The translations under genes were made by a program, and so were the position numbers. 64,000 bases of DNA from Pyrodictiaceae archaeon (GTDB lineage Archaea > Thermoproteota > Thermoprotei_A > Sulfolobales > Pyrodictiaceae): positions 612,880 through 676,879 of the forward strand of contig JALVSY010000007.1 in NCBI GenBank assembly GCA_027036135.1, read 5' to 3'. Position 1 is the first letter of the stretch; every line of letters begins with the position of its first letter. Below, one piece after another: positions 1 to 64,000 of the stretch. A model generated the notes under the pieces. It searched no databases and was not told where the DNA came from. It saw only the letters and a list, made by a program, of their open reading frames with translations.

Positions 1-1
1 G

Positions 2-335
2 ATAGTATACAACGAGCTACTCTACACTACAGGCGCGAAGATTGCCCGGATAAAGTATGGCGTTAAGGGAAAATACTCATTCCGGGAGGCGTATAGCCAA
101 ATATGGATTCCCTAAAGAAGCCATAGAGAAGGTTAACAGTTTCATCAAGGACTTCAAAATAACCATACTAAGGGATCACCAGGACCCAGACGAACTCGTT
201 GAGGCAATCAAGGCTTATAGACTAGCGCCAAACGATGCCCAAATAGCCTTAACCTGCAAGCATAGAGACATAGGAAAGCTAGCAACATTCGACAAGGACT
301 TCAAGCAAGTTCCATGGCTCAACCTAATTCCGTAA
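2..335 (+). pseudogene. PIN-domain (VapC-like) toxin, frameshifted, 5' end outside window
   Basis: Frame 2 from base 2 reads IVYNELLYTTGAKIARIKYGVKGKYSFR. The PIN C-terminus (RIAKYGFP...PNDAQIALTC...ATFDKDF) is in frame 3. The shift lies at GGG 84-86. Confidence 0.75.
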
Positions 336-379
336 CTCTTGAGAGATTATCAACTAGGGTGATCTAGTATCAATATTCC

Positions 380-530
380 TTAATCCTGATCCACGAGACC
401 ACCGAGCCCGTGCTAAAGCATCATATATACAGTGATGATGCTCTACAAATAGCCTCAGCACGTCATACGAATTGTAAGCACTTAGTTACAGCCAATAAGA
501 AGCTCGCTAAAGTGACGGCTGTCGAAAACC
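380..530 (+). pseudogene. PIN/VapC C-terminal remnant
   Basis: Manual translation VLKHHIYSDDALQIASARHTNCKHLVTANKKLAKV matches the VapC C-terminal pattern (Y-x-x-DALQIA...T-x-D). The N-terminal half is missing. Confidence 0.6.
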
Positions 531-984
531 AGCGGTCATCACGGCGGGAGACGAAGCAATATAGGGCCGGAGTAGTCCAGTAGTTAGACATAATCATCCC
601 TAAGTAGTCTCGTCGAGTAGTCACTCCGAGCCTTAGTCTCTTGGCTTGGAGGCAAGCTTCACGGTCGTCGATTAGAAGCAGGCTGGCATTAATCTCTAGA
701 GCTAGTACCATTACCTCTGCTCTGCCCTCGTCCAGCATAAATTGGAGAATTCTCTTCAAGCGTTCATCCTTTATTCCTACTACCTTGATCCAAGAGGCTT
801 CCCTTACCTCTCTTGAGCCTGGCCGTCCCCGTCCCTCCACTACGACCTCGCGATACACCGCAGGAGGGATTAGGAGCTCGCCGAAGAACTCTCTTAGTAG
901 GCTGAGGCGCCCTATCTGTGAGAGGCGTATCAAGGGACTAGAGTTAGACACTACTGTCCTGCTCTTCCGCGAAGGCGATGTCAT
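463..984 (-). pseudogene. DUF3368-type PIN protein with C-terminus replaced
   Basis: VVSNSSPLI...LDEGRAE...LLLIDDR motifs. After GVT (~620) the expected GTLG segment is missing and the ORF runs antisense through another PIN remnant. Confidence 0.7.
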
Positions 985-1225
985 CCTCCAGCTCCTCCCT
1001 TGTATAATGTCTCTCGATACCCCTCTTGGCTAGCTCCTCTAGGAACTCCCACTTGGATAGCCCAGCAAGGCGACGGGCCTGACCAAGACTAAGTACTCCC
1101 CGAGCATAGAGAGCTATCGCTAGCTCTATCCTGGCAACCCTCTCGAACTCCTCTTCTGGGACACGAGCACCCTCAACAATATCCCTTGGGACGCGTATCA
1201 CAACAAACTTGCTCTTTGATGACAC
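944..1225 (-). CDS. UPF0175-family antitoxin
   Basis: ELAIALY...SLGQARRLAGLSKWEFLEEL...HYTREELEDD. Overlaps the DUF3368 PIN gene, the usual pairing. Confidence 0.85.
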   Translation of the reverse strand: MSSKSKFVVIRVPRDIVEGARVPEEEFERVARIELAIALYARGVLSLGQARRLAGLSKWEFLEELAKRGIERHYTREELEDDIAFAEEQDSSV

Positions 1226-1586
1226 CCGGATACCCTATTTGCTAGAACAATCATAATGAATTATAAGTCTTTAAGGAATCAGTATCTTCTAACAGCGTGC
1301 CGAAGAACGCTGCCTAGGCAAGCTGAGGACGGAATATCATCCCTTAAAAGCTCATGTATTTAGCAATGCCGCATTATACTATACCGTAAAGACGTGGAGA
1401 TACGGGGAGACTAGCGAGCTTTAGCATACTCAATAGCAGGCATTAGATAATCAGACTCATCACTATGTTTCGGTCCGTATCCTACCCTAAAGCGTCTGCT
1501 TCTAAGTCTAGGGTCTTCGGGCTGAATGGAGCTTATGGGTCTTCAAGACCCCTTACGCATTTTCTTAATACCTGGCCCTCATTATT

Positions 1587-1715
1587 CTAACGTTTACTAA
1601 TCAGTATCGCTACATGCTTGGTTGTTGCTATGCAGTATGCGTCGTCTGCTCTACAGCCAGTAAGCAAGGCTACCTCTGCCGCCTTATCGTGGACGAGTTC
1701 CTCGTCTATATACAT
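1587..1715 (-). pseudogene. PIN/VapC C-terminal remnant
   Basis: Manual translation YIDEELVHDKAAEVALLTGCRADDAYCIATTKHVAILISKR* resembles the crenarchaeal VapC motif TGCRAxDAYxIA. Confidence 0.6.
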
Positions 1716-1748
1716 TGATGTGCCTAAGCACTATTTTTAGCAGTATAT

Positions 1749-2489
1749 CTAGATTGTTAGTATTGATAAATCGTTTGGCACTATTATTCCCCGCCCTTGT
1801 GTCTTTTTTGCCTCGTTTATGCTCTGTATTGTTAGGTGTACTAGGGCTAGTAGCGCGTCCCTCCTCATATGCGTCTTGTAGCTTGTTGCCTGGGTGACTG
1901 TTTGGTGCCCTGTCCCTCTCGCTACTTCCTCCATCCCGGTGGGCATTGTGGCCTCTGTTATCATTAGATCTATCTCTCTGGCTAGTTCCTGATAGGCAGT
2001 GGTTAGCCTCGTGTCTGATGTGTAGAGGAGTCTTGCCCCGTTTTTCTCCTCTACTATGGCTCCGTAGCAGGGAATGCTGTGGCTAGATGTGGTTATCCTG
2101 AGCACTGTGTCTCCGAGTCTTAGTTCTTCGTGGAGCCTGGCGGCTATGATGCTTATTCTTGGCTGGGCGCTGCGTGGCATCAGTCGTAGTGCTATGTCTT
2201 TCGCGCTCTCTACTAGGGGCTCTGGGATCACTATGCCTGGGGGATTGGTGTTCTCTGCGGCTGCGTAGACTGTTAGCTCGAATAGCCCCGACCAGTGATC
2301 GAGGTGAAGATGGGACAGGTAGACATAGTCTATGTCGTGGACGCTGTAGCCTGCCTCGTAGAGGCGCTGGCCGCACCCTGGCCCACAGTCTAGCAAGACC
2401 CTGGTATCGCTGGTCTCGATGAGTATGCTGTTCTCTGCCCTGCCCGGAGGCGCGCCAGCACCCCCTGTGCCGAGGAACACGATGCGCAA
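1749..2489 (-). CDS. MBL-fold metallo-hydrolase (RNase Z-like)
   Basis: FLGTGG, LDCG, SHLHLDH, YTSDT, EAT and GH motifs. Confidence 0.85.
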   Translation of the reverse strand: MRIVFLGTGGAGAPPGRAENSILIETSDTRVLLDCGPGCGQRLYEAGYSVHDIDYVYLSHLHLDHWSGLFELTVYAAAENTNPPGIVIPEPLVESAKDIALRLMPRSAQPRISIIAARLHEELRLGDTVLRITTSSHSIPCYGAIVEEKNGARLLYTSDTRLTTAYQELAREIDLMITEATMPTGMEEVARGTGHQTVTQATSYKTHMRRDALLALVHLTIQSINEAKKTQGRGIIVPNDLSILTI

Positions 2490-2545
2490 AGAAGGAGCAC
2501 CCGCTAGGAATGTTCTAAGCGTGACTTGTAGCCTCGGCTAGGTAT

Positions 2546-2896
2546 TTATTGTTGCTCTTGTAGCGTTGTTGCTTCTCTTAGCTCGTTTAGGTAGCTAATT
2601 GTCTCCTTTACCCCCTTGTCTGTCGGCTCTATTACTAGTCGTGGGCCTAGTGGTGTGAACCTGTATCGTTGCCTGATGTACCCGTGCTCTTCTAGGCGTT
2701 GGAGGTGTGACCAGAGGTTACCCGGGGTCATTTCGAGGGCTTTTTGTAGCGCGGTGAAGTCTAGGCCTCCCCTGGCTACTAGGAGCAGCATTATTGCTAG
2801 CCTAGCTGGGGCTGCGAGTACGTGGCCTCGTAGCCTTAGTAGCTTCTTTGCCTTCTCCTCTGCACTGGTCAAGAGGGACCTAGCTCCACGTGCCAA
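2546..2896 (-). CDS. ArsR/MarR-like winged-helix transcriptional regulator
   Basis: RLAIMLLL...DFTALQKAL.MTPGNLWSHL..LEE.GY. Confidence 0.85.
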   Translation of the reverse strand: MARGARSLLTSAEEKAKKLLRLRGHVLAAPARLAIMLLLVARGGLDFTALQKALEMTPGNLWSHLQRLEEHGYIRQRYRFTPLGPRLVIEPTDKGVKETISYLNELREATTLQEQQ

Positions 2897-2923
2897 TATA
2901 GAGCCTTATTGCTACGGGGTGCC

Positions 2924-3553
2924 CTAGGCTAGTTTCTTGAGGGCTTGGTAGACGTAGGCGAGGGCTGTGGCTGTGTAGGCCAGCATTATGAGTACGGCTG
3001 CGTATCCCCAGCCCGCGAGGAGCGCTAGCGGCGACCCGGCTAGCAGTAGTAGTGCCGATATCATGGGCGGGTTCGCTGCCTCCTCGCCATAGCACTTCTC
3101 CATCAACGCGTTGCCCAGGTTACCGGCCCCGAGCGCGACTAGCACCGAGAAGGATGCTGCGTAGCCTCCGCCGCGGCCAGCGAGGTCTGCGAGCACCCAG
3201 GCAGCGTACATCACTAGGGGGAAGGAGGCCCACGCGACTAGTGAGAACTTGTTGCACTTCCTCCTAGTAGTTCTCTCTCCGAGCCTTGCCTCGAGCTGGG
3301 CTAGGTAGCTCCTAGCATACCTATTGGTAGCGTAGATAACGAGTATAGCTGCTATAACCCAGTAAGTGATACTGGTAACTGCTTGGCCTCCACTGCTCAG
3401 CCCCCGGTACCACGGAGTCATGGCGATGAGTAGGAAGAGGTTAATCGCTACACCGTATGATAGATAAATTATTGCGCCGTAGAGCTTGTACCCCGTGTAG
3501 AGCTTCTCTAGGAGCTTCTCGAGCGTAGCCACTAGTTCTCTTTGCCCAGCCAC
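2924..3553 (-). CDS. Hypothetical integral membrane protein
   Basis: About 6 hydrophobic segments. Co-oriented upstream of the wHTH gene. GGAGG SD before GTG. Confidence 0.75.
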   Translation of the reverse strand: MAGQRELVATLEKLLEKLYTGYKLYGAIIYLSYGVAINLFLLIAMTPWYRGLSSGGQAVTSITYWVIAAILVIYATNRYARSYLAQLEARLGERTTRRKCNKFSLVAWASFPLVMYAAWVLADLAGRGGGYAASFSVLVALGAGNLGNALMEKCYGEEAANPPMISALLLLAGSPLALLAGWGYAAVLIMLAYTATALAYVYQALKKLA

Positions 3554-3748
3554 TGTTCCTCCACGCTCCCTGGGGTATTCTGGCGCGTTCCGGGGCTAAG
3601 CCTTGTCTAGGGGCTTTGCACGACAGAGTACTTGTGAGAGGACTAAGCCGTGCCTACTTACTAGGGTAACGTTTTTATACCATGCCAGGGAGCACTTGGT
3701 TCACAGCCGAAGAGACCCTTATGTATAGAGCTTTGTGGAGGGGGACCG

Positions 3749-4609
3749 CTTGGATTCGCATGGCTACTAGATAGCGAGACATGTCTACAATGCCTCTTTG
3801 GTAGCAGGGAGAAGCTCGGACTAGGCCACGAAAAGATACAGGAAATCCTGGCAAAGTATCGTGGCTCTCGTACCCGCGTCTTCGTTGAGACGTACCGCGT
3901 TCTACGAGTAGATGGTATGGATCCGCTGCGTAGTGCTAAGCAGAAGCTAAATAACCAAGCACTAGGCGCCCTAGAGGAACTAGCCCCTAGGATCCTGGAG
4001 GAGCAAGACTTCCTCAACGTTCTCGGGGCAGCTGCTCTAGCTAATAGCGTGGATATATGGTTGCCGGGTAGGAGCGAGACCGGGCTAGTCCTAGAGGGCA
4101 GGGTCAGGTTCGTCAATGCTGAGAGGGCTAGGAGGATACTAGGCAATGCGGGCCTCGTTGCCTATCTCTTGGATAATTCCGGGGAAGCCGTGGTAGATAT
4201 TGTGGCTGCCCTGAGGCTAGCCATGGAGGGGAAGGAGGTAGTCCTTGTCGCTCGGGGAGAACCCTACGAGCTCGACGTGACGGCTGAGGAGGCTCAGAGG
4301 CTCCTAGTAGAGGTTGCAAGGAGGCTCCGGATGAGCACCAAGAGGGTAAGGGTAGTGAGCACGGGGAGTGCTTACCCCGGGTTCGCCACGGGCCTTGTCT
4401 CCAGCAGGGTAGCATACCTATTGGTTGACGCGGATGCTGTCGTGTCAAAGGGTATTGCTAACTACGAGGCACTAGTGGAGTACTGTAGCACAGTCCCCGA
4501 GAAAACAATTGTGGCTCTGCGGGCGAAGTGCGCCCCGATAGCACGCATACTTGGAGCCGAGAGAGATGAGGCGGTTGTAGCTGCTGGGTATAGGTGCATG
4601 AGGCCATGA
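3749..4609 (+). CDS. ARMT1/DUF89 metal-dependent phosphatase
   Basis: ANSVD, DNSGE..VD, SKGIANYE and LRAKC motifs. The frame stays open upstream of ATG 3917 through the family N-terminal CLQC. No canonical in-frame start, so the start is uncertain. Confidence 0.8.
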   Translation, partial: LGFAWLLDSETCLQCLFGSREKLGLGHEKIQEILAKYRGSRTRVFVETYRVLRVDGMDPLRSAKQKLNNQALGALEELAPRILEEQDFLNVLGAAALANSVDIWLPGRSETGLVLEGRVRFVNAERARRILGNAGLVAYLLDNSGEAVVDIVAALRLAMEGKEVVLVARGEPYELDVTAEEAQRLLVEVARRLRMSTKRVRVVSTGSAYPGFATGLVSSRVAYLLVDADAVVSKGIANYEALVEYCSTVPEKTIVALRAKCAPIARILGAERDEAVVAAGYRCMRP

Positions 4610-5601
4610 AGCCCCGCATCCTGGTAACGGATAGCCTCCACCGGGTCTTCTGGGAGGCACTAGGCGGCTGCGCTGATATCGAGCAGAGAAGGGGCCTAGG
4701 CAAAGAGGAGCTAGTGAAACTAGTACCGGGCTACGATGTCCTCGTGGTGAGGAGCCGTACGAGAGTTGACCGCGACGTACTGGCTGCTGGTAGGCAGGGC
4801 AGGCTACGCCTCGTGGTACGAGCAGGCGTCGGCCTAGACAACATAGACCTGGAGGCAGCCAAGCAATACGAGATAGAGGTTGCCAACACCCCGACTGCTT
4901 CTAGCCAGAGCGTAGCAGAGCTAGCAATAGGGCTAATGATAGCAGCTGCAAGGGGCATCGCGTGGCTCAACCACCGAGCAAGACAAGGGGCTTGGAGCAA
5001 GGAGAGAGGCCTAGAGCTCTACGGCAAGACCCTGCTCGTCGTGGGGTTCGGTAGGATTGGTAGAAGGGTAGCAATGCTCGCCAAGGCCCTCGGGCTCATA
5101 GTAAAAGCATACGACGTGATAGACATAACGAGTGCTGCGAGGAACCTCGGCGTAGAGCCAGTCAAGGATCTCTGCGAGGCGCTTGGAGAAGCAGACCTTG
5201 TCTCCATACACGTGCCGCTAACCAAGCACACCTACCACCTATTCAGCGACAAGCTACTCGGCTGCCTCAAGCCAGGAGCAATACTAGTCAACACATCAAG
5301 AGGCGCAGTAGTTGACCCCGAGGCTCTCCTAAGAGCCCTCGAGACCGGCAGAGTATACGCTGCTGGGCTCGATGTCCTGGAGCACGAGCCGCCAATTACT
5401 GATGCTGAGAGGAAGCTATTGGAGCACCCCAGGGTAGTGATAACACCACACATAGGCGCCTCAACCGAGGAGGCACAGTACCGGGTAGCAGTACTAGCAG
5501 CAGCTAAGATAGCTGAGAAGCTGGGACTAGTGTGCCCAGAGACCCGCAGCATAGTAGCCAGGGTGTGCAAGGAGCTAGACTCAATGGGCCTAGGCTGCTA
5601 A
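4606..5601 (+). CDS. serA: D-3-phosphoglycerate dehydrogenase (short type) / 2-hydroxyacid dehydrogenase
   Basis: VRSRT, RAGVGLDNID, GFGRIG, NTSRG, LDV..HEP and TPHIGAST motifs. ATGA overlap with the upstream stop. Confidence 0.8.
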   Translation: MKPRILVTDSLHRVFWEALGGCADIEQRRGLGKEELVKLVPGYDVLVVRSRTRVDRDVLAAGRQGRLRLVVRAGVGLDNIDLEAAKQYEIEVANTPTASSQSVAELAIGLMIAAARGIAWLNHRARQGAWSKERGLELYGKTLLVVGFGRIGRRVAMLAKALGLIVKAYDVIDITSAARNLGVEPVKDLCEALGEADLVSIHVPLTKHTYHLFSDKLLGCLKPGAILVNTSRGAVVDPEALLRALETGRVYAAGLDVLEHEPPITDAERKLLEHPRVVITPHIGASTEEAQYRVAVLAAAKIAEKLGLVCPETRSIVARVCKELDSMGLGC

Positions 5602-5636
5602 GAACCGAGAACAGAGACAAAGGGGATGAACAGGCC

Positions 5637-6725
5637 GTGGTCCTCCTTACTCCCGGACCAGTTGAGGTCGCTGAGAGAGTTCGCAGAGCAGCTGCACGGG
5701 AAATGATTAGTCACAGGGGCCCAGAGTTCCGAGAACTACTCGAGGAAACGACAACACTGCTAGCAAGACTAGGCGACGCAGACGAGGCTCTCCTCCTCGC
5801 TGGCTCCGGGACAACAGCCGTTGATGCGATGACGTGGAGCCTGGTGCCCCGGGGCACGCGGGTCCTAGCCCTCGTCTGGGGCGAGTTCGGTGAACGCTTC
5901 GCCCAGTCAGCGATGCTGCGAGGAGCAGATGTCGAGGCCAAGGAGTACAGATGGGGAGAAGCACCCGGCCCAGAGGAGGTAGCAGCACTGCTAGAGGAGG
6001 ACAACTACGAGTACGTCCTCCTAGTCCACAACGAGACCAGTACCGGGCTAGCCTATAGAGACGTAGAGGAGATAGCCAGGACCGCTAAGAGGCATGGAGC
6101 CAAGCTACTAGTCGACAGTGTCTCCGGGTTCCCCGTGGAGGAGCTAAGCCTAGGCAACGGAGTATACGCCGTGGCAACCGCTAGTCACAAGGCGTTAGCA
6201 GCGCCACCTGGTGTAGCAATAGTGCTGCTGAGCCACGAAGCAGTGGAGGAGCTGGAGCAGAGGGGGAAGCAGAGCAAGGACGTCCCACCAGTCCTCGACC
6301 TTGCCAGGTATCATTGGTTCCTAGAGAGTCGCCGCGAAACACCATTCACCCCACCAGTCCCAACCATCTATGCCCTAAGAGAGACTCTCCTAGCGATAAC
6401 CGAGAAAGGGGTTGAGGAGCTGAGAAGGGAGCATATGGAACGCGCCAAAGTACTCTACGAGGAGCTACCGCGCAGCGGCTACAAGCCCCTAGTTAGGAAC
6501 AAGAGCTACAGGAGCAACACGGTGACCGCCTTCAGGGTACCGGGCTGCCTAGACGCAGTAATAATCAAGAAGGAGCTAGGCCGCAGAGGCTACACTATAG
6601 CCACGGGGATGGGCGAGCTAAAGAAGAGAGTCATACGCATAGGAGTAATGGGTGACATCGGTAAAAGAGACGTGGAGAACGCGGCAACGATACTAAGCAA
6701 CCTGGCAGAGAAGTGCAAGGACTAA
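5637..6725 (+). CDS. Class V PLP aminotransferase (serine-pyruvate/phosphoserine aminotransferase-like)
   Basis: LLTPGPV, HNETSTG, DSVS, SHKAL, TPFTP and RIGVMG motifs. GTG start at 5637. Confidence 0.9.
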   Translation: MVLLTPGPVEVAERVRRAAAREMISHRGPEFRELLEETTTLLARLGDADEALLLAGSGTTAVDAMTWSLVPRGTRVLALVWGEFGERFAQSAMLRGADVEAKEYRWGEAPGPEEVAALLEEDNYEYVLLVHNETSTGLAYRDVEEIARTAKRHGAKLLVDSVSGFPVEELSLGNGVYAVATASHKALAAPPGVAIVLLSHEAVEELEQRGKQSKDVPPVLDLARYHWFLESRRETPFTPPVPTIYALRETLLAITEKGVEELRREHMERAKVLYEELPRSGYKPLVRNKSYRSNTVTAFRVPGCLDAVIIKKELGRRGYTIATGMGELKKRVIRIGVMGDIGKRDVENAATILSNLAEKCKD

Positions 6726-6741
6726 GGGGCAGGGAGGCCCC

Positions 6742-7176
6742 CTAGTACGAGCGGAGCACTATCATCGTATAGGTTCCCTGGACACCGTCTATGGAGCGTA
6801 TATAGTCAATGATGTTGTTTATGTCCTGGGATGATCGAGCCCTCGCAATAACAAGTATATCGTACTCCCCAGTAACCTCGTACACCTTCTCAACCATCTT
6901 GTTCTGCATAATCTTCCTAGAGACCTCTGGTGTCTGCACTGGTGGCCTAGTCTTCACAAGTATCAATGCCACAACTTCGCCGGGGACATCATAGTCGATA
7001 GTGAACTTCTTTATAACCCCGAGCTTCCTCAGCTTCATAATCCTCTTACGCACAGCCGACTCAGATATACCGAGCTGGGCAGCCAGCGCTGCGTACGACT
7101 CTCTAGCATTCTGGCGCAATAACTCAAGGAGCTTATAGTCCTTCTGATCAAGCTTGTCCCCTACATCCCTCGGCAC
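6742..7176 (-). CDS. Lrp/AsnC family regulator (LysM-like)
   Basis: N-terminal HTH LD.KD..LL..L..NAR...GISESAVRKR and VYEVTGEYD effector domain. Confidence 0.9.
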   Translation of the reverse strand: MPRDVGDKLDQKDYKLLELLRQNARESYAALAAQLGISESAVRKRIMKLRKLGVIKKFTIDYDVPGEVVALILVKTRPPVQTPEVSRKIMQNKMVEKVYEVTGEYDILVIARARSSQDINNIIDYIRSIDGVQGTYTMIVLRSY

Positions 7177-7210
7177 TCTTGAACCCCTAGCGTTCTACAA
7201 TAAGAACACA

Positions 7211-7224
7211 ATATAAGCTTATAT
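7211..7224. promoter_or_regulatory. Palindrome ATATAAGCTTATAT at the TATA position of the Lrp gene
   Basis: Perfect 14-bp palindrome about 35 bp upstream of the Lrp start. Possible TATA box plus autoregulatory site. Confidence 0.4.
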
Positions 7225-7299
7225 GAAGAGGTAGCTATAAGAGGACGCCTAAATAATTAAGTAGTAGCAAAAGCCCGTGCTTCTACGGGGGCTAGGTCT

Positions 7300-7890
7300 C
7301 TATCGGCCTGGTTTCTCGTAGCTTAGTGAGTGGTAGCAGGCTACGTAGTGGCCCGGTGCTACTTCTCTGAGCCCTGGTTCCCTTGTCCTGCACTCTTGTG
7401 TCGCGAAGGGGCATCTGGGGTGCAGTCTACACCCGCTTGGTATCCTTGAGGGGTCTGGTACTTCTCCCCGTAGCTCTACCTGTATTGGCGGCTTCTTCCC
7501 GGATATGCGGGGTATCGCTGTCAATAGGGCGGCTGTGTAGGGGTGCCGGGGCTGCTTCATTATCTCGTTGGCTGGGCCTAGCTCGATTATCTTGCCTAGG
7601 TACATTACTGCTACGCGGTCTGCTACGAGCTTCGCTGTCGCTAAGTCATGTGTTATGAAGAGCATTGAGCTCCCTAGCTTGTCCTTGTAGTCCTTGAGCA
7701 GCTTCAGTATACCTGCCTTGACCGATACGTCTAGGCTAGAGGTCGGCTCATCCGCGACGATGAAGTCTGGCCCGAGGAGCATCGCTCTAATAATTGCTGC
7801 TCTTTGTAGCTGGCCACCGCTTAGCTGGTGAGGGTAGCGCCTAGCAAGGTTCCTTGGCGAGCCAACGCTCTCTAATAGCTCCCGACTCTC
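7300..7890 (-). pseudogene. Oligopeptide ABC ATPase (OppF/DppF-like), C-terminal half only
   Basis: YPHQLSGGQ, VADEPT, FITHDL, HPYT and GC.LHPRCP motifs. No Walker A. Sequence upstream of ~7890 is unrelated. Confidence 0.85.
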
Positions 7891-7915
7891 GTCCTTGCTA
7901 CGCAAGAGCCAGATA

Positions 7916-8239
7916 ATGTTAGTCCTTCTAGGATGACATCCAGACTGCATAAACCCAGAGGACTTCCTAGTTCCTCCACAGCGGGGCCAACAAGAGGACT
8001 GGCAGCGGTTACAACAGCCCAGAGGTAGACAAACTACTAGATGAGGCAGTACAGCTAACCAATAGGCAGCAGAGAGGAAAGCTCTACGAGAAGGTACAAG
8101 AGATACTCGCAGAGGACGTACCAATAATACCGCTGCTACAGGGCAAGCTCTTCATAGCGACACAGAAGAACGTGCACGGCGTAAAAGTAGCCCAACAATG
8201 TTGCTACCGTACTACACGCTATATAAGACAACGAGCTAA
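7916..8239 (+). pseudogene. Peptide ABC substrate-binding protein, C-terminal remnant
   Basis: Manual translation LLG*HPDCINPEDFL / FLHSGAN...YNSPEVDKLLDEA...KLYEKVQEILAEDVPIIPL / PTMLLPYYTLYK*, with one internal stop and two frameshifts. Confidence 0.75.
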
Positions 8240-8267
8240 TAGCTCAGCATAAACCCCCATATCGGTA

Positions 8268-8852
8268 TCACCGTGTTTTTTGCTTGGTCAATAGCTTCTC
8301 GTATTTCTTGAGGGCCTCCTTGACGTTCTCTATGACTTCTTCTTCGCTGGGCTCGTCGCTTTCCTCGCCGCTAGTGCTCTCCACGTAGCGCCTATAGGAG
8401 TGAATATAGGTCTCCATGTAGTAGTCTACGAAGCCTCTTAGCCTCTCTAGGTGAGCCTTTGCATTCTCGTTGAGCATGCCGCACCGCTTGTACATGGTCT
8501 CGAGCTCCGCTACGGTGCTAGAGAACGTCATTGCTAATCCCCTTAGATCGTTTATTACGTCCCGTAGCCTGAGCCTACAATTGAGGTAAGCGGCCTCGAC
8601 GCGGAAGTAGTACCATCGCTTATCCCATACCTCTCTATGAGTAGAGGGATCACCGTACATGGTCTCTAGCTCGTGGTAGCGGTACCCTTTCTTCACGAGC
8701 TCGCGTAGAGCCTGCTCAAGGCTGGTCTCGCGCTTCTCCGCGTAGCGGCGTAGCTGCTCGTACTCATCGCCCAGCATTGTTTGGAGGAGGCTCTCTAGCT
8801 CTTTCCGGGACAATTGTTTCTTGCCGCGTCTACCGCCTAGGCCTCTGAACAA
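8268..8852 (-). CDS. Hypothetical protein (helical, charged)
   Basis: 194-aa ORF with typical codon usage. No motif recognised. Confidence 0.65.
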   Translation of the reverse strand: MFRGLGGRRGKKQLSRKELESLLQTMLGDEYEQLRRYAEKRETSLEQALRELVKKGYRYHELETMYGDPSTHREVWDKRWYYFRVEAAYLNCRLRLRDVINDLRGLAMTFSSTVAELETMYKRCGMLNENAKAHLERLRGFVDYYMETYIHSYRRYVESTSGEESDEPSEEEVIENVKEALKKYEKLLTKQKTR

Positions 8853-9015
8853 CTATGCCCCCATAGTGCTCGTTGCTTATACCTCTGCGAGGAAATACGG
8901 CTTGCCCCAGTCACCGGTCAGCCCGTATCATGCCCTGGGCGGAGGCGACGACCAGCCGCTACACCAGGGGGTACCATTTTATGTCCCAGGTGTGTTTGTA
9001 GCCCGCACCCCTCGT

Positions 9016-10215
9016 ATGGGGGCTTCTGGCGGGGCTTTGCAGCGACCACTCCTACGCAATGTGAGGGCGCTGGTACTGTTTAGCTTGTTTAGAGGCTTTA
9101 GTGTTAGTGGGTACCAGGCGCTCTTCGCGGCATATATGAAGACTGTTGGCTACGACATGGCCAGTATAGGCGGGGTAGTGACAGCCTCCTCGCTTATGGG
9201 CGCACTCATAGCCCCCGGCTTCGGCGCAGTAATAGACTGTGTCGGCGCAAGAATCATAACGACGCTCACCGGGCTACTACTCGTAGCCAGTCTAGGTCTC
9301 CTAGAGCTGTCCCCGGGTCTCCCAGTGCTAGTAGCGTCCTATACCCTGTTCATGCTCGGCTTCCTCCTAGGCCAGCCAGCGCGCTCCGCGCTAATGGCCC
9401 GCAGTGTTCCAAGAGAGTCACTAGGCTACTACATATCGCTCACAACCACTGCCTTCGCTGTCTCGAGGATAGCGGGTCCCTATCTCTCAGGTCTCATAGT
9501 GGTAAAGAGGAGCTACGTGCTAGCCTTCGCTGTTCTCACCCTAGTAGCGCTCCTAGGCACGATAGTGTTCCACGTACTGTCGGTCGAGGCTGGTAAGAGG
9601 AGGTGCACCAGCCTAGGCAGGGACATTGTAGCCGCCTATAAGAGGTCTCTCCGACCGCACCGTGCTCTGAGGAAGTTCTACCTATTCCTAGTGATTGATC
9701 GTAATTCTTGGAGCCTATGGTTCCCGCTTCTAAGCGCCCAGCTAAAGGCAGCGGGGTACCGCGAGGACATGATAGGCTTATTCTATACATCATCCTCGGT
9801 AATGATGAGTGCCACGAGCATTGCCTGGGGCAAGCTAGCTGATAAGCTGGGCTCAAAGATACTGGCGGTATCGGAGCTACTAGGCCTATTAGCGGTGGTC
9901 TTCGTAGCGGCTATGAAGCCGTGGTACTATCCCCTCCTCGGGCTAAGCTTCGCGGGCCTAAGCATAGCGGCATGGGTACCAGCATATAATCGTGCAATAG
10001 CACTGCTAGCAAGCAGGGAGAACATCGGAGAAGCCTATGCGAGTGCAAACGCTGTACGCAGCCTAGCCGGGGCCCCTACACCGATAATAGGGGGAGCCAT
10101 ATACGACTCCTTTGGAGCGAGAGCCCTCTACACGGTCTCCGGGGCACTACTCCTCTTAGCAGGTATATACGCGTACTACTTCGCGGAGAAGATAGAACAG
10201 GGAGCTAAGGAATAG
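9016..10215 (+). CDS. MFS transporter
   Basis: About 12 TM segments. G.V.D..G.R and GKLADKLG loop motifs. Confidence 0.9.
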   Translation: MGASGGALQRPLLRNVRALVLFSLFRGFSVSGYQALFAAYMKTVGYDMASIGGVVTASSLMGALIAPGFGAVIDCVGARIITTLTGLLLVASLGLLELSPGLPVLVASYTLFMLGFLLGQPARSALMARSVPRESLGYYISLTTTAFAVSRIAGPYLSGLIVVKRSYVLAFAVLTLVALLGTIVFHVLSVEAGKRRCTSLGRDIVAAYKRSLRPHRALRKFYLFLVIDRNSWSLWFPLLSAQLKAAGYREDMIGLFYTSSSVMMSATSIAWGKLADKLGSKILAVSELLGLLAVVFVAAMKPWYYPLLGLSFAGLSIAAWVPAYNRAIALLASRENIGEAYASANAVRSLAGAPTPIIGGAIYDSFGARALYTVSGALLLLAGIYAYYFAEKIEQGAKE

Positions 10216-10230
10216 CACGGCCTGGTAGCG

Positions 10231-10644
10231 ATGCATAGGCTCACAAGGATGCACATAGCTCTAGTGGCTCTGGCCCCGGCCTATGCCCTGCTATGCCGCT
10301 ACATCTATACACACGTAGCGGCTACAAGCAACACGGTTTACGTTGTTCTCGTATCAGTGCTCTCTTTCCTATACCTAGTAGAAACAGTGATAGCTATTCT
10401 AAGCCTTATAGTCACGCTCGCTGCCAGGGCGTTCGCGGACCTAGTAATAGTGATAATTTATTCTCTCTACTCGCTCTCCGTGCTAAAACAAGCAACTAGC
10501 CTAAGCCTAACCGGAGCCCTCACAGCCCTAGTCTTCCTAGCCGGGTTCTCATCATCCCTCTACAGCGTGATAGATGCCGGCAAAATGCTGTTCACAGATA
10601 CGCGTAGAAGGAAGAGACAACTAGACTTCTTCGTAAGAACCTAG
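10231..10644 (+). CDS. Hypothetical membrane protein
   Basis: 4 hydrophobic segments. Follows the MFS gene. Confidence 0.65.
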   Translation: MHRLTRMHIALVALAPAYALLCRYIYTHVAATSNTVYVVLVSVLSFLYLVETVIAILSLIVTLAARAFADLVIVIIYSLYSLSVLKQATSLSLTGALTALVFLAGFSSSLYSVIDAGKMLFTDTRRRKRQLDFFVRT

Positions 10645-10688
10645 GTCTATAAAAAGTAGGGTATATTAAATTGTGTAGAAATAGGGGC

Positions 10689-11045
10689 TTAGGCCTCCTT
10701 TAAGAGACCTTTTTCCTTTGCCTTCTCAACGACTATTCTTGCCAACTGCTCTTTCTCCATGTTATCGGCGTTGTCAACGCCTAGCTTCTTTGCTAGCGCT
10801 TTTAGAGTTTCCTCGTCAATATCGTTAGTTGGCTTAACCTTTTCTTCTTTTTTCTTTTCTTCCTCTTCTATTAGTCCCTGTGATGCTCTGCGGAACTCGA
10901 ATACTGCTTGTCCCAGGCCTCTCGCTAGCTGTGGTAGTTTTGATGGACCGAATATTAGCAGTATTATGAACAGTAGTATTATCCACTCAAACCCGTTGAG
11001 GAAGTCGAACTGCGCCTTATAGACAGGATAGTGGAGCGGGAGCAT
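10689..11045 (-). CDS. tatA: Twin-arginine translocase TatA/E
   Basis: EWIILL..ILLIFGPSKLPQLARGLGQAV.EFRR. Confidence 0.92.
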   Translation of the reverse strand: MLPLHYPVYKAQFDFLNGFEWIILLFIILLIFGPSKLPQLARGLGQAVFEFRRASQGLIEEEEKKKEEKVKPTNDIDEETLKALAKKLGVDNADNMEKEQLARIVVEKAKEKGLLKEA

Positions 11046-11125
11046 TGGTTCTCATCTCTGTCTTTCTTATATTTTTGAAGATACCTGCCCCGTTTTATCA
11101 AGGTACTCGTAGAGAGAGCGCTTAA

Positions 11126-12001
11126 TTACTTTTTCGTAGAACTCTTATTATTCGCTCCCTTTTGTAGCCACGGTCTCGAATACTCAACGTGTATTACTAC
11201 ATCGCATCCTCTTTTATGTAGCTCATCCATGACCTCGTCAGCCAATATATCCGCTATATCTGGTGTTAAGCCTTTTCGAGGCTCTACAATCATGTCACCG
11301 GAGCAGTGCTGCTCATCAATCATTCTTAGCCTAATAATTGTGGGTATAAGGCCTCGTAGCTCTGCCTCGCGGGCAACCTCTTCATAGACGCGTTGGGGAG
11401 GACTTGTATCCGCGATTGCTCTTACCAAGTGTTGATGCGTCTCGATGGCCTCGTAGAACAAGTATAGGAGTATTATTATGGCGCCTACTAGGTCGAAGAC
11501 GTAGCCTTTCGTGTAGCCTAGCCAAGTGCTCGGAATAACTACGCCTGCCTCTATTAGCTCGCCAGCGGTGAAGCCGGCATAGACCCTTATGCTCTCATCA
11601 AGGTTCCTCGAGAAAGCTATGGCTACGGCATAGAATGCTGCACCCGTGATTGCTGCGTAAGCGCTTCCCTCCTCTACACGGTACCCGTGGGAGCTATAGC
11701 AGAGTGTTGCGGCGGAGAACCCGGCTATAAACATGTAAATTGAGAGAATCGCGGCTATGCCGCCATATCTGAGCCTCATGTGCCCGAAGGGGTGATCCGT
11801 GTCAGGCGGCTTCATTGACTCTGAGAGATAGTATAGTACTACGAAGAGAGATGCGAGATTAGCAATGCTGGTCAATGCGTCTACGAAGAGGGCCCGGCTA
11901 CCATAGAGTAGCGAGCCGAGTATCTTGGAGAGAGCGCCTAGCAGGGCAAAAACCGTGACGAGTAAGAGCCTTCCGCGGAGGATGTATCGTAGCCTATTCA
12001 T
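11126..12001 (-). CDS. Cation diffusion facilitator family transporter
   Basis: GS.ALFVDAL and KPPDTDHPFGH motifs, 6 TM plus C-terminal domain ending VVIHVE. Confidence 0.85.
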   Translation of the reverse strand: MNRLRYILRGRLLLVTVFALLGALSKILGSLLYGSRALFVDALTSIANLASLFVVLYYLSESMKPPDTDHPFGHMRLRYGGIAAILSIYMFIAGFSAATLCYSSHGYRVEEGSAYAAITGAAFYAVAIAFSRNLDESIRVYAGFTAGELIEAGVVIPSTWLGYTKGYVFDLVGAIIILLYLFYEAIETHQHLVRAIADTSPPQRVYEEVAREAELRGLIPTIIRLRMIDEQHCSGDMIVEPRKGLTPDIADILADEVMDELHKRGCDVVIHVEYSRPWLQKGANNKSSTKK

Positions 12002-12079
12002 GCTTCTAGCCGCTCCTCTTTGTGTCTCTAGCCGCTTAGCCTCTCCATGCGTACTCTATTATTAATCATTAATCCCGGT

Positions 12080-13702
12080 CTACTTTCTCTTCGCAACTAG
12101 TATCGCTGCTACTATTATCACTATAGCGGCTATTATCGAGCCCACTACTATGCCGCTAGCCTTCTTGGCGCCCTGCTTTGTCGTAGTTGCTCCTGTCGCC
12201 GTTGTTGCGGATGTGGATGAGGTTGTTGCACTAGTTTTCGTCCCTGTTGCCTGCGCCGTGGTTGTTGTGCTCGTTGTACTTGTTGTCTTTGTCCGCGTCG
12301 TTGTGGATAACGGGCTAGTAGTTTTGGTTATCCTTGGCATCGTGGTAGATGGTGGCGCTAGCTGTTTTATCTCGACTTTTAGTGCTGGTAGCTCGGAGAT
12401 CGTTGCCACCGTCTTGGATACCTTTACGTTGCTAGTTGCTGGTTCTATCTCAACCATGTTTGGTACTAGGTTCTCTGCTCCAGGGAGTACTGGTTCGAGT
12501 CTTTTTAGCTGGCTTCTTAGCTGGACTAGCTGGGCTGAGAGCAGAGTAAGCATCTTCTCAGCATCGGTTGACGGGTTACCGCTACTAGGCGTTATTCTCT
12601 GCCTAGGTCCCTCGTAGTAAACATCTATCACTACCTTGTCGCCACTGGTATAGATGTGTACCTCTGCCTCGGACTTTGTGGGCGGCACTGCTACTACTGG
12701 CAGGCTTGGCTGCTCCGCTCTAGTCATGGAGCTTACTAGGAGTATTTGTAATAGTTGCTGGTTCCCTGTCGCCTGCGCTATTCTCCGCATTAGTGCCGTT
12801 ACTAGCTCGTTCACTAGAGGGGCTGCCTCCTTGTAGACTTTCTCTGCCTTGGCTATATCCCCTTTGGTCTTGCTGTCATAGCTTAGCGTGAAAGCTATCT
12901 TTGTCTTTGTTGTCTCGGCTTTAAGTACCAGCTCGGTCTCGGACTTTATGCTCAGCCTTGTCTCGAGGAGCTTCTTGAGCTTAGCTGCATCCGCGGAGGG
13001 CATACCAGCCGCTACGGCGTCCTCTAGCATCTTGTCGATATCTATTACACCGCTTACAGTTATCTTTGTTTTTCTACCCTCCTCTAGCATTGCTCCAATT
13101 GACTTGATCTCTACGAAGTCAATTCCCTTTGCCGCTAGCTCCTTGTTTATCTTGTCGACGCTAGGCACCTTACTAGTAGTGGTCTCGCTAGGCTTGACCC
13201 CCTTTGCCTCAAGCTCTAGGTGGAACAGTGCCTTAGAAGAGTTCGTAGCCCTTATAGAGGCGTCATCGATCTTAATCGTTACCTCGCTTGTCTCGTTACT
13301 AAACATTATCGTGCCGCTTAGCTCTGCTACAACATTGGTGTCTTTCTGGCTGGTCTTAGCCTTTATATCCACGAATAGTTTGCTATTGCTCGTGTTCAGG
13401 CTCGGAGACTCAATTGTGCCGCTTAGCTCTGCTTTACTAGAGCTACTCGTGTTCTCGTAGCTGCTCCTATAGTCAAGGCTAATATCTATCTTTGAGTTAT
13501 TGAGGGAGCCTGGCGGTAGAGCTATAGAGGCCTTGAGAACGTATATTGGCTTAACAGAGCCGTCAGGATAGACTTTGAGCTTTAGCTCCGACTTCTCTAT
13601 GTTGAAGCTTAGCCCGGTGACTTGCTGAGCGGCCACGCTCTGAGCGATGAGCGGCAAGAGGAATAGTACCAGCACGGATAAGCCTAGGACTCTGCGCGTC
13701 AT
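12080..13702 (-). CDS. Secreted/surface protein with Thr-rich linker and C-terminal membrane anchor
   Basis: Signal peptide (AQSVAA/QQ), long Thr/Ser tract, C-terminal TM followed by KRK. Confidence 0.8.
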   Translation of the reverse strand: MTRRVLGLSVLVLFLLPLIAQSVAAQQVTGLSFNIEKSELKLKVYPDGSVKPIYVLKASIALPPGSLNNSKIDISLDYRSSYENTSSSSKAELSGTIESPSLNTSNSKLFVDIKAKTSQKDTNVVAELSGTIMFSNETSEVTIKIDDASIRATNSSKALFHLELEAKGVKPSETTTSKVPSVDKINKELAAKGIDFVEIKSIGAMLEEGRKTKITVSGVIDIDKMLEDAVAAGMPSADAAKLKKLLETRLSIKSETELVLKAETTKTKIAFTLSYDSKTKGDIAKAEKVYKEAAPLVNELVTALMRRIAQATGNQQLLQILLVSSMTRAEQPSLPVVAVPPTKSEAEVHIYTSGDKVVIDVYYEGPRQRITPSSGNPSTDAEKMLTLLSAQLVQLRSQLKRLEPVLPGAENLVPNMVEIEPATSNVKVSKTVATISELPALKVEIKQLAPPSTTMPRITKTTSPLSTTTRTKTTSTTSTTTTAQATGTKTSATTSSTSATTATGATTTKQGAKKASGIVVGSIIAAIVIIVAAILVAKRK

Positions 13703-13870
13703 AACCAAACCTAACCCCACTACTCTCATACAGCTAGGAATAAACAACACAGTATTATATCTATATAATGTTCTTCGGCGCAGAGCTTATCGTCTACCCT
13801 TCTTTAAGGGAGTATCGCTAGGCCCTTAGAGCCCCGGAGCCCATATACTAGCCTAGAGGGCTGGGAAGAG

Positions 13871-14137
13871 TTGCCGCGCATACCCGCCAAGAGCTATGAG
13901 TGCGAGGAACCACCCTGCCTACACGTAGTTGTTGATTATCCTCGCAAGCTCTTCGCAGTCTTTCTCGAGACTAGTGACGGCGAGGTAGTCTACGTTCCCT
14001 TTGAGAGACTTGAGAAGGCTTACAGGGAGGCCTCGGGGCTGGCTCGTCGTCACTTCCGGGAGGCAAGGGGCGAGGAGATTGATAGGCTTGCCCAGGAGTT
14101 CTTAGAAGCAGAGCCAGTAGAGGATGAGGAGTCTTGA
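13871..14137 (+). CDS. Small hypothetical protein
   Basis: 88 aa. The stop overlaps the NUDIX start. Confidence 0.7.
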   Translation: MPRIPAKSYECEEPPCLHVVVDYPRKLFAVFLETSDGEVVYVPFERLEKAYREASGLARRHFREARGEEIDRLAQEFLEAEPVEDEES

Positions 14138-14613
14138 AGCCACGGGGACCCGTCCTCGGTGTTGGCGCACTCGTGGTACGCGGTAGCGGGGAAAACCTAG
14201 AGATCCTCCTAGTGAGGCGCCGTTACCCGCCATTCGAGGGCATGTGGAGCATACCCGGCGGGCATGTTGAGCCCGGGGAGCCGCTGCTAGAGGCTGCTAG
14301 GAGAGAGCTAAGGGAGGAGACAGGCATCGAGGCGGAGCCAAAGGGGATAATCCATGTACATGAGCTAGTGGCGGAGGGGCATAATGGCCTCACTCACTAC
14401 GTTCTAGTAGATGTACTAATGGAGTACAATGGGGGCGAGCCACGCGCAGCAAGTGACGCGGCCGAGGCACGCTTCGTTCCTTATCAGGAGGCTCTTGGCC
14501 TAGAACTTACTCCTAGTGCTAGACAGTTCCTCGAGAACCTGCCCAGCATATTAAAGAAAAAGTGCTTACTAAAACCAATGAGGTACGAGGAGAGCCTAGG
14601 GCCTTACTCCTAG
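14134..14613 (+). CDS. NUDIX hydrolase (ADP-ribose pyrophosphatase-like)
   Basis: Nudix box GGHVEPGE...AARRELREETG. Confidence 0.92.
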   Translation: MKPRGPVLGVGALVVRGSGENLEILLVRRRYPPFEGMWSIPGGHVEPGEPLLEAARRELREETGIEAEPKGIIHVHELVAEGHNGLTHYVLVDVLMEYNGGEPRAASDAAEARFVPYQEALGLELTPSARQFLENLPSILKKKCLLKPMRYEESLGPYS

Positions 14614-17568
14614 TGCTAGCTCGTTACCCTCTACCTTCCACTTCTTGGCGCCCTCGGGAACGGTGTCAACAAGTCTTAGTTCCCGAACCCTTACTTCTCT
14701 CTTTATGAACTCAGCGTGCTTCTCAACAGCCTCTCTCAAGTCGCCAGTAGCGTAGACTAGTAGCTTAGCCGCCACGTGGTCTACTGGGAGGTCTAGCTCC
14801 TTTCTCAACACCTGTGCTCTCCTAACTACTTCTCTTGCTAGGCCCTCTAGCAGGGTCTCCCGGTCAAGCTCCATGTCAACGAGTATCTTCATGTCGTCGG
14901 TCTCCACGACTAGTGCCTTACTAGCCCACTCGGGCTCCTTGCTTAGCACCTCCACGTTCTTTATGTTAGCGAACCTTGCTAGCACGTGGCTAGCCTCATT
15001 AATTGTTTCCACTAGCTCGTTGTTCTTGGCGATTATCGCTGCTCTCCTTAGGGGCCATCTCCTCTTAAGCCTCTTCTCGCTACGAGCTGCTAGCACCTTC
15101 TCAGCGGCCTCCAGGAACTCCTCTACAACCCTATGGGTCTTCTCGTCTAAGAGATCGCTGGGAACCACGGGCCATGGCTGGAGATGAACCGTCTCTGGCT
15201 CCTCGGGCTCGTACTTCTTCACGAATGCCTGGTAGAGGTACTCCGTTATGAACGGGGTAACCGGGGCCATCATGGCTAGGGTGTTCTTGAGCACGTAGTA
15301 GAGCGTGGCGTATGCAGCGTCCTTGCTCTTGGTCATCTCTTCTTCCCAGACCCTTGGCCTTATCAATGGTATGTAGCGGTGGCTTACCTGCTCTACCACG
15401 AAGTCAACTATTGCTTGGACTGCTTGGTGCATGTTATCGCTCTCTATAGCGTCGCTAACGGTTCTCAGGGCCTCGTGGAGCCGGTAGATTATCCACTTAT
15501 CCTCTGGTGCTAGTGCCGTGCTGCTTGGCGGCTTGGGTCTCCACTTGTCTAGCTCCATGTAGGTGTCTGCGAACTTCACGGTGTTCCATAGTATGTTGAG
15601 GTAGCCCTGGTACCTCTTCACCTCGTCTGGGTCAAAGTTGATGCTATCCCAGGGCGCGCGGCTCATAAGGAATATCCTCATTGGGTCGGCTCCGTTCTTC
15701 TCCATCCACTCGAGGGCCCATATGACGTTGCCCTTGCTCTTGCTCATCTTCTTCCCATACTTGTCGAGGACATGGCCCTGGAGCAGCACTTCTCGGTAGG
15801 GCTTCTCCCCGTACCAAATCGTGCTTGTAGTTAGCAGGGTGTAGAACCAGCCACGGGTCTGGTCAGCTGCCTCCGTTATCCACTTGTAGGGGAACAGCTT
15901 CTCCCATAAGTGTAGCCAGTTGTACTGGGCAAGGGAAGCAGTGTGCGCTACGCCGCTGTCCATCCATACATCGACTACGAATGGCTCCCTCTTCATTACT
16001 CCTCCGCACTTAGGGCACCGGAGCTCGACACGGTCTATGCCTGGGCGGTGTGGGTCGTTAGGGACCTTTGAGGGATCGGTGGCGAGTTTCTTTAGCTCCT
16101 CGAGGCTCCCTACAACTACTACGTGGCCACAGCTAGTGCACTTCCACACGGGTAGCGGGGTGCCCCAGTACCTTTCCCTGCTAATACACCAGTCCTTGGC
16201 GTTCTCTACCCAGTCTCCCATCCTCTTAGCAGCCCAGCTAGGAGCCCACCTCATCGAGTAGACGTGTTTGCTCATCTCCCTGCGTATCTCGTCGCTTATC
16301 CTTATGAACCATTGGCGGGAGGCGTAGTAGAAGAGCCTTGTGCCACAGCGCCAGCAGAACGGGTACTCGTGGCGATAAGTACCAGCATGCACCAGTAGCC
16401 CCTTGGAGCGCAGCACCTCTATTACCTTGTCGTTGGCCTTCTCGAACCAGAGGCCCTTGAACACGCCTGCCTCGTCGCTGAAGTAGCCGTCCTCGCGTAG
16501 CGGGGTATAGACCTCTACACCCGTTTTCTGTGCTAGCTCGAAGTCCTCGGGGCCGTGAGCCGGTGCTGCGTGGACTATCCCAGTACCCTCCTCCATTGTG
16601 ACCCATTCAGCCGCGTAGACTGTGTGGTAGGGCTTCTCGTCGTGTCCTTGGTGGTACGGCACCTCCTCTAGCAATGGGTGCCTGTAACGGAGCCCCTCCA
16701 GCTCCCGGCCCCTAATCTTCTCAACGACACTGTATTTCTCGAGACCGACGTCCTTGGCGAAGGCTTCTAGCCTCTTCTCAGCCACTATCCACTTCTCGCC
16801 ACCAACATCTATGACCATGTAGTCCTCGTCTGGATGGACAGCAGCCATCTCATTAGCTATTATTGTCCACGGCGTAGTAGTCCACGCCACGAGGTACGTG
16901 CCTGGCTTATCCAGCAGGGGTAGCTTGAAGTAGACGCTCGGATCATCAACCTCCTCATAGCCCTGTGCTACCTCGTGGCTGCTAAGCGCTGTGCCGCACC
17001 GAGGACAGCGAGGCACTACGCGGCGGCCTTCGTAGAGGAGTCCTCTCTCATGAGCCCGTTTTATGAAGCTCCAAACAGTCTCTATGTAGCGTGGATGCCT
17101 CGTCTGGTAAGCGTGCTCGTAGTCTAGCCAGAGCCCCAGCCTCTTACTGGCCTTCTCCCAGTGCTCTATGTAGTAGTCGACGAGCTTCTTACACTCCTCT
17201 ATGAAGCGCTCGACACCGTACTTCTCTATGTCCCTCTTGGTCTTGAACCCCAGCTTCTTCTCAACCTCGAGCTCTACGGGGAGACCCTGGGTATCCCAGC
17301 CAGCCTGGTCCCAGACACGGTAGCCCTTCATCCTAGCGTAGCGCAGCTTAACGTCCTTGAGGGTTCTCCCCCTTGCATGGCCTACGTGCATAAAGCCATT
17401 AGCTGTAGGAGGTCCCTCGAGGAAAGCGAATACGGGTTTATCCCTTCTCTCGTCCCAGGTCCTTTTCTTGACGAGCTCGTATACCTTGTTCTTTTCCCAG
17501 AACTCCAGAACCCAGTTCTCAACGTCTAGTGGCCTGTAGCTACGCCCAAGCCTTGGCCGCGCGAATAA
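14596..17568 (-). CDS. ileS: Isoleucine--tRNA ligase
   Basis: EGPPTANG.MHVGH, WTTTPWT, GTGIVH, DWCISRERYWG and KMSKS motifs. The conserved N-terminus (YRPLDVE..VLEFWE) lies upstream of ATG 17391 and lacks a canonical start. Confidence 0.95.
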   Translation of the reverse strand, partial: LFARPRLGRSYRPLDVENWVLEFWEKNKVYELVKKRTWDERRDKPVFAFLEGPPTANGFMHVGHARGRTLKDVKLRYARMKGYRVWDQAGWDTQGLPVELEVEKKLGFKTKRDIEKYGVERFIEECKKLVDYYIEHWEKASKRLGLWLDYEHAYQTRHPRYIETVWSFIKRAHERGLLYEGRRVVPRCPRCGTALSSHEVAQGYEEVDDPSVYFKLPLLDKPGTYLVAWTTTPWTIIANEMAAVHPDEDYMVIDVGGEKWIVAEKRLEAFAKDVGLEKYSVVEKIRGRELEGLRYRHPLLEEVPYHQGHDEKPYHTVYAAEWVTMEEGTGIVHAAPAHGPEDFELAQKTGVEVYTPLREDGYFSDEAGVFKGLWFEKANDKVIEVLRSKGLLVHAGTYRHEYPFCWRCGTRLFYYASRQWFIRISDEIRREMSKHVYSMRWAPSWAAKRMGDWVENAKDWCISRERYWGTPLPVWKCTSCGHVVVVGSLEELKKLATDPSKVPNDPHRPGIDRVELRCPKCGGVMKREPFVVDVWMDSGVAHTASLAQYNWLHLWEKLFPYKWITEAADQTRGWFYTLLTTSTIWYGEKPYREVLLQGHVLDKYGKKMSKSKGNVIWALEWMEKNGADPMRIFLMSRAPWDSINFDPDEVKRYQGYLNILWNTVKFADTYMELDKWRPKPPSSTALAPEDKWIIYRLHEALRTVSDAIESDNMHQAVQAIVDFVVEQVSHRYIPLIRPRVWEEEMTKSKDAAYATLYYVLKNTLAMMAPVTPFITEYLYQAFVKKYEPEEPETVHLQPWPVVPSDLLDEKTHRVVEEFLEAAEKVLAARSEKRLKRRWPLRRAAIIAKNNELVETINEASHVLARFANIKNVEVLSKEPEWASKALVVETDDMKILVDMELDRETLLEGLAREVVRRAQVLRKELDLPVDHVAAKLLVYATGDLREAVEKHAEFIKREVRVRELRLVDTVPEGAKKWKVEGNELALGVRP

Positions 17569-17646
17569 TAGTCATCACCGAGGACTAGGCAAGAGCCTGG
17601 GTCTCTATTAAAGCTTTAACTATTGCAGAAGGCTGTGCAGGGAAGC

Positions 17647-18735
17647 CTAGAGCTTGGAGTGTATTACGTAGCGGAAGATATGGTAACGAGCCAGCCCACC
17701 CTCAGGGCTTGTGGGGTAAAACCTTGCTTCAACAACACCGCGTACATTGCTGACAACTAGTCTCTCTATCTCCTCGAGGACATGCTTATTCATGGATACA
17801 TCAACGAAACTCTGTACATAGAAATAGATTGGCGCTGGCTCTACAGGCTCTACTGGCGTCTCTATACGTGACGACCAGAGGTCGCCACGCCTTGCTAGAG
17901 CTAATGCCTCTCCCATTATGTGTGCACGTGACCTCCTATTAACAAATATGACCCAGGCACCCTCCAGCAACCTAATCGCTTCTCGTTCATCTTTGCAGAA
18001 CTTCTTTGAAGTGAGAAGCTTCTCCATGTGATCGCTTAGATTATTCCATGCAGGCTCTATGCCCTGCATAGAGGCCTTTAGGCCTACACTTGAGGCCTCG
18101 TAGCGACCAGTGCATATCGCATCAACATCCTCGTATAGCAAGTGCTTGTGCAATGTTCCGGAGGGATTGAATATGGTGAGCCTCTTTGCAGCAATGCTTA
18201 TCTCGCCGCTAGCAGCGCTGTTGAGTAGGGCGTCAGCGACTTTCTTGCCAATACCCATATCCTCTAGCTTATCCACGTACACTTTCCACTCATATATCTG
18301 GGAGGAGAGATGCCACTGCCTAATAAGATCCTCTAGTATCTCCTCTACCTCGTTCTTCTTCAGCTTGTTCACCTTAGCTAGTATCTTTACCGCTCTCTTT
18401 ACCTCCTTCTTATTATTGGGGTCGAACCTTACAGCTTGTAAGCACTTCTCGCATAGCGGTATAAACTTGTCGAAGATAGCTATGCCCCGTTCACGGGTAA
18501 CGACGTAGTCCCAGTACTCAGTTACATCTTTGACCTTCTTCCCACAGACCTCGCATCCACTTTTATACAGAGACTCTATATGTTTCCGCAGCTTCTCTAT
18601 CTCTTCGTTAGCGGTATTCTCATCTACTCCTGTGATACTGGCTGCAAGGAGGTAATCGAAGTACATAATATTAGCTAGCAATACGCCCCGCTCTATCAGG
18701 GGCTTGGGCACCAGTACTGGGCATAGTCTTCTCAT
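17647..18735 (-). CDS. Hypothetical protein: degenerate HNH-like Zn domain plus C-terminal DUF1917/Bles03-like domain
   Basis: CEVCG...EYWDY...LCEKC. C-terminal GAWVIFV...IYFYVQSF.D. Start placed at the internal ATG. Confidence 0.55.
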   Translation of the reverse strand: MRRLCPVLVPKPLIERGVLLANIMYFDYLLAASITGVDENTANEEIEKLRKHIESLYKSGCEVCGKKVKDVTEYWDYVVTRERGIAIFDKFIPLCEKCLQAVRFDPNNKKEVKRAVKILAKVNKLKKNEVEEILEDLIRQWHLSSQIYEWKVYVDKLEDMGIGKKVADALLNSAASGEISIAAKRLTIFNPSGTLHKHLLYEDVDAICTGRYEASSVGLKASMQGIEPAWNNLSDHMEKLLTSKKFCKDEREAIRLLEGAWVIFVNRRSRAHIMGEALALARRGDLWSSRIETPVEPVEPAPIYFYVQSFVDVSMNKHVLEEIERLVVSNVRGVVEARFYPTSPEGGLARYHIFRYVIHSKL

Positions 18736-19017
18736 TACTTCGCAGATACCAGCCCTCACTACTATCTTCACCTATGGCTTGGTGGAGTTGCTGTAATTCC
18801 ATCAGCGCTTCTTTCTGATCTTTTATATACTTCTATTGTTGCTTCTCTTACTCTGTCTAGGTAAGCCTTATTAGTACCCACTTCTAGTTCTGGATGAAGA
18901 ATAAGTTGATATATCTTGTGCCTCTTTAAATGCGTATAGAAAAGTATATAAGTATGGGTATTGGCTACAATAAACAGAGATATATGAAAAACAATAATAT
19001 ATATTCCTAATTGTGTT

Positions 19018-19887
19018 TCATAGTACCTCTTTTAGTAGTCTCGGTATATCGTATGGCATCTTGGCAACTGGTATACCTGCTTTGCGAAGCGCTTCTACCT
19101 TGTCCTGGTATGCCCCAGTACCCATAGATATTATCGCGCCGGCATGACCCATTCTCTTGCCCGGTGGGGCAGTCCTACCAGCAACGTAGGCTACTATTGG
19201 CTTGGTGAACCTGCCCTCGCGGTACATTGCGGCAACTCTTTCCTCCATGTCACCGCCTATCTCCCCTATCATCACGACTGCCTTGGTCTCGGGGTCTTTC
19301 TCCAGCATCTCTAGTGCCTCGACAAAGTCTAGGCCAACTATTGGGTCACCGCCAATACCTATTGCTACTGATTGTCCGATGCCCTCTCTTGTCATAGCTG
19401 CTGCTACTTCGTAGGTGAGTGTACCGCTCCTAGAGATTATTGCGACATTGCCTGGCTTGAAGGGTGATACTGGCATTATTCCTATCTTTATCCGCCCGGG
19501 CACTATTATGCCGGGGCAGTTTGGCCCTATTATCACTGTTCCCTTGGACTTGGCGTAGTTGACGAACCTCATCGTGTCGTGGACGGGTATATGCTCTGTT
19601 ATCACTACTACTAGTTTGAGCCCAGCATCTATCGCCTCATATACGGCATCTGGAGCGAACCGGGCAGGCACGAATACTATGCTGGCATCTGCTCCATGGT
19701 TCTTCACTGCCTCCTCAACGGTATCGTAGACGGGGACGCCGTGTACCTCTCTCCCGCCCTTACCAGGGGTTACGCCAGCAACTATCTTTGTGCCATAGTC
19801 TAGCATTAGCTTTGTATGGAAGCTTCCCTCCTTACCAGTTATACCTTGTACTATTACCCTTGTATCACGATCTATGAGTATAGCCAT
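19018..19887 (-). CDS. sucD: Succinyl-CoA synthetase alpha subunit
   Basis: [22 protein letters not shown] and RMGHAGAI motifs. Confidence 0.97.
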
Positions 19888-19892
19888 GGGGC

Positions 19893-21038
19893 TCACCTCT
19901 CTCGTGCAAGTTGTATAGCTTTGTCCGCGGCCTCTATGGGGTCTATGAAGGCCTCGAGGCCTGCTTCTCGCAAAATCCTTCGGCCTTCTTCCTCATTGGT
20001 TCCTGTGAGCCTTACAATTATGGGCTTCTTTTGCCCCACCTCCTTTATCGCTGCCACTATTCCTCTAGCTACCTCGTCGCACCTCGTTATGCCGCCGAAG
20101 ATGTTCATGAATATTACCTTTGCCTTGGGGAACTCATAGAGTATCTTTAGTGCCTCTTTCACACGCTCAGCTGACGCTCCTCCACCTATGTCGAGGAAGT
20201 TTGCCGGCTTTCCACCACGCTCGTAGACTAGGTCCATTGTGGCCATTGTGAGGCCTGCGCCGTTCCCGATGATTCCTACATCGCCGTCTAGCTCCACGAA
20301 GGCGAAGCCTAGGCGCTGTGCCTTGGCCTCTAGCTCTGTGTACTCACCTGTCTCGGCGGGGTCGCGCTTCGCTATCTCGGGGTGACGGAACAACGCGTTG
20401 TCGTCAATGATTATCTTTGCGTCAAGGGCTACGAGCCCGTCGCTGGTGACCGCTAAGGGGTTTATCTCGACAAGGTCGCCGTCATAGTCCACGAATATCT
20501 GGTACATAGCGAGCAGTATCCTCTCGAACACCTGGAGCCTCTTGCCGCTTAGCCCTAGCTTCTTACCGAGGCCGCGGGCCATGTATCCCCGCAGGCCTAT
20601 CCATGGATCAATATAGGTCCGGTGTATCTCCTCTGGCTTCTCCTTTGCAATCTCCTCTATATCAACACCGCCCAGTCTAGAGACGAGCACGACGGGGCGA
20701 CGATGAGCACGATCCATTGTTATGGATGCGTAGAGCTCGGCCTCGTGGGGAACAGCCTCCTCAACGAGCAAGATCTTGGGCAGGAGACCCTTTATCGGCT
20801 TATTGAATAGCTCCTCGGCTATCTTAGCAGCGTCCTCAACGGTTTTCGCTATCTTTATGCCACCGGCCTTGCCCCTACCGCCTACCAGGACTTGGCTCTT
20901 AATAGCGACTGGCGGCTCTATCTCATGCCTCTTTAACAACTCCTTTATGTCAGCGTCTCGTTCGAGGACAAAGCCGCGAGGAACCGGTATGCCATACTTA
21001 GCGAATATTCGTTTAGATTCATACTCGTAGAGCTTCAA
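19893..21038 (-). CDS. sucC: Succinyl-CoA synthetase beta subunit
   Basis: [31 protein letters not shown] and [10 protein letters not shown] motifs. Confidence 0.97.
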
Positions 21039-21155
21039 GGAACAAAACCCACCTTACACGGGTTATCCATGAGCTACAAAAGGCCTTGGTAAAATAGAAA
21101 GTTTTTGCTAGAGGTAGTAAACTGGGTCTATTCGCGAGTAAAACCAATTTTGGTA

Positions 21156-21890
21156 TCACGAGGCTTGATTCTTATACGTCTGAGAAGCGTATACTTTCTC
21201 GCAGCTCTTCCATCCTAGTAGCACAAGGAGGCGTTGTACCTCCTTAACAGTGGCTTCTAGTTGCTCCATGGGCACCCTGGGTACACCAGCAGCCACTATT
21301 AGTACTCGTCTTGTAGTATCACGTATCATCGTGTAGCGGCTGTCCCGGTGCGGATAAAGGTGCATCACTACCCCACGAGAGTCAACCATTATGGGTACAC
21401 CGCTCTTTATTTTCTCCTCCCTGCCGCCTATCGGTAGGAATACCTCCTCTCCTCTAGAGAGCCTTATCTCGGCAGGAGGATGGAACGAGTCCATATCATA
21501 TATGCCGACAGGGACCATGTACTTTGCAGAGGCAATATTGCCAGCGTCCACGACGGGGTTTATACGCGGCCATCGTCCCCTCAGTGCTCTGCGTACAAGT
21601 GCTTCACTACTAGGCCTAGTCTTGGTCGGGTCAATTCCTATTCTCCAGTAGAAGTCCCTGTAGGCTCGTACAATTGGATCGTCTCGCAGTGATTCAAGGC
21701 TATATCTCTGCCTCAGGTATTGGAGTAGCTCCTCTACCTTACTGTCTAAGGCGCCTGGGTCCAGCTTGCTTACTGGCCTACCACAGGAAGCCGAGTACGC
21801 AACCATGATACCCATTTTAGCCGCGTCATCTCTTACTCGTAGAACTTTCTCTAAGCCGGTGCAAAGAGTGCTTAGACATTCCTCTCCCAA
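21156..21890 (-). CDS. Stand-alone B3/4 domain protein (PheRS editing domain-like)
   Basis: AYRDFYWRIGIDPTK.RPSSEALVRR, INPVVD.GN..S and YPHRDS motifs. Confidence 0.88.
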   Translation of the reverse strand: MGEECLSTLCTGLEKVLRVRDDAAKMGIMVAYSASCGRPVSKLDPGALDSKVEELLQYLRQRYSLESLRDDPIVRAYRDFYWRIGIDPTKTRPSSEALVRRALRGRWPRINPVVDAGNIASAKYMVPVGIYDMDSFHPPAEIRLSRGEEVFLPIGGREEKIKSGVPIMVDSRGVVMHLYPHRDSRYTMIRDTTRRVLIVAAGVPRVPMEQLEATVKEVQRLLVLLGWKSCEKVYASQTYKNQAS

Positions 21891-22054
21891 GGCAGCGGGC
21901 CCGTGGGGAAGAAGAGCATGTATGGTGGGCTAAATGCATGCTTACTACAAGGAGGAACCAGTTTAACCCTGTGAAGGCTGGGAGAGGCAGATGATTAGAG
22001 GAAATGGTAAAAAAGGTATGGGTTTAGGGGCTCCTTAGCTATATGTGTAGCCCC

Positions 22055-22282
22055 TTAGTGTATTAGTTGCCAGACGTTGCCCCATCCGCTCTGTATTCTG
22101 AATATGTCGCCATTGCCCGGTAGGCTAAATCCATAGTATCTTGGGTCTCCGTAACCGAAGGCGTAGTACTTGGGGTCGCCATAGCCTAGGGCTGCTACTA
22201 CTGCGGCTACGGCTGCTACTAGGGCTATCTTGGTCTTGGGATCCATTGCTAGGCGTGCGAGTATCTTCTTTAGAGTCTTCAC
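22055..22282 (-). CDS. 75-aa peptide with hydrophobic segment and tandem GYGDP(K/R)YY repeats
   Basis: GGTGA SD 6 nt before GTG, downstream T-tract, and repeats that differ mainly at synonymous sites. Confidence 0.8.
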   Translation of the reverse strand: MKTLKKILARLAMDPKTKIALVAAVAAVVAALGYGDPKYYAFGYGDPRYYGFSLPGNGDIFRIQSGWGNVWQLIH

Positions 22283-22460
22283 CCCTTCTCACCCTCAGGG
22301 ATTTCTTTTCTTGTCTCTTCGGCCTCTCGGCCATGTATAGAGTAGGGCTAGGTGATTGTGTCACGTCTTTGTAGATGAAAAGGCATATATTGAGAGCGTA
22401 TGAGCCGAGGCGATGAATTAATACCTTATAGGTGCCTTGAGAAGGCTCTAGGGCGGTTAA

Positions 22461-23378
22461 ATGAACCTAGTTGCCTTAGGCATTATGGCCGGTGTTGTAT
22501 TGCTACCAGTGCTGAGAGCCCTCGGTCTGCACAGGGAGGCCTCGGTCCATGCGTCACGGATTCTCATGATACTAGCATTTGTGGTTATATTTCTTGTCGG
22601 GGTATTAGCTGGCGGTGCTATTCGGGCACCGTTTCTTGCTCTAGGTGTTATATTACTCGGCTTAGCTATGTCGATTACGAGTATCTTGGCTAGCTTGTTG
22701 GCTGCGTCTCTGTTGCTAAGGCCGCGTAAGTGGAGCGAAGAGACGAATAAGGAATCTATGGTAGAGGCGAGCCTGGGTGAGACGTTTACTCCGCTCCGGG
22801 CACTTGCAGTGATGGCTCTTGGCTGGGCTCTGGGTCTCTTCTCGCCAAGTCTCTCAAAAGGAGTGTTGGAGCAGGCTCTCTATTACCTTGTCTCTGTCCT
22901 GGTATTTGTAGCTGTGCTCTCGGTCGCGGCTGAGATAGATACAGTGATTCAGAGCACTAGGCTCTTAGGCCTAGGAGCTCTACTAGGCGCACTAACTATG
23001 CTCTCGAGTGGTCTCGCTCTCCTAGTATTCTATCCCTTAACACACATAGAGCCACGAGTACTAGTCGCCATCGGAGCTGCTTCTGGCTGGTATAGCCTAG
23101 TAGGCCCATTACTTACTAACATCAACCCCGTGTATGGCGCTATGGGGTTCCTTGCCAATCTGTTCCGAGAGTCTCTACACATAATTCTCTACCCAGTGAT
23201 TTCTGCGAAGGGATTAGCATTGCCGGGAGTGGCGATGGGCGGCGCTACCTCCATGGATACCGGGTTGCCAGTCATATCCATCTATGGTGATAAGGAATCA
23301 ATGATAGCTGGCATGGTGCAGGGAGTAGTAATAACACTAACTGCTCCCGTAGTCTTATCGATTCTGCTCCCTAGCTAA
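22461..23378 (+). CDS. LysO/DUF340 family exporter
   Basis: GWYSL.G, FLANL.RE and GGATSMDT.LP motifs. Confidence 0.88.
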   Translation: MNLVALGIMAGVVLLPVLRALGLHREASVHASRILMILAFVVIFLVGVLAGGAIRAPFLALGVILLGLAMSITSILASLLAASLLLRPRKWSEETNKESMVEASLGETFTPLRALAVMALGWALGLFSPSLSKGVLEQALYYLVSVLVFVAVLSVAAEIDTVIQSTRLLGLGALLGALTMLSSGLALLVFYPLTHIEPRVLVAIGAASGWYSLVGPLLTNINPVYGAMGFLANLFRESLHIILYPVISAKGLALPGVAMGGATSMDTGLPVISIYGDKESMIAGMVQGVVITLTAPVVLSILLPS

Positions 23379-23450
23379 ACGAGCAATGCCTTGCGCGATG
23401 CGGATAAGGGGTATCGGGGAATTAGCTAGTTTGTAGCAGGGGCTGCCGTC

Positions 23451-23726
23451 GTGGGTGTTGATCTAGTCTTCGAGCTTCAATACCTGCTCAGCGATGTACT
23501 CGGGGAGGAAATAGTTGTCGAGGGCTATAGCTATAGCGATGAAGGTGTACTCTGCGTAGAGGCGAGGATTCGCGGAGAGCATAGAAGAGCTTGTATTGAG
23601 ATAAAGCAGTGCAAGGCTGTGAAGAGCCCCGGTAAGCGCGGGAAATGCATAGTAAGATTCCTATCATCAAACGAGAAGGCGTTGGAGGAGCTGCGCTCCA
23701 AGCTTGTAGGGGGCGGCAAGGCATGA
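23451..23726 (+). CDS. Small hypothetical protein
   Basis: 91 aa with 4 Cys. ATGA overlap with sua5. Confidence 0.65.
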   Translation: MGVDLVFELQYLLSDVLGEEIVVEGYSYSDEGVLCVEARIRGEHRRACIEIKQCKAVKSPGKRGKCIVRFLSSNEKALEELRSKLVGGGKA

Positions 23727-24385
23727 AGCCAATCATTATACGAATAGACCCTAGTAATCCCTCGGAGAACGAGCTACTGAGAGCAGCCCAGCTTGCTAGG
23801 GATGGAGGCCTAGTGGTCTATCCCACGGACACGGTCTATGGCCTAGGCACTAACCCGTTGATGCCTAGCGCTGTTACCCGGGTCTACCGCGTAAAGGAGA
23901 GACCCATGGATAAGCCACTACCAGTACTAGTATCGAGCATAGAGGCTGCGAAACGCCTAGTCGAGATAAGCCCCGTTGCCGAGTGCTTAGCTAGGAGCCT
24001 ATGGCCGGGAGCAGTAACACTCGTACTCCCAGCGAAACCTATTGCTCCAAGGGAGCTCCATGCAGGGACAGGGAGACTTGGCGTAAGGATGCCGAACCAT
24101 CAAGTAGCGCTAAGACTCATAGAGATGAGTGGAGGAGCACTTGTCGGCACTAGCGCGAATAAGCACGGAAGAGAGAGTCCCCGCACAGCAAGGGAGGTCA
24201 TTGAGCAACTAGACGGTGAGGTAGATGTGGTAGTTGACGCAGGCCCTGCCCCTGGCGGCAGGCCATCAACGGTGGTAGAGATACGAGGTGACGAGATAAG
24301 GCTCGTTCGTGAGGGGCCCGTAGGACTTGGCGCGATAAAACGGCTACTAGTGAAGTGCAGGCAAAGGGTGAGCGCACAAGGCTAA
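23723..24385 (+). CDS. sua5: L-threonylcarbamoyladenylate synthase (YrdC/TsaC domain)
   Basis: YPTDTVYGL, K.RP.DKPL, WPG..T, TSAN and PSTVV motifs. Confidence 0.92.
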   Translation: MKPIIIRIDPSNPSENELLRAAQLARDGGLVVYPTDTVYGLGTNPLMPSAVTRVYRVKERPMDKPLPVLVSSIEAAKRLVEISPVAECLARSLWPGAVTLVLPAKPIAPRELHAGTGRLGVRMPNHQVALRLIEMSGGALVGTSANKHGRESPRTAREVIEQLDGEVDVVVDAGPAPGGRPSTVVEIRGDEIRLVREGPVGLGAIKRLLVKCRQRVSAQG

Positions 24386-24426
24386 AATACACGGAGAATC
24401 TAGGTATTGAATATGGTTGGTTCTCC

Positions 24427-25227
24427 TTGTCTAGGGAACTAGCATTAACTTATCTATCAAGCATAAAGCAAACGGTACGTGAGGCCGAGATAACCGACTA
24501 TATTATGCCGATATGGCTTCCCTACTTGGCCAGTATCCTCGCAGTAATAGGAGGCCTCATTATCTTAGTTTACGCAATTATGCTTAACACGAGTATGCAT
24601 CCGCTACATCACATCTATTATGCTGGCCTACATCAAGTTGAGGTACAGGAAACCAACATTGCGATGGGCTTGGTAGCGCTAATGTCGATAGTAGCCCTAA
24701 TAGGCACTATAATAAATCTCTACGTTATATATAAGTGGATAGCTAGGAGAAATGGCCACTTCTCCCGAGTACAGCGCTTATACTCTGGCGTCATAAGCTT
24801 CCTAGAAGCACTCGGCGTAAGCGACCCCGAGATAGCGAGTATGAAGAACATAGCAGAGGAGGCCAGGTTCCGCGAGTCCGAGAAAAGCGCTGGTCTATGG
24901 CTAATACTTTATATAGTGCTAGGCTTCATAGCCTGGGCTTACATAATGCACTTCCTAACCCGGGACTTCGTGGAGCACGAGTACCGCGAGCAACTCTTCT
25001 TCAAGAACCTAGCCGAGATAGCGAAGAGGAGGAACCTAGTCCTAGAGTTGCCTCGGAGAACAGTACCGGATAGGAACACTGTGCTCTACTTAGTACTGAC
25101 AATAATAACGCTTGGCCTCTTCGGGCTCTACTGGATATACACAGTGACGAGGGACCCCAACGAGCATTTTCTAGAACACCGCGTATTCGAGCAAAGACTA
25201 GTAAGTGTGCTTGAATCAATGCTCTAG
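24427..25227 (+). CDS. DUF4234-like membrane protein
   Basis: LVLTIITLGLFGLYWIY...DPNEHF..H and RRN.HF.R motifs. Confidence 0.75.
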   Translation: MSRELALTYLSSIKQTVREAEITDYIMPIWLPYLASILAVIGGLIILVYAIMLNTSMHPLHHIYYAGLHQVEVQETNIAMGLVALMSIVALIGTIINLYVIYKWIARRNGHFSRVQRLYSGVISFLEALGVSDPEIASMKNIAEEARFRESEKSAGLWLILYIVLGFIAWAYIMHFLTRDFVEHEYREQLFFKNLAEIAKRRNLVLELPRRTVPDRNTVLYLVLTIITLGLFGLYWIYTVTRDPNEHFLEHRVFEQRLVSVLESML

Positions 25228-25235
25228 GGAGGGGC

Positions 25236-26243
25236 CTAGACTCCTCTCAAGAGCATGTGATATACTAGCCACTGGAGCGGCGCCGGGATATACCTATTGA
25301 AGCATAGCTCGCAGTAATCGCCCCGCCCCCGGTATTTTTCCGAGACACGGTTAAGCAGCTCCTCCTCTTCCCGGGAAAGGACTAGGCCAGCAGCCCGTGC
25401 CGCATCGGCTACATGCTTCTCCCTCCTAGCGCCAACTACTGGGATAGCACCGCGAGCCACTAGCCATGCTAGCGCAACAACAGCCTTGGATACTCCATGT
25501 CTCTTAGCTATGCTCTCTAGCACCTCCTGTAGCTCTCTATCTCGGGCGGCTCGCAGGAAGACCGGGTCCAGGGCCCTAGCAGCGTTATCGGGTCTCGTCT
25601 TGCCAGCAAGCGCGCCCTTAGCTAGAGGACCCCACGCCATGAGCTTTACGCCTAGCCTAGTCGCTGTGCCTACTAGCTTGTTCTCGGGGACACGGTGAGC
25701 AAGACTATAGTGGACCTGGTCAACCAGTATCTCGTATCGATGGAGACAATGAACGGCCTCCTCGAGGAGCCTCGAGCCGAAATTGCTGACCCCAATGCCC
25801 CATGTAAGTCCCTCATCTATTAATCTCTCGAGGAGCCTCGCAACCCTACACGCACTAAATGGCCAAGGAGGAGGCCAATGATAGAGAACTATGTCCGGTC
25901 TACGGCCAAGCCTACGAGAGGAACCCTCAACTGCTCTTCGGAACCCGGTCCACGTGACACGGTACCCCGCAATCTTCGTGACTATAATCGCTTCCTCCAG
26001 CGCCCCGTGACGGCGCAGCGCCTCGCCTAGGAGACGCTCGCTCCTACCATTACCGTATATCTCCGCTGTATCGAAGAGGTTGAGACCGTTCTCGAGAGCG
26101 GCGCCGACCACGCGGACAGCGTTGTCTGGGCTGTAGCGTCCCCAGAGCCTGCCACCAGCCTGCCAAAAACCGATACCGATAACGGGTACTCGGAGACTGC
26201 ATCTATGCCCGAGGCACGTCCTCCTAGGACTCTTCTTGCCCAA
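25236..26243 (-). CDS. Aldo/keto reductase
   Basis: FDTAEIYG.G.SE, HWP, IGVSNF and QVHYSL motifs. Confidence 0.92.
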   Translation of the reverse strand: MGKKSPRRTCLGHRCSLRVPVIGIGFWQAGGRLWGRYSPDNAVRVVGAALENGLNLFDTAEIYGNGRSERLLGEALRRHGALEEAIIVTKIAGYRVTWTGFRRAVEGSSRRLGRRPDIVLYHWPPPWPFSACRVARLLERLIDEGLTWGIGVSNFGSRLLEEAVHCLHRYEILVDQVHYSLAHRVPENKLVGTATRLGVKLMAWGPLAKGALAGKTRPDNAARALDPVFLRAARDRELQEVLESIAKRHGVSKAVVALAWLVARGAIPVVGARREKHVADAARAAGLVLSREEEELLNRVSEKYRGRGDYCELCFNRYIPAPLQWLVYHMLLRGV

Positions 26244-26270
26244 AACAAGGTGCCTCCACTGAGGCGTGTC

Positions 26271-26606
26271 CTAGCCTAGCTCGTGAATCTCTCTCCTAAT
26301 CTCCTCCGGCTCATAGGGCTCCGTGTCATAGCGTATATAGAACTCGTCGAACTCGCCGCGATAAGGCTCCCAGATAATAACGATCTTTTTAACCCTTGCC
26401 AGTGGCGGGCCCCGGTGAGCCCACTTTATAACCTCCCCAACTGCTTCCCTAGGGCCCTCAATAACAGCCTCAACGCTGCCATCGGGCATGTTGCGAACCC
26501 AGCCCTTTACCCCTAGGCTGTCAGCGACCTCCTTCATAGTAGCGCGGAAGAACACTCCCTGCACCCTGCCATATATGCGTAGATAAGCCCTGGCCATCTC
26601 GGTCAT
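26271..26606 (-). CDS. acyP: Acylphosphatase
   Basis: GRVQGVFFR and GWVRN.PDGSVE motifs. Confidence 0.95.
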
Positions 26607-26612
26607 GCTTAT

Positions 26613-26705
26613 TCACCTCGTTTCCTCGGCCTCCCTTCTAGCCATGTAATACTCTTCTACAATATACTCGGCGGTCTTGCCTAAATAGGCTTCCTCCCTA
26701 GACAA
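26613..26705 (-). CDS. Possible 30-aa micro-ORF upstream of acyP
   Basis: TTG start, MSREEAYLGKTAEYIVEEYYMARREAEETR*. Its TGA is part of the acyP GGTGA SD. Confidence 0.3.
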   Translation of the reverse strand: MSREEAYLGKTAEYIVEEYYMARREAEETR

Positions 26706-27466
26706 TTATGGGAGCACACATACTGCCTAGCCCTGGTGATCACCGAGCCATGTTTCTCAGCTACTGCCCTAACCAGGCCAAGGCCTAGCTCCACGATCCT
26801 TGAGCGACGAAAATGATTCCGAGCAAGGCCCCTAGCGGCATCAGCTCCGAGAAGCTCTATCGCGGCCTCACTCGGTGCCCGCAGCGTACCCGGCGCAGAA
26901 GCTAGGAGAGGCGGCCTAAACATGAACCCCTGACCAACTACTGCTACCGGGGTGTCTCCCCTCCTCCAATAGTGCGGCGAGTAGGCAAGCCAAGGCCATC
27001 TACGAAGAGCCTCTCCCCATCCCGTTGACCTGGTATCAAGTATCTCTTCGATAGCAATGCCTCCCACGAAGTATATGCCAGCGAGTCCCCTCTCTACCAG
27101 TTTTCGGGGCCTAGTAGCCAGGCCCGCGTAGTCCTCCTGGACAAGACCAGCAACGAATAACAAGACGTCGCCGCGCCCAAGGCTCCTTGGCAGTCTTCCG
27201 CGGGGGGCCCAGTAACCAGTATAGAAGCCCTTATCGAGCCTAGGATCATTGTGGAGAACAGGGCTATACCTAGCCATGTAGAAGGACAGTGGGCGGAGAC
27301 TACAGAGCGACAGGAGGCACCGTGGCCGAAGAAAGCATGGCACCCTCCTCATAGAGCTGGTCTCTGGTATGGGGATGAGGCTAACGCAGCCGCCTTGGTG
27401 AAGAACCGAGTACTGGCCACCATTAGAGGTGTCACTCCAGGCCCGGAGCACTAGGCTGCGTGCCAA
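26681..27466 (-). CDS. Nmad3-like (nucleotide-modification-associated) protein
   Basis: DTSNGG...LIPIPE...HNDP.L...L..GD.LLF.AGL pattern. Confidence 0.6.
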   Translation of the reverse strand: MARSLVLRAWSDTSNGGQYSVLHQGGCVSLIPIPETSSMRRVPCFLRPRCLLSLCSLRPLSFYMARYSPVLHNDPRLDKGFYTGYWAPRGRLPRSLGRGDVLLFVAGLVQEDYAGLATRPRKLVERGLAGIYFVGGIAIEEILDTRSTGWGEALRRWPWLAYSPHYWRRGDTPVAVVGQGFMFRPPLLASAPGTLRAPSEAAIELLGADAARGLARNHFRRSRIVELGLGLVRAVAEKHGSVITRARQYVCSHNCLGRKPI

Positions 27467-27620
27467 GACCCAGCTACCCTTCCAGTACTCCCTCTATATA
27501 ATCCTTCACAGAAACCACCACTATATCTGGTGAGAAGAGAGACTAGTTATTGGCAACGATTATGTCTGAAGCCATGTTTTTATCTAAGCACGTTAGTAGT
27601 TCTCTACTTGGCGTAAGGCT

Positions 27621-28772
27621 ATGCCCGAGGAACTCTACGAGAAAGAACACCTCTACCCCCCGGAAGAATACGTGAGAGTGGACGCTGATTCCCTAAAGGA
27701 GTTCGTCTCAAGCGTTTACCAGAAACTAGGCCTAAGAAAAGAATACGCCGACAGGATAGCCGATAACCTCGTCGCCGCAGACCTAATGGGTATCTCAAGT
27801 CACGGGGTTCAGAGAATAAGGAGGTATATCGGGGGCATCAGGGTAGGTTCCATAAACCTCAACCCACGCATAAGAATAGTAGCTGATGCTGGCGCAGCAG
27901 CCCTAGTTGACGGCGATAATGGCCCCGGCCAGGTAGTCGGGACCTATGCGATGAACCTAGCCATAGAGAAGGCAAAGAAGTATGGAGTGGGAGTCGTCTT
28001 CGTGAGGAGGAGCCATCACTACGGCATCGCTGGCTACTATGCCCTAATGGCTGTTGAGCACAACATGATAGGGGTCTCGATGACCAATGCTAGGCCCCTA
28101 GTAGCCTACGTGAACACACTAAGCAAGTACCTAGGCACAAACCCTATAGCAATAGCTGCTCCGAGGAGGAACCCGCCACCATTCCTCTTCGACGCCGCTA
28201 CGAGCACGGTCCCCGTAGGCAAGGTAGAGATATACGCGAAGACGGGGAAAAAGGTCCCGCACGGCTGGGCAGTAAGCCTCGAGGATGGAAGAGAGCTAAC
28301 AGGCGACGCGGCACCAATACTGGATGCGATAAAGAAGGGTAAAGCCGCCCTACTACCTCTCGGAGGACTCGGCGAGGAGACAGGCGGCCATAAGGGAACA
28401 GGGTTCGCATTAATAGTTGAGCTACTATCAGCCATAGTTAGTGGAGCCGCGTGGACGATACATGTGCGCAACACAACTGACCCCCAGCCAGCAAACGTGG
28501 GCCACTTCTTCATGGCAATAAACATAGGCGCACTAATGCCTCTAGAGGAGTTCTACGACAGGCTCGAGAAAATGATAGAGGAGATCAAGAACCTACCCAA
28601 GCACCCACAGGCAGATAGGATATGGATACCTGGAGAAAAAGCATGGCTCACAATGCAGACACGCAAGAAAATAGGCATACCACTACACCGCAACGTCTTC
28701 AATGACTTAAAGAAAGTCGCAGAGGAAGTAGGAGTACCCTTCACAGTGAAAGTGCTCAAAGAAACAGCATAA
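27621..28772 (+). CDS. Ldh2-family (malate/L-lactate/sulfolactate-type) oxidoreductase
   Basis: ADL.G..SHG, H.GIAGYY, GTNPIA, GGHKG.G and IPGE motifs. Confidence 0.92.
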   Translation: MPEELYEKEHLYPPEEYVRVDADSLKEFVSSVYQKLGLRKEYADRIADNLVAADLMGISSHGVQRIRRYIGGIRVGSINLNPRIRIVADAGAAALVDGDNGPGQVVGTYAMNLAIEKAKKYGVGVVFVRRSHHYGIAGYYALMAVEHNMIGVSMTNARPLVAYVNTLSKYLGTNPIAIAAPRRNPPPFLFDAATSTVPVGKVEIYAKTGKKVPHGWAVSLEDGRELTGDAAPILDAIKKGKAALLPLGGLGEETGGHKGTGFALIVELLSAIVSGAAWTIHVRNTTDPQPANVGHFFMAINIGALMPLEEFYDRLEKMIEEIKNLPKHPQADRIWIPGEKAWLTMQTRKKIGIPLHRNVFNDLKKVAEEVGVPFTVKVLKETA

Positions 28773-28807
28773 ACTATGTATCTCGTTTTAGGCTAACCAG
28801 CTAGTTC

Positions 28808-30013
28808 CTAGTCTTTTACTATTCTACCCCGGACAATCGTCGCTGCTACATCGAGACACTTTTGCAACGAGTAGAGCATATAGGGTGTTAGCGTCGCTTT
28901 CGAGTAATAGTTGAATATTGTTCTGCTATGTGTCTCCCTTGCTACGACTATGCTTGCTCGGTATCCTGGCTCGAGGAGGCCTAGGTCGGTTACCCCTAGC
29001 AGTTTTGCGGGCCGAAGAGATACCAGTTCTAGGTAGTTCTCTATGCTTAGTGCTCCTCGGCTAACTAGGCAGTAGAGAATGCTAGGCCAGTGCTCTAGCC
29101 ATGGTACCCCGGGTGGGCATAGTAGGGGATCCCCTGTTTTCTCCCTCGGTGAGTGGGGTGCGTGGTCGCTTGCTACTAGGCTTATCTCCCTGCCCAGGAG
29201 GAGTTGGAGCATTTGCTGCTTCTCAGCCAGTCCTCTTATTGGGGGGTTTACTCGGTGCAGGCAATCGTTTCCGGGTTCTAGGAATAGGTAGGTCGGGGTA
29301 GTGTCTACGGTGAAGCCATGCCTCCTGGCAGCCCGTATCGTGCCTGGGCATGTTGCATGGGTTATGTGTATGCGTGTGCTCGGAGACAGCTCGGCTAGGT
29401 AGTCTACTGCTGCTATTTCCCAGTGGCAGTCTCGCAGTGCTCTCCTCGTGTCCTCGTTCTCAGCTACTGGTTTCTCTGCCTCTGGTAGCTCGGGGTGAAC
29501 AACTACTAGGTGGTTTGAGGAGAGTATCTTGTCCACGCTCTTTGCTCGCTCCTCGAGGTCTCGCGGATAGATCTTGAACCCGGCCACCCCTGGCACAGAG
29601 ACTAGTCTCTCAGCCTCGTCGGGGCTAGGCGGCACAGCGGCATAGACCATGTAGTCTACTAGGCTCTTTTCCCGGAGCGCTTGGAGCTTCGCCACCAGGG
29701 CTTCAATGCTGTCTAGCCGGGGCACAGTGTTCGGCATATCCGCCACGAGCACTATGCCCCCTGCAGCTGCTGCCCTTGACCCCGTGTACTCGTCCTCCTT
29801 GTAGCCCTGGCCGAGCCCGCGGAGATGGACATGGATGTCGACAAAGCCAGGTAGCACCATGTAGTCCTTGCCGCGTAGGTCTATGACCTTCTCAGCCCCT
29901 GGTGGCTCCTCACGGAACCCCTCTATGCGCTCCCCCTTGATGACGAGGCATTGCTCGCCTAGCCTGCCGCGTGGATCAACTAGCTCTGCGCAAATGACTA
30001 GTCTACTGGGCAT
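28808..30013 (-). CDS. pyrC: Dihydroorotase
   Basis: PGFVDIHVHLR, DMPNT, NPP.R and SDHAPH motifs. Lies in the pyr operon. Confidence 0.9.
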   Translation of the reverse strand: MPSRLVICAELVDPRGRLGEQCLVIKGERIEGFREEPPGAEKVIDLRGKDYMVLPGFVDIHVHLRGLGQGYKEDEYTGSRAAAAGGIVLVADMPNTVPRLDSIEALVAKLQALREKSLVDYMVYAAVPPSPDEAERLVSVPGVAGFKIYPRDLEERAKSVDKILSSNHLVVVHPELPEAEKPVAENEDTRRALRDCHWEIAAVDYLAELSPSTRIHITHATCPGTIRAARRHGFTVDTTPTYLFLEPGNDCLHRVNPPIRGLAEKQQMLQLLLGREISLVASDHAPHSPREKTGDPLLCPPGVPWLEHWPSILYCLVSRGALSIENYLELVSLRPAKLLGVTDLGLLEPGYRASIVVARETHSRTIFNYYSKATLTPYMLYSLQKCLDVAATIVRGRIVKD

Positions 30014-30813
30014 CCCTTCTCAACCCATCTAGTGAGACTAGGCGCTGCCAGGTATGCCCCGTCCCTGCATAGGAGTAGCTCTGTGCCAGGGATGTTGCAT
30101 TTGCCGCAGAACCCCATACCGCACCTAATAATCCTCTCCGGGGCCAAGAACAGCTTATCCAGCACGCCGAGTCTCTGCGCCCACTTGTATAGAGCGCATA
30201 GCATCGGGTTAGGCCCAGCAGCATAGATGGAGGCGAAGCCGCTGACTCCTAGCCCGTCTAGCGCGTCGAGGACGGTTCCCTTCAAACCCTTGCTCCCATC
30301 CTCGGTCGCGTAGATGATTCTCGAGCCGCCAGCGTAGCTCTCTATGGGTGCTAGCTCCGCTGCGCTCCGCGCCCCATAGATGAGCAGCGTCTCTGAACCC
30401 TCCAGGGATGCTTGCCGCGCAACGGGGAGGGCGGATGCCACGCCGACACCGCCAGCAATGACGGCTATCCTCTCGCCTCGTGGCTCCGCTGGTCTACCCT
30501 GGGGGCCTATGGCTCCCGCGAACCGCGGCGGCTCCTTGACGATGCTCCGTGTTGTCTCGCCTCGCTCCTTCACGAGGAAAACCATTGTCTCCTCGTCGCT
30601 GTAGAGCGGCGATAAGGGGATGGCTTCTAGCCCGGGGACCCAGAAGAGAATGAACTGCCCAGGCCTAACCAGGGGAAATCCTTCACTCAGCACTCTGTAC
30701 TTGACCATTACTAGGCCGGGGCCGCGCCACTCCACTCTCTCTAGGCGTAGGCTAGCATAGCTATACCTCTGGGCGGCTGTGCAAAAAGCCGCTCCACTAG
30801 CGGTATTACCCAT
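29998..30813 (-). CDS. pyrK: Dihydroorotate dehydrogenase electron transfer subunit
   Basis: PGQF, GP.G, AGGVG and CG.G.CG.C...C..G motifs. Confidence 0.85.
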   Translation of the reverse strand: MGNTASGAAFCTAAQRYSYASLRLERVEWRGPGLVMVKYRVLSEGFPLVRPGQFILFWVPGLEAIPLSPLYSDEETMVFLVKERGETTRSIVKEPPRFAGAIGPQGRPAEPRGERIAVIAGGVGVASALPVARQASLEGSETLLIYGARSAAELAPIESYAGGSRIIYATEDGSKGLKGTVLDALDGLGVSGFASIYAAGPNPMLCALYKWAQRLGVLDKLFLAPERIIRCGMGFCGKCNIPGTELLLCRDGAYLAAPSLTRWVEKGCPVD

Positions 30814-30819
30814 GGCGTG

Positions 30820-31296
30820 CTACCCGCCTATTAGCTGCTCCACTATATCCTCGGCTGTCAGGATAGTGCCACAGTACACACATTGTAAGCGGAGCGGATT
30901 CTTGCTGAGAACCCTGAACCTCGGCTTAATGGGCTCCCTCGGCTTCCTAGTTATGCAGGTCGGGTTGGGGCAGCGCAGAATGTTCTCAATAACGCTTGGT
31001 AACTCTACGCGCTTCTTCTCCACGACATCGTAGTCCTTCACAATGTTTATCGTCGCCGTCGGCGCTATCAGCGCTATCTTGTTCACCTCCTCTGGGCGCA
31101 GGTGGCGATTCTCTATCTTCACGATATCCTTCTTGCCGAGCTTGCGGCTCTCAACATTCATGACAACAGCTACCCTCAAGCCCTCCTCGCCGCTAATACC
31201 CAGTATCTTCAGCACGGCCAATGCGCGGCCAGCAGGTATGTGATCTATCACGGTTCCCTCGCGTATCTTCCTCACGAGAAGAGACTCAGAGCCCAG
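30820..31296 (-). CDS. pyrI: Aspartate carbamoyltransferase regulatory subunit
   Basis: [20 protein letters not shown] and C.YC motifs. Start probably CTG at 31296, 6 nt after GGTGA ([11 protein letters not shown]). Confidence 0.95.
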
Positions 31297-31302
31297 GACT
31301 GC

Positions 31303-32262
31303 TCACCTCCAAGCCCCGAAGATAAGGGCTAATAGCGCCATTCGAACAGGCACGCCGTTACGTGCCTGGAGGAAATACGCCGCGTAACGCGTATCGTCCA
31401 CGTCGAAGCTTATCTCATCCACGCGCGGCAGGGGGTGCATGACCTTTAGCTCCGGCTTAGCTCTCTCCTCTAAGAGGCGGCGTGTTACCCGGTAGCTCCC
31501 CTTTACTTTCTCGTACTCGCTTGGGTCGGGAAACCTCTCCCTCTGTATACGGGTAACATAGAGCACGTCGAGCTCGCCGAGGACTTCTTCGAGGCTCTCG
31601 GTCTCCTCGTAGCTTATCCCAGCCTCCCTGAGCTTCTCCAATACCTCGTCACGGGCTCGGAGAAGCGGCGGCGAGACAAGGTACACCCTCCTTGGCTTGA
31701 AGAGCGTCAGTGCCAGTATGAAGCTTGAGGCCGCACGCCCGTATCGGAGGTCTCCTAGAACGCCGTAAACAAGGCCATCAATGGCCCCAAATAGCTCCTT
31801 TACCGTGAAGAGGTCTAGCATCGCCTGTGTAGGGTGATGCTGCTTCCCATCACCAGCGTTTATCACAGGATGCTCTGCTACCTCGGCTGCGTAGAGTGCC
31901 GCTCCCTCGTACCGGTGCCTAATGACTATGGCGTCTGCGTAGCCGTCAAGCATCCGGATAGTATCTGCAAGGTTCTCTCCCTTAGCAACACTGATAGCCT
32001 CTTCTCCGGTGAACCCTATCGTCTCTGCTCCGAGGCGCTTAGCAGCGGTCTCAAAGCTGAGACGCGTCCTCGTAGAGGGCTCAAAGAAGGCTAGGGCAAT
32101 GACCTTGCCGCCTAGGAGCCGTGGCACGCTGCCCTCGCGTAGCCGCCTCTTCATCCATGTAGCTGCATCGAACAAGTACTCTAGCTCGCTCCGAGAGAAA
32201 TCAAGGATGCTTACAACGTCTCGGCTAAGCCAAGAGATGGAATCGGGCTTAGTCTCGCTCAA
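31303..32262 (-). CDS. pyrB: Aspartate carbamoyltransferase catalytic subunit
   Basis: [18 protein letters not shown] and HPLPR motifs. Confidence 0.97.
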
Positions 32263-32272
32263 TAAGCCCTTG

Positions 32273-32893
32273 CTAAGACTTAGCCCCGTACAGCTCGCTT
32301 ATAACCCTTAGGGCCTCATCCCTGGAAACTATACCCTCCTCCGCCGCGCCCAGCAATAGCTCCTTCAGAGTAGTTACTCGGAGCAACCTGGCGCCGAGAC
32401 CTGCCAGTCTCTCCCCTGCCCCCTGCTCGCGATCAACAACTACTAGCGCATAGCAAGGCCTCGCACCAATCCCTCGGAGAGCCTCCACAGCCCTAGCCAA
32501 GCTACCACCAGTAGTAGCGACATCATCCACTACCAGGGTGCAGCCACGTATATCGCCCTCAACTAGGCGCCCAGTACCATGACCCTTTCTCTCCGGCCTA
32601 ACATAGCCCAGCGGGAGCCCAAGCAGGTACGCAACACCAGTAGCCCACGGAACACCACCAGTAGCGACACCCACAACCGCCTCGGCATCACCCGCCTCCG
32701 TGACAGCGACACTGGCTAGCAGCGACAAGATGGTGCGGAACACCTTTGGGTAACTAGGCACGATGCGTAGATCAACATAGACTGGGCTACGAGCACCACT
32801 ACTAAGCACAAACTCCCCGAAGCGAAGAGCACCAATACCCGACAAGAGCCTCGCGAGCAAACGAGCACCGCGCCCAATGCTCTCCCTACTCAT
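32273..32893 (-). CDS. pyrE: Orotate phosphoribosyltransferase
   Basis: [21 protein letters not shown] and [11 protein letters not shown] motifs. Confidence 0.95.
32717..32837. repeat. 121-bp direct repeat, copy 1 (inside pyrE)
   Basis: Identical to 34199-34319 by direct comparison. Confidence 0.95.
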
Positions 32894-32996
32894 AGCCTTA
32901 CGCGCCTCCTAGGACTCCGAGCCAGGAACCCAGCAGCAACACAGCATTATAGACCTATAAACGATAAGAGCACCTGCCAAATCCTGAAGCACACTA

Positions 32997-34116
32997 CTAG
33001 ATAGGTTGTTGCCCCGGGGACTGGCTCCTGCAAGGCGATATCTCCTTAGCAGCTTCTATAACTGCTTCTATGCCTAGGCCTAAGAGGGACTCTGCGTGTC
33101 TCCTGCTAGCCTCCTCTATTACTGCGCGGTAGAGGGGTAGCTGCGGCCTATACTCTATGCCGTCTCCTCGTAGAACGGGGTATGCTATGTTATGCTCTAC
33201 TAGCTTTTCTCCTAGCTCGGCTAGGATAGGGTCTCTTAGGGGCTGCACGGGCTCGGTTAGGGTTCTCCGGGCCAGCTCTATTACCTCGTTGCGGCCTAGT
33301 CCAAGACTCCTGGCTATTCTAGCTAATGCCTGCTCAAGCTCTGCTACGAGGCCCGCTATGTACCTCTGCTTTAGAGCAGGGTCGCCTAGGTAGCTACAAG
33401 CCTCCGGTACATAGCCGGGAGCAGGTACCAATCACCGCTACTAGCTCCGCCCTATCTAGGTCGCGACAGCCAGGGTTCTTCTCAGCATACTCGTCTAGGA
33501 GAACCATGTAGTGGCTGCAATCGAGTCCCTCGAGGAGCATGTATGCTGCTCCATAGCCACGTAGCCGGCTAATAGCCCTACTCGTGGCAAAGAACCCCTC
33601 ACTAATAGTTAGCACTACGCGTATTCCCCTAATCTCTCCCTTAACCAGCATAGCCGACAAGGACTCTAGGTCTCTCAGGGCCTCAGAGGCCTCTCGGTAA
33701 CCAGGTAACAAGTGGAACTCGTCAAGCACGAGATAGAGTACGCCTCCGCTGAGAGACCTAGCAACCGAGGCAACAGCCTCTCGCAATGCCTCAACTAGTC
33801 TAAGCAGGGCCCCGAGACCAGGCTCGGTCTCCATAAAAATGCTTGCAAGTCTCGCATCAATGCCCCGGCCCAGAGCTCTCTCAGCAACACTGCTAACAAG
33901 TACGTGCTGCTCCCTAGCATAGATATAAAGGCTCGATACCCCCTTCTTGCTGATCCAGTACCGGGTGAGCTCGCTCTTACCGACACCCCGGGCCCCATAG
34001 ACTATGACTGTGCTGAAGCGCGAAGCAAGCTTATCCAGTTCACCAAGCTCTCTTACCCGGTCATAGAACGCTACTCCCAGGCTGGTACGGTACTCGCGGT
34101 CAACATAGAGGCTCAG
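32997..34116 (-). pseudogene. Archaeal ATPase (ATP-binding protein), frameshifted
   Basis: Manual extension gives FYDRVREL...YGARGVGKS (Walker A) and LVLDEFH (Walker B). CTG start after GGAGG. Single-base frameshift near 33425 (IGT/APGY). Confidence 0.8.
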
Positions 34117-34198
34117 ACGTCATCCCTCCCTCTCTGTAAGGGTAAGGAAGTCGATAATAAAGTAACATAGCTAAGAGAATAGCGGAATAGGCTCCTCT

Positions 34199-34319
34199 TA
34201 GCAGCGACAAGATGGTGCGGAACACCTTTGGGTAACTAGGCACGATGCGTAGATCAACATAGACTGGGCTACGAGCACCACTACTAAGCACAAACTCCCC
34301 GAAGCGAAGAGCACCAATA
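34199..34319. repeat. 121-bp direct repeat, copy 2 (orphan pyrE fragment)
   Basis: Identical to 32717-32837. Encodes IGALRFGEF...ILSLL out of context. Confidence 0.95.
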
Positions 34320-34520
34320 TTGATAGAAGCTTGCAGGTATACGTGAAGCGGGCCCTGGATTCTCTGAATCAACAACCTATTATATTAAGGACGAGTTAGA
34401 CTTATGAGAGGGCATCTATATGTTTATGTGGTATCTATAGTGTTCCTTAGCAATATTATCTTGATATTATTTACTGGTAAATTAATGATAGAACTTAATT
34501 ATTCAATTAATAAAAAATAT

Positions 34521-34751
34521 TTATTTTTTAATTATTAATATTACTTTCCCATTTTCCTCTCTTATTGCTATCTCTCCTACATTCAGCGTCTTTAACTCGT
34601 TTGCAGCCTCTTCTAACTCCTTCTTATCGTTATGTATTACCATCAGCTCCTTAAGATCTGGGTTGCTCTCTATCTCGTCTAGAATATAGACAAGGATATC
34701 CCCACATAATCCGCTCGTTTTTGTGAAATCAAGTACTTTTTTCTCGTTCAT
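34521..34751 (-). CDS. TusA/SirA-like sulfur carrier
   Basis: About 76 aa. VLDFTKTSGLCG resembles the LDxxGxxCP motif, and the C-terminus is ILIIKK. Confidence 0.6.
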   Translation of the reverse strand: MNEKKVLDFTKTSGLCGDILVYILDEIESNPDLKELMVIHNDKKELEEAANELKTLNVGEIAIREENGKVILIIKK

Positions 34752-34901
34752 CACGTTTTCGCCTAGTATTTTAAATTTTTCACGAAGAGGTAGATAATTC
34801 TTCTTTCATTTAATATCGTTACTATTTTGTATGTTTAATTTAAGGTTAAATAATATATTAAGGTTTTTCTGCCAGGTCTGGTTTCAATCCATAAACTGGG
34901 C

Positions 34902-36122
34902 TTGATAAGTACTATGATTACGCGCATCGAAATACAGCGTGAAAAACTAAGAAACACTATAGACATTATGCTAAGGAATGCATTAAGAGCCTTTTTTAGT
35001 GTCTGTATGAATTGTGGTTTTTGCAACAATGTGTGCCCAGTATATAGAGCCACTAAAAACCCTAAGTATACGCCGCTTAGGAGAGTAATAACAGCTAAGA
35101 AGCTTCTCGAGGGGCAGATAGATAAGGAGGCTGCCTCCGATGTCTTATTCTCCTGTCTTCTATGTGGGGCTTGTAGCTCTGCATGTCCTTTCGGCCTCGA
35201 TATTTATAGAATCATATATTTGGCGCGATGTAAACTCGCTCTCGAGGGTTATGGTCCTAGTAATTTTGCCAAGATGGCCGAGGGAGCCGCTAAGACATTG
35301 CATAGTTTCGGTGTACCAGTTGAACAAGCTCTCCGGGAAATAAGGAGCGACGAGCTAGAGGGGTTTATTGATAGAAAGGACTGCGATGTACTATACGTAC
35401 CGAGTCCCGTTGAGACCGCTTTTATGCCGCGTCATGTATATGAGACGGCTAGTATATTGAAGCTGCTTGGAATAAATTGGACCATATCACGGAGAGTAAT
35501 TGATTGTGGGGGAAACATCGGTGTTGATGCATCGAGACCAGATGTTGGGCTCAAGATACTGCTTAACCTTTTGAATGTAGCTGAGGAGCTAGGCGTTGAT
35601 AAAGTTGCCCTAGGTGCTTGTGGCGCAGATTATAAGTGGATTTCACTGTCCCGTGAGATTATAGATGAGCTTGGTATAGATACTCCTCGCATAACCTTTA
35701 CGAGCATTTATGAACTGATAGCTAAGCGATTAAAAACTAATAAATTACTGAAGAAGAAAGATGAAGTCGTTCTTCATGATCCTTGCAGCATGACGCGGTA
35801 CATCAGAGTCGATAGAAGCTATAAATCAATAATACCCTATGCTAAGAAGCCGAGGTTCTCGGGAGCTTGTACTCTTTGTTGCGGTGGTGGAGGAGGGTTA
35901 TCGCTTCGTAAGGACTCATTCGCTCGTAATCTGCTTCTAAGCATCGCATCTAAGAGGGTTGAGCAACTAGGATCAGTGAGCAGTAACATAGTTACTCCTT
36001 GTATAAAATGTTATATTTCTTTCAGAACCGCTGTGCTTCGTAAAAGGCTTGTTTCAAAGATTAGAATAGAAGGTCTCTCAAGCTATATTGTTAAGAAACT
36101 AAAGGAGGAGGATACTTATTGA
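34902..36122 (+). CDS. HdrD/GlpC-like Fe-S oxidoreductase (2x[4Fe-4S] plus CCG domains)
   Basis: CMNCGFCNNVCP, CLLCGACSSACP and HDPC...CCGGGGG...CIKC motifs. Confidence 0.9.
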   Translation: MISTMITRIEIQREKLRNTIDIMLRNALRAFFSVCMNCGFCNNVCPVYRATKNPKYTPLRRVITAKKLLEGQIDKEAASDVLFSCLLCGACSSACPFGLDIYRIIYLARCKLALEGYGPSNFAKMAEGAAKTLHSFGVPVEQALREIRSDELEGFIDRKDCDVLYVPSPVETAFMPRHVYETASILKLLGINWTISRRVIDCGGNIGVDASRPDVGLKILLNLLNVAEELGVDKVALGACGADYKWISLSREIIDELGIDTPRITFTSIYELIAKRLKTNKLLKKKDEVVLHDPCSMTRYIRVDRSYKSIIPYAKKPRFSGACTLCCGGGGGLSLRKDSFARNLLLSIASKRVEQLGSVSSNIVTPCIKCYISFRTAVLRKRLVSKIRIEGLSSYIVKKLKEEDTY

Positions 36123-36637
36123 AGCAGGAGGAAGAGAAAGAAATAAAGGAACTCATTGAGAAAATCTATAAAAAGATGCTAAAAGAGGGCATAGACGCCC
36201 GAGACAAAAAGAGGTTCAAGAAACGCATCGGGACAACCGATGAGCACGGCATATACGTGTATAGACCCGAGAAGGGCTGGCAGCTTCTCCGCATAGAAGG
36301 CGAAGCCTTTAGGCTAGGCGAACTAGGCAACGGCGTCTACGTATTGTATTTCGACAACACTAAGTGCCCTGCTTGCAGGATACATGATATAGCATGGTAC
36401 CCGTTTGTAGAGAAACACGAAAGAGAAGCCCACTTTGTAGTAATCCTCTGTGAGTGGTTTTCACGACATTGCCGCTCCAGCGCAGCAGCAAAGTCATTTA
36501 TAAGCTATCGTATCAGAGCATCACCTACAACAATATTCGCCTACGTAGAGGAGAACATCATTGTCAAGCAAGTGAAGAGGGAAGGAGCACTTACTGTATC
36601 TGAGCTTGAAGCTCTACTTGAATCCATGAAGAAGTAA
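36119..36637 (+). CDS. Thioredoxin-fold protein
   Basis: YFDNTKCPACR CxxC and cis-Pro ASPT. Overlaps the upstream stop. Confidence 0.8.
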   Translation: MKQEEEKEIKELIEKIYKKMLKEGIDARDKKRFKKRIGTTDEHGIYVYRPEKGWQLLRIEGEAFRLGELGNGVYVLYFDNTKCPACRIHDIAWYPFVEKHEREAHFVVILCEWFSRHCRSSAAAKSFISYRIRASPTTIFAYVEENIIVKQVKREGALTVSELEALLESMKK

Positions 36638-36651
36638 TCCTGGGTGAGCCT

Positions 36652-37305
36652 ATGTACGTATCTCTTAGCTTTGTGCGACTAATAATGTTTATTTTGGGAA
36701 CCATTGCCGTCATAGTCAATACAATACGTTACATATATAGATACAAAGCATGCGGAATCAAAGGAAAAGCTCAATTGTCATATACATTTAGACGCGTAAT
36801 TGAATCTATTATTCACAATTCCTTATATGAGGAAAACAAGCTGTATCTCTATATATTGATAGCGTTCCACGTAGCAGTAATTAGTCTTGCTTTATCGCAT
36901 ATAGGTCTCTATATAAGGTCTCTACACGAGACAGCTATACAATCAGTAACGTCATCTGCTCCTGAAAAATACGTCGAGCTTAGCTTATCAATAGCTATGG
37001 GTGGCTTAGGGCTCCTACTCCTTGCATTAAGACTAAGGAGGATACAAAAAGGAATAGCGTTAAACAACATACAGGTCATTGTATTGCATCTAATTGTGCA
37101 GGCTATAGCGTGGACATGGGCTGCCTATTATATGACATACAACTCTATAGCTCTATGGATGGCTATTCTAGCTATAGAGGTGTTTCACGTGTATATGTTC
37201 ACGTGGGCAGGGTTCCATGGAGTAATGTACATCTTGAGACTCTACTATTCTGCTAAGACATTACGGCAGCCACAAGTAATAGAGCTCGGCAACGAGATAA
37301 GGTAG
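36652..37305 (+). CDS. NarI/HdrE/DsrM-like di-haem cytochrome b membrane anchor
   Basis: 5 TM segments with two His pairs (FHVAVISLALSH and FHVYMFTWAGFH). Confidence 0.65.
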   Translation: MYVSLSFVRLIMFILGTIAVIVNTIRYIYRYKACGIKGKAQLSYTFRRVIESIIHNSLYEENKLYLYILIAFHVAVISLALSHIGLYIRSLHETAIQSVTSSAPEKYVELSLSIAMGGLGLLLLALRLRRIQKGIALNNIQVIVLHLIVQAIAWTWAAYYMTYNSIALWMAILAIEVFHVYMFTWAGFHGVMYILRLYYSAKTLRQPQVIELGNEIR

Positions 37306-37350
37306 TTTAACATTTATTGCAGATATCTTTTACCCTCTTACCTTATTCAT

Positions 37351-38094
37351 TTAGATTGCACAGAAAAGCCCTATCAACGCTATTGAGGCCTCTACTAGCA
37401 GGGTGCCTAGTCCCGAGAACGGTATCATCAAGGGAACTAGGGGGTTGTCTGAGCCAAGCCCGTAGAGGAGCACCGGGTCTATCATCCCTATGAGGCCTAT
37501 TACCAGGCCCATTACTAGCAGGTCCGCCTTATCCGCCCTAGAGCCCAGGAGGACGCTATAGGTAGCCATGTATGGATATGCTAGCAGGAGCACTACTAAG
37601 CCGAGGATCGTTAGCAGTATCCCGGCTAGGGCCATTTGGCCTCCCCGTGTCCTTATCTCCACGCTGCCCCGTGGCCCACTACCAGCCAGTTCCTCGAGCC
37701 CGTCGAGAAGCTTTGCGGTGCCGAAGCCGAGCAAGAATTTGTCCCCATTAATAGTCTCTACAAGTAGGAGATCCCGGAGCTTATCCGCGTAGACCCTTAC
37801 CGAGCCAATCTCCCTAAACCTGTAGTCGCCGGTTCGTAGCCCGGGCAATGTTATGCCGACGAGCCTGAAGCCTTTGCCAGGATCCTCTATCCTCTTCACG
37901 GACTTTATGGAGCCAATGGGTATTCTTAGCTCGCCACACCACCCAAACGATACAACTAGGTAGCCATCGGGGCTCAACGAGACCCCTGGCCTGCATGGGC
38001 CGCGAACAGCATAGAATACGGCAAAGAGGCCGATAGCTAGGCTAAGCAGCCCCGCTACGAAGAGCCCGGAGAAGAGCCAGCAAAGCAGCGGCAT
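37351..38094 (-). CDS. Bacterial PH-domain (bPH_5-like) membrane protein
   Basis: RIP...I..V...FRL.G..LPG...G.Y flanked by TM segments. Confidence 0.7.
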   Translation of the reverse strand: MPLLCWLFSGLFVAGLLSLAIGLFAVFYAVRGPCRPGVSLSPDGYLVVSFGWCGELRIPIGSIKSVKRIEDPGKGFRLVGITLPGLRTGDYRFREIGSVRVYADKLRDLLLVETINGDKFLLGFGTAKLLDGLEELAGSGPRGSVEIRTRGGQMALAGILLTILGLVVLLLAYPYMATYSVLLGSRADKADLLVMGLVIGLIGMIDPVLLYGLGSDNPLVPLMIPFSGLGTLLVEASIALIGLFCAI

Positions 38095-38251
38095 GGCTGC
38101 ATATTTCCTCGCAGAGTGTTACAGAGCCCTCTATACAGGTGGGCCGCTGTCCACGGGTAGCTGTTTGCACGCTTTTTATGTTCTTGGCTGCTCTGTTCCC
38201 GGTACAAGGTTATTGCTGCTCCGTACCCATCTATTAACCGGTTGGTCAGCC

Positions 38252-38701
38252 ATGGCCTCGGGGAAGAAGTACACACTCCTCCCAAGCTGCAGCAAGTACG
38301 CACCCAACCTCATAATAGTAGCAGCATGCGACGGCGCATCAAGCACCGGCCAAATAGGCAACGAGGTAGCAAGAATACTGACAAAGCGCTACCCCCGCCT
38401 CGTACGAATGTGCTGCCTAGCAGCAGTAGCAGCAGGGTCACAACTACACATCAAGATATTCAGGGACGCCCGTGCAGTCATAGCGATAAACGGCTGCCCA
38501 CTCCAATGCGCCTCAAAAGTACTAAGAAGCAGGGGAATAGAGCCTACATACGAGGTAACCATAACCGAGCTAGGTGTGCCAAAAGCCTCTACACTAGACT
38601 TCGACGAGGAAACAGCCCACGCTATAGCGGAGCGAATAGCAGAAGAATTCATAGAGAAGTTTAACGAGAACAACCAAGAGCCTCAGAGCGGTAACCAATA
38701 A
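38252..38701 (+). CDS. DGC-domain putative zinc-binding protein
   Basis: ACDGASS.GQ, MCCL and INGC...CA motifs. Confidence 0.85.
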   Translation: MASGKKYTLLPSCSKYAPNLIIVAACDGASSTGQIGNEVARILTKRYPRLVRMCCLAAVAAGSQLHIKIFRDARAVIAINGCPLQCASKVLRSRGIEPTYEVTITELGVPKASTLDFDEETAHAIAERIAEEFIEKFNENNQEPQSGNQ

Positions 38702-38738
38702 TTAAAATAAGATGAGAAGCAGTGAACAAGAAGGTACT

Positions 38739-38822
38739 GGGTGGATGAGGTAGTAGGGACGTGCCGATAAGCGCCCTCTTCTCCCCAGGGCCGTGAGGAC
38801 AGGTGGAGCGACCCTGACACCC
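38739..38822 (+). ncRNA. Box C/D guide sRNA candidate
   Basis: Terminal stem GGGTG/CACCC. Box C TGGATGA 38742-48, D' CCGA 38764-67, C' GTGAGGA 38793-99, D CTGA 38814-17, followed by a pyrimidine tract. Confidence 0.7.
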
Positions 38823-38868
38823 CTCCTTTTCTTATGCCTCGTTTAAGAGCCATAGCCAGGGCCTAACC

Positions 38869-39507
38869 TCATAGTATTCCTTTCCGCCTTAATAGCTCTA
38901 GGGCCTCGCGTAGCCTCTTCTCCAGCGCTTCGTTCTCCCGCCTAGCAGCTTCAAGGACCTTGTCAAGGTTCATCTTGTCCCCGAGGGCTCCTAGGACTAG
39001 GAGTACTCTTGCACGCGCCTCTGCTGTGCCCCAGTATACCCATTCGCGTAGGTAGCGGAGCAGTAGCTCCTCGGGAGCCTCCACGTAGAACCAGCCAAAC
39101 CCGGGCACAACAACCCTTATCGGGGGGAATCGTGGCTTATACGAGGAAGCCACGAGATCTAAGGACTTCTCGGCACCGCCCAAGCTCAGCACAAGTCTCC
39201 GGGCACTCGTTGCACTCGCTTCCTCGCCTAGTAGCCTAAGGGCTTCCTCAAGGGCCTTAAACGCCTCGTAGCCCTGCACAACAAGGTCGACGTCGAGAGT
39301 CCTAATAGCGCCTCCAACGAGAAGCTCTAGCGCGAAACCACCGACAACTATGACGCGGCCAGCACCTTCCTCCTCGAGGACACGGTTGATAGCCGCTACT
39401 AGGGCAGCGAACCTATCCTCGGGCCTCGGCAGCCTACGAGCCCGTGCCGAGGCCTCCTTTATCGCGCCTAGTATGCGGCTAACAAGCCTCCTCCGTGCAG
39501 AGGACAA
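38869..39507 (-). CDS. Nucleotidyltransferase-fold protein
   Basis: VVGGFA.....G...T.DVD.V motif. Confidence 0.7.
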   Translation of the reverse strand: MSSARRRLVSRILGAIKEASARARRLPRPEDRFAALVAAINRVLEEEGAGRVIVVGGFALELLVGGAIRTLDVDLVVQGYEAFKALEEALRLLGEEASATSARRLVLSLGGAEKSLDLVASSYKPRFPPIRVVVPGFGWFYVEAPEELLLRYLREWVYWGTAEARARVLLVLGALGDKMNLDKVLEAARRENEALEKRLREALELLRRKGIL

Positions 39508-39712
39508 TCTCGTCCCTTCTCCTCCACCTATACTTCCTCCTAGCCTCTTCTCGGGCGAGTAGTGCTAGTCTGAGGAGCTCCTCTAGGGGTTTACGGGCCA
39601 GCGTGTCCCTTTCCCCTAGCTCGTCGAGTATAATGGCCACTATCCTTGCACGCCTCCTAGCTAGCCGGGCTCCTTGCTCGCGTAGCTCCTGGAGCGAGAC
39701 TTCGCCAGCCAT
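39479..39712 (-). CDS. Small basic protein, possible partner of the nucleotidyltransferase
   Basis: GGTGG SD plus ATG. Overlaps the downstream gene. Confidence 0.55.
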   Translation of the reverse strand: MAGEVSLQELREQGARLARRRARIVAIILDELGERDTLARKPLEELLRLALLAREEARRKYRWRRRDEIVLCTEEAC

Positions 39713-39807
39713 TGCCGGCCACCGCTATTTACCTATTTCTTGCCGCGTCTATCCCAGCTATAGGGTGTAGACTCGTTGCTTGAATAAAATCTTGCTACTC
39801 CTCTGTA

Positions 39808-40650
39808 TCACGGTAGCTCGTCTAGGGCTACTCTTCTCAGCCCCTCCAGTTTCTCGAAGCTAAGACCCGGTATACCGTCTCTTGCTAGGTCACGTATCGT
39901 TGAGGAGACATAGGCTACTAGGCCCTTGCTCGTAGCGAGTACTGGCTCGTAGTAGGCCTGCCTAGCCTGGTCGCCGCTTATCCTCTCCGAGAGGTACCCG
40001 TTGAGGTAGAGCACGGGGTCCTTGCCGGGCTCGATGAGCGCTACCCCTAGGTCTAGTGCGCTCTTCACATAGGGCTTCGCCTTCTCCACAGCATCCCCGA
40101 CGCCTAGCCCCATGGCTAGGTAGCGGGAGAGTAGAATTGTGAATACGTGCGTATCCGTGTAGTGCTCATGGGAGACACCGACCTCCTCGACAAGCCTCTC
40201 CTTGTCGATACCACCGTTATGCGCAACGTAGACCTCGAGGCGCCTCCTAGGCAGCTCCACTACCTCGTGGAACGGGTGAGCATTCATACTGCCCCGTGGC
40301 TCCCTCCTCCCAGCCCGCCTTGCATGGAATAATACAAGCGCGGCCTCAGAGCCCTCAACCTCCCGGGCAAGCCTCTCAGCCACCGCCTCGAGGGCCCCTA
40401 GGTTAGCCCTACATGCCTCCTCCTCGCTGAGCCCGGCATCAGCTGCATCAAACCTCTCATAGCCAAGAACCCAGGCACCCTTACGCCGGAGAGCAGCGAA
40501 GAACCCGTAGCCGTGGCAATGCCTAGCCTCGCCACCAGTAATAGCTGCCAAGTACGGGTCACTACTCGCAGCCTTGGGCAAGAGCCGGATAAGACTAGCC
40601 AGCTTACCCAAGCCCTCTCCAGCCGCTAAGCCAGCAATCATCCTACACAT
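39808..40650 (-). CDS. Class II glutamine amidotransferase (YafJ/EgtC-like)
   Basis: N-terminal MCRM, H.HGYG, HARRA, NAHPF, HNG and TD motifs. Confidence 0.88.
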   Translation of the reverse strand: MCRMIAGLAAGEGLGKLASLIRLLPKAASSDPYLAAITGGEARHCHGYGFFAALRRKGAWVLGYERFDAADAGLSEEEACRANLGALEAVAERLAREVEGSEAALVLFHARRAGRREPRGSMNAHPFHEVVELPRRRLEVYVAHNGGIDKERLVEEVGVSHEHYTDTHVFTILLSRYLAMGLGVGDAVEKAKPYVKSALDLGVALIEPGKDPVLYLNGYLSERISGDQARQAYYEPVLATSKGLVAYVSSTIRDLARDGIPGLSFEKLEGLRRVALDELP

Positions 40651-40813
40651 AGGGCGCACCCGCGATACTACCGCGGAGAACAAGGACGGCACGGTATGGG
40701 AATATAATTCCTTGGCCGCTAACCCAGGGCGCTAATCCTCCTTGCCACAATATAGCGATAAACATATAGAGCACGGATATATGATATAGCGTAAGAGGGG
40801 TCTTATACCTTCC

Positions 40814-42610
40814 TTGAGGCAATCAAGACTAATAATAATAATAGCCATGGTATTGTTTACCGCAATTATAACGCTACTCTATTTCATTGAGTCAAGGAGC
40901 CTATTGGTTGTCGTTGAGCTAGAGCCACAAACGTTTTGGGGGAAGTATAGCTTCGGCGCAGTACAAGTAATAGCGACTAATGGCCCGTACACCGTTTCAA
41001 AGACGTACTATATCAGGCCCTGGGCAAGGCTCGTAGCTATAAGGATAAACAAGGCTAGCCTCCTCCAAAAACCCCGCTACATAGGCAATAGTCAAAGAAA
41101 TCTAGCAGCAGTCCAAGTACTCCTATACCTTTATGATAAGAGAGGTAGGCTCTGCATAAGAGCAGCTAGGCTCACCACCTTTGAGTACTTTCTAGGAAAA
41201 ACTGGCAACCCCTTAAAGGCTGGCAGACTGGCCTACAAGCATCCCGACGCACTGCTAAGAACCAGGACAATTCATTTTCCATTCTCTAGTTTCTCGCCGT
41301 GCATATACATTGGTAAGGAGCTTGCAAAGATAGCGAAGACGATTAAGGCGACTCACCGCGTCAAGGTACTACAACCCAGTTCTCGACAGCTCCGCCTACT
41401 CGGCAAGGACGCGGAACTGGAACTGCTCTATCCCCAGCTCTATGAGCAGAGACGCAGCCCGCCACAGCAATGGCTACGCAGCATAGTACCTCGTGAAGTA
41501 GCCTCAGACGCCTGGTACATGTTCGCTACGAGATATAGCTATGGATTACTCTTCCCCGCGGACAAGTACAGCCTAGGAGACGCACTAGCCACCGCCCTGA
41601 CAAAATGGTACTGTAAACACGCGGAGAGAGGAGACCAAGAAATAGCCATGGGCCTTATCACCATGGATCAGCTGGTCAAGTGCCTACAAATCCCCAGGAC
41701 TGTTCATTGGAGAAGCCAGCTAGCACCAGGAACAATACTAAAACGCCTTAATATAGCACCTATAGCAGTACTAGATACTTACTGCGATAATTGCCCAACA
41801 GAGATACTCATCATAGGCACAGCCTTCGCTACTGGTCTCATCCAGTACACTACCGAGGGGATCTCGCTGCTCGGAGTAATAATGTACCCTGAGCCGGTTC
41901 TCGTTAATAAGCTAGTTGCAAGCCCCTGCGCTGGCGTAGTAATAGATAACCGAAGGAGAGAAATGATTCTCTATGCACCAATGAACGATACCTACGCCAC
42001 GGATGGAGCCATAGTACTATACTATGTCAATAAGACTTTTCTCGGCGGGAAAGAGTACTGGGAAATAATACCGATCTATGCTGGTACCATAATACATTAT
42101 TACGACTATAACTATGCCTCGATGAATTGCGCCAACTTTGCTCTCGACGAACCAAATACTATGCTCTACAAGGCTCAGCGAGCACAAAACTACCTATTAG
42201 GAGGCCTAGTCTCTAGGAACACTACTCTCTATAAGAGACTCCTATACGCTGATTTCACTATATCAATAACGCTCAACAAGTGCACCAAGACGCCTAGGTA
42301 TGCTAGGCTACTAGCTGGGCTAGTGGCCTCCGCGACCAATAACGCCGTGAACGAACTCATCAATTATATGCCCTGCGTCAACGAGGTATACGATCTCATA
42401 GAGGAGTCGATAATCGACCTAGGCACGAAGACGAGCACGTTCCACGTAAGCCTTGACAGCACGAATAAGAAGTACTGGGTATACATTAGAGTAGAAAAGC
42501 TAGTTCCGGAGGACATAGCCAGTCTATATTCCTTGGGGACCATGTGCTTACCTTCAGACCCCATATACTATGTCAGGGCCCGCGTTGCTCAGCCTCCTCG
42601 GTTCCATTAG
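40814..42610 (+). CDS. Large hypothetical exported/surface protein
   Basis: 598 aa with an N-terminal signal anchor, Tyr/Cys rich. No family recognised. Confidence 0.7.
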   Translation: MRQSRLIIIIAMVLFTAIITLLYFIESRSLLVVVELEPQTFWGKYSFGAVQVIATNGPYTVSKTYYIRPWARLVAIRINKASLLQKPRYIGNSQRNLAAVQVLLYLYDKRGRLCIRAARLTTFEYFLGKTGNPLKAGRLAYKHPDALLRTRTIHFPFSSFSPCIYIGKELAKIAKTIKATHRVKVLQPSSRQLRLLGKDAELELLYPQLYEQRRSPPQQWLRSIVPREVASDAWYMFATRYSYGLLFPADKYSLGDALATALTKWYCKHAERGDQEIAMGLITMDQLVKCLQIPRTVHWRSQLAPGTILKRLNIAPIAVLDTYCDNCPTEILIIGTAFATGLIQYTTEGISLLGVIMYPEPVLVNKLVASPCAGVVIDNRRREMILYAPMNDTYATDGAIVLYYVNKTFLGGKEYWEIIPIYAGTIIHYYDYNYASMNCANFALDEPNTMLYKAQRAQNYLLGGLVSRNTTLYKRLLYADFTISITLNKCTKTPRYARLLAGLVASATNNAVNELINYMPCVNEVYDLIEESIIDLGTKTSTFHVSLDSTNKKYWVYIRVEKLVPEDIASLYSLGTMCLPSDPIYYVRARVAQPPRFH

Positions 42611-42757
42611 GTAGCAAAATAGGTGAGAACAAGTACTTGGCATAGGGCGGAAGGAGCGAGAGAACGCGGAAAAAAGCACCTTATCTAGAAGTCCTTGGAC
42701 TCATTAACAAAAAGGATGTTAGGAAAAGAGGGCCCCCTTGTCTCTAGGTCTCTTTCC

Positions 42758-44185
42758 TTAGGGTGCTGGTGTGTATGCGTATAGTGGTATTCCGTAGAGC
42801 TTCCATGGCTGTATTGCTAGGGCTATTGTTATGAGCACGGCTATTAGTGCTGCGTAGACTCGGTAATCGTTCTTTATTGTTGGTGTTTCCTCTGTTGGTG
42901 GCTGTACTAGCTGGTAGAGCATGTAGCCGTAGTAGTAGGCTGCTATGGCGAAGTTTAGGAGCATTAGGAATGCTAGCCAGGCGCTAGCAGAGGTCGCTGC
43001 TATTAGGAGGTATAGCTTGCTCCAGAACCCTAGGGTGAATGGGAGCCCCATTAGATTCATGAGGGCTATCGCTAGGGCTGCTGCCGCTACTGGGCTCCGG
43101 TGCGCTAGTCCCCGTAGCCTGTTCCAAGTGCATGGCCCGTCTTCGCATGTCGCGTCTAGTACTTGGAAGCCTGCGAGCTTTGAGAATGCGTAGGTTGTGG
43201 TGTGGAGCGCTATACCTGCTAGTGCTGCCTCGCGGTTTATGCCTGCTAGCGCCGCTAGGGTAGCGAATCCTACTACTATGTAGCCTGCCTGCGCGACGCT
43301 GCTATAGGCTAGTGTTTTCTGGGGCGAGTCCCTAACTGCTAGTATTCCTCCGAGGTTGCCATAGAACATTGTTAGTAGTGCTAGTATCGCTGCTATCCAG
43401 AACAATGAGGCGGGTGCTCTTAGGGCGAAGGGTGTTATGAGCTTGACTATTAGTAGTGCTGCTACTAGCTTTGCCAGCGCCGAGGCAGCTGCTACTGTTA
43501 TTGGCCTAGAGTTGCCGTAGACGTCTATCGCCCATGCGTGGAACGGTACTACTCCCATCTTGAACCCTACAGCTATGATTATGAGGGCCACTACTGGCAC
43601 CGTGTACAATGGATCTGTCTGTACTAGGCCGCTGGTCATGTAGACGTTTCCGTGAACTATGTAGTAGAGTATTATGCCGAAGAGCAACAGTATTGTCGCT
43701 ACTGAGCCCGTTGTGCCATACTTCATCGCTGTCTCGGCAGAGATGCCGTTCTTCCGGAGAGCTATGAGTATGTAGGCGGCCACAGCAGCCATTATCCAGG
43801 CCACGTATGCTAGGTATACGACGCGCGCAAACCCTATCGATATCAGGCCAAGCACTATTAGGGCTAGGATTGCGTAGAACGCGTCACCTGCATCCCATTC
43901 CTCTGTAACGCTGTGGGCCCCGAGACCAGCTAGTAGGAACACCATTACAGACACTATTACCAAGAACAAGGAATACTTGTCATAGACCGCTGAGCCCTTC
44001 AGCACTGTGACGTAGGGGACAGGGCCCATCTCATAACCTATGTAGAGTAGTGTGAAGAGGACTAGTAGCGACGAGGCATAGAACGATGCCTTGACAGCTT
44101 TCTTGCCCATTAGCGGCGCGACTAGTGCTGTGAACCCATAGGCTATCGTCGCGATTATTAGCCCCGAGACGTATACCGAGACCAT
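42758..44185 (-). CDS. nuoN: Complex I subunit N
   Basis: ETAMKY, GFKMGVVPFHAW..DVY, LAYSS.AQAGY and GF.SK motifs. Confidence 0.9.
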   Translation of the reverse strand: MVSVYVSGLIIATIAYGFTALVAPLMGKKAVKASFYASSLLVLFTLLYIGYEMGPVPYVTVLKGSAVYDKYSLFLVIVSVMVFLLAGLGAHSVTEEWDAGDAFYAILALIVLGLISIGFARVVYLAYVAWIMAAVAAYILIALRKNGISAETAMKYGTTGSVATILLLFGIILYYIVHGNVYMTSGLVQTDPLYTVPVVALIIIAVGFKMGVVPFHAWAIDVYGNSRPITVAAASALAKLVAALLIVKLITPFALRAPASLFWIAAILALLTMFYGNLGGILAVRDSPQKTLAYSSVAQAGYIVVGFATLAALAGINREAALAGIALHTTTYAFSKLAGFQVLDATCEDGPCTWNRLRGLAHRSPVAAAALAIALMNLMGLPFTLGFWSKLYLLIAATSASAWLAFLMLLNFAIAAYYYGYMLYQLVQPPTEETPTIKNDYRVYAALIAVLITIALAIQPWKLYGIPLYAYTPAP

Positions 44186-44219
44186 GCCTTCTCACCTTCT
44201 TCCTAGCTCCCTCCCTAGC

Positions 44220-46175
44220 TCACCCCGTGAACAGTATGACGAAGGCGGAGATTAGGGCGGCGAGGAGTATACCCATAAAGAAGTAAGCCATGTACATTTG
44301 TAGGTCTCCGCTCTGCAGCTCCCTCACCTTCTTGCTCACTGAGACGTTGGCACCGGGTATCGCGACGTGTATTAGCTCGTCGTAGCCCTTCTCAACGCTG
44401 TCTCTTAGCCAGCGAGATAGCCATGCACCAGGATACACTATTAGTCTATAGATTATTGAGTTCACGTACCAGCGGTCGTAGAGGAAGTTATAGAGAGCCC
44501 TCAGCAACGCGCTTCTCTCAACCCACTCTATTGGACGGATACCCATGAAGTATATCGCAACGGTTGAGGCGCCTAGTATCGCTGCCAGTGTGCCGGGCAG
44601 CATATCCATGACTGAGAGGTGTAGCTCTGGGGCTCCAACAGCAGCTGCTATGTGAGGCTCTATCCATGGCCATACGAGGCCGAGACCTAGCGCTGTTAGG
44701 CCTAGTGCTAGGTAGGGGCCTAGCATCAATGGATGTGCCTCGTGGAGGTGCTCGTGCTTCTTCCTCATAGGGGCGTGGAACACATAGTATATCATCCTCA
44801 TCGTGTAGGCGCCGGTGAGAACAGCTGTTATCAATGCGCCTATTGCTAGCCACTCGCTGTACTCCCACATAGCGTGAACTGTTAGATCTTTGCTCCACCA
44901 TCCTGAGAATGGCGGTATCGCTGCTAGGCTTAGGCCAGCCAGTATCGTCGCGACATAGGTCCAGGGCATGTACTTCTTTAGCTCGCCCATATCGTCTATG
45001 AACCTGCTGTGCACAGCGTGTATTATCGCGCCAGCAGCGAGGAAGAGCGTTGCCTTGAACACTGCGTGTGATATGAGGTGGGCGAAGCCCCCGAGGTCTC
45101 CCAGGGCTGCCTCGTTAACAGCTGCCCCAGCGAATATCGCGCCGAGCATGTAGGATAGCTGGCTCGCGGTCGAGTATGCTAGTATTAGCTTTAGCTCCCT
45201 CGATACAATCGCCATCGTGGCAGTGGCGAACGCGGTTAGCAGTGCTAGCCATGCCAGCGCCTTAAGCATCGCCGCACCGGTGCCGAAGGGAGCGAAGACA
45301 CCGAGAGCTATTATCGGAGCAAAGCGGAGAGCATAGAACACGCCAGCCTTGACCATCGTGGCTGCGTGTATTAGCGCTGACACCGATGTCGGGCCAGTCA
45401 TCGCTGTGACGAGCCATTCATAGAACGGGAACTGCGCGCTCTTAGCAAGGGCTCCTAGGAAGAATAGGAGTATCCAGTAAGCCGCTATTCCTCTCAGTGT
45501 TAGCTCGGCGAAGAACTCGTAGATATGGTTGTGTAGCACAGTTATGCTGGTGGAGCCTAGTACTGCGTAGACGACGCCGAAGCCTATTAGCATGCCGACG
45601 TCGCCGAGGCGTGTAAACACTATAGCTCTTAGCCCGCTGTGGCTCGGCGTGAACCACATCGGGACCTTCCAGGCCTTCCTGCCAGGGTCGCCTACCCAGA
45701 ACTCCTCGCGGTCATCGTAGTAGAAGCTTATCAGTGCCCAGCTCGAGAGACCAGTGCCCTCCCAGCCAACGAACATCGTGACCATGTCGCCGGCGTAGAC
45801 CAGTAGTAGCATGCTCGCTACGAAGAAGGTGTAGAAGAACCAGTACCGGGGCGCGCCCCACTCTCCTATGTACTCCACGCTGTAGATGCCTATCATTAGG
45901 CTAAGCGTCGCCACTACCACGCCCATTATCAATGAGAGCTTATCAGCCATTATCGAGAAGTGAACCCCTAGGCTCTTCACCCACGTATAGCTGAGCACCG
46001 ACTCGCCACTAGCCAGGGCTATCCACGCGAACAGCGTTGAGAGCGTTAGCCCCGCCACGCTGGTCCAGGCAATGATCTTCCACCTAGCCTCTGCTGCACC
46101 GAGTAACAGGGCTATTACTGAGAACGTGTACCCTGTTAGTACGCTCGCAAGCGCCCAGGAAGCGCCGTCCATCAA
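44220..46175 (-). CDS. nuoL: Complex I subunit L
   Basis: GWEG.G..S, KSAQFP...WL..AM.GPT.VSALIHAATMV and HA.FKA motifs. Confidence 0.92.
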   Translation of the reverse strand: MMDGASWALASVLTGYTFSVIALLLGAAEARWKIIAWTSVAGLTLSTLFAWIALASGESVLSYTWVKSLGVHFSIMADKLSLIMGVVVATLSLMIGIYSVEYIGEWGAPRYWFFYTFFVASMLLLVYAGDMVTMFVGWEGTGLSSWALISFYYDDREEFWVGDPGRKAWKVPMWFTPSHSGLRAIVFTRLGDVGMLIGFGVVYAVLGSTSITVLHNHIYEFFAELTLRGIAAYWILLFFLGALAKSAQFPFYEWLVTAMTGPTSVSALIHAATMVKAGVFYALRFAPIIALGVFAPFGTGAAMLKALAWLALLTAFATATMAIVSRELKLILAYSTASQLSYMLGAIFAGAAVNEAALGDLGGFAHLISHAVFKATLFLAAGAIIHAVHSRFIDDMGELKKYMPWTYVATILAGLSLAAIPPFSGWWSKDLTVHAMWEYSEWLAIGALITAVLTGAYTMRMIYYVFHAPMRKKHEHLHEAHPLMLGPYLALGLTALGLGLVWPWIEPHIAAAVGAPELHLSVMDMLPGTLAAILGASTVAIYFMGIRPIEWVERSALLRALYNFLYDRWYVNSIIYRLIVYPGAWLSRWLRDSVEKGYDELIHVAIPGANVSVSKKVRELQSGDLQMYMAYFFMGILLAALISAFVILFTG

Positions 46176-46179
46176 GCCA

Positions 46180-47688
46180 TCACCTCAGGGCATAGACGGT
46201 TTTCATGTTCTGTGCAACCGGGTCAGCAAACCAACCAATAACTATGAAGAAAACAATCGCTAGCACGAGGAGCACGAGGAGAGAGGCGATCAAGCTCCGT
46301 GCGGGCTTCTCCGAGGCCTCCTCGTAGACTGGGCCGCCGGGGCCGTAGAAGACGCGCTTAAACGTAGTAAAGCTATATATCACTGTGAGCGTCATAGAGG
46401 CTATGACTAGTATTGTTAGTGCTACAAAGCTCCAAAGCCCGTAGCCCATAGCCCACTTAGAGAAGCCGAATACTAGGTATATCTCGCTCCACATACCCAT
46501 TGTCGGCGGCAGTCCAGATATCAGCATGAAGCCTACCAGGGCTAGTGCGCCAGTATACGGCATTTTGCGTAGCAGGCCACCCATGTTCTCTAGGTCCCTC
46601 GTCCCGAGGGCGACTATGAAGATGCCAGCGACGCCGAAGAGGAGTGCCTTGCCAAGCGCGTGGGTAAGGTAGTGGAGTATAGCTCCTGTCTCCGCCTCGG
46701 CGTTGGCGATGGATAGGCCTAGCATTAGGTAGCCCATCTGCGATATACTGCTATAGGCGAAGAGTCGCTTAATATCACGCTGCGATAATACTAGGAAGCC
46801 ACCGTAGAGCATAGTTACTATAGCCCATAGGAATAGCCAGGGAGTCGCCTCTGACCAGAGGGAGCCGAAGTACCCTATACCTGCCCTTAGAAGCACGTAT
46901 CCACCTATACCGATGAGTAGCGGGGATAGCAGCGCCGATATCGGTGTCGGGGCCTCGGCGTGCGCGTATGGAAGCCATAGGTGCAGCCCACCCATGGCCA
47001 TCTTCACGCTAGCGCCTATGAGCACTAAGAGGAATGCTGCTAAGCTATGGCTCACGTCAGTGACGTAGCCTGCCCCAGGCACGTAGAAGTCGAAGCGCCC
47101 AACAACGAACATGCCGATGATGAATAGCACTGCGCCTACATGGGTCCAGATAAGATAGATTAGGCCTACTTTAAAGCGGTCACCGTAGCCGTAGAGGACT
47201 ATTAGGAGGGCGCTGGGTATCAGTGTTAGCTCCAAGAAGAGGTAGAACAGTATAGCGTTGCTAGCCAGTACGGCGCCCAACATACCGGCAGTGAAGAGCT
47301 GGTATAGGAAGTAGTAGGTGGAGAAGCTCCCGGAGCCCATCTCGTGGAACCGATGCTCCATGTAGGGAGCGGAGTAGAGCGCTATGATGAAACTCACCAC
47401 TGCGATGCTCATAGCCATGAGCGCGCTAATAGAATCCATGAACAAGCCCAGTGTACCGAAGCTACTCGTCCTAGCATACCAGGGGTCAACAGCTACAACG
47501 TTGTCGCGGAAAACCTTAGCCAGCACAGGGGCTAGTAGCGCTAGCGTGACTGCCCAGGAACCAGCAGCTATCCCGGCATGTGTAGCCTTGGAAGCCCTAC
47601 GGGCAGAGGCGTTGATGAACCCAGCGATTATTGGTATGAGTACAGAGGCCCAGAGAATAGGGTATCCCAGCACGTACTCCGTGGGCAT
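46180..47688 (-). CDS. nuoM: Complex I subunit M
   Basis: FY.F.E.TLIP, HLWLP.AHAEAPT and AYSSISQMG motifs. Confidence 0.9.
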   Translation of the reverse strand: MPTEYVLGYPILWASVLIPIIAGFINASARRASKATHAGIAAGSWAVTLALLAPVLAKVFRDNVVAVDPWYARTSSFGTLGLFMDSISALMAMSIAVVSFIIALYSAPYMEHRFHEMGSGSFSTYYFLYQLFTAGMLGAVLASNAILFYLFLELTLIPSALLIVLYGYGDRFKVGLIYLIWTHVGAVLFIIGMFVVGRFDFYVPGAGYVTDVSHSLAAFLLVLIGASVKMAMGGLHLWLPYAHAEAPTPISALLSPLLIGIGGYVLLRAGIGYFGSLWSEATPWLFLWAIVTMLYGGFLVLSQRDIKRLFAYSSISQMGYLMLGLSIANAEAETGAILHYLTHALGKALLFGVAGIFIVALGTRDLENMGGLLRKMPYTGALALVGFMLISGLPPTMGMWSEIYLVFGFSKWAMGYGLWSFVALTILVIASMTLTVIYSFTTFKRVFYGPGGPVYEEASEKPARSLIASLLVLLVLAIVFFIVIGWFADPVAQNMKTVYALR

Positions 47689-47694
47689 GGGTCG

Positions 47695-48015
47695 TCACCC
47701 CTTTGCCTCGCGCAAATCCTTCACGGCCAGGGTTCTCCTAGTGCGGTAAATGAGCACGACTATAGCCAGGAGAATAGCCATCTCGGCTATAGTGAGTATT
47801 ATGACGGTTAGTAAGACGGAGTAGAAACCAGCCTTGGAGCCCGAGGAGGCGACAACCCCGATGTAGGCGGCAGTGAGCACTACGACGTTGAACAAGACCT
47901 CTATCGAGACGAGGAGCCTTAGGAGGCTCTGCGCCGTGAGTATTCCATAAATAGCAGCTGAGCCAGCGATAACAGTAGCGGTGTAAACTAGTGCAGCCAG
48001 TAGCTCACCATTCAA
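47695..48015 (-). CDS. nuoK: Complex I subunit K
   Basis: 3 TM segments, SIEVLFN and AE.A motifs. Confidence 0.85.
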   Translation of the reverse strand: MNGELLAALVYTATVIAGSAAIYGILTAQSLLRLLVSIEVLFNVVVLTAAYIGVVASSGSKAGFYSVLLTVIILTIAEMAILLAIVVLIYRTRRTLAVKDLREAKG

Positions 48016-48111
48016 GACTCGACTCCTCTCCTCCAATCTGTTAAAGAAGCAATTATACGTAAGTTTAAAGAGATAACCCTTTGCATAACGGCAAAAAACT
48101 GGGCACGTGAA

Positions 48112-48621
48112 TCACCCCGTTTGGCTCCTCCTAGCAACGCTGATGGCTTCTACTAGTACAGCAGCGATAGTTATCATCATCAGTATGGTGCAGAACCAGC
48201 ATCCTGTGAAGAATCCAGCTGCATCCGCTAAGCTATACTTCGTCTGGGCCAACTGAGCGCTTGTAATCGGGTGGCGTACAGCATAGACCGCTAGCGGCGC
48301 CTCAAGGGTGGCAGCAGCAACCACCGATAATAGTGCCAAGTCTCTCCGATGCCTAGGCTCCTCGTAGAGATCACCAACCATCATTACTACGAAGGCTAGT
48401 AGCGCTATAGTGGTGCCAGCATAGACTATTACATAGAAGGCTGCGAGGTAGGCATATCCCATTAATCCCATCATTGCAGCTGTAGCGAGGGCAACCATAA
48501 GCAACATGAACACAGCCTTCATCGTACGCCTAGCAACAGCAGTGCCAACGGCGGCAGCAGCTAATACGGCTAAGGAGCCGATTATAGCTGTGTCTAGGGT
48601 AACGCTACTCCACAGGCTCAT
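48112..48621 (-). CDS. nuoJ: Complex I subunit J
   Basis: YLAA..VIVYAG....L..FVVM motif. Confidence 0.85.
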   Translation of the reverse strand: MSLWSSVTLDTAIIGSLAVLAAAAVGTAVARRTMKAVFMLLMVALATAAMMGLMGYAYLAAFYVIVYAGTTIALLAFVVMMVGDLYEEPRHRRDLALLSVVAAATLEAPLAVYAVRHPITSAQLAQTKYSLADAAGFFTGCWFCTILMMITIAAVLVEAISVARRSQTG

Positions 48622-49117
48622 AGCGGAGACCCACCTCCTCGTCAACACGCGTTATAACGAGCTTGCGCTTCCTCTTTGCGTGCTCTTCTACGAGCTTCTT
48701 CGAAATAATGTGCCACTCAACCGGGTCAAAGTCCATGCTCCCTATTTGCTCAAAGACCTCGTCGTGCACAGGGCTCACATCAAGCGCGTCGGTTGGACAG
48801 ATGTCTGTGCAGAGGCCGCAGTGAATACAGCGACCAGCGTCATAGCCCGGCCTTATCCTCTTATCTCCTGGTACACGGTACATGTGGATAGCTCTTGGCG
48901 GGCATATCTGGGCACAGAGGCTACAACCAATGCACTTATTGTAGTTGAATATTATGAAGCCTCTGAAGTACTCTGGCTTCTTCTCCTCCATATCTGGGTA
49001 CATCAGAGTCATAGGCTTCCTTGTGAGCCACTTGATGCCAGTAGCTATGGCCTCTAGGTGTGCCAGTACCGGGTTAATACTCGGACGATGATTATCTCGC
49101 TCCTCCTTATTTGTCAT
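48605..49117 (-). CDS. nuoI: Complex I subunit I
   Basis: T..YP, CIGCSLCAQICP and CIHCGLCTDICP motifs. Confidence 0.92.
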   Translation of the reverse strand: MTNKEERDNHRPSINPVLAHLEAIATGIKWLTRKPMTLMYPDMEEKKPEYFRGFIIFNYNKCIGCSLCAQICPPRAIHMYRVPGDKRIRPGYDAGRCIHCGLCTDICPTDALDVSPVHDEVFEQIGSMDFDPVEWHIISKKLVEEHAKRKRKLVITRVDEEVGLRYEPVE

Positions 49118-49133
49118 AAATGTACCACCTTAC

Positions 49134-50159
49134 CTAAGCATAGATTACATGGACAAAAACACCGAGAGCTAGGGCAACGAAGCCTAGTGGAAAGAGCCTT
49201 GCCCAGAAGAAATTCATTGCTTGATCAAGCTTCATCCTGCCGTACACGGCGCGCAGGAACACCGAGAATAGCATCACTATCAGCGACTTAATATAGACAG
49301 ATATTGCCCCCAGTAATGGTGTTGTAAAAGGTGCCCATCCCCCGAGGAAGAGCAGTGTAAAAGCCAAGCTCAGAGCATAGAGCTTCACGTAGTCGATGGC
49401 CATTGTTAGGGCGTAGAGTACTCCGCTGTACTCGGTATAGGGGCCCTGCACAATCTCTTGTTCTCCAAGGACTATGTCGAAGGGCACTCTATCAGTGAGT
49501 AATAGCATTGCTAAGAAGAATAATAGAGCGGCGATAGGGTTGGAGACCAGCCCTATTATCCCGGTATGCATCTGTTTCTCAACAGCAGTAACGAAGTCAA
49601 GCGTGCCATACATAGCAGCCACAGAGAGCATAGCAAGGGCCAGTGTTATCTCGCCAGAGACTGTTAGGAGGGCTTCGCGCCCACCACCTATCATTGCGAA
49701 CTTGTTGCTTGAAGCCCAGCCCATCAGTATAACCGTTATGGGTGAGAGAGTAAGCAACGCGTACACGATGACCATGCTGAAGTCGCTGCGGAACCCATAG
49801 ATTCCCGGCCCGCCTGGGAGCACGGTGAAGGGCAGTGTTAGGAACGTAAAGGTCAGTATCGGGCCGAGTATAAACATTAGCCTATCGGTCTCTATGTGCA
49901 CTATTATCTCTTGTAGCGCGAAGCGAGCACCATCAGCTATGAGTTGCAATGCGCCGTGTAGCTTGGGAGAAACATAGTAGGGGCCTACGCGTTGCTGAAC
50001 CCTTGCAGCCATTTTTCTCTCGGCCCATATGAGGAATAGCACTGTGCCTAGAAGCACCGCCAATCCGGGATAAACCAGGGGGGCTAGGAATCCTCGTAGG
50101 GCCCAGACGGGTACGTGGAGGATCTTTGCAAGCTCAACCAATACCATGACTGGGGTCAC
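49134..50159 (-). CDS. nuoH: Complex I subunit H
   Basis: ERK..ARVQ.RVGP, Q..ADG and R.PFD....E.EIV.G..TEYSG motifs. Confidence 0.93.
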   Translation of the reverse strand: MTPVMVLVELAKILHVPVWALRGFLAPLVYPGLAVLLGTVLFLIWAERKMAARVQQRVGPYYVSPKLHGALQLIADGARFALQEIIVHIETDRLMFILGPILTFTFLTLPFTVLPGGPGIYGFRSDFSMVIVYALLTLSPITVILMGWASSNKFAMIGGGREALLTVSGEITLALAMLSVAAMYGTLDFVTAVEKQMHTGIIGLVSNPIAALLFFLAMLLLTDRVPFDIVLGEQEIVQGPYTEYSGVLYALTMAIDYVKLYALSLAFTLLFLGGWAPFTTPLLGAISVYIKSLIVMLFSVFLRAVYGRMKLDQAMNFFWARLFPLGFVALALGVFVHVIYA

Positions 50160-50180
50160 CCCTTTGCGTCTTGGACGAGG

Positions 50181-51389
50181 CTATCTATCCGCTTCGGGTG
50201 GGAAGTAGTCCATGCTACCATAGATAGCGGGTAGATCCATCAAGGTGTTGCCTGGCGGGAGTATCGAGAACATTATGGCGTTCCTGGCGCTCGGCGTGAC
50301 TATCCTCAACCGGTACGGCATCATGCCGCCATCGCTGACGAGGTAATAGGTTACCTCGCCGTGCCCCATCTCGCCACGGGAGAAGATCTCGCCCTTGCGG
50401 GGTCTTAGCCTAACGTAGCCCCCGGGTAGCTTCACTCTACCCTTCTCAAACCACTTCTTCATAGCAGGGGGCACCATCTTGGCATAGCGTTCATGGAATA
50501 TCGGGCCATCGGGGAGCTGCTTAAGAGCCTGCTCTATGAGGTCTAGGCTCATCTCTATCTCGCGTAGCCTTACCCACACCCTCTCCAAGCCGTCACCGTA
50601 CTTACCAACCACTGGCTCGAAGTCAAGCTCGCTATAGGCAGCGTAGCCTAGGAGCCTTGCATCGTATCTCACGCCGCTCGCTCTCAGATTGGGCCCGGTT
50701 ATGCCATAGGCTATTGCCTTGTCCTTGGGGAGCACGCCGACGTTCTCGAGACGGCCTCGTATAACGGGGTTGTTGAAGAACATCTTGTCATAGTCCTTGA
50801 GCTTCCTGAGCATATACCTCTTAGCCTTAAGGAACTCGTCCTTGAAGCCCTGTGGTAGGTCTCTACGAACCCCTCCGAAGATGTTATAGGTATGTGTCAG
50901 CCTCGCACCGGTTAGCAACGATGCTAGGTGGACGAAGACCTCGCGGTCACCGAAGCCCCACATGAACATTGTTGAGTGGTTGAGGAATATGCCGCCGATG
51001 CCTAGGCCATAGAGATGGCTCGAGATACGGTTGATCTCACAGAGTATTGTTCTCAGATACTTTGCCCTCGGGGGGGCCTCTATGCCGAGCAGCTTCTCAA
51101 CAGCCTCGACGAAGGGGAGCGTAATGTTACAAGAATCAATAATCGTCATTCTCTCTATGAGGCTTATGACGCGTACATACTCCCTTATCTCGGAGAGCTT
51201 CTCCATGGTTCGGTGAACATAGCCTATATCGGGATCGACACGGACAATAATATCGCCGTCAAGGTAAACAACGAGCCTCATGTGACCAGAGGCAGGGTGC
51301 TGCGGGCCAATGTAGAGCTCAACTACTCGATAACCATCGCGCTGGCCAAGCTCCCTACCAATCATGCCAGGCAACTCGATTCTAGGCAT
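50181..51389 (-). CDS. nuoD: Complex I subunit D
   Basis: GPQHP, GYVHR..EK, E..RI.SHL, TGP.LR.SG and C-terminal EADR. No Ni-binding CxxC. Confidence 0.93.
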   Translation of the reverse strand: MPRIELPGMIGRELGQRDGYRVVELYIGPQHPASGHMRLVVYLDGDIIVRVDPDIGYVHRTMEKLSEIREYVRVISLIERMTIIDSCNITLPFVEAVEKLLGIEAPPRAKYLRTILCEINRISSHLYGLGIGGIFLNHSTMFMWGFGDREVFVHLASLLTGARLTHTYNIFGGVRRDLPQGFKDEFLKAKRYMLRKLKDYDKMFFNNPVIRGRLENVGVLPKDKAIAYGITGPNLRASGVRYDARLLGYAAYSELDFEPVVGKYGDGLERVWVRLREIEMSLDLIEQALKQLPDGPIFHERYAKMVPPAMKKWFEKGRVKLPGGYVRLRPRKGEIFSRGEMGHGEVTYYLVSDGGMMPYRLRIVTPSARNAIMFSILPPGNTLMDLPAIYGSMDYFPPEADR

Positions 51390-51471
51390 ATACTAGTCAC
51401 CTTGAAGAGAGACCGCCGCGCGGCGGCCCATCATCCCTGCTTGCGAGACCCATGATACAAGGAGCAAAGGC

Positions 51472-51486
51472 ATCCTTAATAAGGAT
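51472..51486. promoter_or_regulatory. Inverted repeat ATCCTTA-A-TAAGGAT in the divergent nuoD/nuoC intergenic region
   Basis: Perfect 7-bp arms around an AT-rich TTAATAA core, almost equidistant from both starts. Confidence 0.5.
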
Positions 51487-51567
51487 AAGCCGAGCGAAAA
51501 TAATCGGAGTAGCCTACCCTCGAAATAAGCGCGCGCGTGAAAAACATTCACTGGAGGCGCACCTGTC

Positions 51568-52119
51568 TTGAGCACTTCTATTGACGAGGCTCTCCAGGGC
51601 ATCGCTTCCTCCTCCGCGAAGCGCGAAAACTTCCCCGTCTACACGGTTCCCGCTGAGCGCGTAAGAGAAGCTACCCAGAAGATAAGGGAGCTAGGCTATG
51701 ACTATCTCCTCTCCATAAGCGCGGTTGATCTCCCAAAGGAGAAGAGGATAAAGCTCGTATACCACTTCACGAAGACAAGTGACCCAACAGACATAGTCGC
51801 GATAGAGACGTATCTTCCCAGGGACAAGCCCCACGTAGACACAATAAGCGACCTATACCCAGCCGCACTGCTCCAGGAGAGAGAAGAGTACGAGATGTTA
51901 GGCGTCTACTTCCGCGGCCACCCAGACCTAAGACACCTACTCCTACCCCCCGATTGGCCGCCCGGAGTCTACCCGTTGAGAAAGGACTTCAAGGTCTACG
52001 AGGAGCCAATACACACCACTAGGCAATCAAAGCCAGTATGGGTTATAAAGCCCGAGCTAAAGCCAAAACAAGGCACCAGCGAACAAGCAACCACAAAGCA
52101 ATCTGCACAGAAGAAATAA
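51568..52119 (+). CDS. nuoC: Complex I subunit C (opposite strand to the rest of the cluster)
   Basis: YDYL.SISAVD and ERE.YEMLG..F.GHPDLR.LLLP.DW....YPLRKDF motifs. Confidence 0.93.
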   Translation: MSTSIDEALQGIASSSAKRENFPVYTVPAERVREATQKIRELGYDYLLSISAVDLPKEKRIKLVYHFTKTSDPTDIVAIETYLPRDKPHVDTISDLYPAALLQEREEYEMLGVYFRGHPDLRHLLLPPDWPPGVYPLRKDFKVYEEPIHTTRQSKPVWVIKPELKPKQGTSEQATTKQSAQKK

Positions 52120-52185
52120 TAAATTAGGCAACAAACGTATCGGAAAACTGTTTTCTAATCCATCTAGGGGGAGGAGACCTCATAA

Positions 52186-52800
52186 CTAGTCTAGGGGTAT
52201 TCCACGCTCCTCGTAATAGTTCTTCGTAGGCTCCTTCACAGGACGCATCAGTTCCTCGAGAATCCTCTTATCCTTGACGTCTCTTGGCTTCCACTCGCCG
52301 CGCCTAACCTTCTTCTGGAGCTCGATGACGGCTCGTAGCACTGCCTCCGGTGTTGGCGGGCAACCAGGTATGAAATAGTCGACGGGAAGTATGTCTGCTG
52401 GCCTTATTATGTTGTAGCTATTGTAGAAGAGTCCGCCAGTTATGGCGCAGGCGCCCATAGCTATGACGAACTTTGGCCAGGGCATCTGCTCCCATACAAT
52501 TCTAGCTACACGGGCCATTTTCCGGGTGAGTGTACCCTCTACCAGTAACAGGTTAGTGTTCCTCGGATGAGTGAAGGGGAGGCTACCGAGCCTCTCGCCA
52601 TCGTACTTAGGGGCATAGGTAGCTGCAAACTCAGCTCCGCAGCAACTAGTTGTGAGGTGCACAGGCCAGAGACTGAAACTAATAGCCCAATCTATTAGGT
52701 TCTTGATCGGCTTCTTGTTTAGGAGCCACTTAGTAGCCTTCTCGGCCACCTCGTCTAGGTTGCCTATGAATACGAGGCCGCTTCTCGGACAAGTACTCAT
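52186..52800 (-). CDS. nuoB: Complex I subunit B
   Basis: SLWP....TSCC..E, MG.CA..GG and PGCPP.PE motifs. Confidence 0.95.
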   Translation of the reverse strand: MSTCPRSGLVFIGNLDEVAEKATKWLLNKKPIKNLIDWAISFSLWPVHLTTSCCGAEFAATYAPKYDGERLGSLPFTHPRNTNLLLVEGTLTRKMARVARIVWEQMPWPKFVIAMGACAITGGLFYNSYNIIRPADILPVDYFIPGCPPTPEAVLRAVIELQKKVRRGEWKPRDVKDKRILEELMRPVKEPTKNYYEERGIPLD

Positions 52801-52835
52801 AGCGAACCAGCCCTCCAACCACGAAGCATGGATTG

Positions 52836-53204
52836 TTAATCAAAGCTCCAGAACTCTTTACGCGACGCATACCTAATGGCATAGAAAAGCGGGGGCACCA
52901 CTATTATGCCTGCTGCTATGTTCAGACCTATCCACGTCAAGTCCCAGCTCTTAGCAACAGTTGGTAGCGTGAAGAGCGGCATGAATATCGGGTCAAGCAC
53001 CACGAACGCGATCACGTAGCCGAGATACTGGTAGAGCACGGGGGGCCTAGGAGTACCCTTTGGCGGGTTAGCTGCCTCGTAGCGGACTTTGCTGAAGAAC
53101 CTATCTGGTCCACGCGTAACCAACGATAACACGTAGTAGACCAGTATAAGGACTAGCGGGATAAGCACGACAACGGTGCCTATAGATACTATGGCGTCAT
53201 ACAC
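52836..53204 (-). CDS. nuoA: Complex I subunit A
   Basis: 3 TM segments, K..YEA.N.P and Y.I.FV..D. Heads the cluster. Confidence 0.85.
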   Translation of the reverse strand: MYDAIVSIGTVVVLIPLVLILVYYVLSLVTRGPDRFFSKVRYEAANPPKGTPRPPVLYQYLGYVIAFVVLDPIFMPLFTLPTVAKSWDLTWIGLNIAAGIIVVPPLFYAIRYASRKEFWSFD

Positions 53205-53405
53205 GGCTCATCCCTCGCAGCGAAGAACACAACCTGGGGGCCGCGGCCCCGGTTCCCCAATTTACTAAGCTTTTCCAGGGACTCGGTAGTTGTTAAACCT
53301 AGCCCAGCCTAGTGCGATGAATAGTCTAAAACGTAGCAACCGGGAACAAAAAGACAAAGGGGCTCGGGCCTCCTACACAGTTCTCCTCGGAGGAGGACTC
53401 TAGTC

Positions 53406-53828
53406 TTGGCCGAGGAGATAAAGATAAACAACTACCTAGTTTTAAGAGACAGGCTCTACACAAAGACCGATGAGTGGGTTAAGCGCGAGGGAGACCTGGT
53501 AATCGTCGGCATAACGGACTATGCGCAGAAGAAGCTACGGGACATAGTGGGCGTTGACCTGCCGGAGACTGGCACAAGCGTCAAGGCCGGGGATGCTGTG
53601 GCCAGCATAGAGTCCGTCAAGGCAGCCGCAGACGTCTATGCACCAGTCTCCGGGGAAATAGTTGAGGTAAACGAGCGGCTCTACGATGAGCCAGAGCTAC
53701 TCAACAAGGACCCCTACGGCGAGGGATGGATGTTCAAAATAAGGCTAAGCGATGAGAAGGAACTAGAGAAGCTCCTCACACCAGAACAGTACGCGGAAAA
53801 AATAAGGAAAGAGGAAGAGGAGCACTAG
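53406..53828 (+). CDS. gcvH: Glycine cleavage system H protein
   Basis: GITDYAQ..L, ESVKAA.D.YAP.SG and N.DPYG.GW motifs. Confidence 0.95.
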   Translation: MAEEIKINNYLVLRDRLYTKTDEWVKREGDLVIVGITDYAQKKLRDIVGVDLPETGTSVKAGDAVASIESVKAAADVYAPVSGEIVEVNERLYDEPELLNKDPYGEGWMFKIRLSDEKELEKLLTPEQYAEKIRKEEEEH

Positions 53829-53842
53829 GCAGCATTTCTTAG

Positions 53843-54874
53843 TTACTTCTTCCCTCTCTTCATCAGCGTTAGTCTCATCGATACCTTTGGCTTTACCTTC
53901 CCGGTCTTCTTCCAGTCTCCCTTGATCTCTACGTTCTTTCCTCTACGCTTCTGCAGATAATTGAACACTGCTAGTGCTGCTTTTGCACCATCGCCTGCGG
54001 AGATTACTGCTTGCTTGAACGGTATGTGAGTCACGTCCCCGGCTGCGAAGAGACCAGGGGTCTTTGTCCGCTGCATGTGATCCACTATTATCTCGCCATT
54101 CTCGTTGAGATCTACCAGGTGCTTGACGAAGTCCGTCTTAGCGACGTAGCCTAGCTCTACGAAGACTCCGTCAACCTCTAGTCTCTTCTCCTCTCCACTA
54201 TTCTTGTCCTTTACTATGAGCGCGGTTACCCTGTTCCCGTCGCCCTCTACGCGGACCGGTACATGGTTCTCAAGTATCTCCACAACTGGTGCCGACTTGA
54301 CCCTCGCTACTAGGTCTGGGTCCCCGAAGAGCTTGGTCGGTGTGACATAGTAGACCTTCTTTGCGAGGCCTGCTAGAAGCGTTACTGCCTCGAGCCCTTG
54401 ATCGCCGAGCCCAACGACAACGGTTCTCTTGCCCGCGTAGAGGGGTCCGTCACAGATAGTGCAGTAGCTTATCCCCTTGCCGTCGTACTCTTCTTCGCCG
54501 GGCACGTTCATTCTCTTGGGCAGCTTGCCTATTGCGAGGATGACGGCGTCTGCCTGGTACTTGTTGCCCCGCTTGCTCTCGAGGAGGAAGCTGCCGTCCT
54601 CTAGCTTCTCTATCCTCGTTATCATCTCGCCGTAGCGGAACTTGGCCCCGAAGGTCCTAGCCTGTTTCTCAACGCGCTGAGCGAGATCGATGCCCTTTAT
54701 AGCCTCGATGCCGGGATAGTTCTCGATAACACTGGCCTCCATTAGCTGGCCTCCAAGATCGAGGCTCACAACGAGCACATCGACGCCCTGCCTAGCGAGA
54801 TAGAGAGCAGCTGTGAGCCCAGCCATGCCCGCGCCAACGACTATTATGTCGTGGCGCTCCACTTCCTCCGCCAT
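53843..54874 (-). CDS. trxB: Thioredoxin reductase-like FAD/NAD(P) oxidoreductase
   Basis: GAG.AG, IENYPG, YCTICDG and FAAGD...KQ motifs. Confidence 0.9.
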   Translation of the reverse strand: MAEEVERHDIIVVGAGMAGLTAALYLARQGVDVLVVSLDLGGQLMEASVIENYPGIEAIKGIDLAQRVEKQARTFGAKFRYGEMITRIEKLEDGSFLLESKRGNKYQADAVILAIGKLPKRMNVPGEEEYDGKGISYCTICDGPLYAGKRTVVVGLGDQGLEAVTLLAGLAKKVYYVTPTKLFGDPDLVARVKSAPVVEILENHVPVRVEGDGNRVTALIVKDKNSGEEKRLEVDGVFVELGYVAKTDFVKHLVDLNENGEIIVDHMQRTKTPGLFAAGDVTHIPFKQAVISAGDGAKAALAVFNYLQKRRGKNVEIKGDWKKTGKVKPKVSMRLTLMKRGKK

Positions 54875-55060
54875 GCATAGGCACCCGTGTTGTGGAAGAA
54901 GAGCATAACTAACTACTAATATGTCTTGCACACGTGTTAAATGTGCGATCAACTCTTTCGAATAGAGCCACATAAATACTATGAAGGCCTCTTGGCATTT
55001 TTGATTCAAAGTATTTTTAGTATCACGGAGATAGTGACAGGGAGAGTAATCCGGGGCTAC

Positions 55061-55714
55061 ATGCAAGAAGCAAGGAATATGAACTATGCAGTAATAGGTG
55101 TTTGCTTCGCACTCCTCCTAGTTACTATGGTTCAAGCACTAGGCTGGCTCGCTCCATTAAATCAATATATTAATACCCATATACAGCACACGCGCTCTAT
55201 CATAGCTAATGCATATACATTCACCGCCGATATCGCGTTCTCATTGCTCGTCCTAGCGCTGCTCTTTGCCTATGAGGTGAGTAAGTACAGAGGACTTACA
55301 AGGAACTACGTATTACTAGTGACGTCCATGATTGTTTCAATGATAATAGTGTTTGTGCTCAAGATAGTGATTAGGGAGCCAAGACCAGGCGAAGAATACG
55401 TTTCATATACTGTTTACCAAGCAATCATGCATGCTGACTACTTCGGGTTCCCATCGGGCCATACAGCTAGGGCCACGGTCTTCGCCTACTTTCTGGGAAA
55501 GAGGTGGAGAAAAGCCATGCCCCTTCTATGGCTGTGGGCTGGAGGCATAGCTCTGAGCCGCCTAGTTCTCGGGGCTCATTGGTTTAGTGACGTGATTGGA
55601 GCAGTGCTTGTAGGTCTCTTTGCATCATTACTAGCTGAGGCGCTAAGCGATAGGCTTATAACTATCTATAACAAGGTCATCGGCTTTATTCCCATTCTTA
55701 GAGTAGTGGATTAG
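55061..55714 (+). CDS. PAP2 family phosphatase
   Basis: K....E.RP, FPSGH and SRL.LG.H..SDV motifs. Confidence 0.92.
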   Translation: MQEARNMNYAVIGVCFALLLVTMVQALGWLAPLNQYINTHIQHTRSIIANAYTFTADIAFSLLVLALLFAYEVSKYRGLTRNYVLLVTSMIVSMIIVFVLKIVIREPRPGEEYVSYTVYQAIMHADYFGFPSGHTARATVFAYFLGKRWRKAMPLLWLWAGGIALSRLVLGAHWFSDVIGAVLVGLFASLLAEALSDRLITIYNKVIGFIPILRVVD

Positions 55715-57588
55715 GGCGGCAGTGGCAGGTTTGCATAGAGCGCGGTGATACCGAACCCTATTAGATCCAATATTATGAATAGCTTTATTGCGTCCTTTAA
55801 CCCCAGCTCTCTTATCATTGCCCCGAGCGCTATGATGCATGGTACCTGATACGTTGAAGCCATTGTGAATATGAGGATCTGTTTATGCGTTAGCACCGTG
55901 CTGAAGCTTGTCGTGCCGAGCACGGCAGCGAGCATCGCTATTACAAGGTCTTTTTGCAGGAACCCGTAAACCAGGGGAATCATTGCCGCCGGGGGGAGGT
56001 GGAGTACTCTAGCTGGTGGCGCTAGGATTTTCAGTGACTTTGTGGCTAGCCCCGTATAGTCTAGCGCTGCGTATATTATTGCGCCAGCAACAACGAGTGG
56101 TGTCACTATCTTTATGAAGTCCTCGAGGCGGAGCCATGCCTTGCTAGCAACATTACGTAGTAGTGGTCTTCGTAGAGGGGGCAGGTCCTCAATGATTATT
56201 GCTTCCTCCTGTGCTCCCAGTATTGATGCAAGAACCTTTACCACGATGAGTGCTATGATGAACCCGAGTAAGTAGATTAGCATGGGCGCCCATGCCCCCA
56301 GCTCCCTGCCAGCGACACCGAATATTATTGATGCCCTAGAGGAGCATGGGACAAATGCTAGCGCGGCTATCGCGAGTATTCTCTGCTTCTTACCGGGAAG
56401 TATCCGTGTAGACGTAGTGGCGGGCACTGAGCATCCAAGCCCTAGGAGTACTGGTATGATTGCCTTAGAGTAGAGCCCTATCTTCTTGGTGAATCCGTGG
56501 AGCCATGCAACCATTCTACCCAGTAGGCCAGAGTCCTCGAGCAGGACGAGGAGCAGGTAGAATATGAACACGTAGGGCAGGGCTGCTATGTACTGCGCAT
56601 AGAGGGCCTCGATGCTCTTGGCTAGAGCATATCCTGCGAACCCACTACTGGCCAGGAAGCCGATAACTCGCTCAACGCTAGGTGATAGAATTAAGTCGAG
56701 GTAGTCAATTATCTTCCCACCAGTAATCACGGTTACCGCTATGAGGCCGAGCACGATCGAGGCCGAGGCCGCCATACCAATATACGGGTTAGAGAGCAAG
56801 AGTTCATCAAGCCTATTCCTCCGAGGAGCAACGAGTATCCGGGAGTACTTGCTTGCTATTTGTAGCGCGTAGCCTGCGCGAGTGGTCTCTATATCCAGCT
56901 GAGGATTATGCCCGCTTGCTTTAAGCTCCGCTATAGCCTCTTCTGCTTCCCTGCAGTGATACTTCTCGTATACAAGTGGGTCTCCCTCAATAAGGCGGAC
57001 CGCAAGACCCCTCCTACTAAGCCTCGTGCCCTCCGGGATACAGTTAATCGCCCTCAATATAGCGGCCTCTATGTGGTCATCATACCTTATCTCTAGCCTT
57101 CCTTTCCTCGCCTCCCCTATCCTCTTAATGAACTCTTCTAGCCTGCCACGCTTCACGGGATTAATCCTAACAACGGGCACGCCTAGCTCCTTCTCGAGCC
57201 CTGCATAGTCTATTCTTATACCCTTGTGCTCAGCCTCCTCCCAGAAATTAACAGCAACTATTAAGGGCACGCCTAGCTCTATCAGCGTTATCGCTAACAA
57301 TAATCCTCTCTCAAAGGCAGTCGCATCAACAAGCACAACAGCAAAATCATAGCTCTCTCCAAGTATTATCCTCTCAGTTATCTCTTCCTCCAAGCTACTT
57401 GGATAAAGATTATAGACCCCGGGAGTATCTATGAACTCGTACTCCTCGCCGTTTAGAACCGCCTTAGCCCTGTAGATATCAACGGTCGTCCCAGGATAAT
57501 TAGCAACCCTTACATTAGCCCCTGTCAGCGCGTTCAATAAACTACTCTTACCTACATTCGGCTGTCCTACAAGAATAACCCTCTTCAC
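55711..57588 (-). CDS. feoB: Ferrous iron transporter B
   Basis: GQPNVGKS, NYPG.TV, DTPG, LEDSG, GLGC.VPA and PC gate motifs. Confidence 0.95.
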   Translation of the reverse strand: MKRVILVGQPNVGKSSLLNALTGANVRVANYPGTTVDIYRAKAVLNGEEYEFIDTPGVYNLYPSSLEEEITERIILGESYDFAVVLVDATAFERGLLLAITLIELGVPLIVAVNFWEEAEHKGIRIDYAGLEKELGVPVVRINPVKRGRLEEFIKRIGEARKGRLEIRYDDHIEAAILRAINCIPEGTRLSRRGLAVRLIEGDPLVYEKYHCREAEEAIAELKASGHNPQLDIETTRAGYALQIASKYSRILVAPRRNRLDELLLSNPYIGMAASASIVLGLIAVTVITGGKIIDYLDLILSPSVERVIGFLASSGFAGYALAKSIEALYAQYIAALPYVFIFYLLLVLLEDSGLLGRMVAWLHGFTKKIGLYSKAIIPVLLGLGCSVPATTSTRILPGKKQRILAIAALAFVPCSSRASIIFGVAGRELGAWAPMLIYLLGFIIALIVVKVLASILGAQEEAIIIEDLPPLRRPLLRNVASKAWLRLEDFIKIVTPLVVAGAIIYAALDYTGLATKSLKILAPPARVLHLPPAAMIPLVYGFLQKDLVIAMLAAVLGTTSFSTVLTHKQILIFTMASTYQVPCIIALGAMIRELGLKDAIKLFIILDLIGFGITALYANLPLPP

Positions 57589-57607
57589 CGCGGCTCTAAA
57601 CCTCGCC

Positions 57608-58204
57608 CTACTCCACGATAACAATGATTTTTCTAGCGATATCGGAGTCGATGGCGGCCAAGTGAGCCCCAAGTCCCGCCTCAACAATGACTAGGTCCTT
57701 GGTCTTTGAGACGACACGGATACGCCTGCCAGGTAGCACGCCTACACCATAGAGCCTCGCAAGCATACTAGGCCTAGGAACCAGTATAGCAATTACCCTT
57801 GCATACGAACCCGGCCCTAGCTCACTAAGCAACGAAACCTTCTTGGCCTCAAGGCCCTTAATGAGCCCCTTAATATCTATATCGAGGTGTTCGAGTGCAT
57901 GGGCTGCCTCGTGAACACTTATCTTTTTCCCAAGGACCTTCTCTAATAGGGTCTCAGCTAAGCGATGATGCTCGTAAATTCGCTGTGCTCTCTCAGTACC
58001 CTTATTAGTCAGCTCAATTACATCATTCTTTCTCCTCACCAGTCCCTCTGACTCCAGCTCAGCTACAGCCTTCTCGACTAGATCCTTCTCACCAATATCC
58101 TTAATCGCTTCCTTTATTGTACTCCTACCCTTATTCTCTAAGAGATAGCGCAGCACATCCTCCTTAGCCATAGCCTCGGCGCTGAAGTGCTCGTCCTCGG
58201 GCAA
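57608..58204 (-). CDS. DtxR/MntR-family regulator with FeoA domain
   Basis: wHTH, HRLAE..L, EA..LEH, and C-terminal FeoA (RL...G..PG). Confidence 0.88.
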   Translation of the reverse strand: MPEDEHFSAEAMAKEDVLRYLLENKGRSTIKEAIKDIGEKDLVEKAVAELESEGLVRRKNDVIELTNKGTERAQRIYEHHRLAETLLEKVLGKKISVHEAAHALEHLDIDIKGLIKGLEAKKVSLLSELGPGSYARVIAILVPRPSMLARLYGVGVLPGRRIRVVSKTKDLVIVEAGLGAHLAAIDSDIARKIIVIVE

Positions 58205-58385
58205 AAACAGTCCCTAGACGTAAACGCTCGATAAAAAGAGCACTATCTAAATTTCTACCATTGTTTTCACAAAGTAGACTCCAGCATAAAATAGCGGCAC
58301 AGTCTAGGAGGCCTCAAACAAATATGGAATATAAGCTAAAAACCATTATGGTACATGGACAACGCTATTTAATACACAGTTATTA

Positions 58386-58442
58386 TTACTGCTGTCCCTC
58401 GCTGCCCTTCTTACCCTTCTTGCTCCTCTTGCTCTTTGCCAC
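58386..58442 (-). CDS. 18-aa Lys-rich micro-protein candidate
   Basis: GGGGTG SD, GTG start, MAKSKRSKKGKKGSEGQQ, three tandem TAA stops. Confidence 0.55.
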   Translation of the reverse strand: MAKSKRSKKGKKGSEGQQ

Positions 58443-58698
58443 TTTGTACACCCCAAGTGTTTTCCTTTCACTTAGTCAGTGAGGACACTAGAGGGGATTT
58501 ACCCTCGCTTACACCAATACAATTACAGCGGCGAAGAATGGGCCCAAACTACGCCTTAGCTTCGCAGAGTACTACATTCTGTCCCTAGCCTTACTAGGAT
58601 CTGAATAATGCATCCTCGCTATAACCCTGGCTCCATGGATGAATATATGGGTTCACCCAACAATAACCGGACCTTGTGCTACTGAGGAGGATACTACA

Positions 58699-59424
58699 TT
58701 GTCCACGGCTCCTCAAAGTAGCGAAGAGGAGCTAAAAAACGCCAAGTTCGTCCTCTTTAATTTACTACGGGCACTTAAGTTCTTCTATTCCTTTAAGGAG
58801 CTTGAAAGAATTCTTGGCGTACCTTCCCAGGTTCTGTGGCGCTACGTGACGCTGCGCGCAATGCCTGAGAAAGATACAGCACAGAGAATCCTTAACAAGA
58901 TTATGAAGGAAGGGGTCATCGAGAAGACTCTTAAAAGAGTAATAGAGAGCAGCAATGGTGATGAGTGGCGGCTTCTAGGAAACCCGGGAGTACTAGAGCT
59001 AGCTGGGCTCAAGGTAGCTGATATGCTTAAGAAGACCAGGGTCGACGTAGTGCTGGCTCCTTGTGATGGATACTCTGTAGCACTTGCAACAATTATAGCA
59101 ACCTATCTTAAGTCTAGGATATGTATTGCAACAAGATATCTCTATAGCAATAATAACACAGTAGAGTACTATAGGGAAGGAGGCAGTGTAGAGGCCATAG
59201 CTGTCCCCAGCGACTGTATACCTAAGAAAGCAAGAGTCGTAATAATTCTCGCAACAGAGTACAGCGCTAACTGCCTAGATGCAGTAATAAATATTATCAA
59301 GCGTAGACGGGGCGAGATTATATCAATATTCTCACTTACGGAGATAAAGACTAGAAGAATGCCAGAAGCTATATCAATAAAGGCCTTTAATGGGTTCTTA
59401 AAAAACTTCTCCCCGACGAAATAG
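58699..59424 (+). CDS. HTH plus degenerate phosphoribosyltransferase-domain protein (PurR-like regulator)
   Basis: N-terminal YSFKEL..ILG.P..VL.RY HTH and PRTase-like C-terminus lacking the VDD loop. GGAGG SD before TTG. Confidence 0.75.
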   Translation: MSTAPQSSEEELKNAKFVLFNLLRALKFFYSFKELERILGVPSQVLWRYVTLRAMPEKDTAQRILNKIMKEGVIEKTLKRVIESSNGDEWRLLGNPGVLELAGLKVADMLKKTRVDVVLAPCDGYSVALATIIATYLKSRICIATRYLYSNNNTVEYYREGGSVEAIAVPSDCIPKKARVVIILATEYSANCLDAVINIIKRRRGEIISIFSLTEIKTRRMPEAISIKAFNGFLKNFSPTK

Positions 59425-59513
59425 GAACAAGGCAAGATATTCGGTAAAGAAAAGCTATGGAATATCGATCTTTAAGAATCTGATTAGTTACAGCTCGATA
59501 CCCAGTAGCATGG

Positions 59514-59594
59514 TTATTGTTCTTCTTTCTTTTCTTGCTTCTGTTCTTCAGTCTTCTGTTCCTCCTTCTTGCTCCTTCTCCTCCTTCTCAGCAC
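59514..59594 (-). CDS. 26-aa Arg/Lys/Glu-rich micro-protein candidate
   Basis: TTAAAA box and AGGTG upstream, GTG start, MLRRRRRSKKEEQKTEEQKQEKKEEQ*. Confidence 0.5.
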   Translation of the reverse strand: MLRRRRRSKKEEQKTEEQKQEKKEEQ

Positions 59595-59786
59595 TATACG
59601 AATGCACCTTTTCTTGTTCGGTTTTAAGTAGAGACTGGAGCACAAGCTTACGCATAGCTAGCAGTATATGATATTATGGTGATAGTACAATGACGGCTTG
59701 AACATAATATTTCCTAGGATGCTATAGTTTATGAGCTGAAGCCGTAGGAGTCGTTTAATACTCAACTACTATTCCTTGCTGATCTG

Positions 59787-60422
59787 GTGGCACGTATGGT
59801 TCGTATAGCTTTCTTATCTGGCGGCAAGGATTCGCTCTATGCCGCGTTGCAGAGATGGCCTATTGACTATGGTGTCGTCCTTGTCTACGAGTTTCCCCGG
59901 CCAAGTCCACACCTCGTCAACCTGGGCAAGAGCGTTGAGACCCTCCTACTAGCTGGTGTCAGCGTCGTTGTCGAGAGGCTTCCTAGGGGCCGGGAAAGGG
60001 AGGAGACCATTAAGCTCCTTAGGCGCCTCGGTGCCAGCGAGATAGTGGCTGGCGACGTCTATGTCGAGGATCACCTTAGGTACATGGAGGGCGTAGCCGG
60101 GGAGGTTGGCGCTAAGCTCTACGAGCCGCTATGGGGCATGGATACCGAGGAGCTGTTGTACAGGGAGATGGAGGCAGGGATAGTGTCTCTTGTAACAGGC
60201 GCCGATGAGAGACTAAGCAACTGGATCGGTAGGCTCCTCAGCAAGGATAATGCAGGAGAGCTGGCAAGCGAAGCCAAGCGGCTAGGCCTCGACCCTCTCG
60301 GCGAGCAGGGGGAGTACCACACACTCGTTGTCAATAGCCCTGTCCACGCGAGGCGCTTGTCTTACCGCGTCTGCGAGCGCTTCGGCCACGAGTCTGGCTA
60401 CGTGCTTCTCAGGGTGTGCTAA
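59787..60422 (+). CDS. PP-loop ATP-binding protein (DUF71/diphthine-ammonia ligase-like)
   Basis: SGGKDS, AGD, EPLWG and DP.GE.GEYHT motifs. Confidence 0.88.
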   Translation: MARMVRIAFLSGGKDSLYAALQRWPIDYGVVLVYEFPRPSPHLVNLGKSVETLLLAGVSVVVERLPRGREREETIKLLRRLGASEIVAGDVYVEDHLRYMEGVAGEVGAKLYEPLWGMDTEELLYREMEAGIVSLVTGADERLSNWIGRLLSKDNAGELASEAKRLGLDPLGEQGEYHTLVVNSPVHARRLSYRVCERFGHESGYVLLRVC

Positions 60423-60426
60423 CGGG

Positions 60427-61203
60427 ATGAGAACTGATTGCTTCTCCCTGGGAGAAATAGTCCTTGATGCTATTAGGCGCGGTGTTCGCGGCCAGGGCTG
60501 CGACTGCATAGCTATGAGCGGGGGCATTGATACCACGACTGTTGCTCTCGCGGCACGCCTAGAGGGGCTCGGGCTGAGAGGCATCGCTGCCTACTATGTT
60601 AACGGGGTTCCACGCGACCTAGCCTACGTTGGCTATGTCGCCGCTAGGCTCGGCATAGAGCTCCACTTAGCCCCGGTAACGAACGAGTACATCGCGTCCA
60701 AGGTAGGTTACGTTGTTAAGTGTACTGGTAGGAGGGACCATATCGAGGCCCGTAACGACGTAGTCTTCCTAAGAGCCCTCGAGGAGGCTAAGAGGCTTGG
60801 CTGCAAGTGCGTCCTCCTGGGAGACGGCGGGGACGAGGTCTTCGCTGGGTACAGCTTCATGCTTGCACTCGGTACGAGGGAGCTGAGAGAAACAATACTC
60901 AGGATGGCTACTCGTGGCCGCTACCCGGGCTTAGAGCTCGCCGAGTGCCTAGGCATTAGAGCTGTAGCCCCGCTGCTAAGCGACGAGGTCATCGAGCTAG
61001 TCCTCAAGGCCCCGAGCATCTGCATAAGGGGATGGAGCAATGAGGGCAAGGCGCTGCTGCGTAGCATTCTCCGCCGCCACGGCCTAGAGCTGGTAGCTAG
61101 TAGGCCGAAGACGCCCGCCGAGCAGGGAGCAGGCACGGACGGCTTGACCCGCGAGTTCCTCGAGAGGCTTAGCGGCATAGAGCTACCCGAGTGCCATTGC
61201 TAG
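60427..61203 (+). CDS. Asparagine synthase-like protein (synthetase domain only)
   Basis: SGGIDT, GDGGDE.FAGY, K.LLR and RPK.P...G.G motifs. Confidence 0.85.
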   Translation: MRTDCFSLGEIVLDAIRRGVRGQGCDCIAMSGGIDTTTVALAARLEGLGLRGIAAYYVNGVPRDLAYVGYVAARLGIELHLAPVTNEYIASKVGYVVKCTGRRDHIEARNDVVFLRALEEAKRLGCKCVLLGDGGDEVFAGYSFMLALGTRELRETILRMATRGRYPGLELAECLGIRAVAPLLSDEVIELVLKAPSICIRGWSNEGKALLRSILRRHGLELVASRPKTPAEQGAGTDGLTREFLERLSGIELPECHC

Positions 61204-62148
61204 CGCCAGTAGCGCCGCCACGGCGCAGAGCCAGAGTAGGGCAGCAAGGGCGACGAGCCTAACCCCTCTACGGATATCCGTGGCCGAGGGGAGCCTCCCT
61301 TGCCCCAGCTTGTAGTGCCCGGGCTTCTCGAGAACAACTCCGAGGGCGCCGGCTAGGCTACTCATAGGGTGCCCAGCGTTAACGCTCTCGGTTACCCCTG
61401 AGTAGCGTCTCCAAACACTATAGGCTCTGCCGGGATCGCCGCCGATGAGCGGCGAGAGGAGAACTAGGAGTAGCGCCGTCAGCCTCGCCGGGACATAGTT
61501 GACAACCGTATCCATCTTGGCGCTTAGCCACCCAGCCTCAAGGTACTCAGGCGTCTTGAACCCTAGGGCGCCGTCAAGCGTGTTAACAATTCTCTGGAAC
61601 AATGCACCAAGGGGCCCGAGTAGCACTGCATAGAGGAGCGGAGAAGTATATCCATCAACCAAGCTCTCTGAGAGGCTCTCGAGAGCAGCACTTGCCACGT
61701 GCCCCGGGCCTAGGACGTAGACGTTGCGCCTAACAAGCCCCTGGGCAACCCGCCGAGCCTCGTCAAGCCGCCCAGCCTCTAGATGCTCTGCGACCTGGGC
61801 CACGCTCTCTAGGAGGAGGCGTAGCGAGAAAGAAGTCTTCAGCACCCACGCCGCTGCCAGGACCCAGGCCCAGGGAGACACCAGGTACGCCGTGTAGAGG
61901 AGTAGCGAGTAGAGACCGAGGTGACTAGTGACTACAACGAGCCAGGCCACTACTCCCCTGGTGCGCGAGGAGCGGGGCGGAGCCAGCTTCTTCGCAGCAA
62001 CAAAGGCTGTGTGAACCGGGTGTATGGAGAGCAGGAACCCGCTATGATAGGGATAGGCGTAGTCGAGCACGTGGGCTAGGAGGAGGGAGGCGAAGAGAAG
62101 CCCTGGGCTTGGATAAGCCCACTCTGGTAGAACACGTGGAAGCGACAA
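61183..62148 (-). CDS. cbiB: Adenosylcobinamide-phosphate synthase
   Basis: HPV, ES..ES..DG..SPL, NTLD...G, N..PARLT and S.NAG.P motifs. Confidence 0.92.
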   Translation of the reverse strand: MSLPRVLPEWAYPSPGLLFASLLLAHVLDYAYPYHSGFLLSIHPVHTAFVAAKKLAPPRSSRTRGVVAWLVVVTSHLGLYSLLLYTAYLVSPWAWVLAAAWVLKTSFSLRLLLESVAQVAEHLEAGRLDEARRVAQGLVRRNVYVLGPGHVASAALESLSESLVDGYTSPLLYAVLLGPLGALFQRIVNTLDGALGFKTPEYLEAGWLSAKMDTVVNYVPARLTALLLVLLSPLIGGDPGRAYSVWRRYSGVTESVNAGHPMSSLAGALGVVLEKPGHYKLGQGRLPSATDIRRGVRLVALAALLWLCAVAALLALAMALG

Positions 62149-62157
62149 GGTGCTTCG

Positions 62158-62901
62158 TCACCACCGGGGCGCCGGGTTCGCTACGAGCGCCCCCCCTAGC
62201 AGCGAGGCTGTACCAGCTACCTCGTAGACGAAGCCGAGCACGTCCCCGGAGGCGTAGCCTAGTCTCGTCTCCGCGTCCCTGGCGACCAGCAAGGCGGCCA
62301 CCGTGCCCGCCGCTATGGCTGCCGCGACCCCAGCCGGGGAGAGATAGACGAGGAGGAGTAGCAGCGATGAGGAGAGGACCGCGTTGAGCACCTTGCCTCT
62401 CCGCGTCACGCCGAGGGTGTAGAAGAGCTGGCCAAGCCCCGCGTGCCCCGGCTTGGGGAGCAGCGCCGATACTAGGTACATGGACTCAGCTGCCACCACG
62501 TAGCTAGCCATTATTGTTGCCCAGTCCCCGTGAAGAGCGGCTAGCCCGGCAAGCCTCGCAGCAACTATTACCGCTGTGTAGCTTACCGCGAAGCCGCCAC
62601 GCCTAGGATCCTTCATTATCTCTACTGCTTTCTGCCCAGTAGCTCCTGCTCCTATAGCGTCGCTGTAGTCAGCGAACCCGTCTAGGTGCAGACCACCAGT
62701 AACCCATAAGTGGGCTACGAGCCCGAGGCCGGCAGCCAGTATCGGTGACCCCGTAAGCGACATAGCTAGGACCACAACCAGGCCCTCGAAGAGCCCGACG
62801 AGCGGAACCAAGGGGTAGCCGCGGGCAGCGTCCTCGATACTATGGCATGGCAGTGGTACACGGGTCAGGAAGGCGAATAGGCAGCTCAGCCTCCTAAGCA
62901 T
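62158..62901 (-). CDS. cobS: Adenosylcobinamide-GDP ribazoletransferase
   Basis: FLTR.P, TGGLHLDGFAD..D, MKDP..G and G..SGD..G motifs. Confidence 0.93.
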   Translation of the reverse strand: MLRRLSCLFAFLTRVPLPCHSIEDAARGYPLVPLVGLFEGLVVVLAMSLTGSPILAAGLGLVAHLWVTGGLHLDGFADYSDAIGAGATGQKAVEIMKDPRRGGFAVSYTAVIVAARLAGLAALHGDWATIMASYVVAAESMYLVSALLPKPGHAGLGQLFYTLGVTRRGKVLNAVLSSSLLLLLVYLSPAGVAAAIAAGTVAALLVARDAETRLGYASGDVLGFVYEVAGTASLLGGALVANPAPRW

Positions 62902-63940
62902 CGCTCCCACCGAGGACTCTGCTAAACGCCTTTATGAGCACATCGTTCTCTCCAGGGGTCTTGACCGAGACGCGGCTAAACGTCTCGTCGAGCCCGTAGA
63001 AGCTTGAGGCATTCCTCACGTATACCCCGTGGCGCATCAAGCGCTCCTGGAGAAGGGGGTGCGGGAGAGAGGCATGGCGCACTAGGAGGAAGGGTGCCTG
63101 GCTGGGATAGACGCGGAGGCCTAGGCCGCGGAGGAGGGCTGTGAGACGAGGGTTCTCATCCTCTACTAGCATCCTTGCCCGGGCCACGTAGTAGCGGCTG
63201 CGTTCATCGAGCAATAGTTCTGTATAGATGCATGCCTCGAGGCTGCCGACGGGCCAGGCTTGGAGGGCTAGGCGCAGACGCCTAGCAAGCCCTTGCTCCG
63301 CGAGCACGTAGCCTAGGCGGAGACCCGGTGTCGCGAAGGTCTTGGTGAGGCTCCTCACAACCACTAATCCATCGCCGGGGCCCAGCCTCTCAGCCCCCGG
63401 GGCTAGGTCTATGAAGGCCTCGTCGAGGACGAGGAGCGAGCGTCTTCGAGACAACCTTGTCGCCAACTCATACACGTAGTCGCTGGACGCGAGGTAGCCG
63501 ACGGGGTTGTTCGGCCTAGACAACACCACTAACGCGTTCTCAGCAGCAAGTCTCGCTACCTCCTCGGGGGCGGGGAGCGTGATAGAGTAGTCCCCAAGCC
63601 CTACGAGAACTCGGTGTAGCTCTACTCCCTGGCTCCTAGCCTGTACCCCGTGGTCGCCGAAGCACGGCTCTATAACGACGAGTCTCCTAGCCCGGAGCAG
63701 GAGGGGGAGGAGGGCAAGGGCCTCTGCAGAGCCATTAACAACCACTACTTCCCCGGCCTCGGCTCCGTGGAAGCCTGCTATCGCTTCCCTTAGCTCCCTA
63801 TAGCTCGGCGAGGGGTAGCGGAGAAAGGGGCGCCTAGAGACACAGTCCTCGACAACGTCGCCGAGGAAGCTCGGGGGCCCAAGGGGGTTAGCGGGCGCGC
63901 TATAATCATGGGCTAGTGGCGGGGCCTGGCCCCCATGCAC
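62894..63940 (-). CDS. cobD: Threonine-phosphate decarboxylase (class I/II PLP)
   Basis: HGG...DYS...NPLG, PNNP.G, DEAF and RSLTK....PGLRLGY motifs. Lies in the cob cluster. Confidence 0.85.
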   Translation of the reverse strand: MHGGQAPPLAHDYSAPANPLGPPSFLGDVVEDCVSRRPFLRYPSPSYRELREAIAGFHGAEAGEVVVVNGSAEALALLPLLLRARRLVVIEPCFGDHGVQARSQGVELHRVLVGLGDYSITLPAPEEVARLAAENALVVLSRPNNPVGYLASSDYVYELATRLSRRRSLLVLDEAFIDLAPGAERLGPGDGLVVVRSLTKTFATPGLRLGYVLAEQGLARRLRLALQAWPVGSLEACIYTELLLDERSRYYVARARMLVEDENPRLTALLRGLGLRVYPSQAPFLLVRHASLPHPLLQERLMRHGVYVRNASSFYGLDETFSRVSVKTPGENDVLIKAFSRVLGGSDA

Positions 63941-63999
63941 TAGCCCGACCTCCTCCTGCAAAGCTTCTCGGCCTCCACGTAGTCCCTCCAAGTATTGAC
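63940..63999 (-). CDS. 3' end of an NTP transferase (CobY-like), truncated by the window edge
   Basis: VNTWRDYVEAEKLCRRRSG* contains the (N)VNTxxD motif. The stop overlaps the cobD start. Confidence 0.6.
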   Translation of the reverse strand, partial: VNTWRDYVEAEKLCRRRSG

Positions 64000-64000
64000 G

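Follow-up and report, generated by a model that had tools for sequence, protein, structure and literature searches.

Architecture of the locus

The window, the whole stretch of 64,000 nucleotides that was analysed (genome G000, a Pyrodictiaceae archaeon), carries on its minus strand an open reading frame of 75 codons that translates into a protein of 75 amino acids (Table 1). Its coordinates and translation agree with those of a first-pass annotation of the same DNA, as do the positions of four glycine-rich motifs, GYGD at residues 33 and 43, GNGD at residue 56 and GWGN at residue 66. The gene is single-copy in the genome. It is followed on the same strand, 164 nt downstream, by a B3_4-domain gene (21156-21890), and on its other side a divergent LysO-like exporter gene (22461-23378; PF03956, E 2.1e-36) lies across an intergenic gap of 178 nt, longer than the upstream region of ~100 nt that had been assumed at first. 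Two alternative frames are also open here, one at 22125-22364 (-) and one at 22141-22374 (+).

Table 1. Positions in the window of the 75-aa gene, its flanking signals and the segments of its product.
Feature	Position	Strand	Basis or remark
CDS of the 75-aa small protein	22055..22282	-	ORF and translation, dN/dS, variant data
Start codon GTG	22282-22280	-	
Stop codon TAA	22057-22055	-	
Shine-Dalgarno-like GGTGA	22289..22293	-	6 nt ahead of the start
Conserved upstream element TACAYGGCCGAGAGGCC	22320..22337	-	17-mer at 22337-22321, 39-55 nt before the start
TATA-like box AATATATG	22384..22391	-	~100 nt before the start; ATAAATAT in G004
3' region	22009..22054	-	Imperfect hairpin 22054-22027 and T6 tract 22014-22009
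Residues 1-12, basic amphipathic N-terminal helix, predicted (MK-x-L-K/R-K/R...)	22247..22282	-	Conservation, AF2
Residues 19-32, 14-residue Ala/Val-rich hydrophobic segment IALVAAVAAVVAAL	22187..22228	-	Hydropathy, charge, AF2
Unit 1, GYGDPKYYAF, residues 33-42	22157..22186	-	LGYGD..YY.F nearly invariant in 11 members
Unit 2, GYGDPRYYGF, residues 43-52, dispensable	22127..22156	-	Missing in some relatives
Unit 3, PGNGDIFRIQ, residues 55-64	22091..22120	-	P55 and D59 invariant; G56 and R62 nearly so
Unit 4, SGWGNVWQLIH, residues 65-75	22058..22090	-	G66, W67 and G68 invariant in 11 sequences

The signals for translation are shared between relatives. The Shine-Dalgarno sequence, already recognised in the first-pass annotation, has counterparts of the form GGTGA, GGTGG or GGAGGTGG at the same position in the genomes G001, G002 and G004 and in the metagenome locus L025, and both the start position and the Shine-Dalgarno site are kept in all five loci read (these four and the window), with ATG as the start codon in G001, G004 and L025. 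An internal start at M13, which would yield a textbook 20-residue signal peptide, was considered and rejected, as this methionine is absent from G004 and from the distant branch of the family and the Shine-Dalgarno sequence precedes M1. At the other end of the gene, the T-tract terminator proposed at first is present as a TTTTTT tract ~41 nt past the TAA stop, with an imperfect hairpin before it. Tracts of T5-T6 occur downstream of the stop in G001, G002, G004 and L025 as well, and oligo-T serves as a termination signal in archaea. A scan for bacterial-type promoters and terminators, with terminator loops limited to 3-8 nt, found none, as expected for an archaeon.

Upstream of the gene, in the region of the TACAYGGCCGAGAGGCC element, conservation reaches its maximum for any 15-nt segment of the 570-nt locus, with 14 of 15 columns invariant across four genomes. 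Between G000 and G004 the element agrees at 16 of 17 bases, against 86 of 178 over the whole upstream region. It can form a G+C stem of 5 bp closed by a GAGA loop (22333-22320), and L025 keeps the stem in an altered version, CGGCCG-AAAG-CGGCCG. Within the window the 17-mer occurs once; its 12-mer core has two copies in the genome, the other being unrelated. If the AATATATG box is the promoter, as we infer from its sequence, the 5' leader would measure roughly 75-80 nt and the element may form an RNA hairpin within it. The element may equally be a palindromic protein-binding site common to the divergent exporter gene, and the box, located in a divergent intergenic region that two genes share, could serve either of them. 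The predicted fold of the 79-nt leader does not differ significantly from shuffled sequences (z-score -1.11), and an Rfam search of 21700-22700 returned a chance match alone (Chlorobi-1, E 0.41).

The arrangement is compatible with a role of the 75-aa protein as an accessory or regulatory subunit of the LysO-like exporter, in the manner of the small membrane proteins that tune transporters in bacteria. Bacterial MgrB, AcrZ and KdpF are small proteins that cross the membrane once and modulate larger membrane proteins, and the 75-aa protein resembles them in its length below 80 residues, its one hydrophobic helix, the N-in orientation predicted by the positive-inside rule, the short tail that would lie outside and the adjacent transporter gene. 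It differs from them in that it is archaeal, has no sequence relationship to them and ends in a Gly/aromatic repeat tail rather than a Cys- or charge-based motif. The two genes are divergent neighbours in all five loci read, sharing the 178-nt intergenic region in which the best-conserved non-coding element of this locus is found, and the order LysO-like gene, 75-aa gene, B3_4 gene is likewise kept in all five. However, this conserved order is weak evidence, since the five loci all come from a single genus. Three other genera of the family contributed nine loci for comparison, in which the 1.3 kb upstream of the B3_4 orthologue is occupied by other genes, with no counterpart of the small gene; in four of these nine (L035-L038, from two genera) a LysO-like gene flanks B3_4 on its opposite side, and a search with the family profile found no homologue of the 75-aa protein in the genomes of these loci. 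Hence, the exporter does not need the small protein, and we consider a subunit function distinctly improbable.

A conserved and selected protein-coding gene

Orthologues were found in three of the four other genomes of the genus, G001, G002 and G004, with 97%, 92% and 63% identity, respectively; the fourth genome, G003, is only 60% complete. Over codons 2-75, dN/dS is 0.075 against G001, 0.093 against G002 and about 0.220 against G004 (range over the three orthologues 0.075-0.226), with a dS of 1.18-1.35 against G004, which indicates purifying selection across the orthologues and beyond the two GYGD repeats alone. The same picture emerges from contigs of four other public runs that cover the locus. 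Codons 2-75 are free of the 10 indels listed, none of which lies at 22055-22280, and the CDS substitution sites among those listed (n=11) comprise 7 synonymous changes at third positions, 3 conservative replacements (L73I, I60V and T3S) and 1 change of the start codon from GTG to ATG. No joint altering the repeat number was present in these contigs, which drop rare variants. There were no RNA runs among the 12 runs listed for the locus.

In a scan of stop-to-stop frames of at least 40 aa, covering all six frames of the 2.2-Mb genome, at least four G.G[DN] motifs within 40 residues occurred in one of 22,629 frames, namely the 75-aa ORF, and given this uniqueness the motif density is not attributable to chance.

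These data also bear on the possibility that the frame is a chance ORF in an intergenic region and not a gene, for which the open alternative frames on both strands could be quoted. Such an origin is at odds with dN/dS values of 0.075-0.226 at a dS of up to 1.3, with a frame, start and Shine-Dalgarno site kept in five loci and with motifs retained by relatives of 42-50% identity. The alternative frames themselves are poorly kept: the same-strand frame has no counterpart of at least 40 aa in G004, and the antisense frame shrinks from 77 aa in the window to 54 aa there. A chance ORF is almost certainly the wrong explanation, one that sequence evidence has, within its limits, already refuted, and the comparative data indicate that the 75-aa ORF is a genuine, conserved and selected protein-coding gene.

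A narrowly distributed family

Among 201 genomes of the order and 351 of the class, a profile of the family matched four in either set, all of them members of this genus. In a sample of 401 genomes from the phylum, which contained 5 other genomes of the family and none of the genus, the sole other match was weak and covered the hydrophobic part (E 0.0018). Searching 1.84 billion representative proteins of any length with the profile gave 5 matches at E up to 0.001, of which three are small relatives (P0003, P0004 and P0005) and two are large repeat proteins. A word-indexed protein search added P0002, P0008, P0009, P0010 and P0011. P0010 is the G004 translation, listed at NCBI as hypothetical protein PYJP_07550 of Pyrofollis japonicus, and two genome-contig loci are titled Pyrodictiaceae archaeon; the relatives thus bear the names Pyrodictiaceae and Pyrofollis, in agreement with the initial guess at the order. 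A metagenome scan for the family yielded one close locus. In total, the family comprises 11 aligned sequences and P0008, and falls into two branches that are 42-50% identical, the distant branch being formed by P0004, P0005, P0009 and P0011. As judged from these searches, the family has so far been seen only in Pyrofollis-like Pyrodictiaceae, which are deep-sea vent archaea, and in a few metagenome relatives.

Several candidate relatives were rejected. The large protein P0006 looks like translated repeat DNA, two Bacteroidales loci (L020 and L021) are chance matches to a 13-residue motif, and in a scan of viral sequences the matches were confined to the hydrophobic helix. The large protein P0007 was rejected because its match arises via PPC repeats. 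It carries the PPC domain (PF04151, E 9.6e-11), and there is a weak match of the family profile (E 9.4e-5) to the initial strands of eight PPC repeats, by way of a common motif, GY.D..YY.F.L followed by G.GDV. This likeness is at motif level only; none of 11 family members matches PF04151 at E up to 10, and the tail of the 75-aa protein has half the length of a PPC domain.

No known family accounts for the protein. Pfam and NCBIfam gave no match to it at E up to 1, and Pfam searches with 11 members at E up to 10 returned noise only (TMP_2, DUF4179 and an LPXTG anchor; best E 0.031). PADLOC gave no match, PHROGs weak matches only, to families of unknown function (best E 0.023), and a sequence profile search of the PDB a best E of 0.28, restricted to the hydrophobic helix. 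Neither the whole protein nor residues 33-75 found a usable match in the ESM Atlas. The first-pass annotation would have been weakened by assignment to a known membrane-protein family, and none was matched in Pfam, NCBIfam, PADLOC or the PDB. In the literature, nothing was found on PYJP_07550 or on small proteins of Pyrodictiaceae, and the protein is not mentioned in the accessible portions of the Pyrofollis papers. By all these comparisons, the 75-aa protein belongs to no known family.

We note that the genome contains, away from this locus, a second small ORF whose N-terminal module is similar and whose tail differs (E 0.008).

Repeated units in the C-terminal tail

The tail of the protein contains four related units (Table 1). 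Units 1 and 2 have 8 of 10 residues in common and differ at 10 of 30 bases, and six of the eight common residues are encoded by different codons, the same six pairs as in the first-pass annotation. This had been read as selection acting at the protein level and not as recent slippage. The reading stands for the present genome, in which the two copies are old and selected; beyond it, the second repeat is dispensable and occurs in copy numbers of one or two. Unit 2 is present in G001, G002, P0002, L025 and P0008 and absent from P0003 and P0010/G004, so that the GYGD copy number (one or two) differs between P0003 and the window in one sublineage of the genus and between P0010 and P0008 in the other. 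P0008, a close relative of P0010/G004, has two GYGD units that are identical in protein sequence. The distribution indicates that gains or losses of the repeat occurred more than once in the genus.

The first-pass annotation had looked to homologues for conservation of the G-x-G-D motifs, and the relatives keep them, including the branch at 42-50% identity, in the forms LGYGD..YY.F, PG.GD[IV].[RK]I and PGWGD[IV].[RK]I. P0004 and P0009 have an additional PGYGQ, and the last two units of P0004 read PGFGDISRIN and then PGWGDITRIFN. As the last two units themselves repeat in this distant branch, the tail can be described as three to four copies of one theme.

A short protein with a conserved N-terminal part and repeated aromatic C-terminal units of variable number has the general outline of a RiPP or pheromone precursor, as the first-pass annotation pointed out, in which a leader is recognised by enzymes encoded elsewhere and the cores are modified and cut out. 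The conservation of the first 12 residues and the second small ORF, which shares the N-terminal module and differs in its tail, are consistent with such a scheme. The surroundings and the composition of the protein, however, provide no foundation for it. No radical-SAM, YcaO, lanthipeptide-type or peptidase domain is encoded by the 30 ORFs between 7.3 and 36.1 kb of the window (8 of them lacking a Pfam match); these ORFs are housekeeping or transport genes, among them those for succinyl-CoA synthetase, a class I tRNA synthetase, Sua5/YrdC, an aldo-keto reductase, PyrB/PyrI and TatA. The presumed core, residues 33-75, is poor in modifiable residues, with no Cys, no Thr and two Ser. Moreover, a membrane-type hydrophobic segment is interposed between putative leader and core, and we know of no RiPP leaders that resemble a 14-residue Ala/Val segment of this type. 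The RiPP or archaeocin reading is thus unsupported, and a precursor of this kind is very unlikely.

The GYGD units also recall the potassium-channel filter, T-V-G-Y-G-D, and the G-x-G-D turns the calcium-binding beta-roll, built on the RTX nonapeptide GGxGxDxUx, which would fit an ion-binding or pore-forming oligomer. A nearly invariant A-L-G-Y-G-D right after the hydrophobic helix, where a channel likewise has GYGD at the outer end of a membrane helix, and an Asp or Asn closing each turn agree with this idea at the level of short motifs. On the other hand, the protein has one hydrophobic segment, with neither a pore helix nor a second helix, and lacks the Thr of the channel signature, and the units are spaced unlike the RTX nonapeptide, being 10-12 residues long with G-x-G-D and no intervening residue. 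Pfam searches with 11 members at E up to 10 found no ion-channel or RTX family. We therefore regard an ion-binding or pore-forming oligomer as extremely unlikely.

Sequence layout and predicted structure

All of the features that define the family are present in the window protein, i.e. the start MKAL[KR][KR], one hydrophobic segment, LGYGD..YY.F, two G-D/N-[IV]-x-[RKQ]-[IL] units and a final GWG. Between the basic N-terminal part and the hydrophobic segment lies a short polar linker (residues 13-18). The hydrophobic segment is uninterrupted, with 11-residue Kyte-Doolittle means of up to 3.10, and could be either the h-region of a signal peptide or a signal anchor. The net charge is +5 over residues 1-18 and 0 over residues 33-75. 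The 43-residue tail has 11 aromatic residues and 9 Gly, and the hydropathy scan detected no further hydrophobic segment in it.

In the alignment of 11 sequences, M1, K2, L4, A23, A24, A26, P55, D59, G66, W67 and G68 are invariant, and L32-G-Y-G35, Y39, Y40, F42, G56, R62 and I73 nearly so. The mean pairwise identity is highest in the first repeat (0.73 overall, 0.62 between branches), followed by residues 1-12 (0.65 and 0.58), residues 65-75 (0.59 and 0.46), the hydrophobic segment (0.58 and 0.52) and residues 53-64 (0.52 and 0.44), and lowest in the linker 13-18 (0.28 and 0.12). The first 12 residues are accordingly as conserved as the ectodomain (0.65 versus 0.52-0.73).

AF2 models were of low confidence, with a mean pLDDT of 52.6 from 6 sequences and 55.2 from 11, and below 50 in the ectodomain. 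Both models contain a helix at residues 2-11 or 2-12 (pLDDT 55-65) and another at residues 15-31. Strands at 49-53, 60-64 and 72-74 appear in the first model only, the second drawing helix in this region, where the pLDDT is below 50 as stated. Prediction of a four-copy complex gave a score of 0.02, which is no answer and counts neither way.

The N-terminal part was compared with the known classes of export signals. A stretch of charge +5 followed by 14 hydrophobic residues corresponds to the n- and h-regions of a Sec/SPI signal, with an n-region that is unusually long at 18 residues. Small residues at -3/-1 occur in all 11 sequences, as V-A-A before L32 and A-L-G before Y34, and there is no polar c-region. 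A prepilin peptidase site has K/R and then G/A immediately before the hydrophobic stretch; in the 11 sequences no G/A is found at -1 of this stretch, the residues just before it being T-K in the window protein and I-K, Y-K or P-W in relatives, so a class III (type IV pilin-like) signal peptide was not detected. As to a Tat signal, R-R occurs in 2 of the 11 sequences (P0005 and P0011) and the others have K-K, R-K or K-R; in these remaining members the twin-basic pair lies at least 12 residues ahead of the hydrophobic stretch, and a Tat signal peptide was likewise not detected.

A possible small protein of the cell envelope

Based on the layout and its conservation, we propose that the 75-aa protein is a small envelope protein of an orphan family, probably single-pass and membrane-anchored with its N-terminus inside and its C-terminus outside, an assignment to which we give about an even chance. 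The basic N-terminus and the Ala/Val segment, 13-17 residues long across the family, would take the protein to the membrane via the Sec route. According to the positive-inside rule a charged N-terminus stays cytoplasmic, and the tail is consequently predicted, from charge and hydropathy alone, to lie outside. The C-terminal 33-44 residues would then be placed outside the cell membrane, as three to four units each made of a G-x-G-(D/N) turn and a short aromatic or aliphatic strand (YYAF, IFRIQ, VWQLI). These units probably come together in a very small beta-sheet with many Tyr, Trp and Phe residues and an Asp/Asn at each turn. Candidate ligands of the tail would be a second protein of the envelope, the side of the membrane that faces the S-layer or a cation bound at the Asp/Asn turns. 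The secreted or processed peptide suggested by the first-pass annotation thus survives in part: the layout fits an exported or membrane-inserted protein, and the RiPP or archaeocin type of processing finds no support locally.

Alternatively, the protein may be secreted by the Sec pathway as a free peptide. Signal peptidase I would remove residues 1 to ~31-33 and release a Tyr/Gly-rich peptide of 42-44 residues (32-34 in one-repeat species) under the S-layer or into the medium, where it could act as a matrix, adhesive or signalling peptide. The h-region of a signal peptide typically spans some 7-15 residues, the criterion used here, and the 13-17-residue Ala-rich stretch has the length of an h-region. 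The small residues at -3/-1, which directly precede the nearly invariant L-G-Y-G-D in 11 of 11 sequences, and a tail without a second hydrophobic segment point in the same direction. For a membrane span, moreover, a segment of 13-17 residues of which half are Ala is short, a point against the anchor. Cleavage by signal peptidase stays a strong rival on account of this short Ala-rich stretch and the small residues at -3/-1. It is more difficult to reconcile with an n-region of 18 residues, with the lack of a polar c-region separating the hydrophobic stretch from the possible sites of cleavage, and with first 12 residues that are conserved like the mature part, which is unusual for a discarded n-region. 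Overall, we judge the free peptide possible but rather unlikely. Anchoring is slightly favoured over cleaved release, because the conservation of residues 1-12 at the level of the tail would be unneeded in a signal peptide that is discarded.

A precedent for Sec-dependent export exists in the same family of organisms, as the subunits of Pyrodictiaceae cannulae are described as bearing Sec/SPI signals (PMC12518558). The 75-aa protein shares with them a positive N-terminus followed by an Ala/Val hydrophobic stretch and differs in the size of its mature part, only 32-44 residues, and in its conserved 18-residue n-region. Homology searches with the 75-aa family returned no cannula protein.

By the sequence data as a whole, the 75-aa protein represents a small-protein family that is new and narrowly distributed and of a familiar general type, for which export is plausible. 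To our knowledge, the small proteins of hyperthermophilic archaea have hardly been studied, and annotation overlooks many of them. The present family makes a clean case, being genus-restricted and clearly under purifying selection, with no match to a known family and with a repeat copy number that shifts between close relatives.

A more elaborate version of the envelope assignment, which we offer as an improbable but specific proposal, is that the tail is a new, minimal extracellular fold of three to four turn-plus-strand units whose number changes by exact 10-residue steps. Such a fold, exposed on the membrane of an archaeon living at ~100 degrees C or released from it, would bind cations or assemble with itself into a Tyr-rich surface matrix or adhesion layer, and the strictly conserved G+C hairpin in the long 5' leader would control its synthesis. 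Should the tail turn out to form a stable mini-fold, or to bind cations or surfaces, at 100 degrees C, it would be of interest to envelope biologists and peptide designers.

Gene order and a conserved upstream element

In loci from two other genera of the family (L035-L038), the B3_4 gene is followed downstream by a LysO-like gene in the same orientation, whereas in the window (21156-23378) the LysO-like gene is found upstream of the B3_4 gene, in divergent orientation. The small gene, which encodes the 75-aa repeat protein, therefore occupies a genus-specific rearrangement point. Across the small-gene locus, conservation is highest in an upstream element, TACAYGGCCGAGAGGCC, the stem of which is retained, albeit in altered form, in the metagenome locus L025. 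This element could represent an RNA hairpin or, alternatively, a palindromic binding site.

Positions of the upstream element and of additional open reading frames
Feature	Position	Strand	Remark
Upstream element TACAYGGCCGAGAGGCC	22320-22337	-	strictly conserved; G+C stem, GAGA loop
Alternative-frame ORF, 79 aa	22125-22364	-	overlaps small gene
Alternative-frame ORF, 77 aa	22141-22374	+	overlaps small gene
ORF, 91 aa	23451-23726	+	overlaps annotated start of Sua5/YrdC-type ORF (23645-24385)
Membrane protein, 290 aa	24355-25227	+	C-terminal DUF4234 match, E 6.6e-9
Small ORF, 49 aa	G000:C7:154374-154517 (= L030:2869-3018)	-	outside the window
Orthologue of 49-aa ORF	L024:1501-1647	+	

Additional reading frames

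Both alternative-frame translations are of low complexity and rich in Ser, Arg and Leu. No counterpart of at least 40 aa to the same-strand frame was found in G004, a genome of the same genus, where the antisense frame is reduced to 54 aa. The Ala/Val codon run in the small gene probably gave rise to both frames as by-products. The 91-aa ORF matches neither Pfam nor NCBIfam. Either this ORF is a small gene in its own right, or the start of YrdC is located further downstream. Nothing besides DUF4234 was assigned in the 290-aa membrane protein.

Related sequences

In P0007, a 1517-aa metagenome protein, eight PPC-domain repeats give a weak match to the family profile through their opening strands (matched stretches GYSDVDYYKFTL...GTGDV), a likeness to the small-protein family that is confined to the motif level. 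The 49-aa ORF, without a match in Pfam, is 56% identical between the window's genome (G000) and G004 (E 1.8e-6), and 42% identical to residues 1-31 of the 75-aa protein (E 0.008). Its N-terminal module, i.e. a basic helix, D-P and an Ala/Val hydrophobic segment, resembles that of the 75-aa protein, while the short tail differs.
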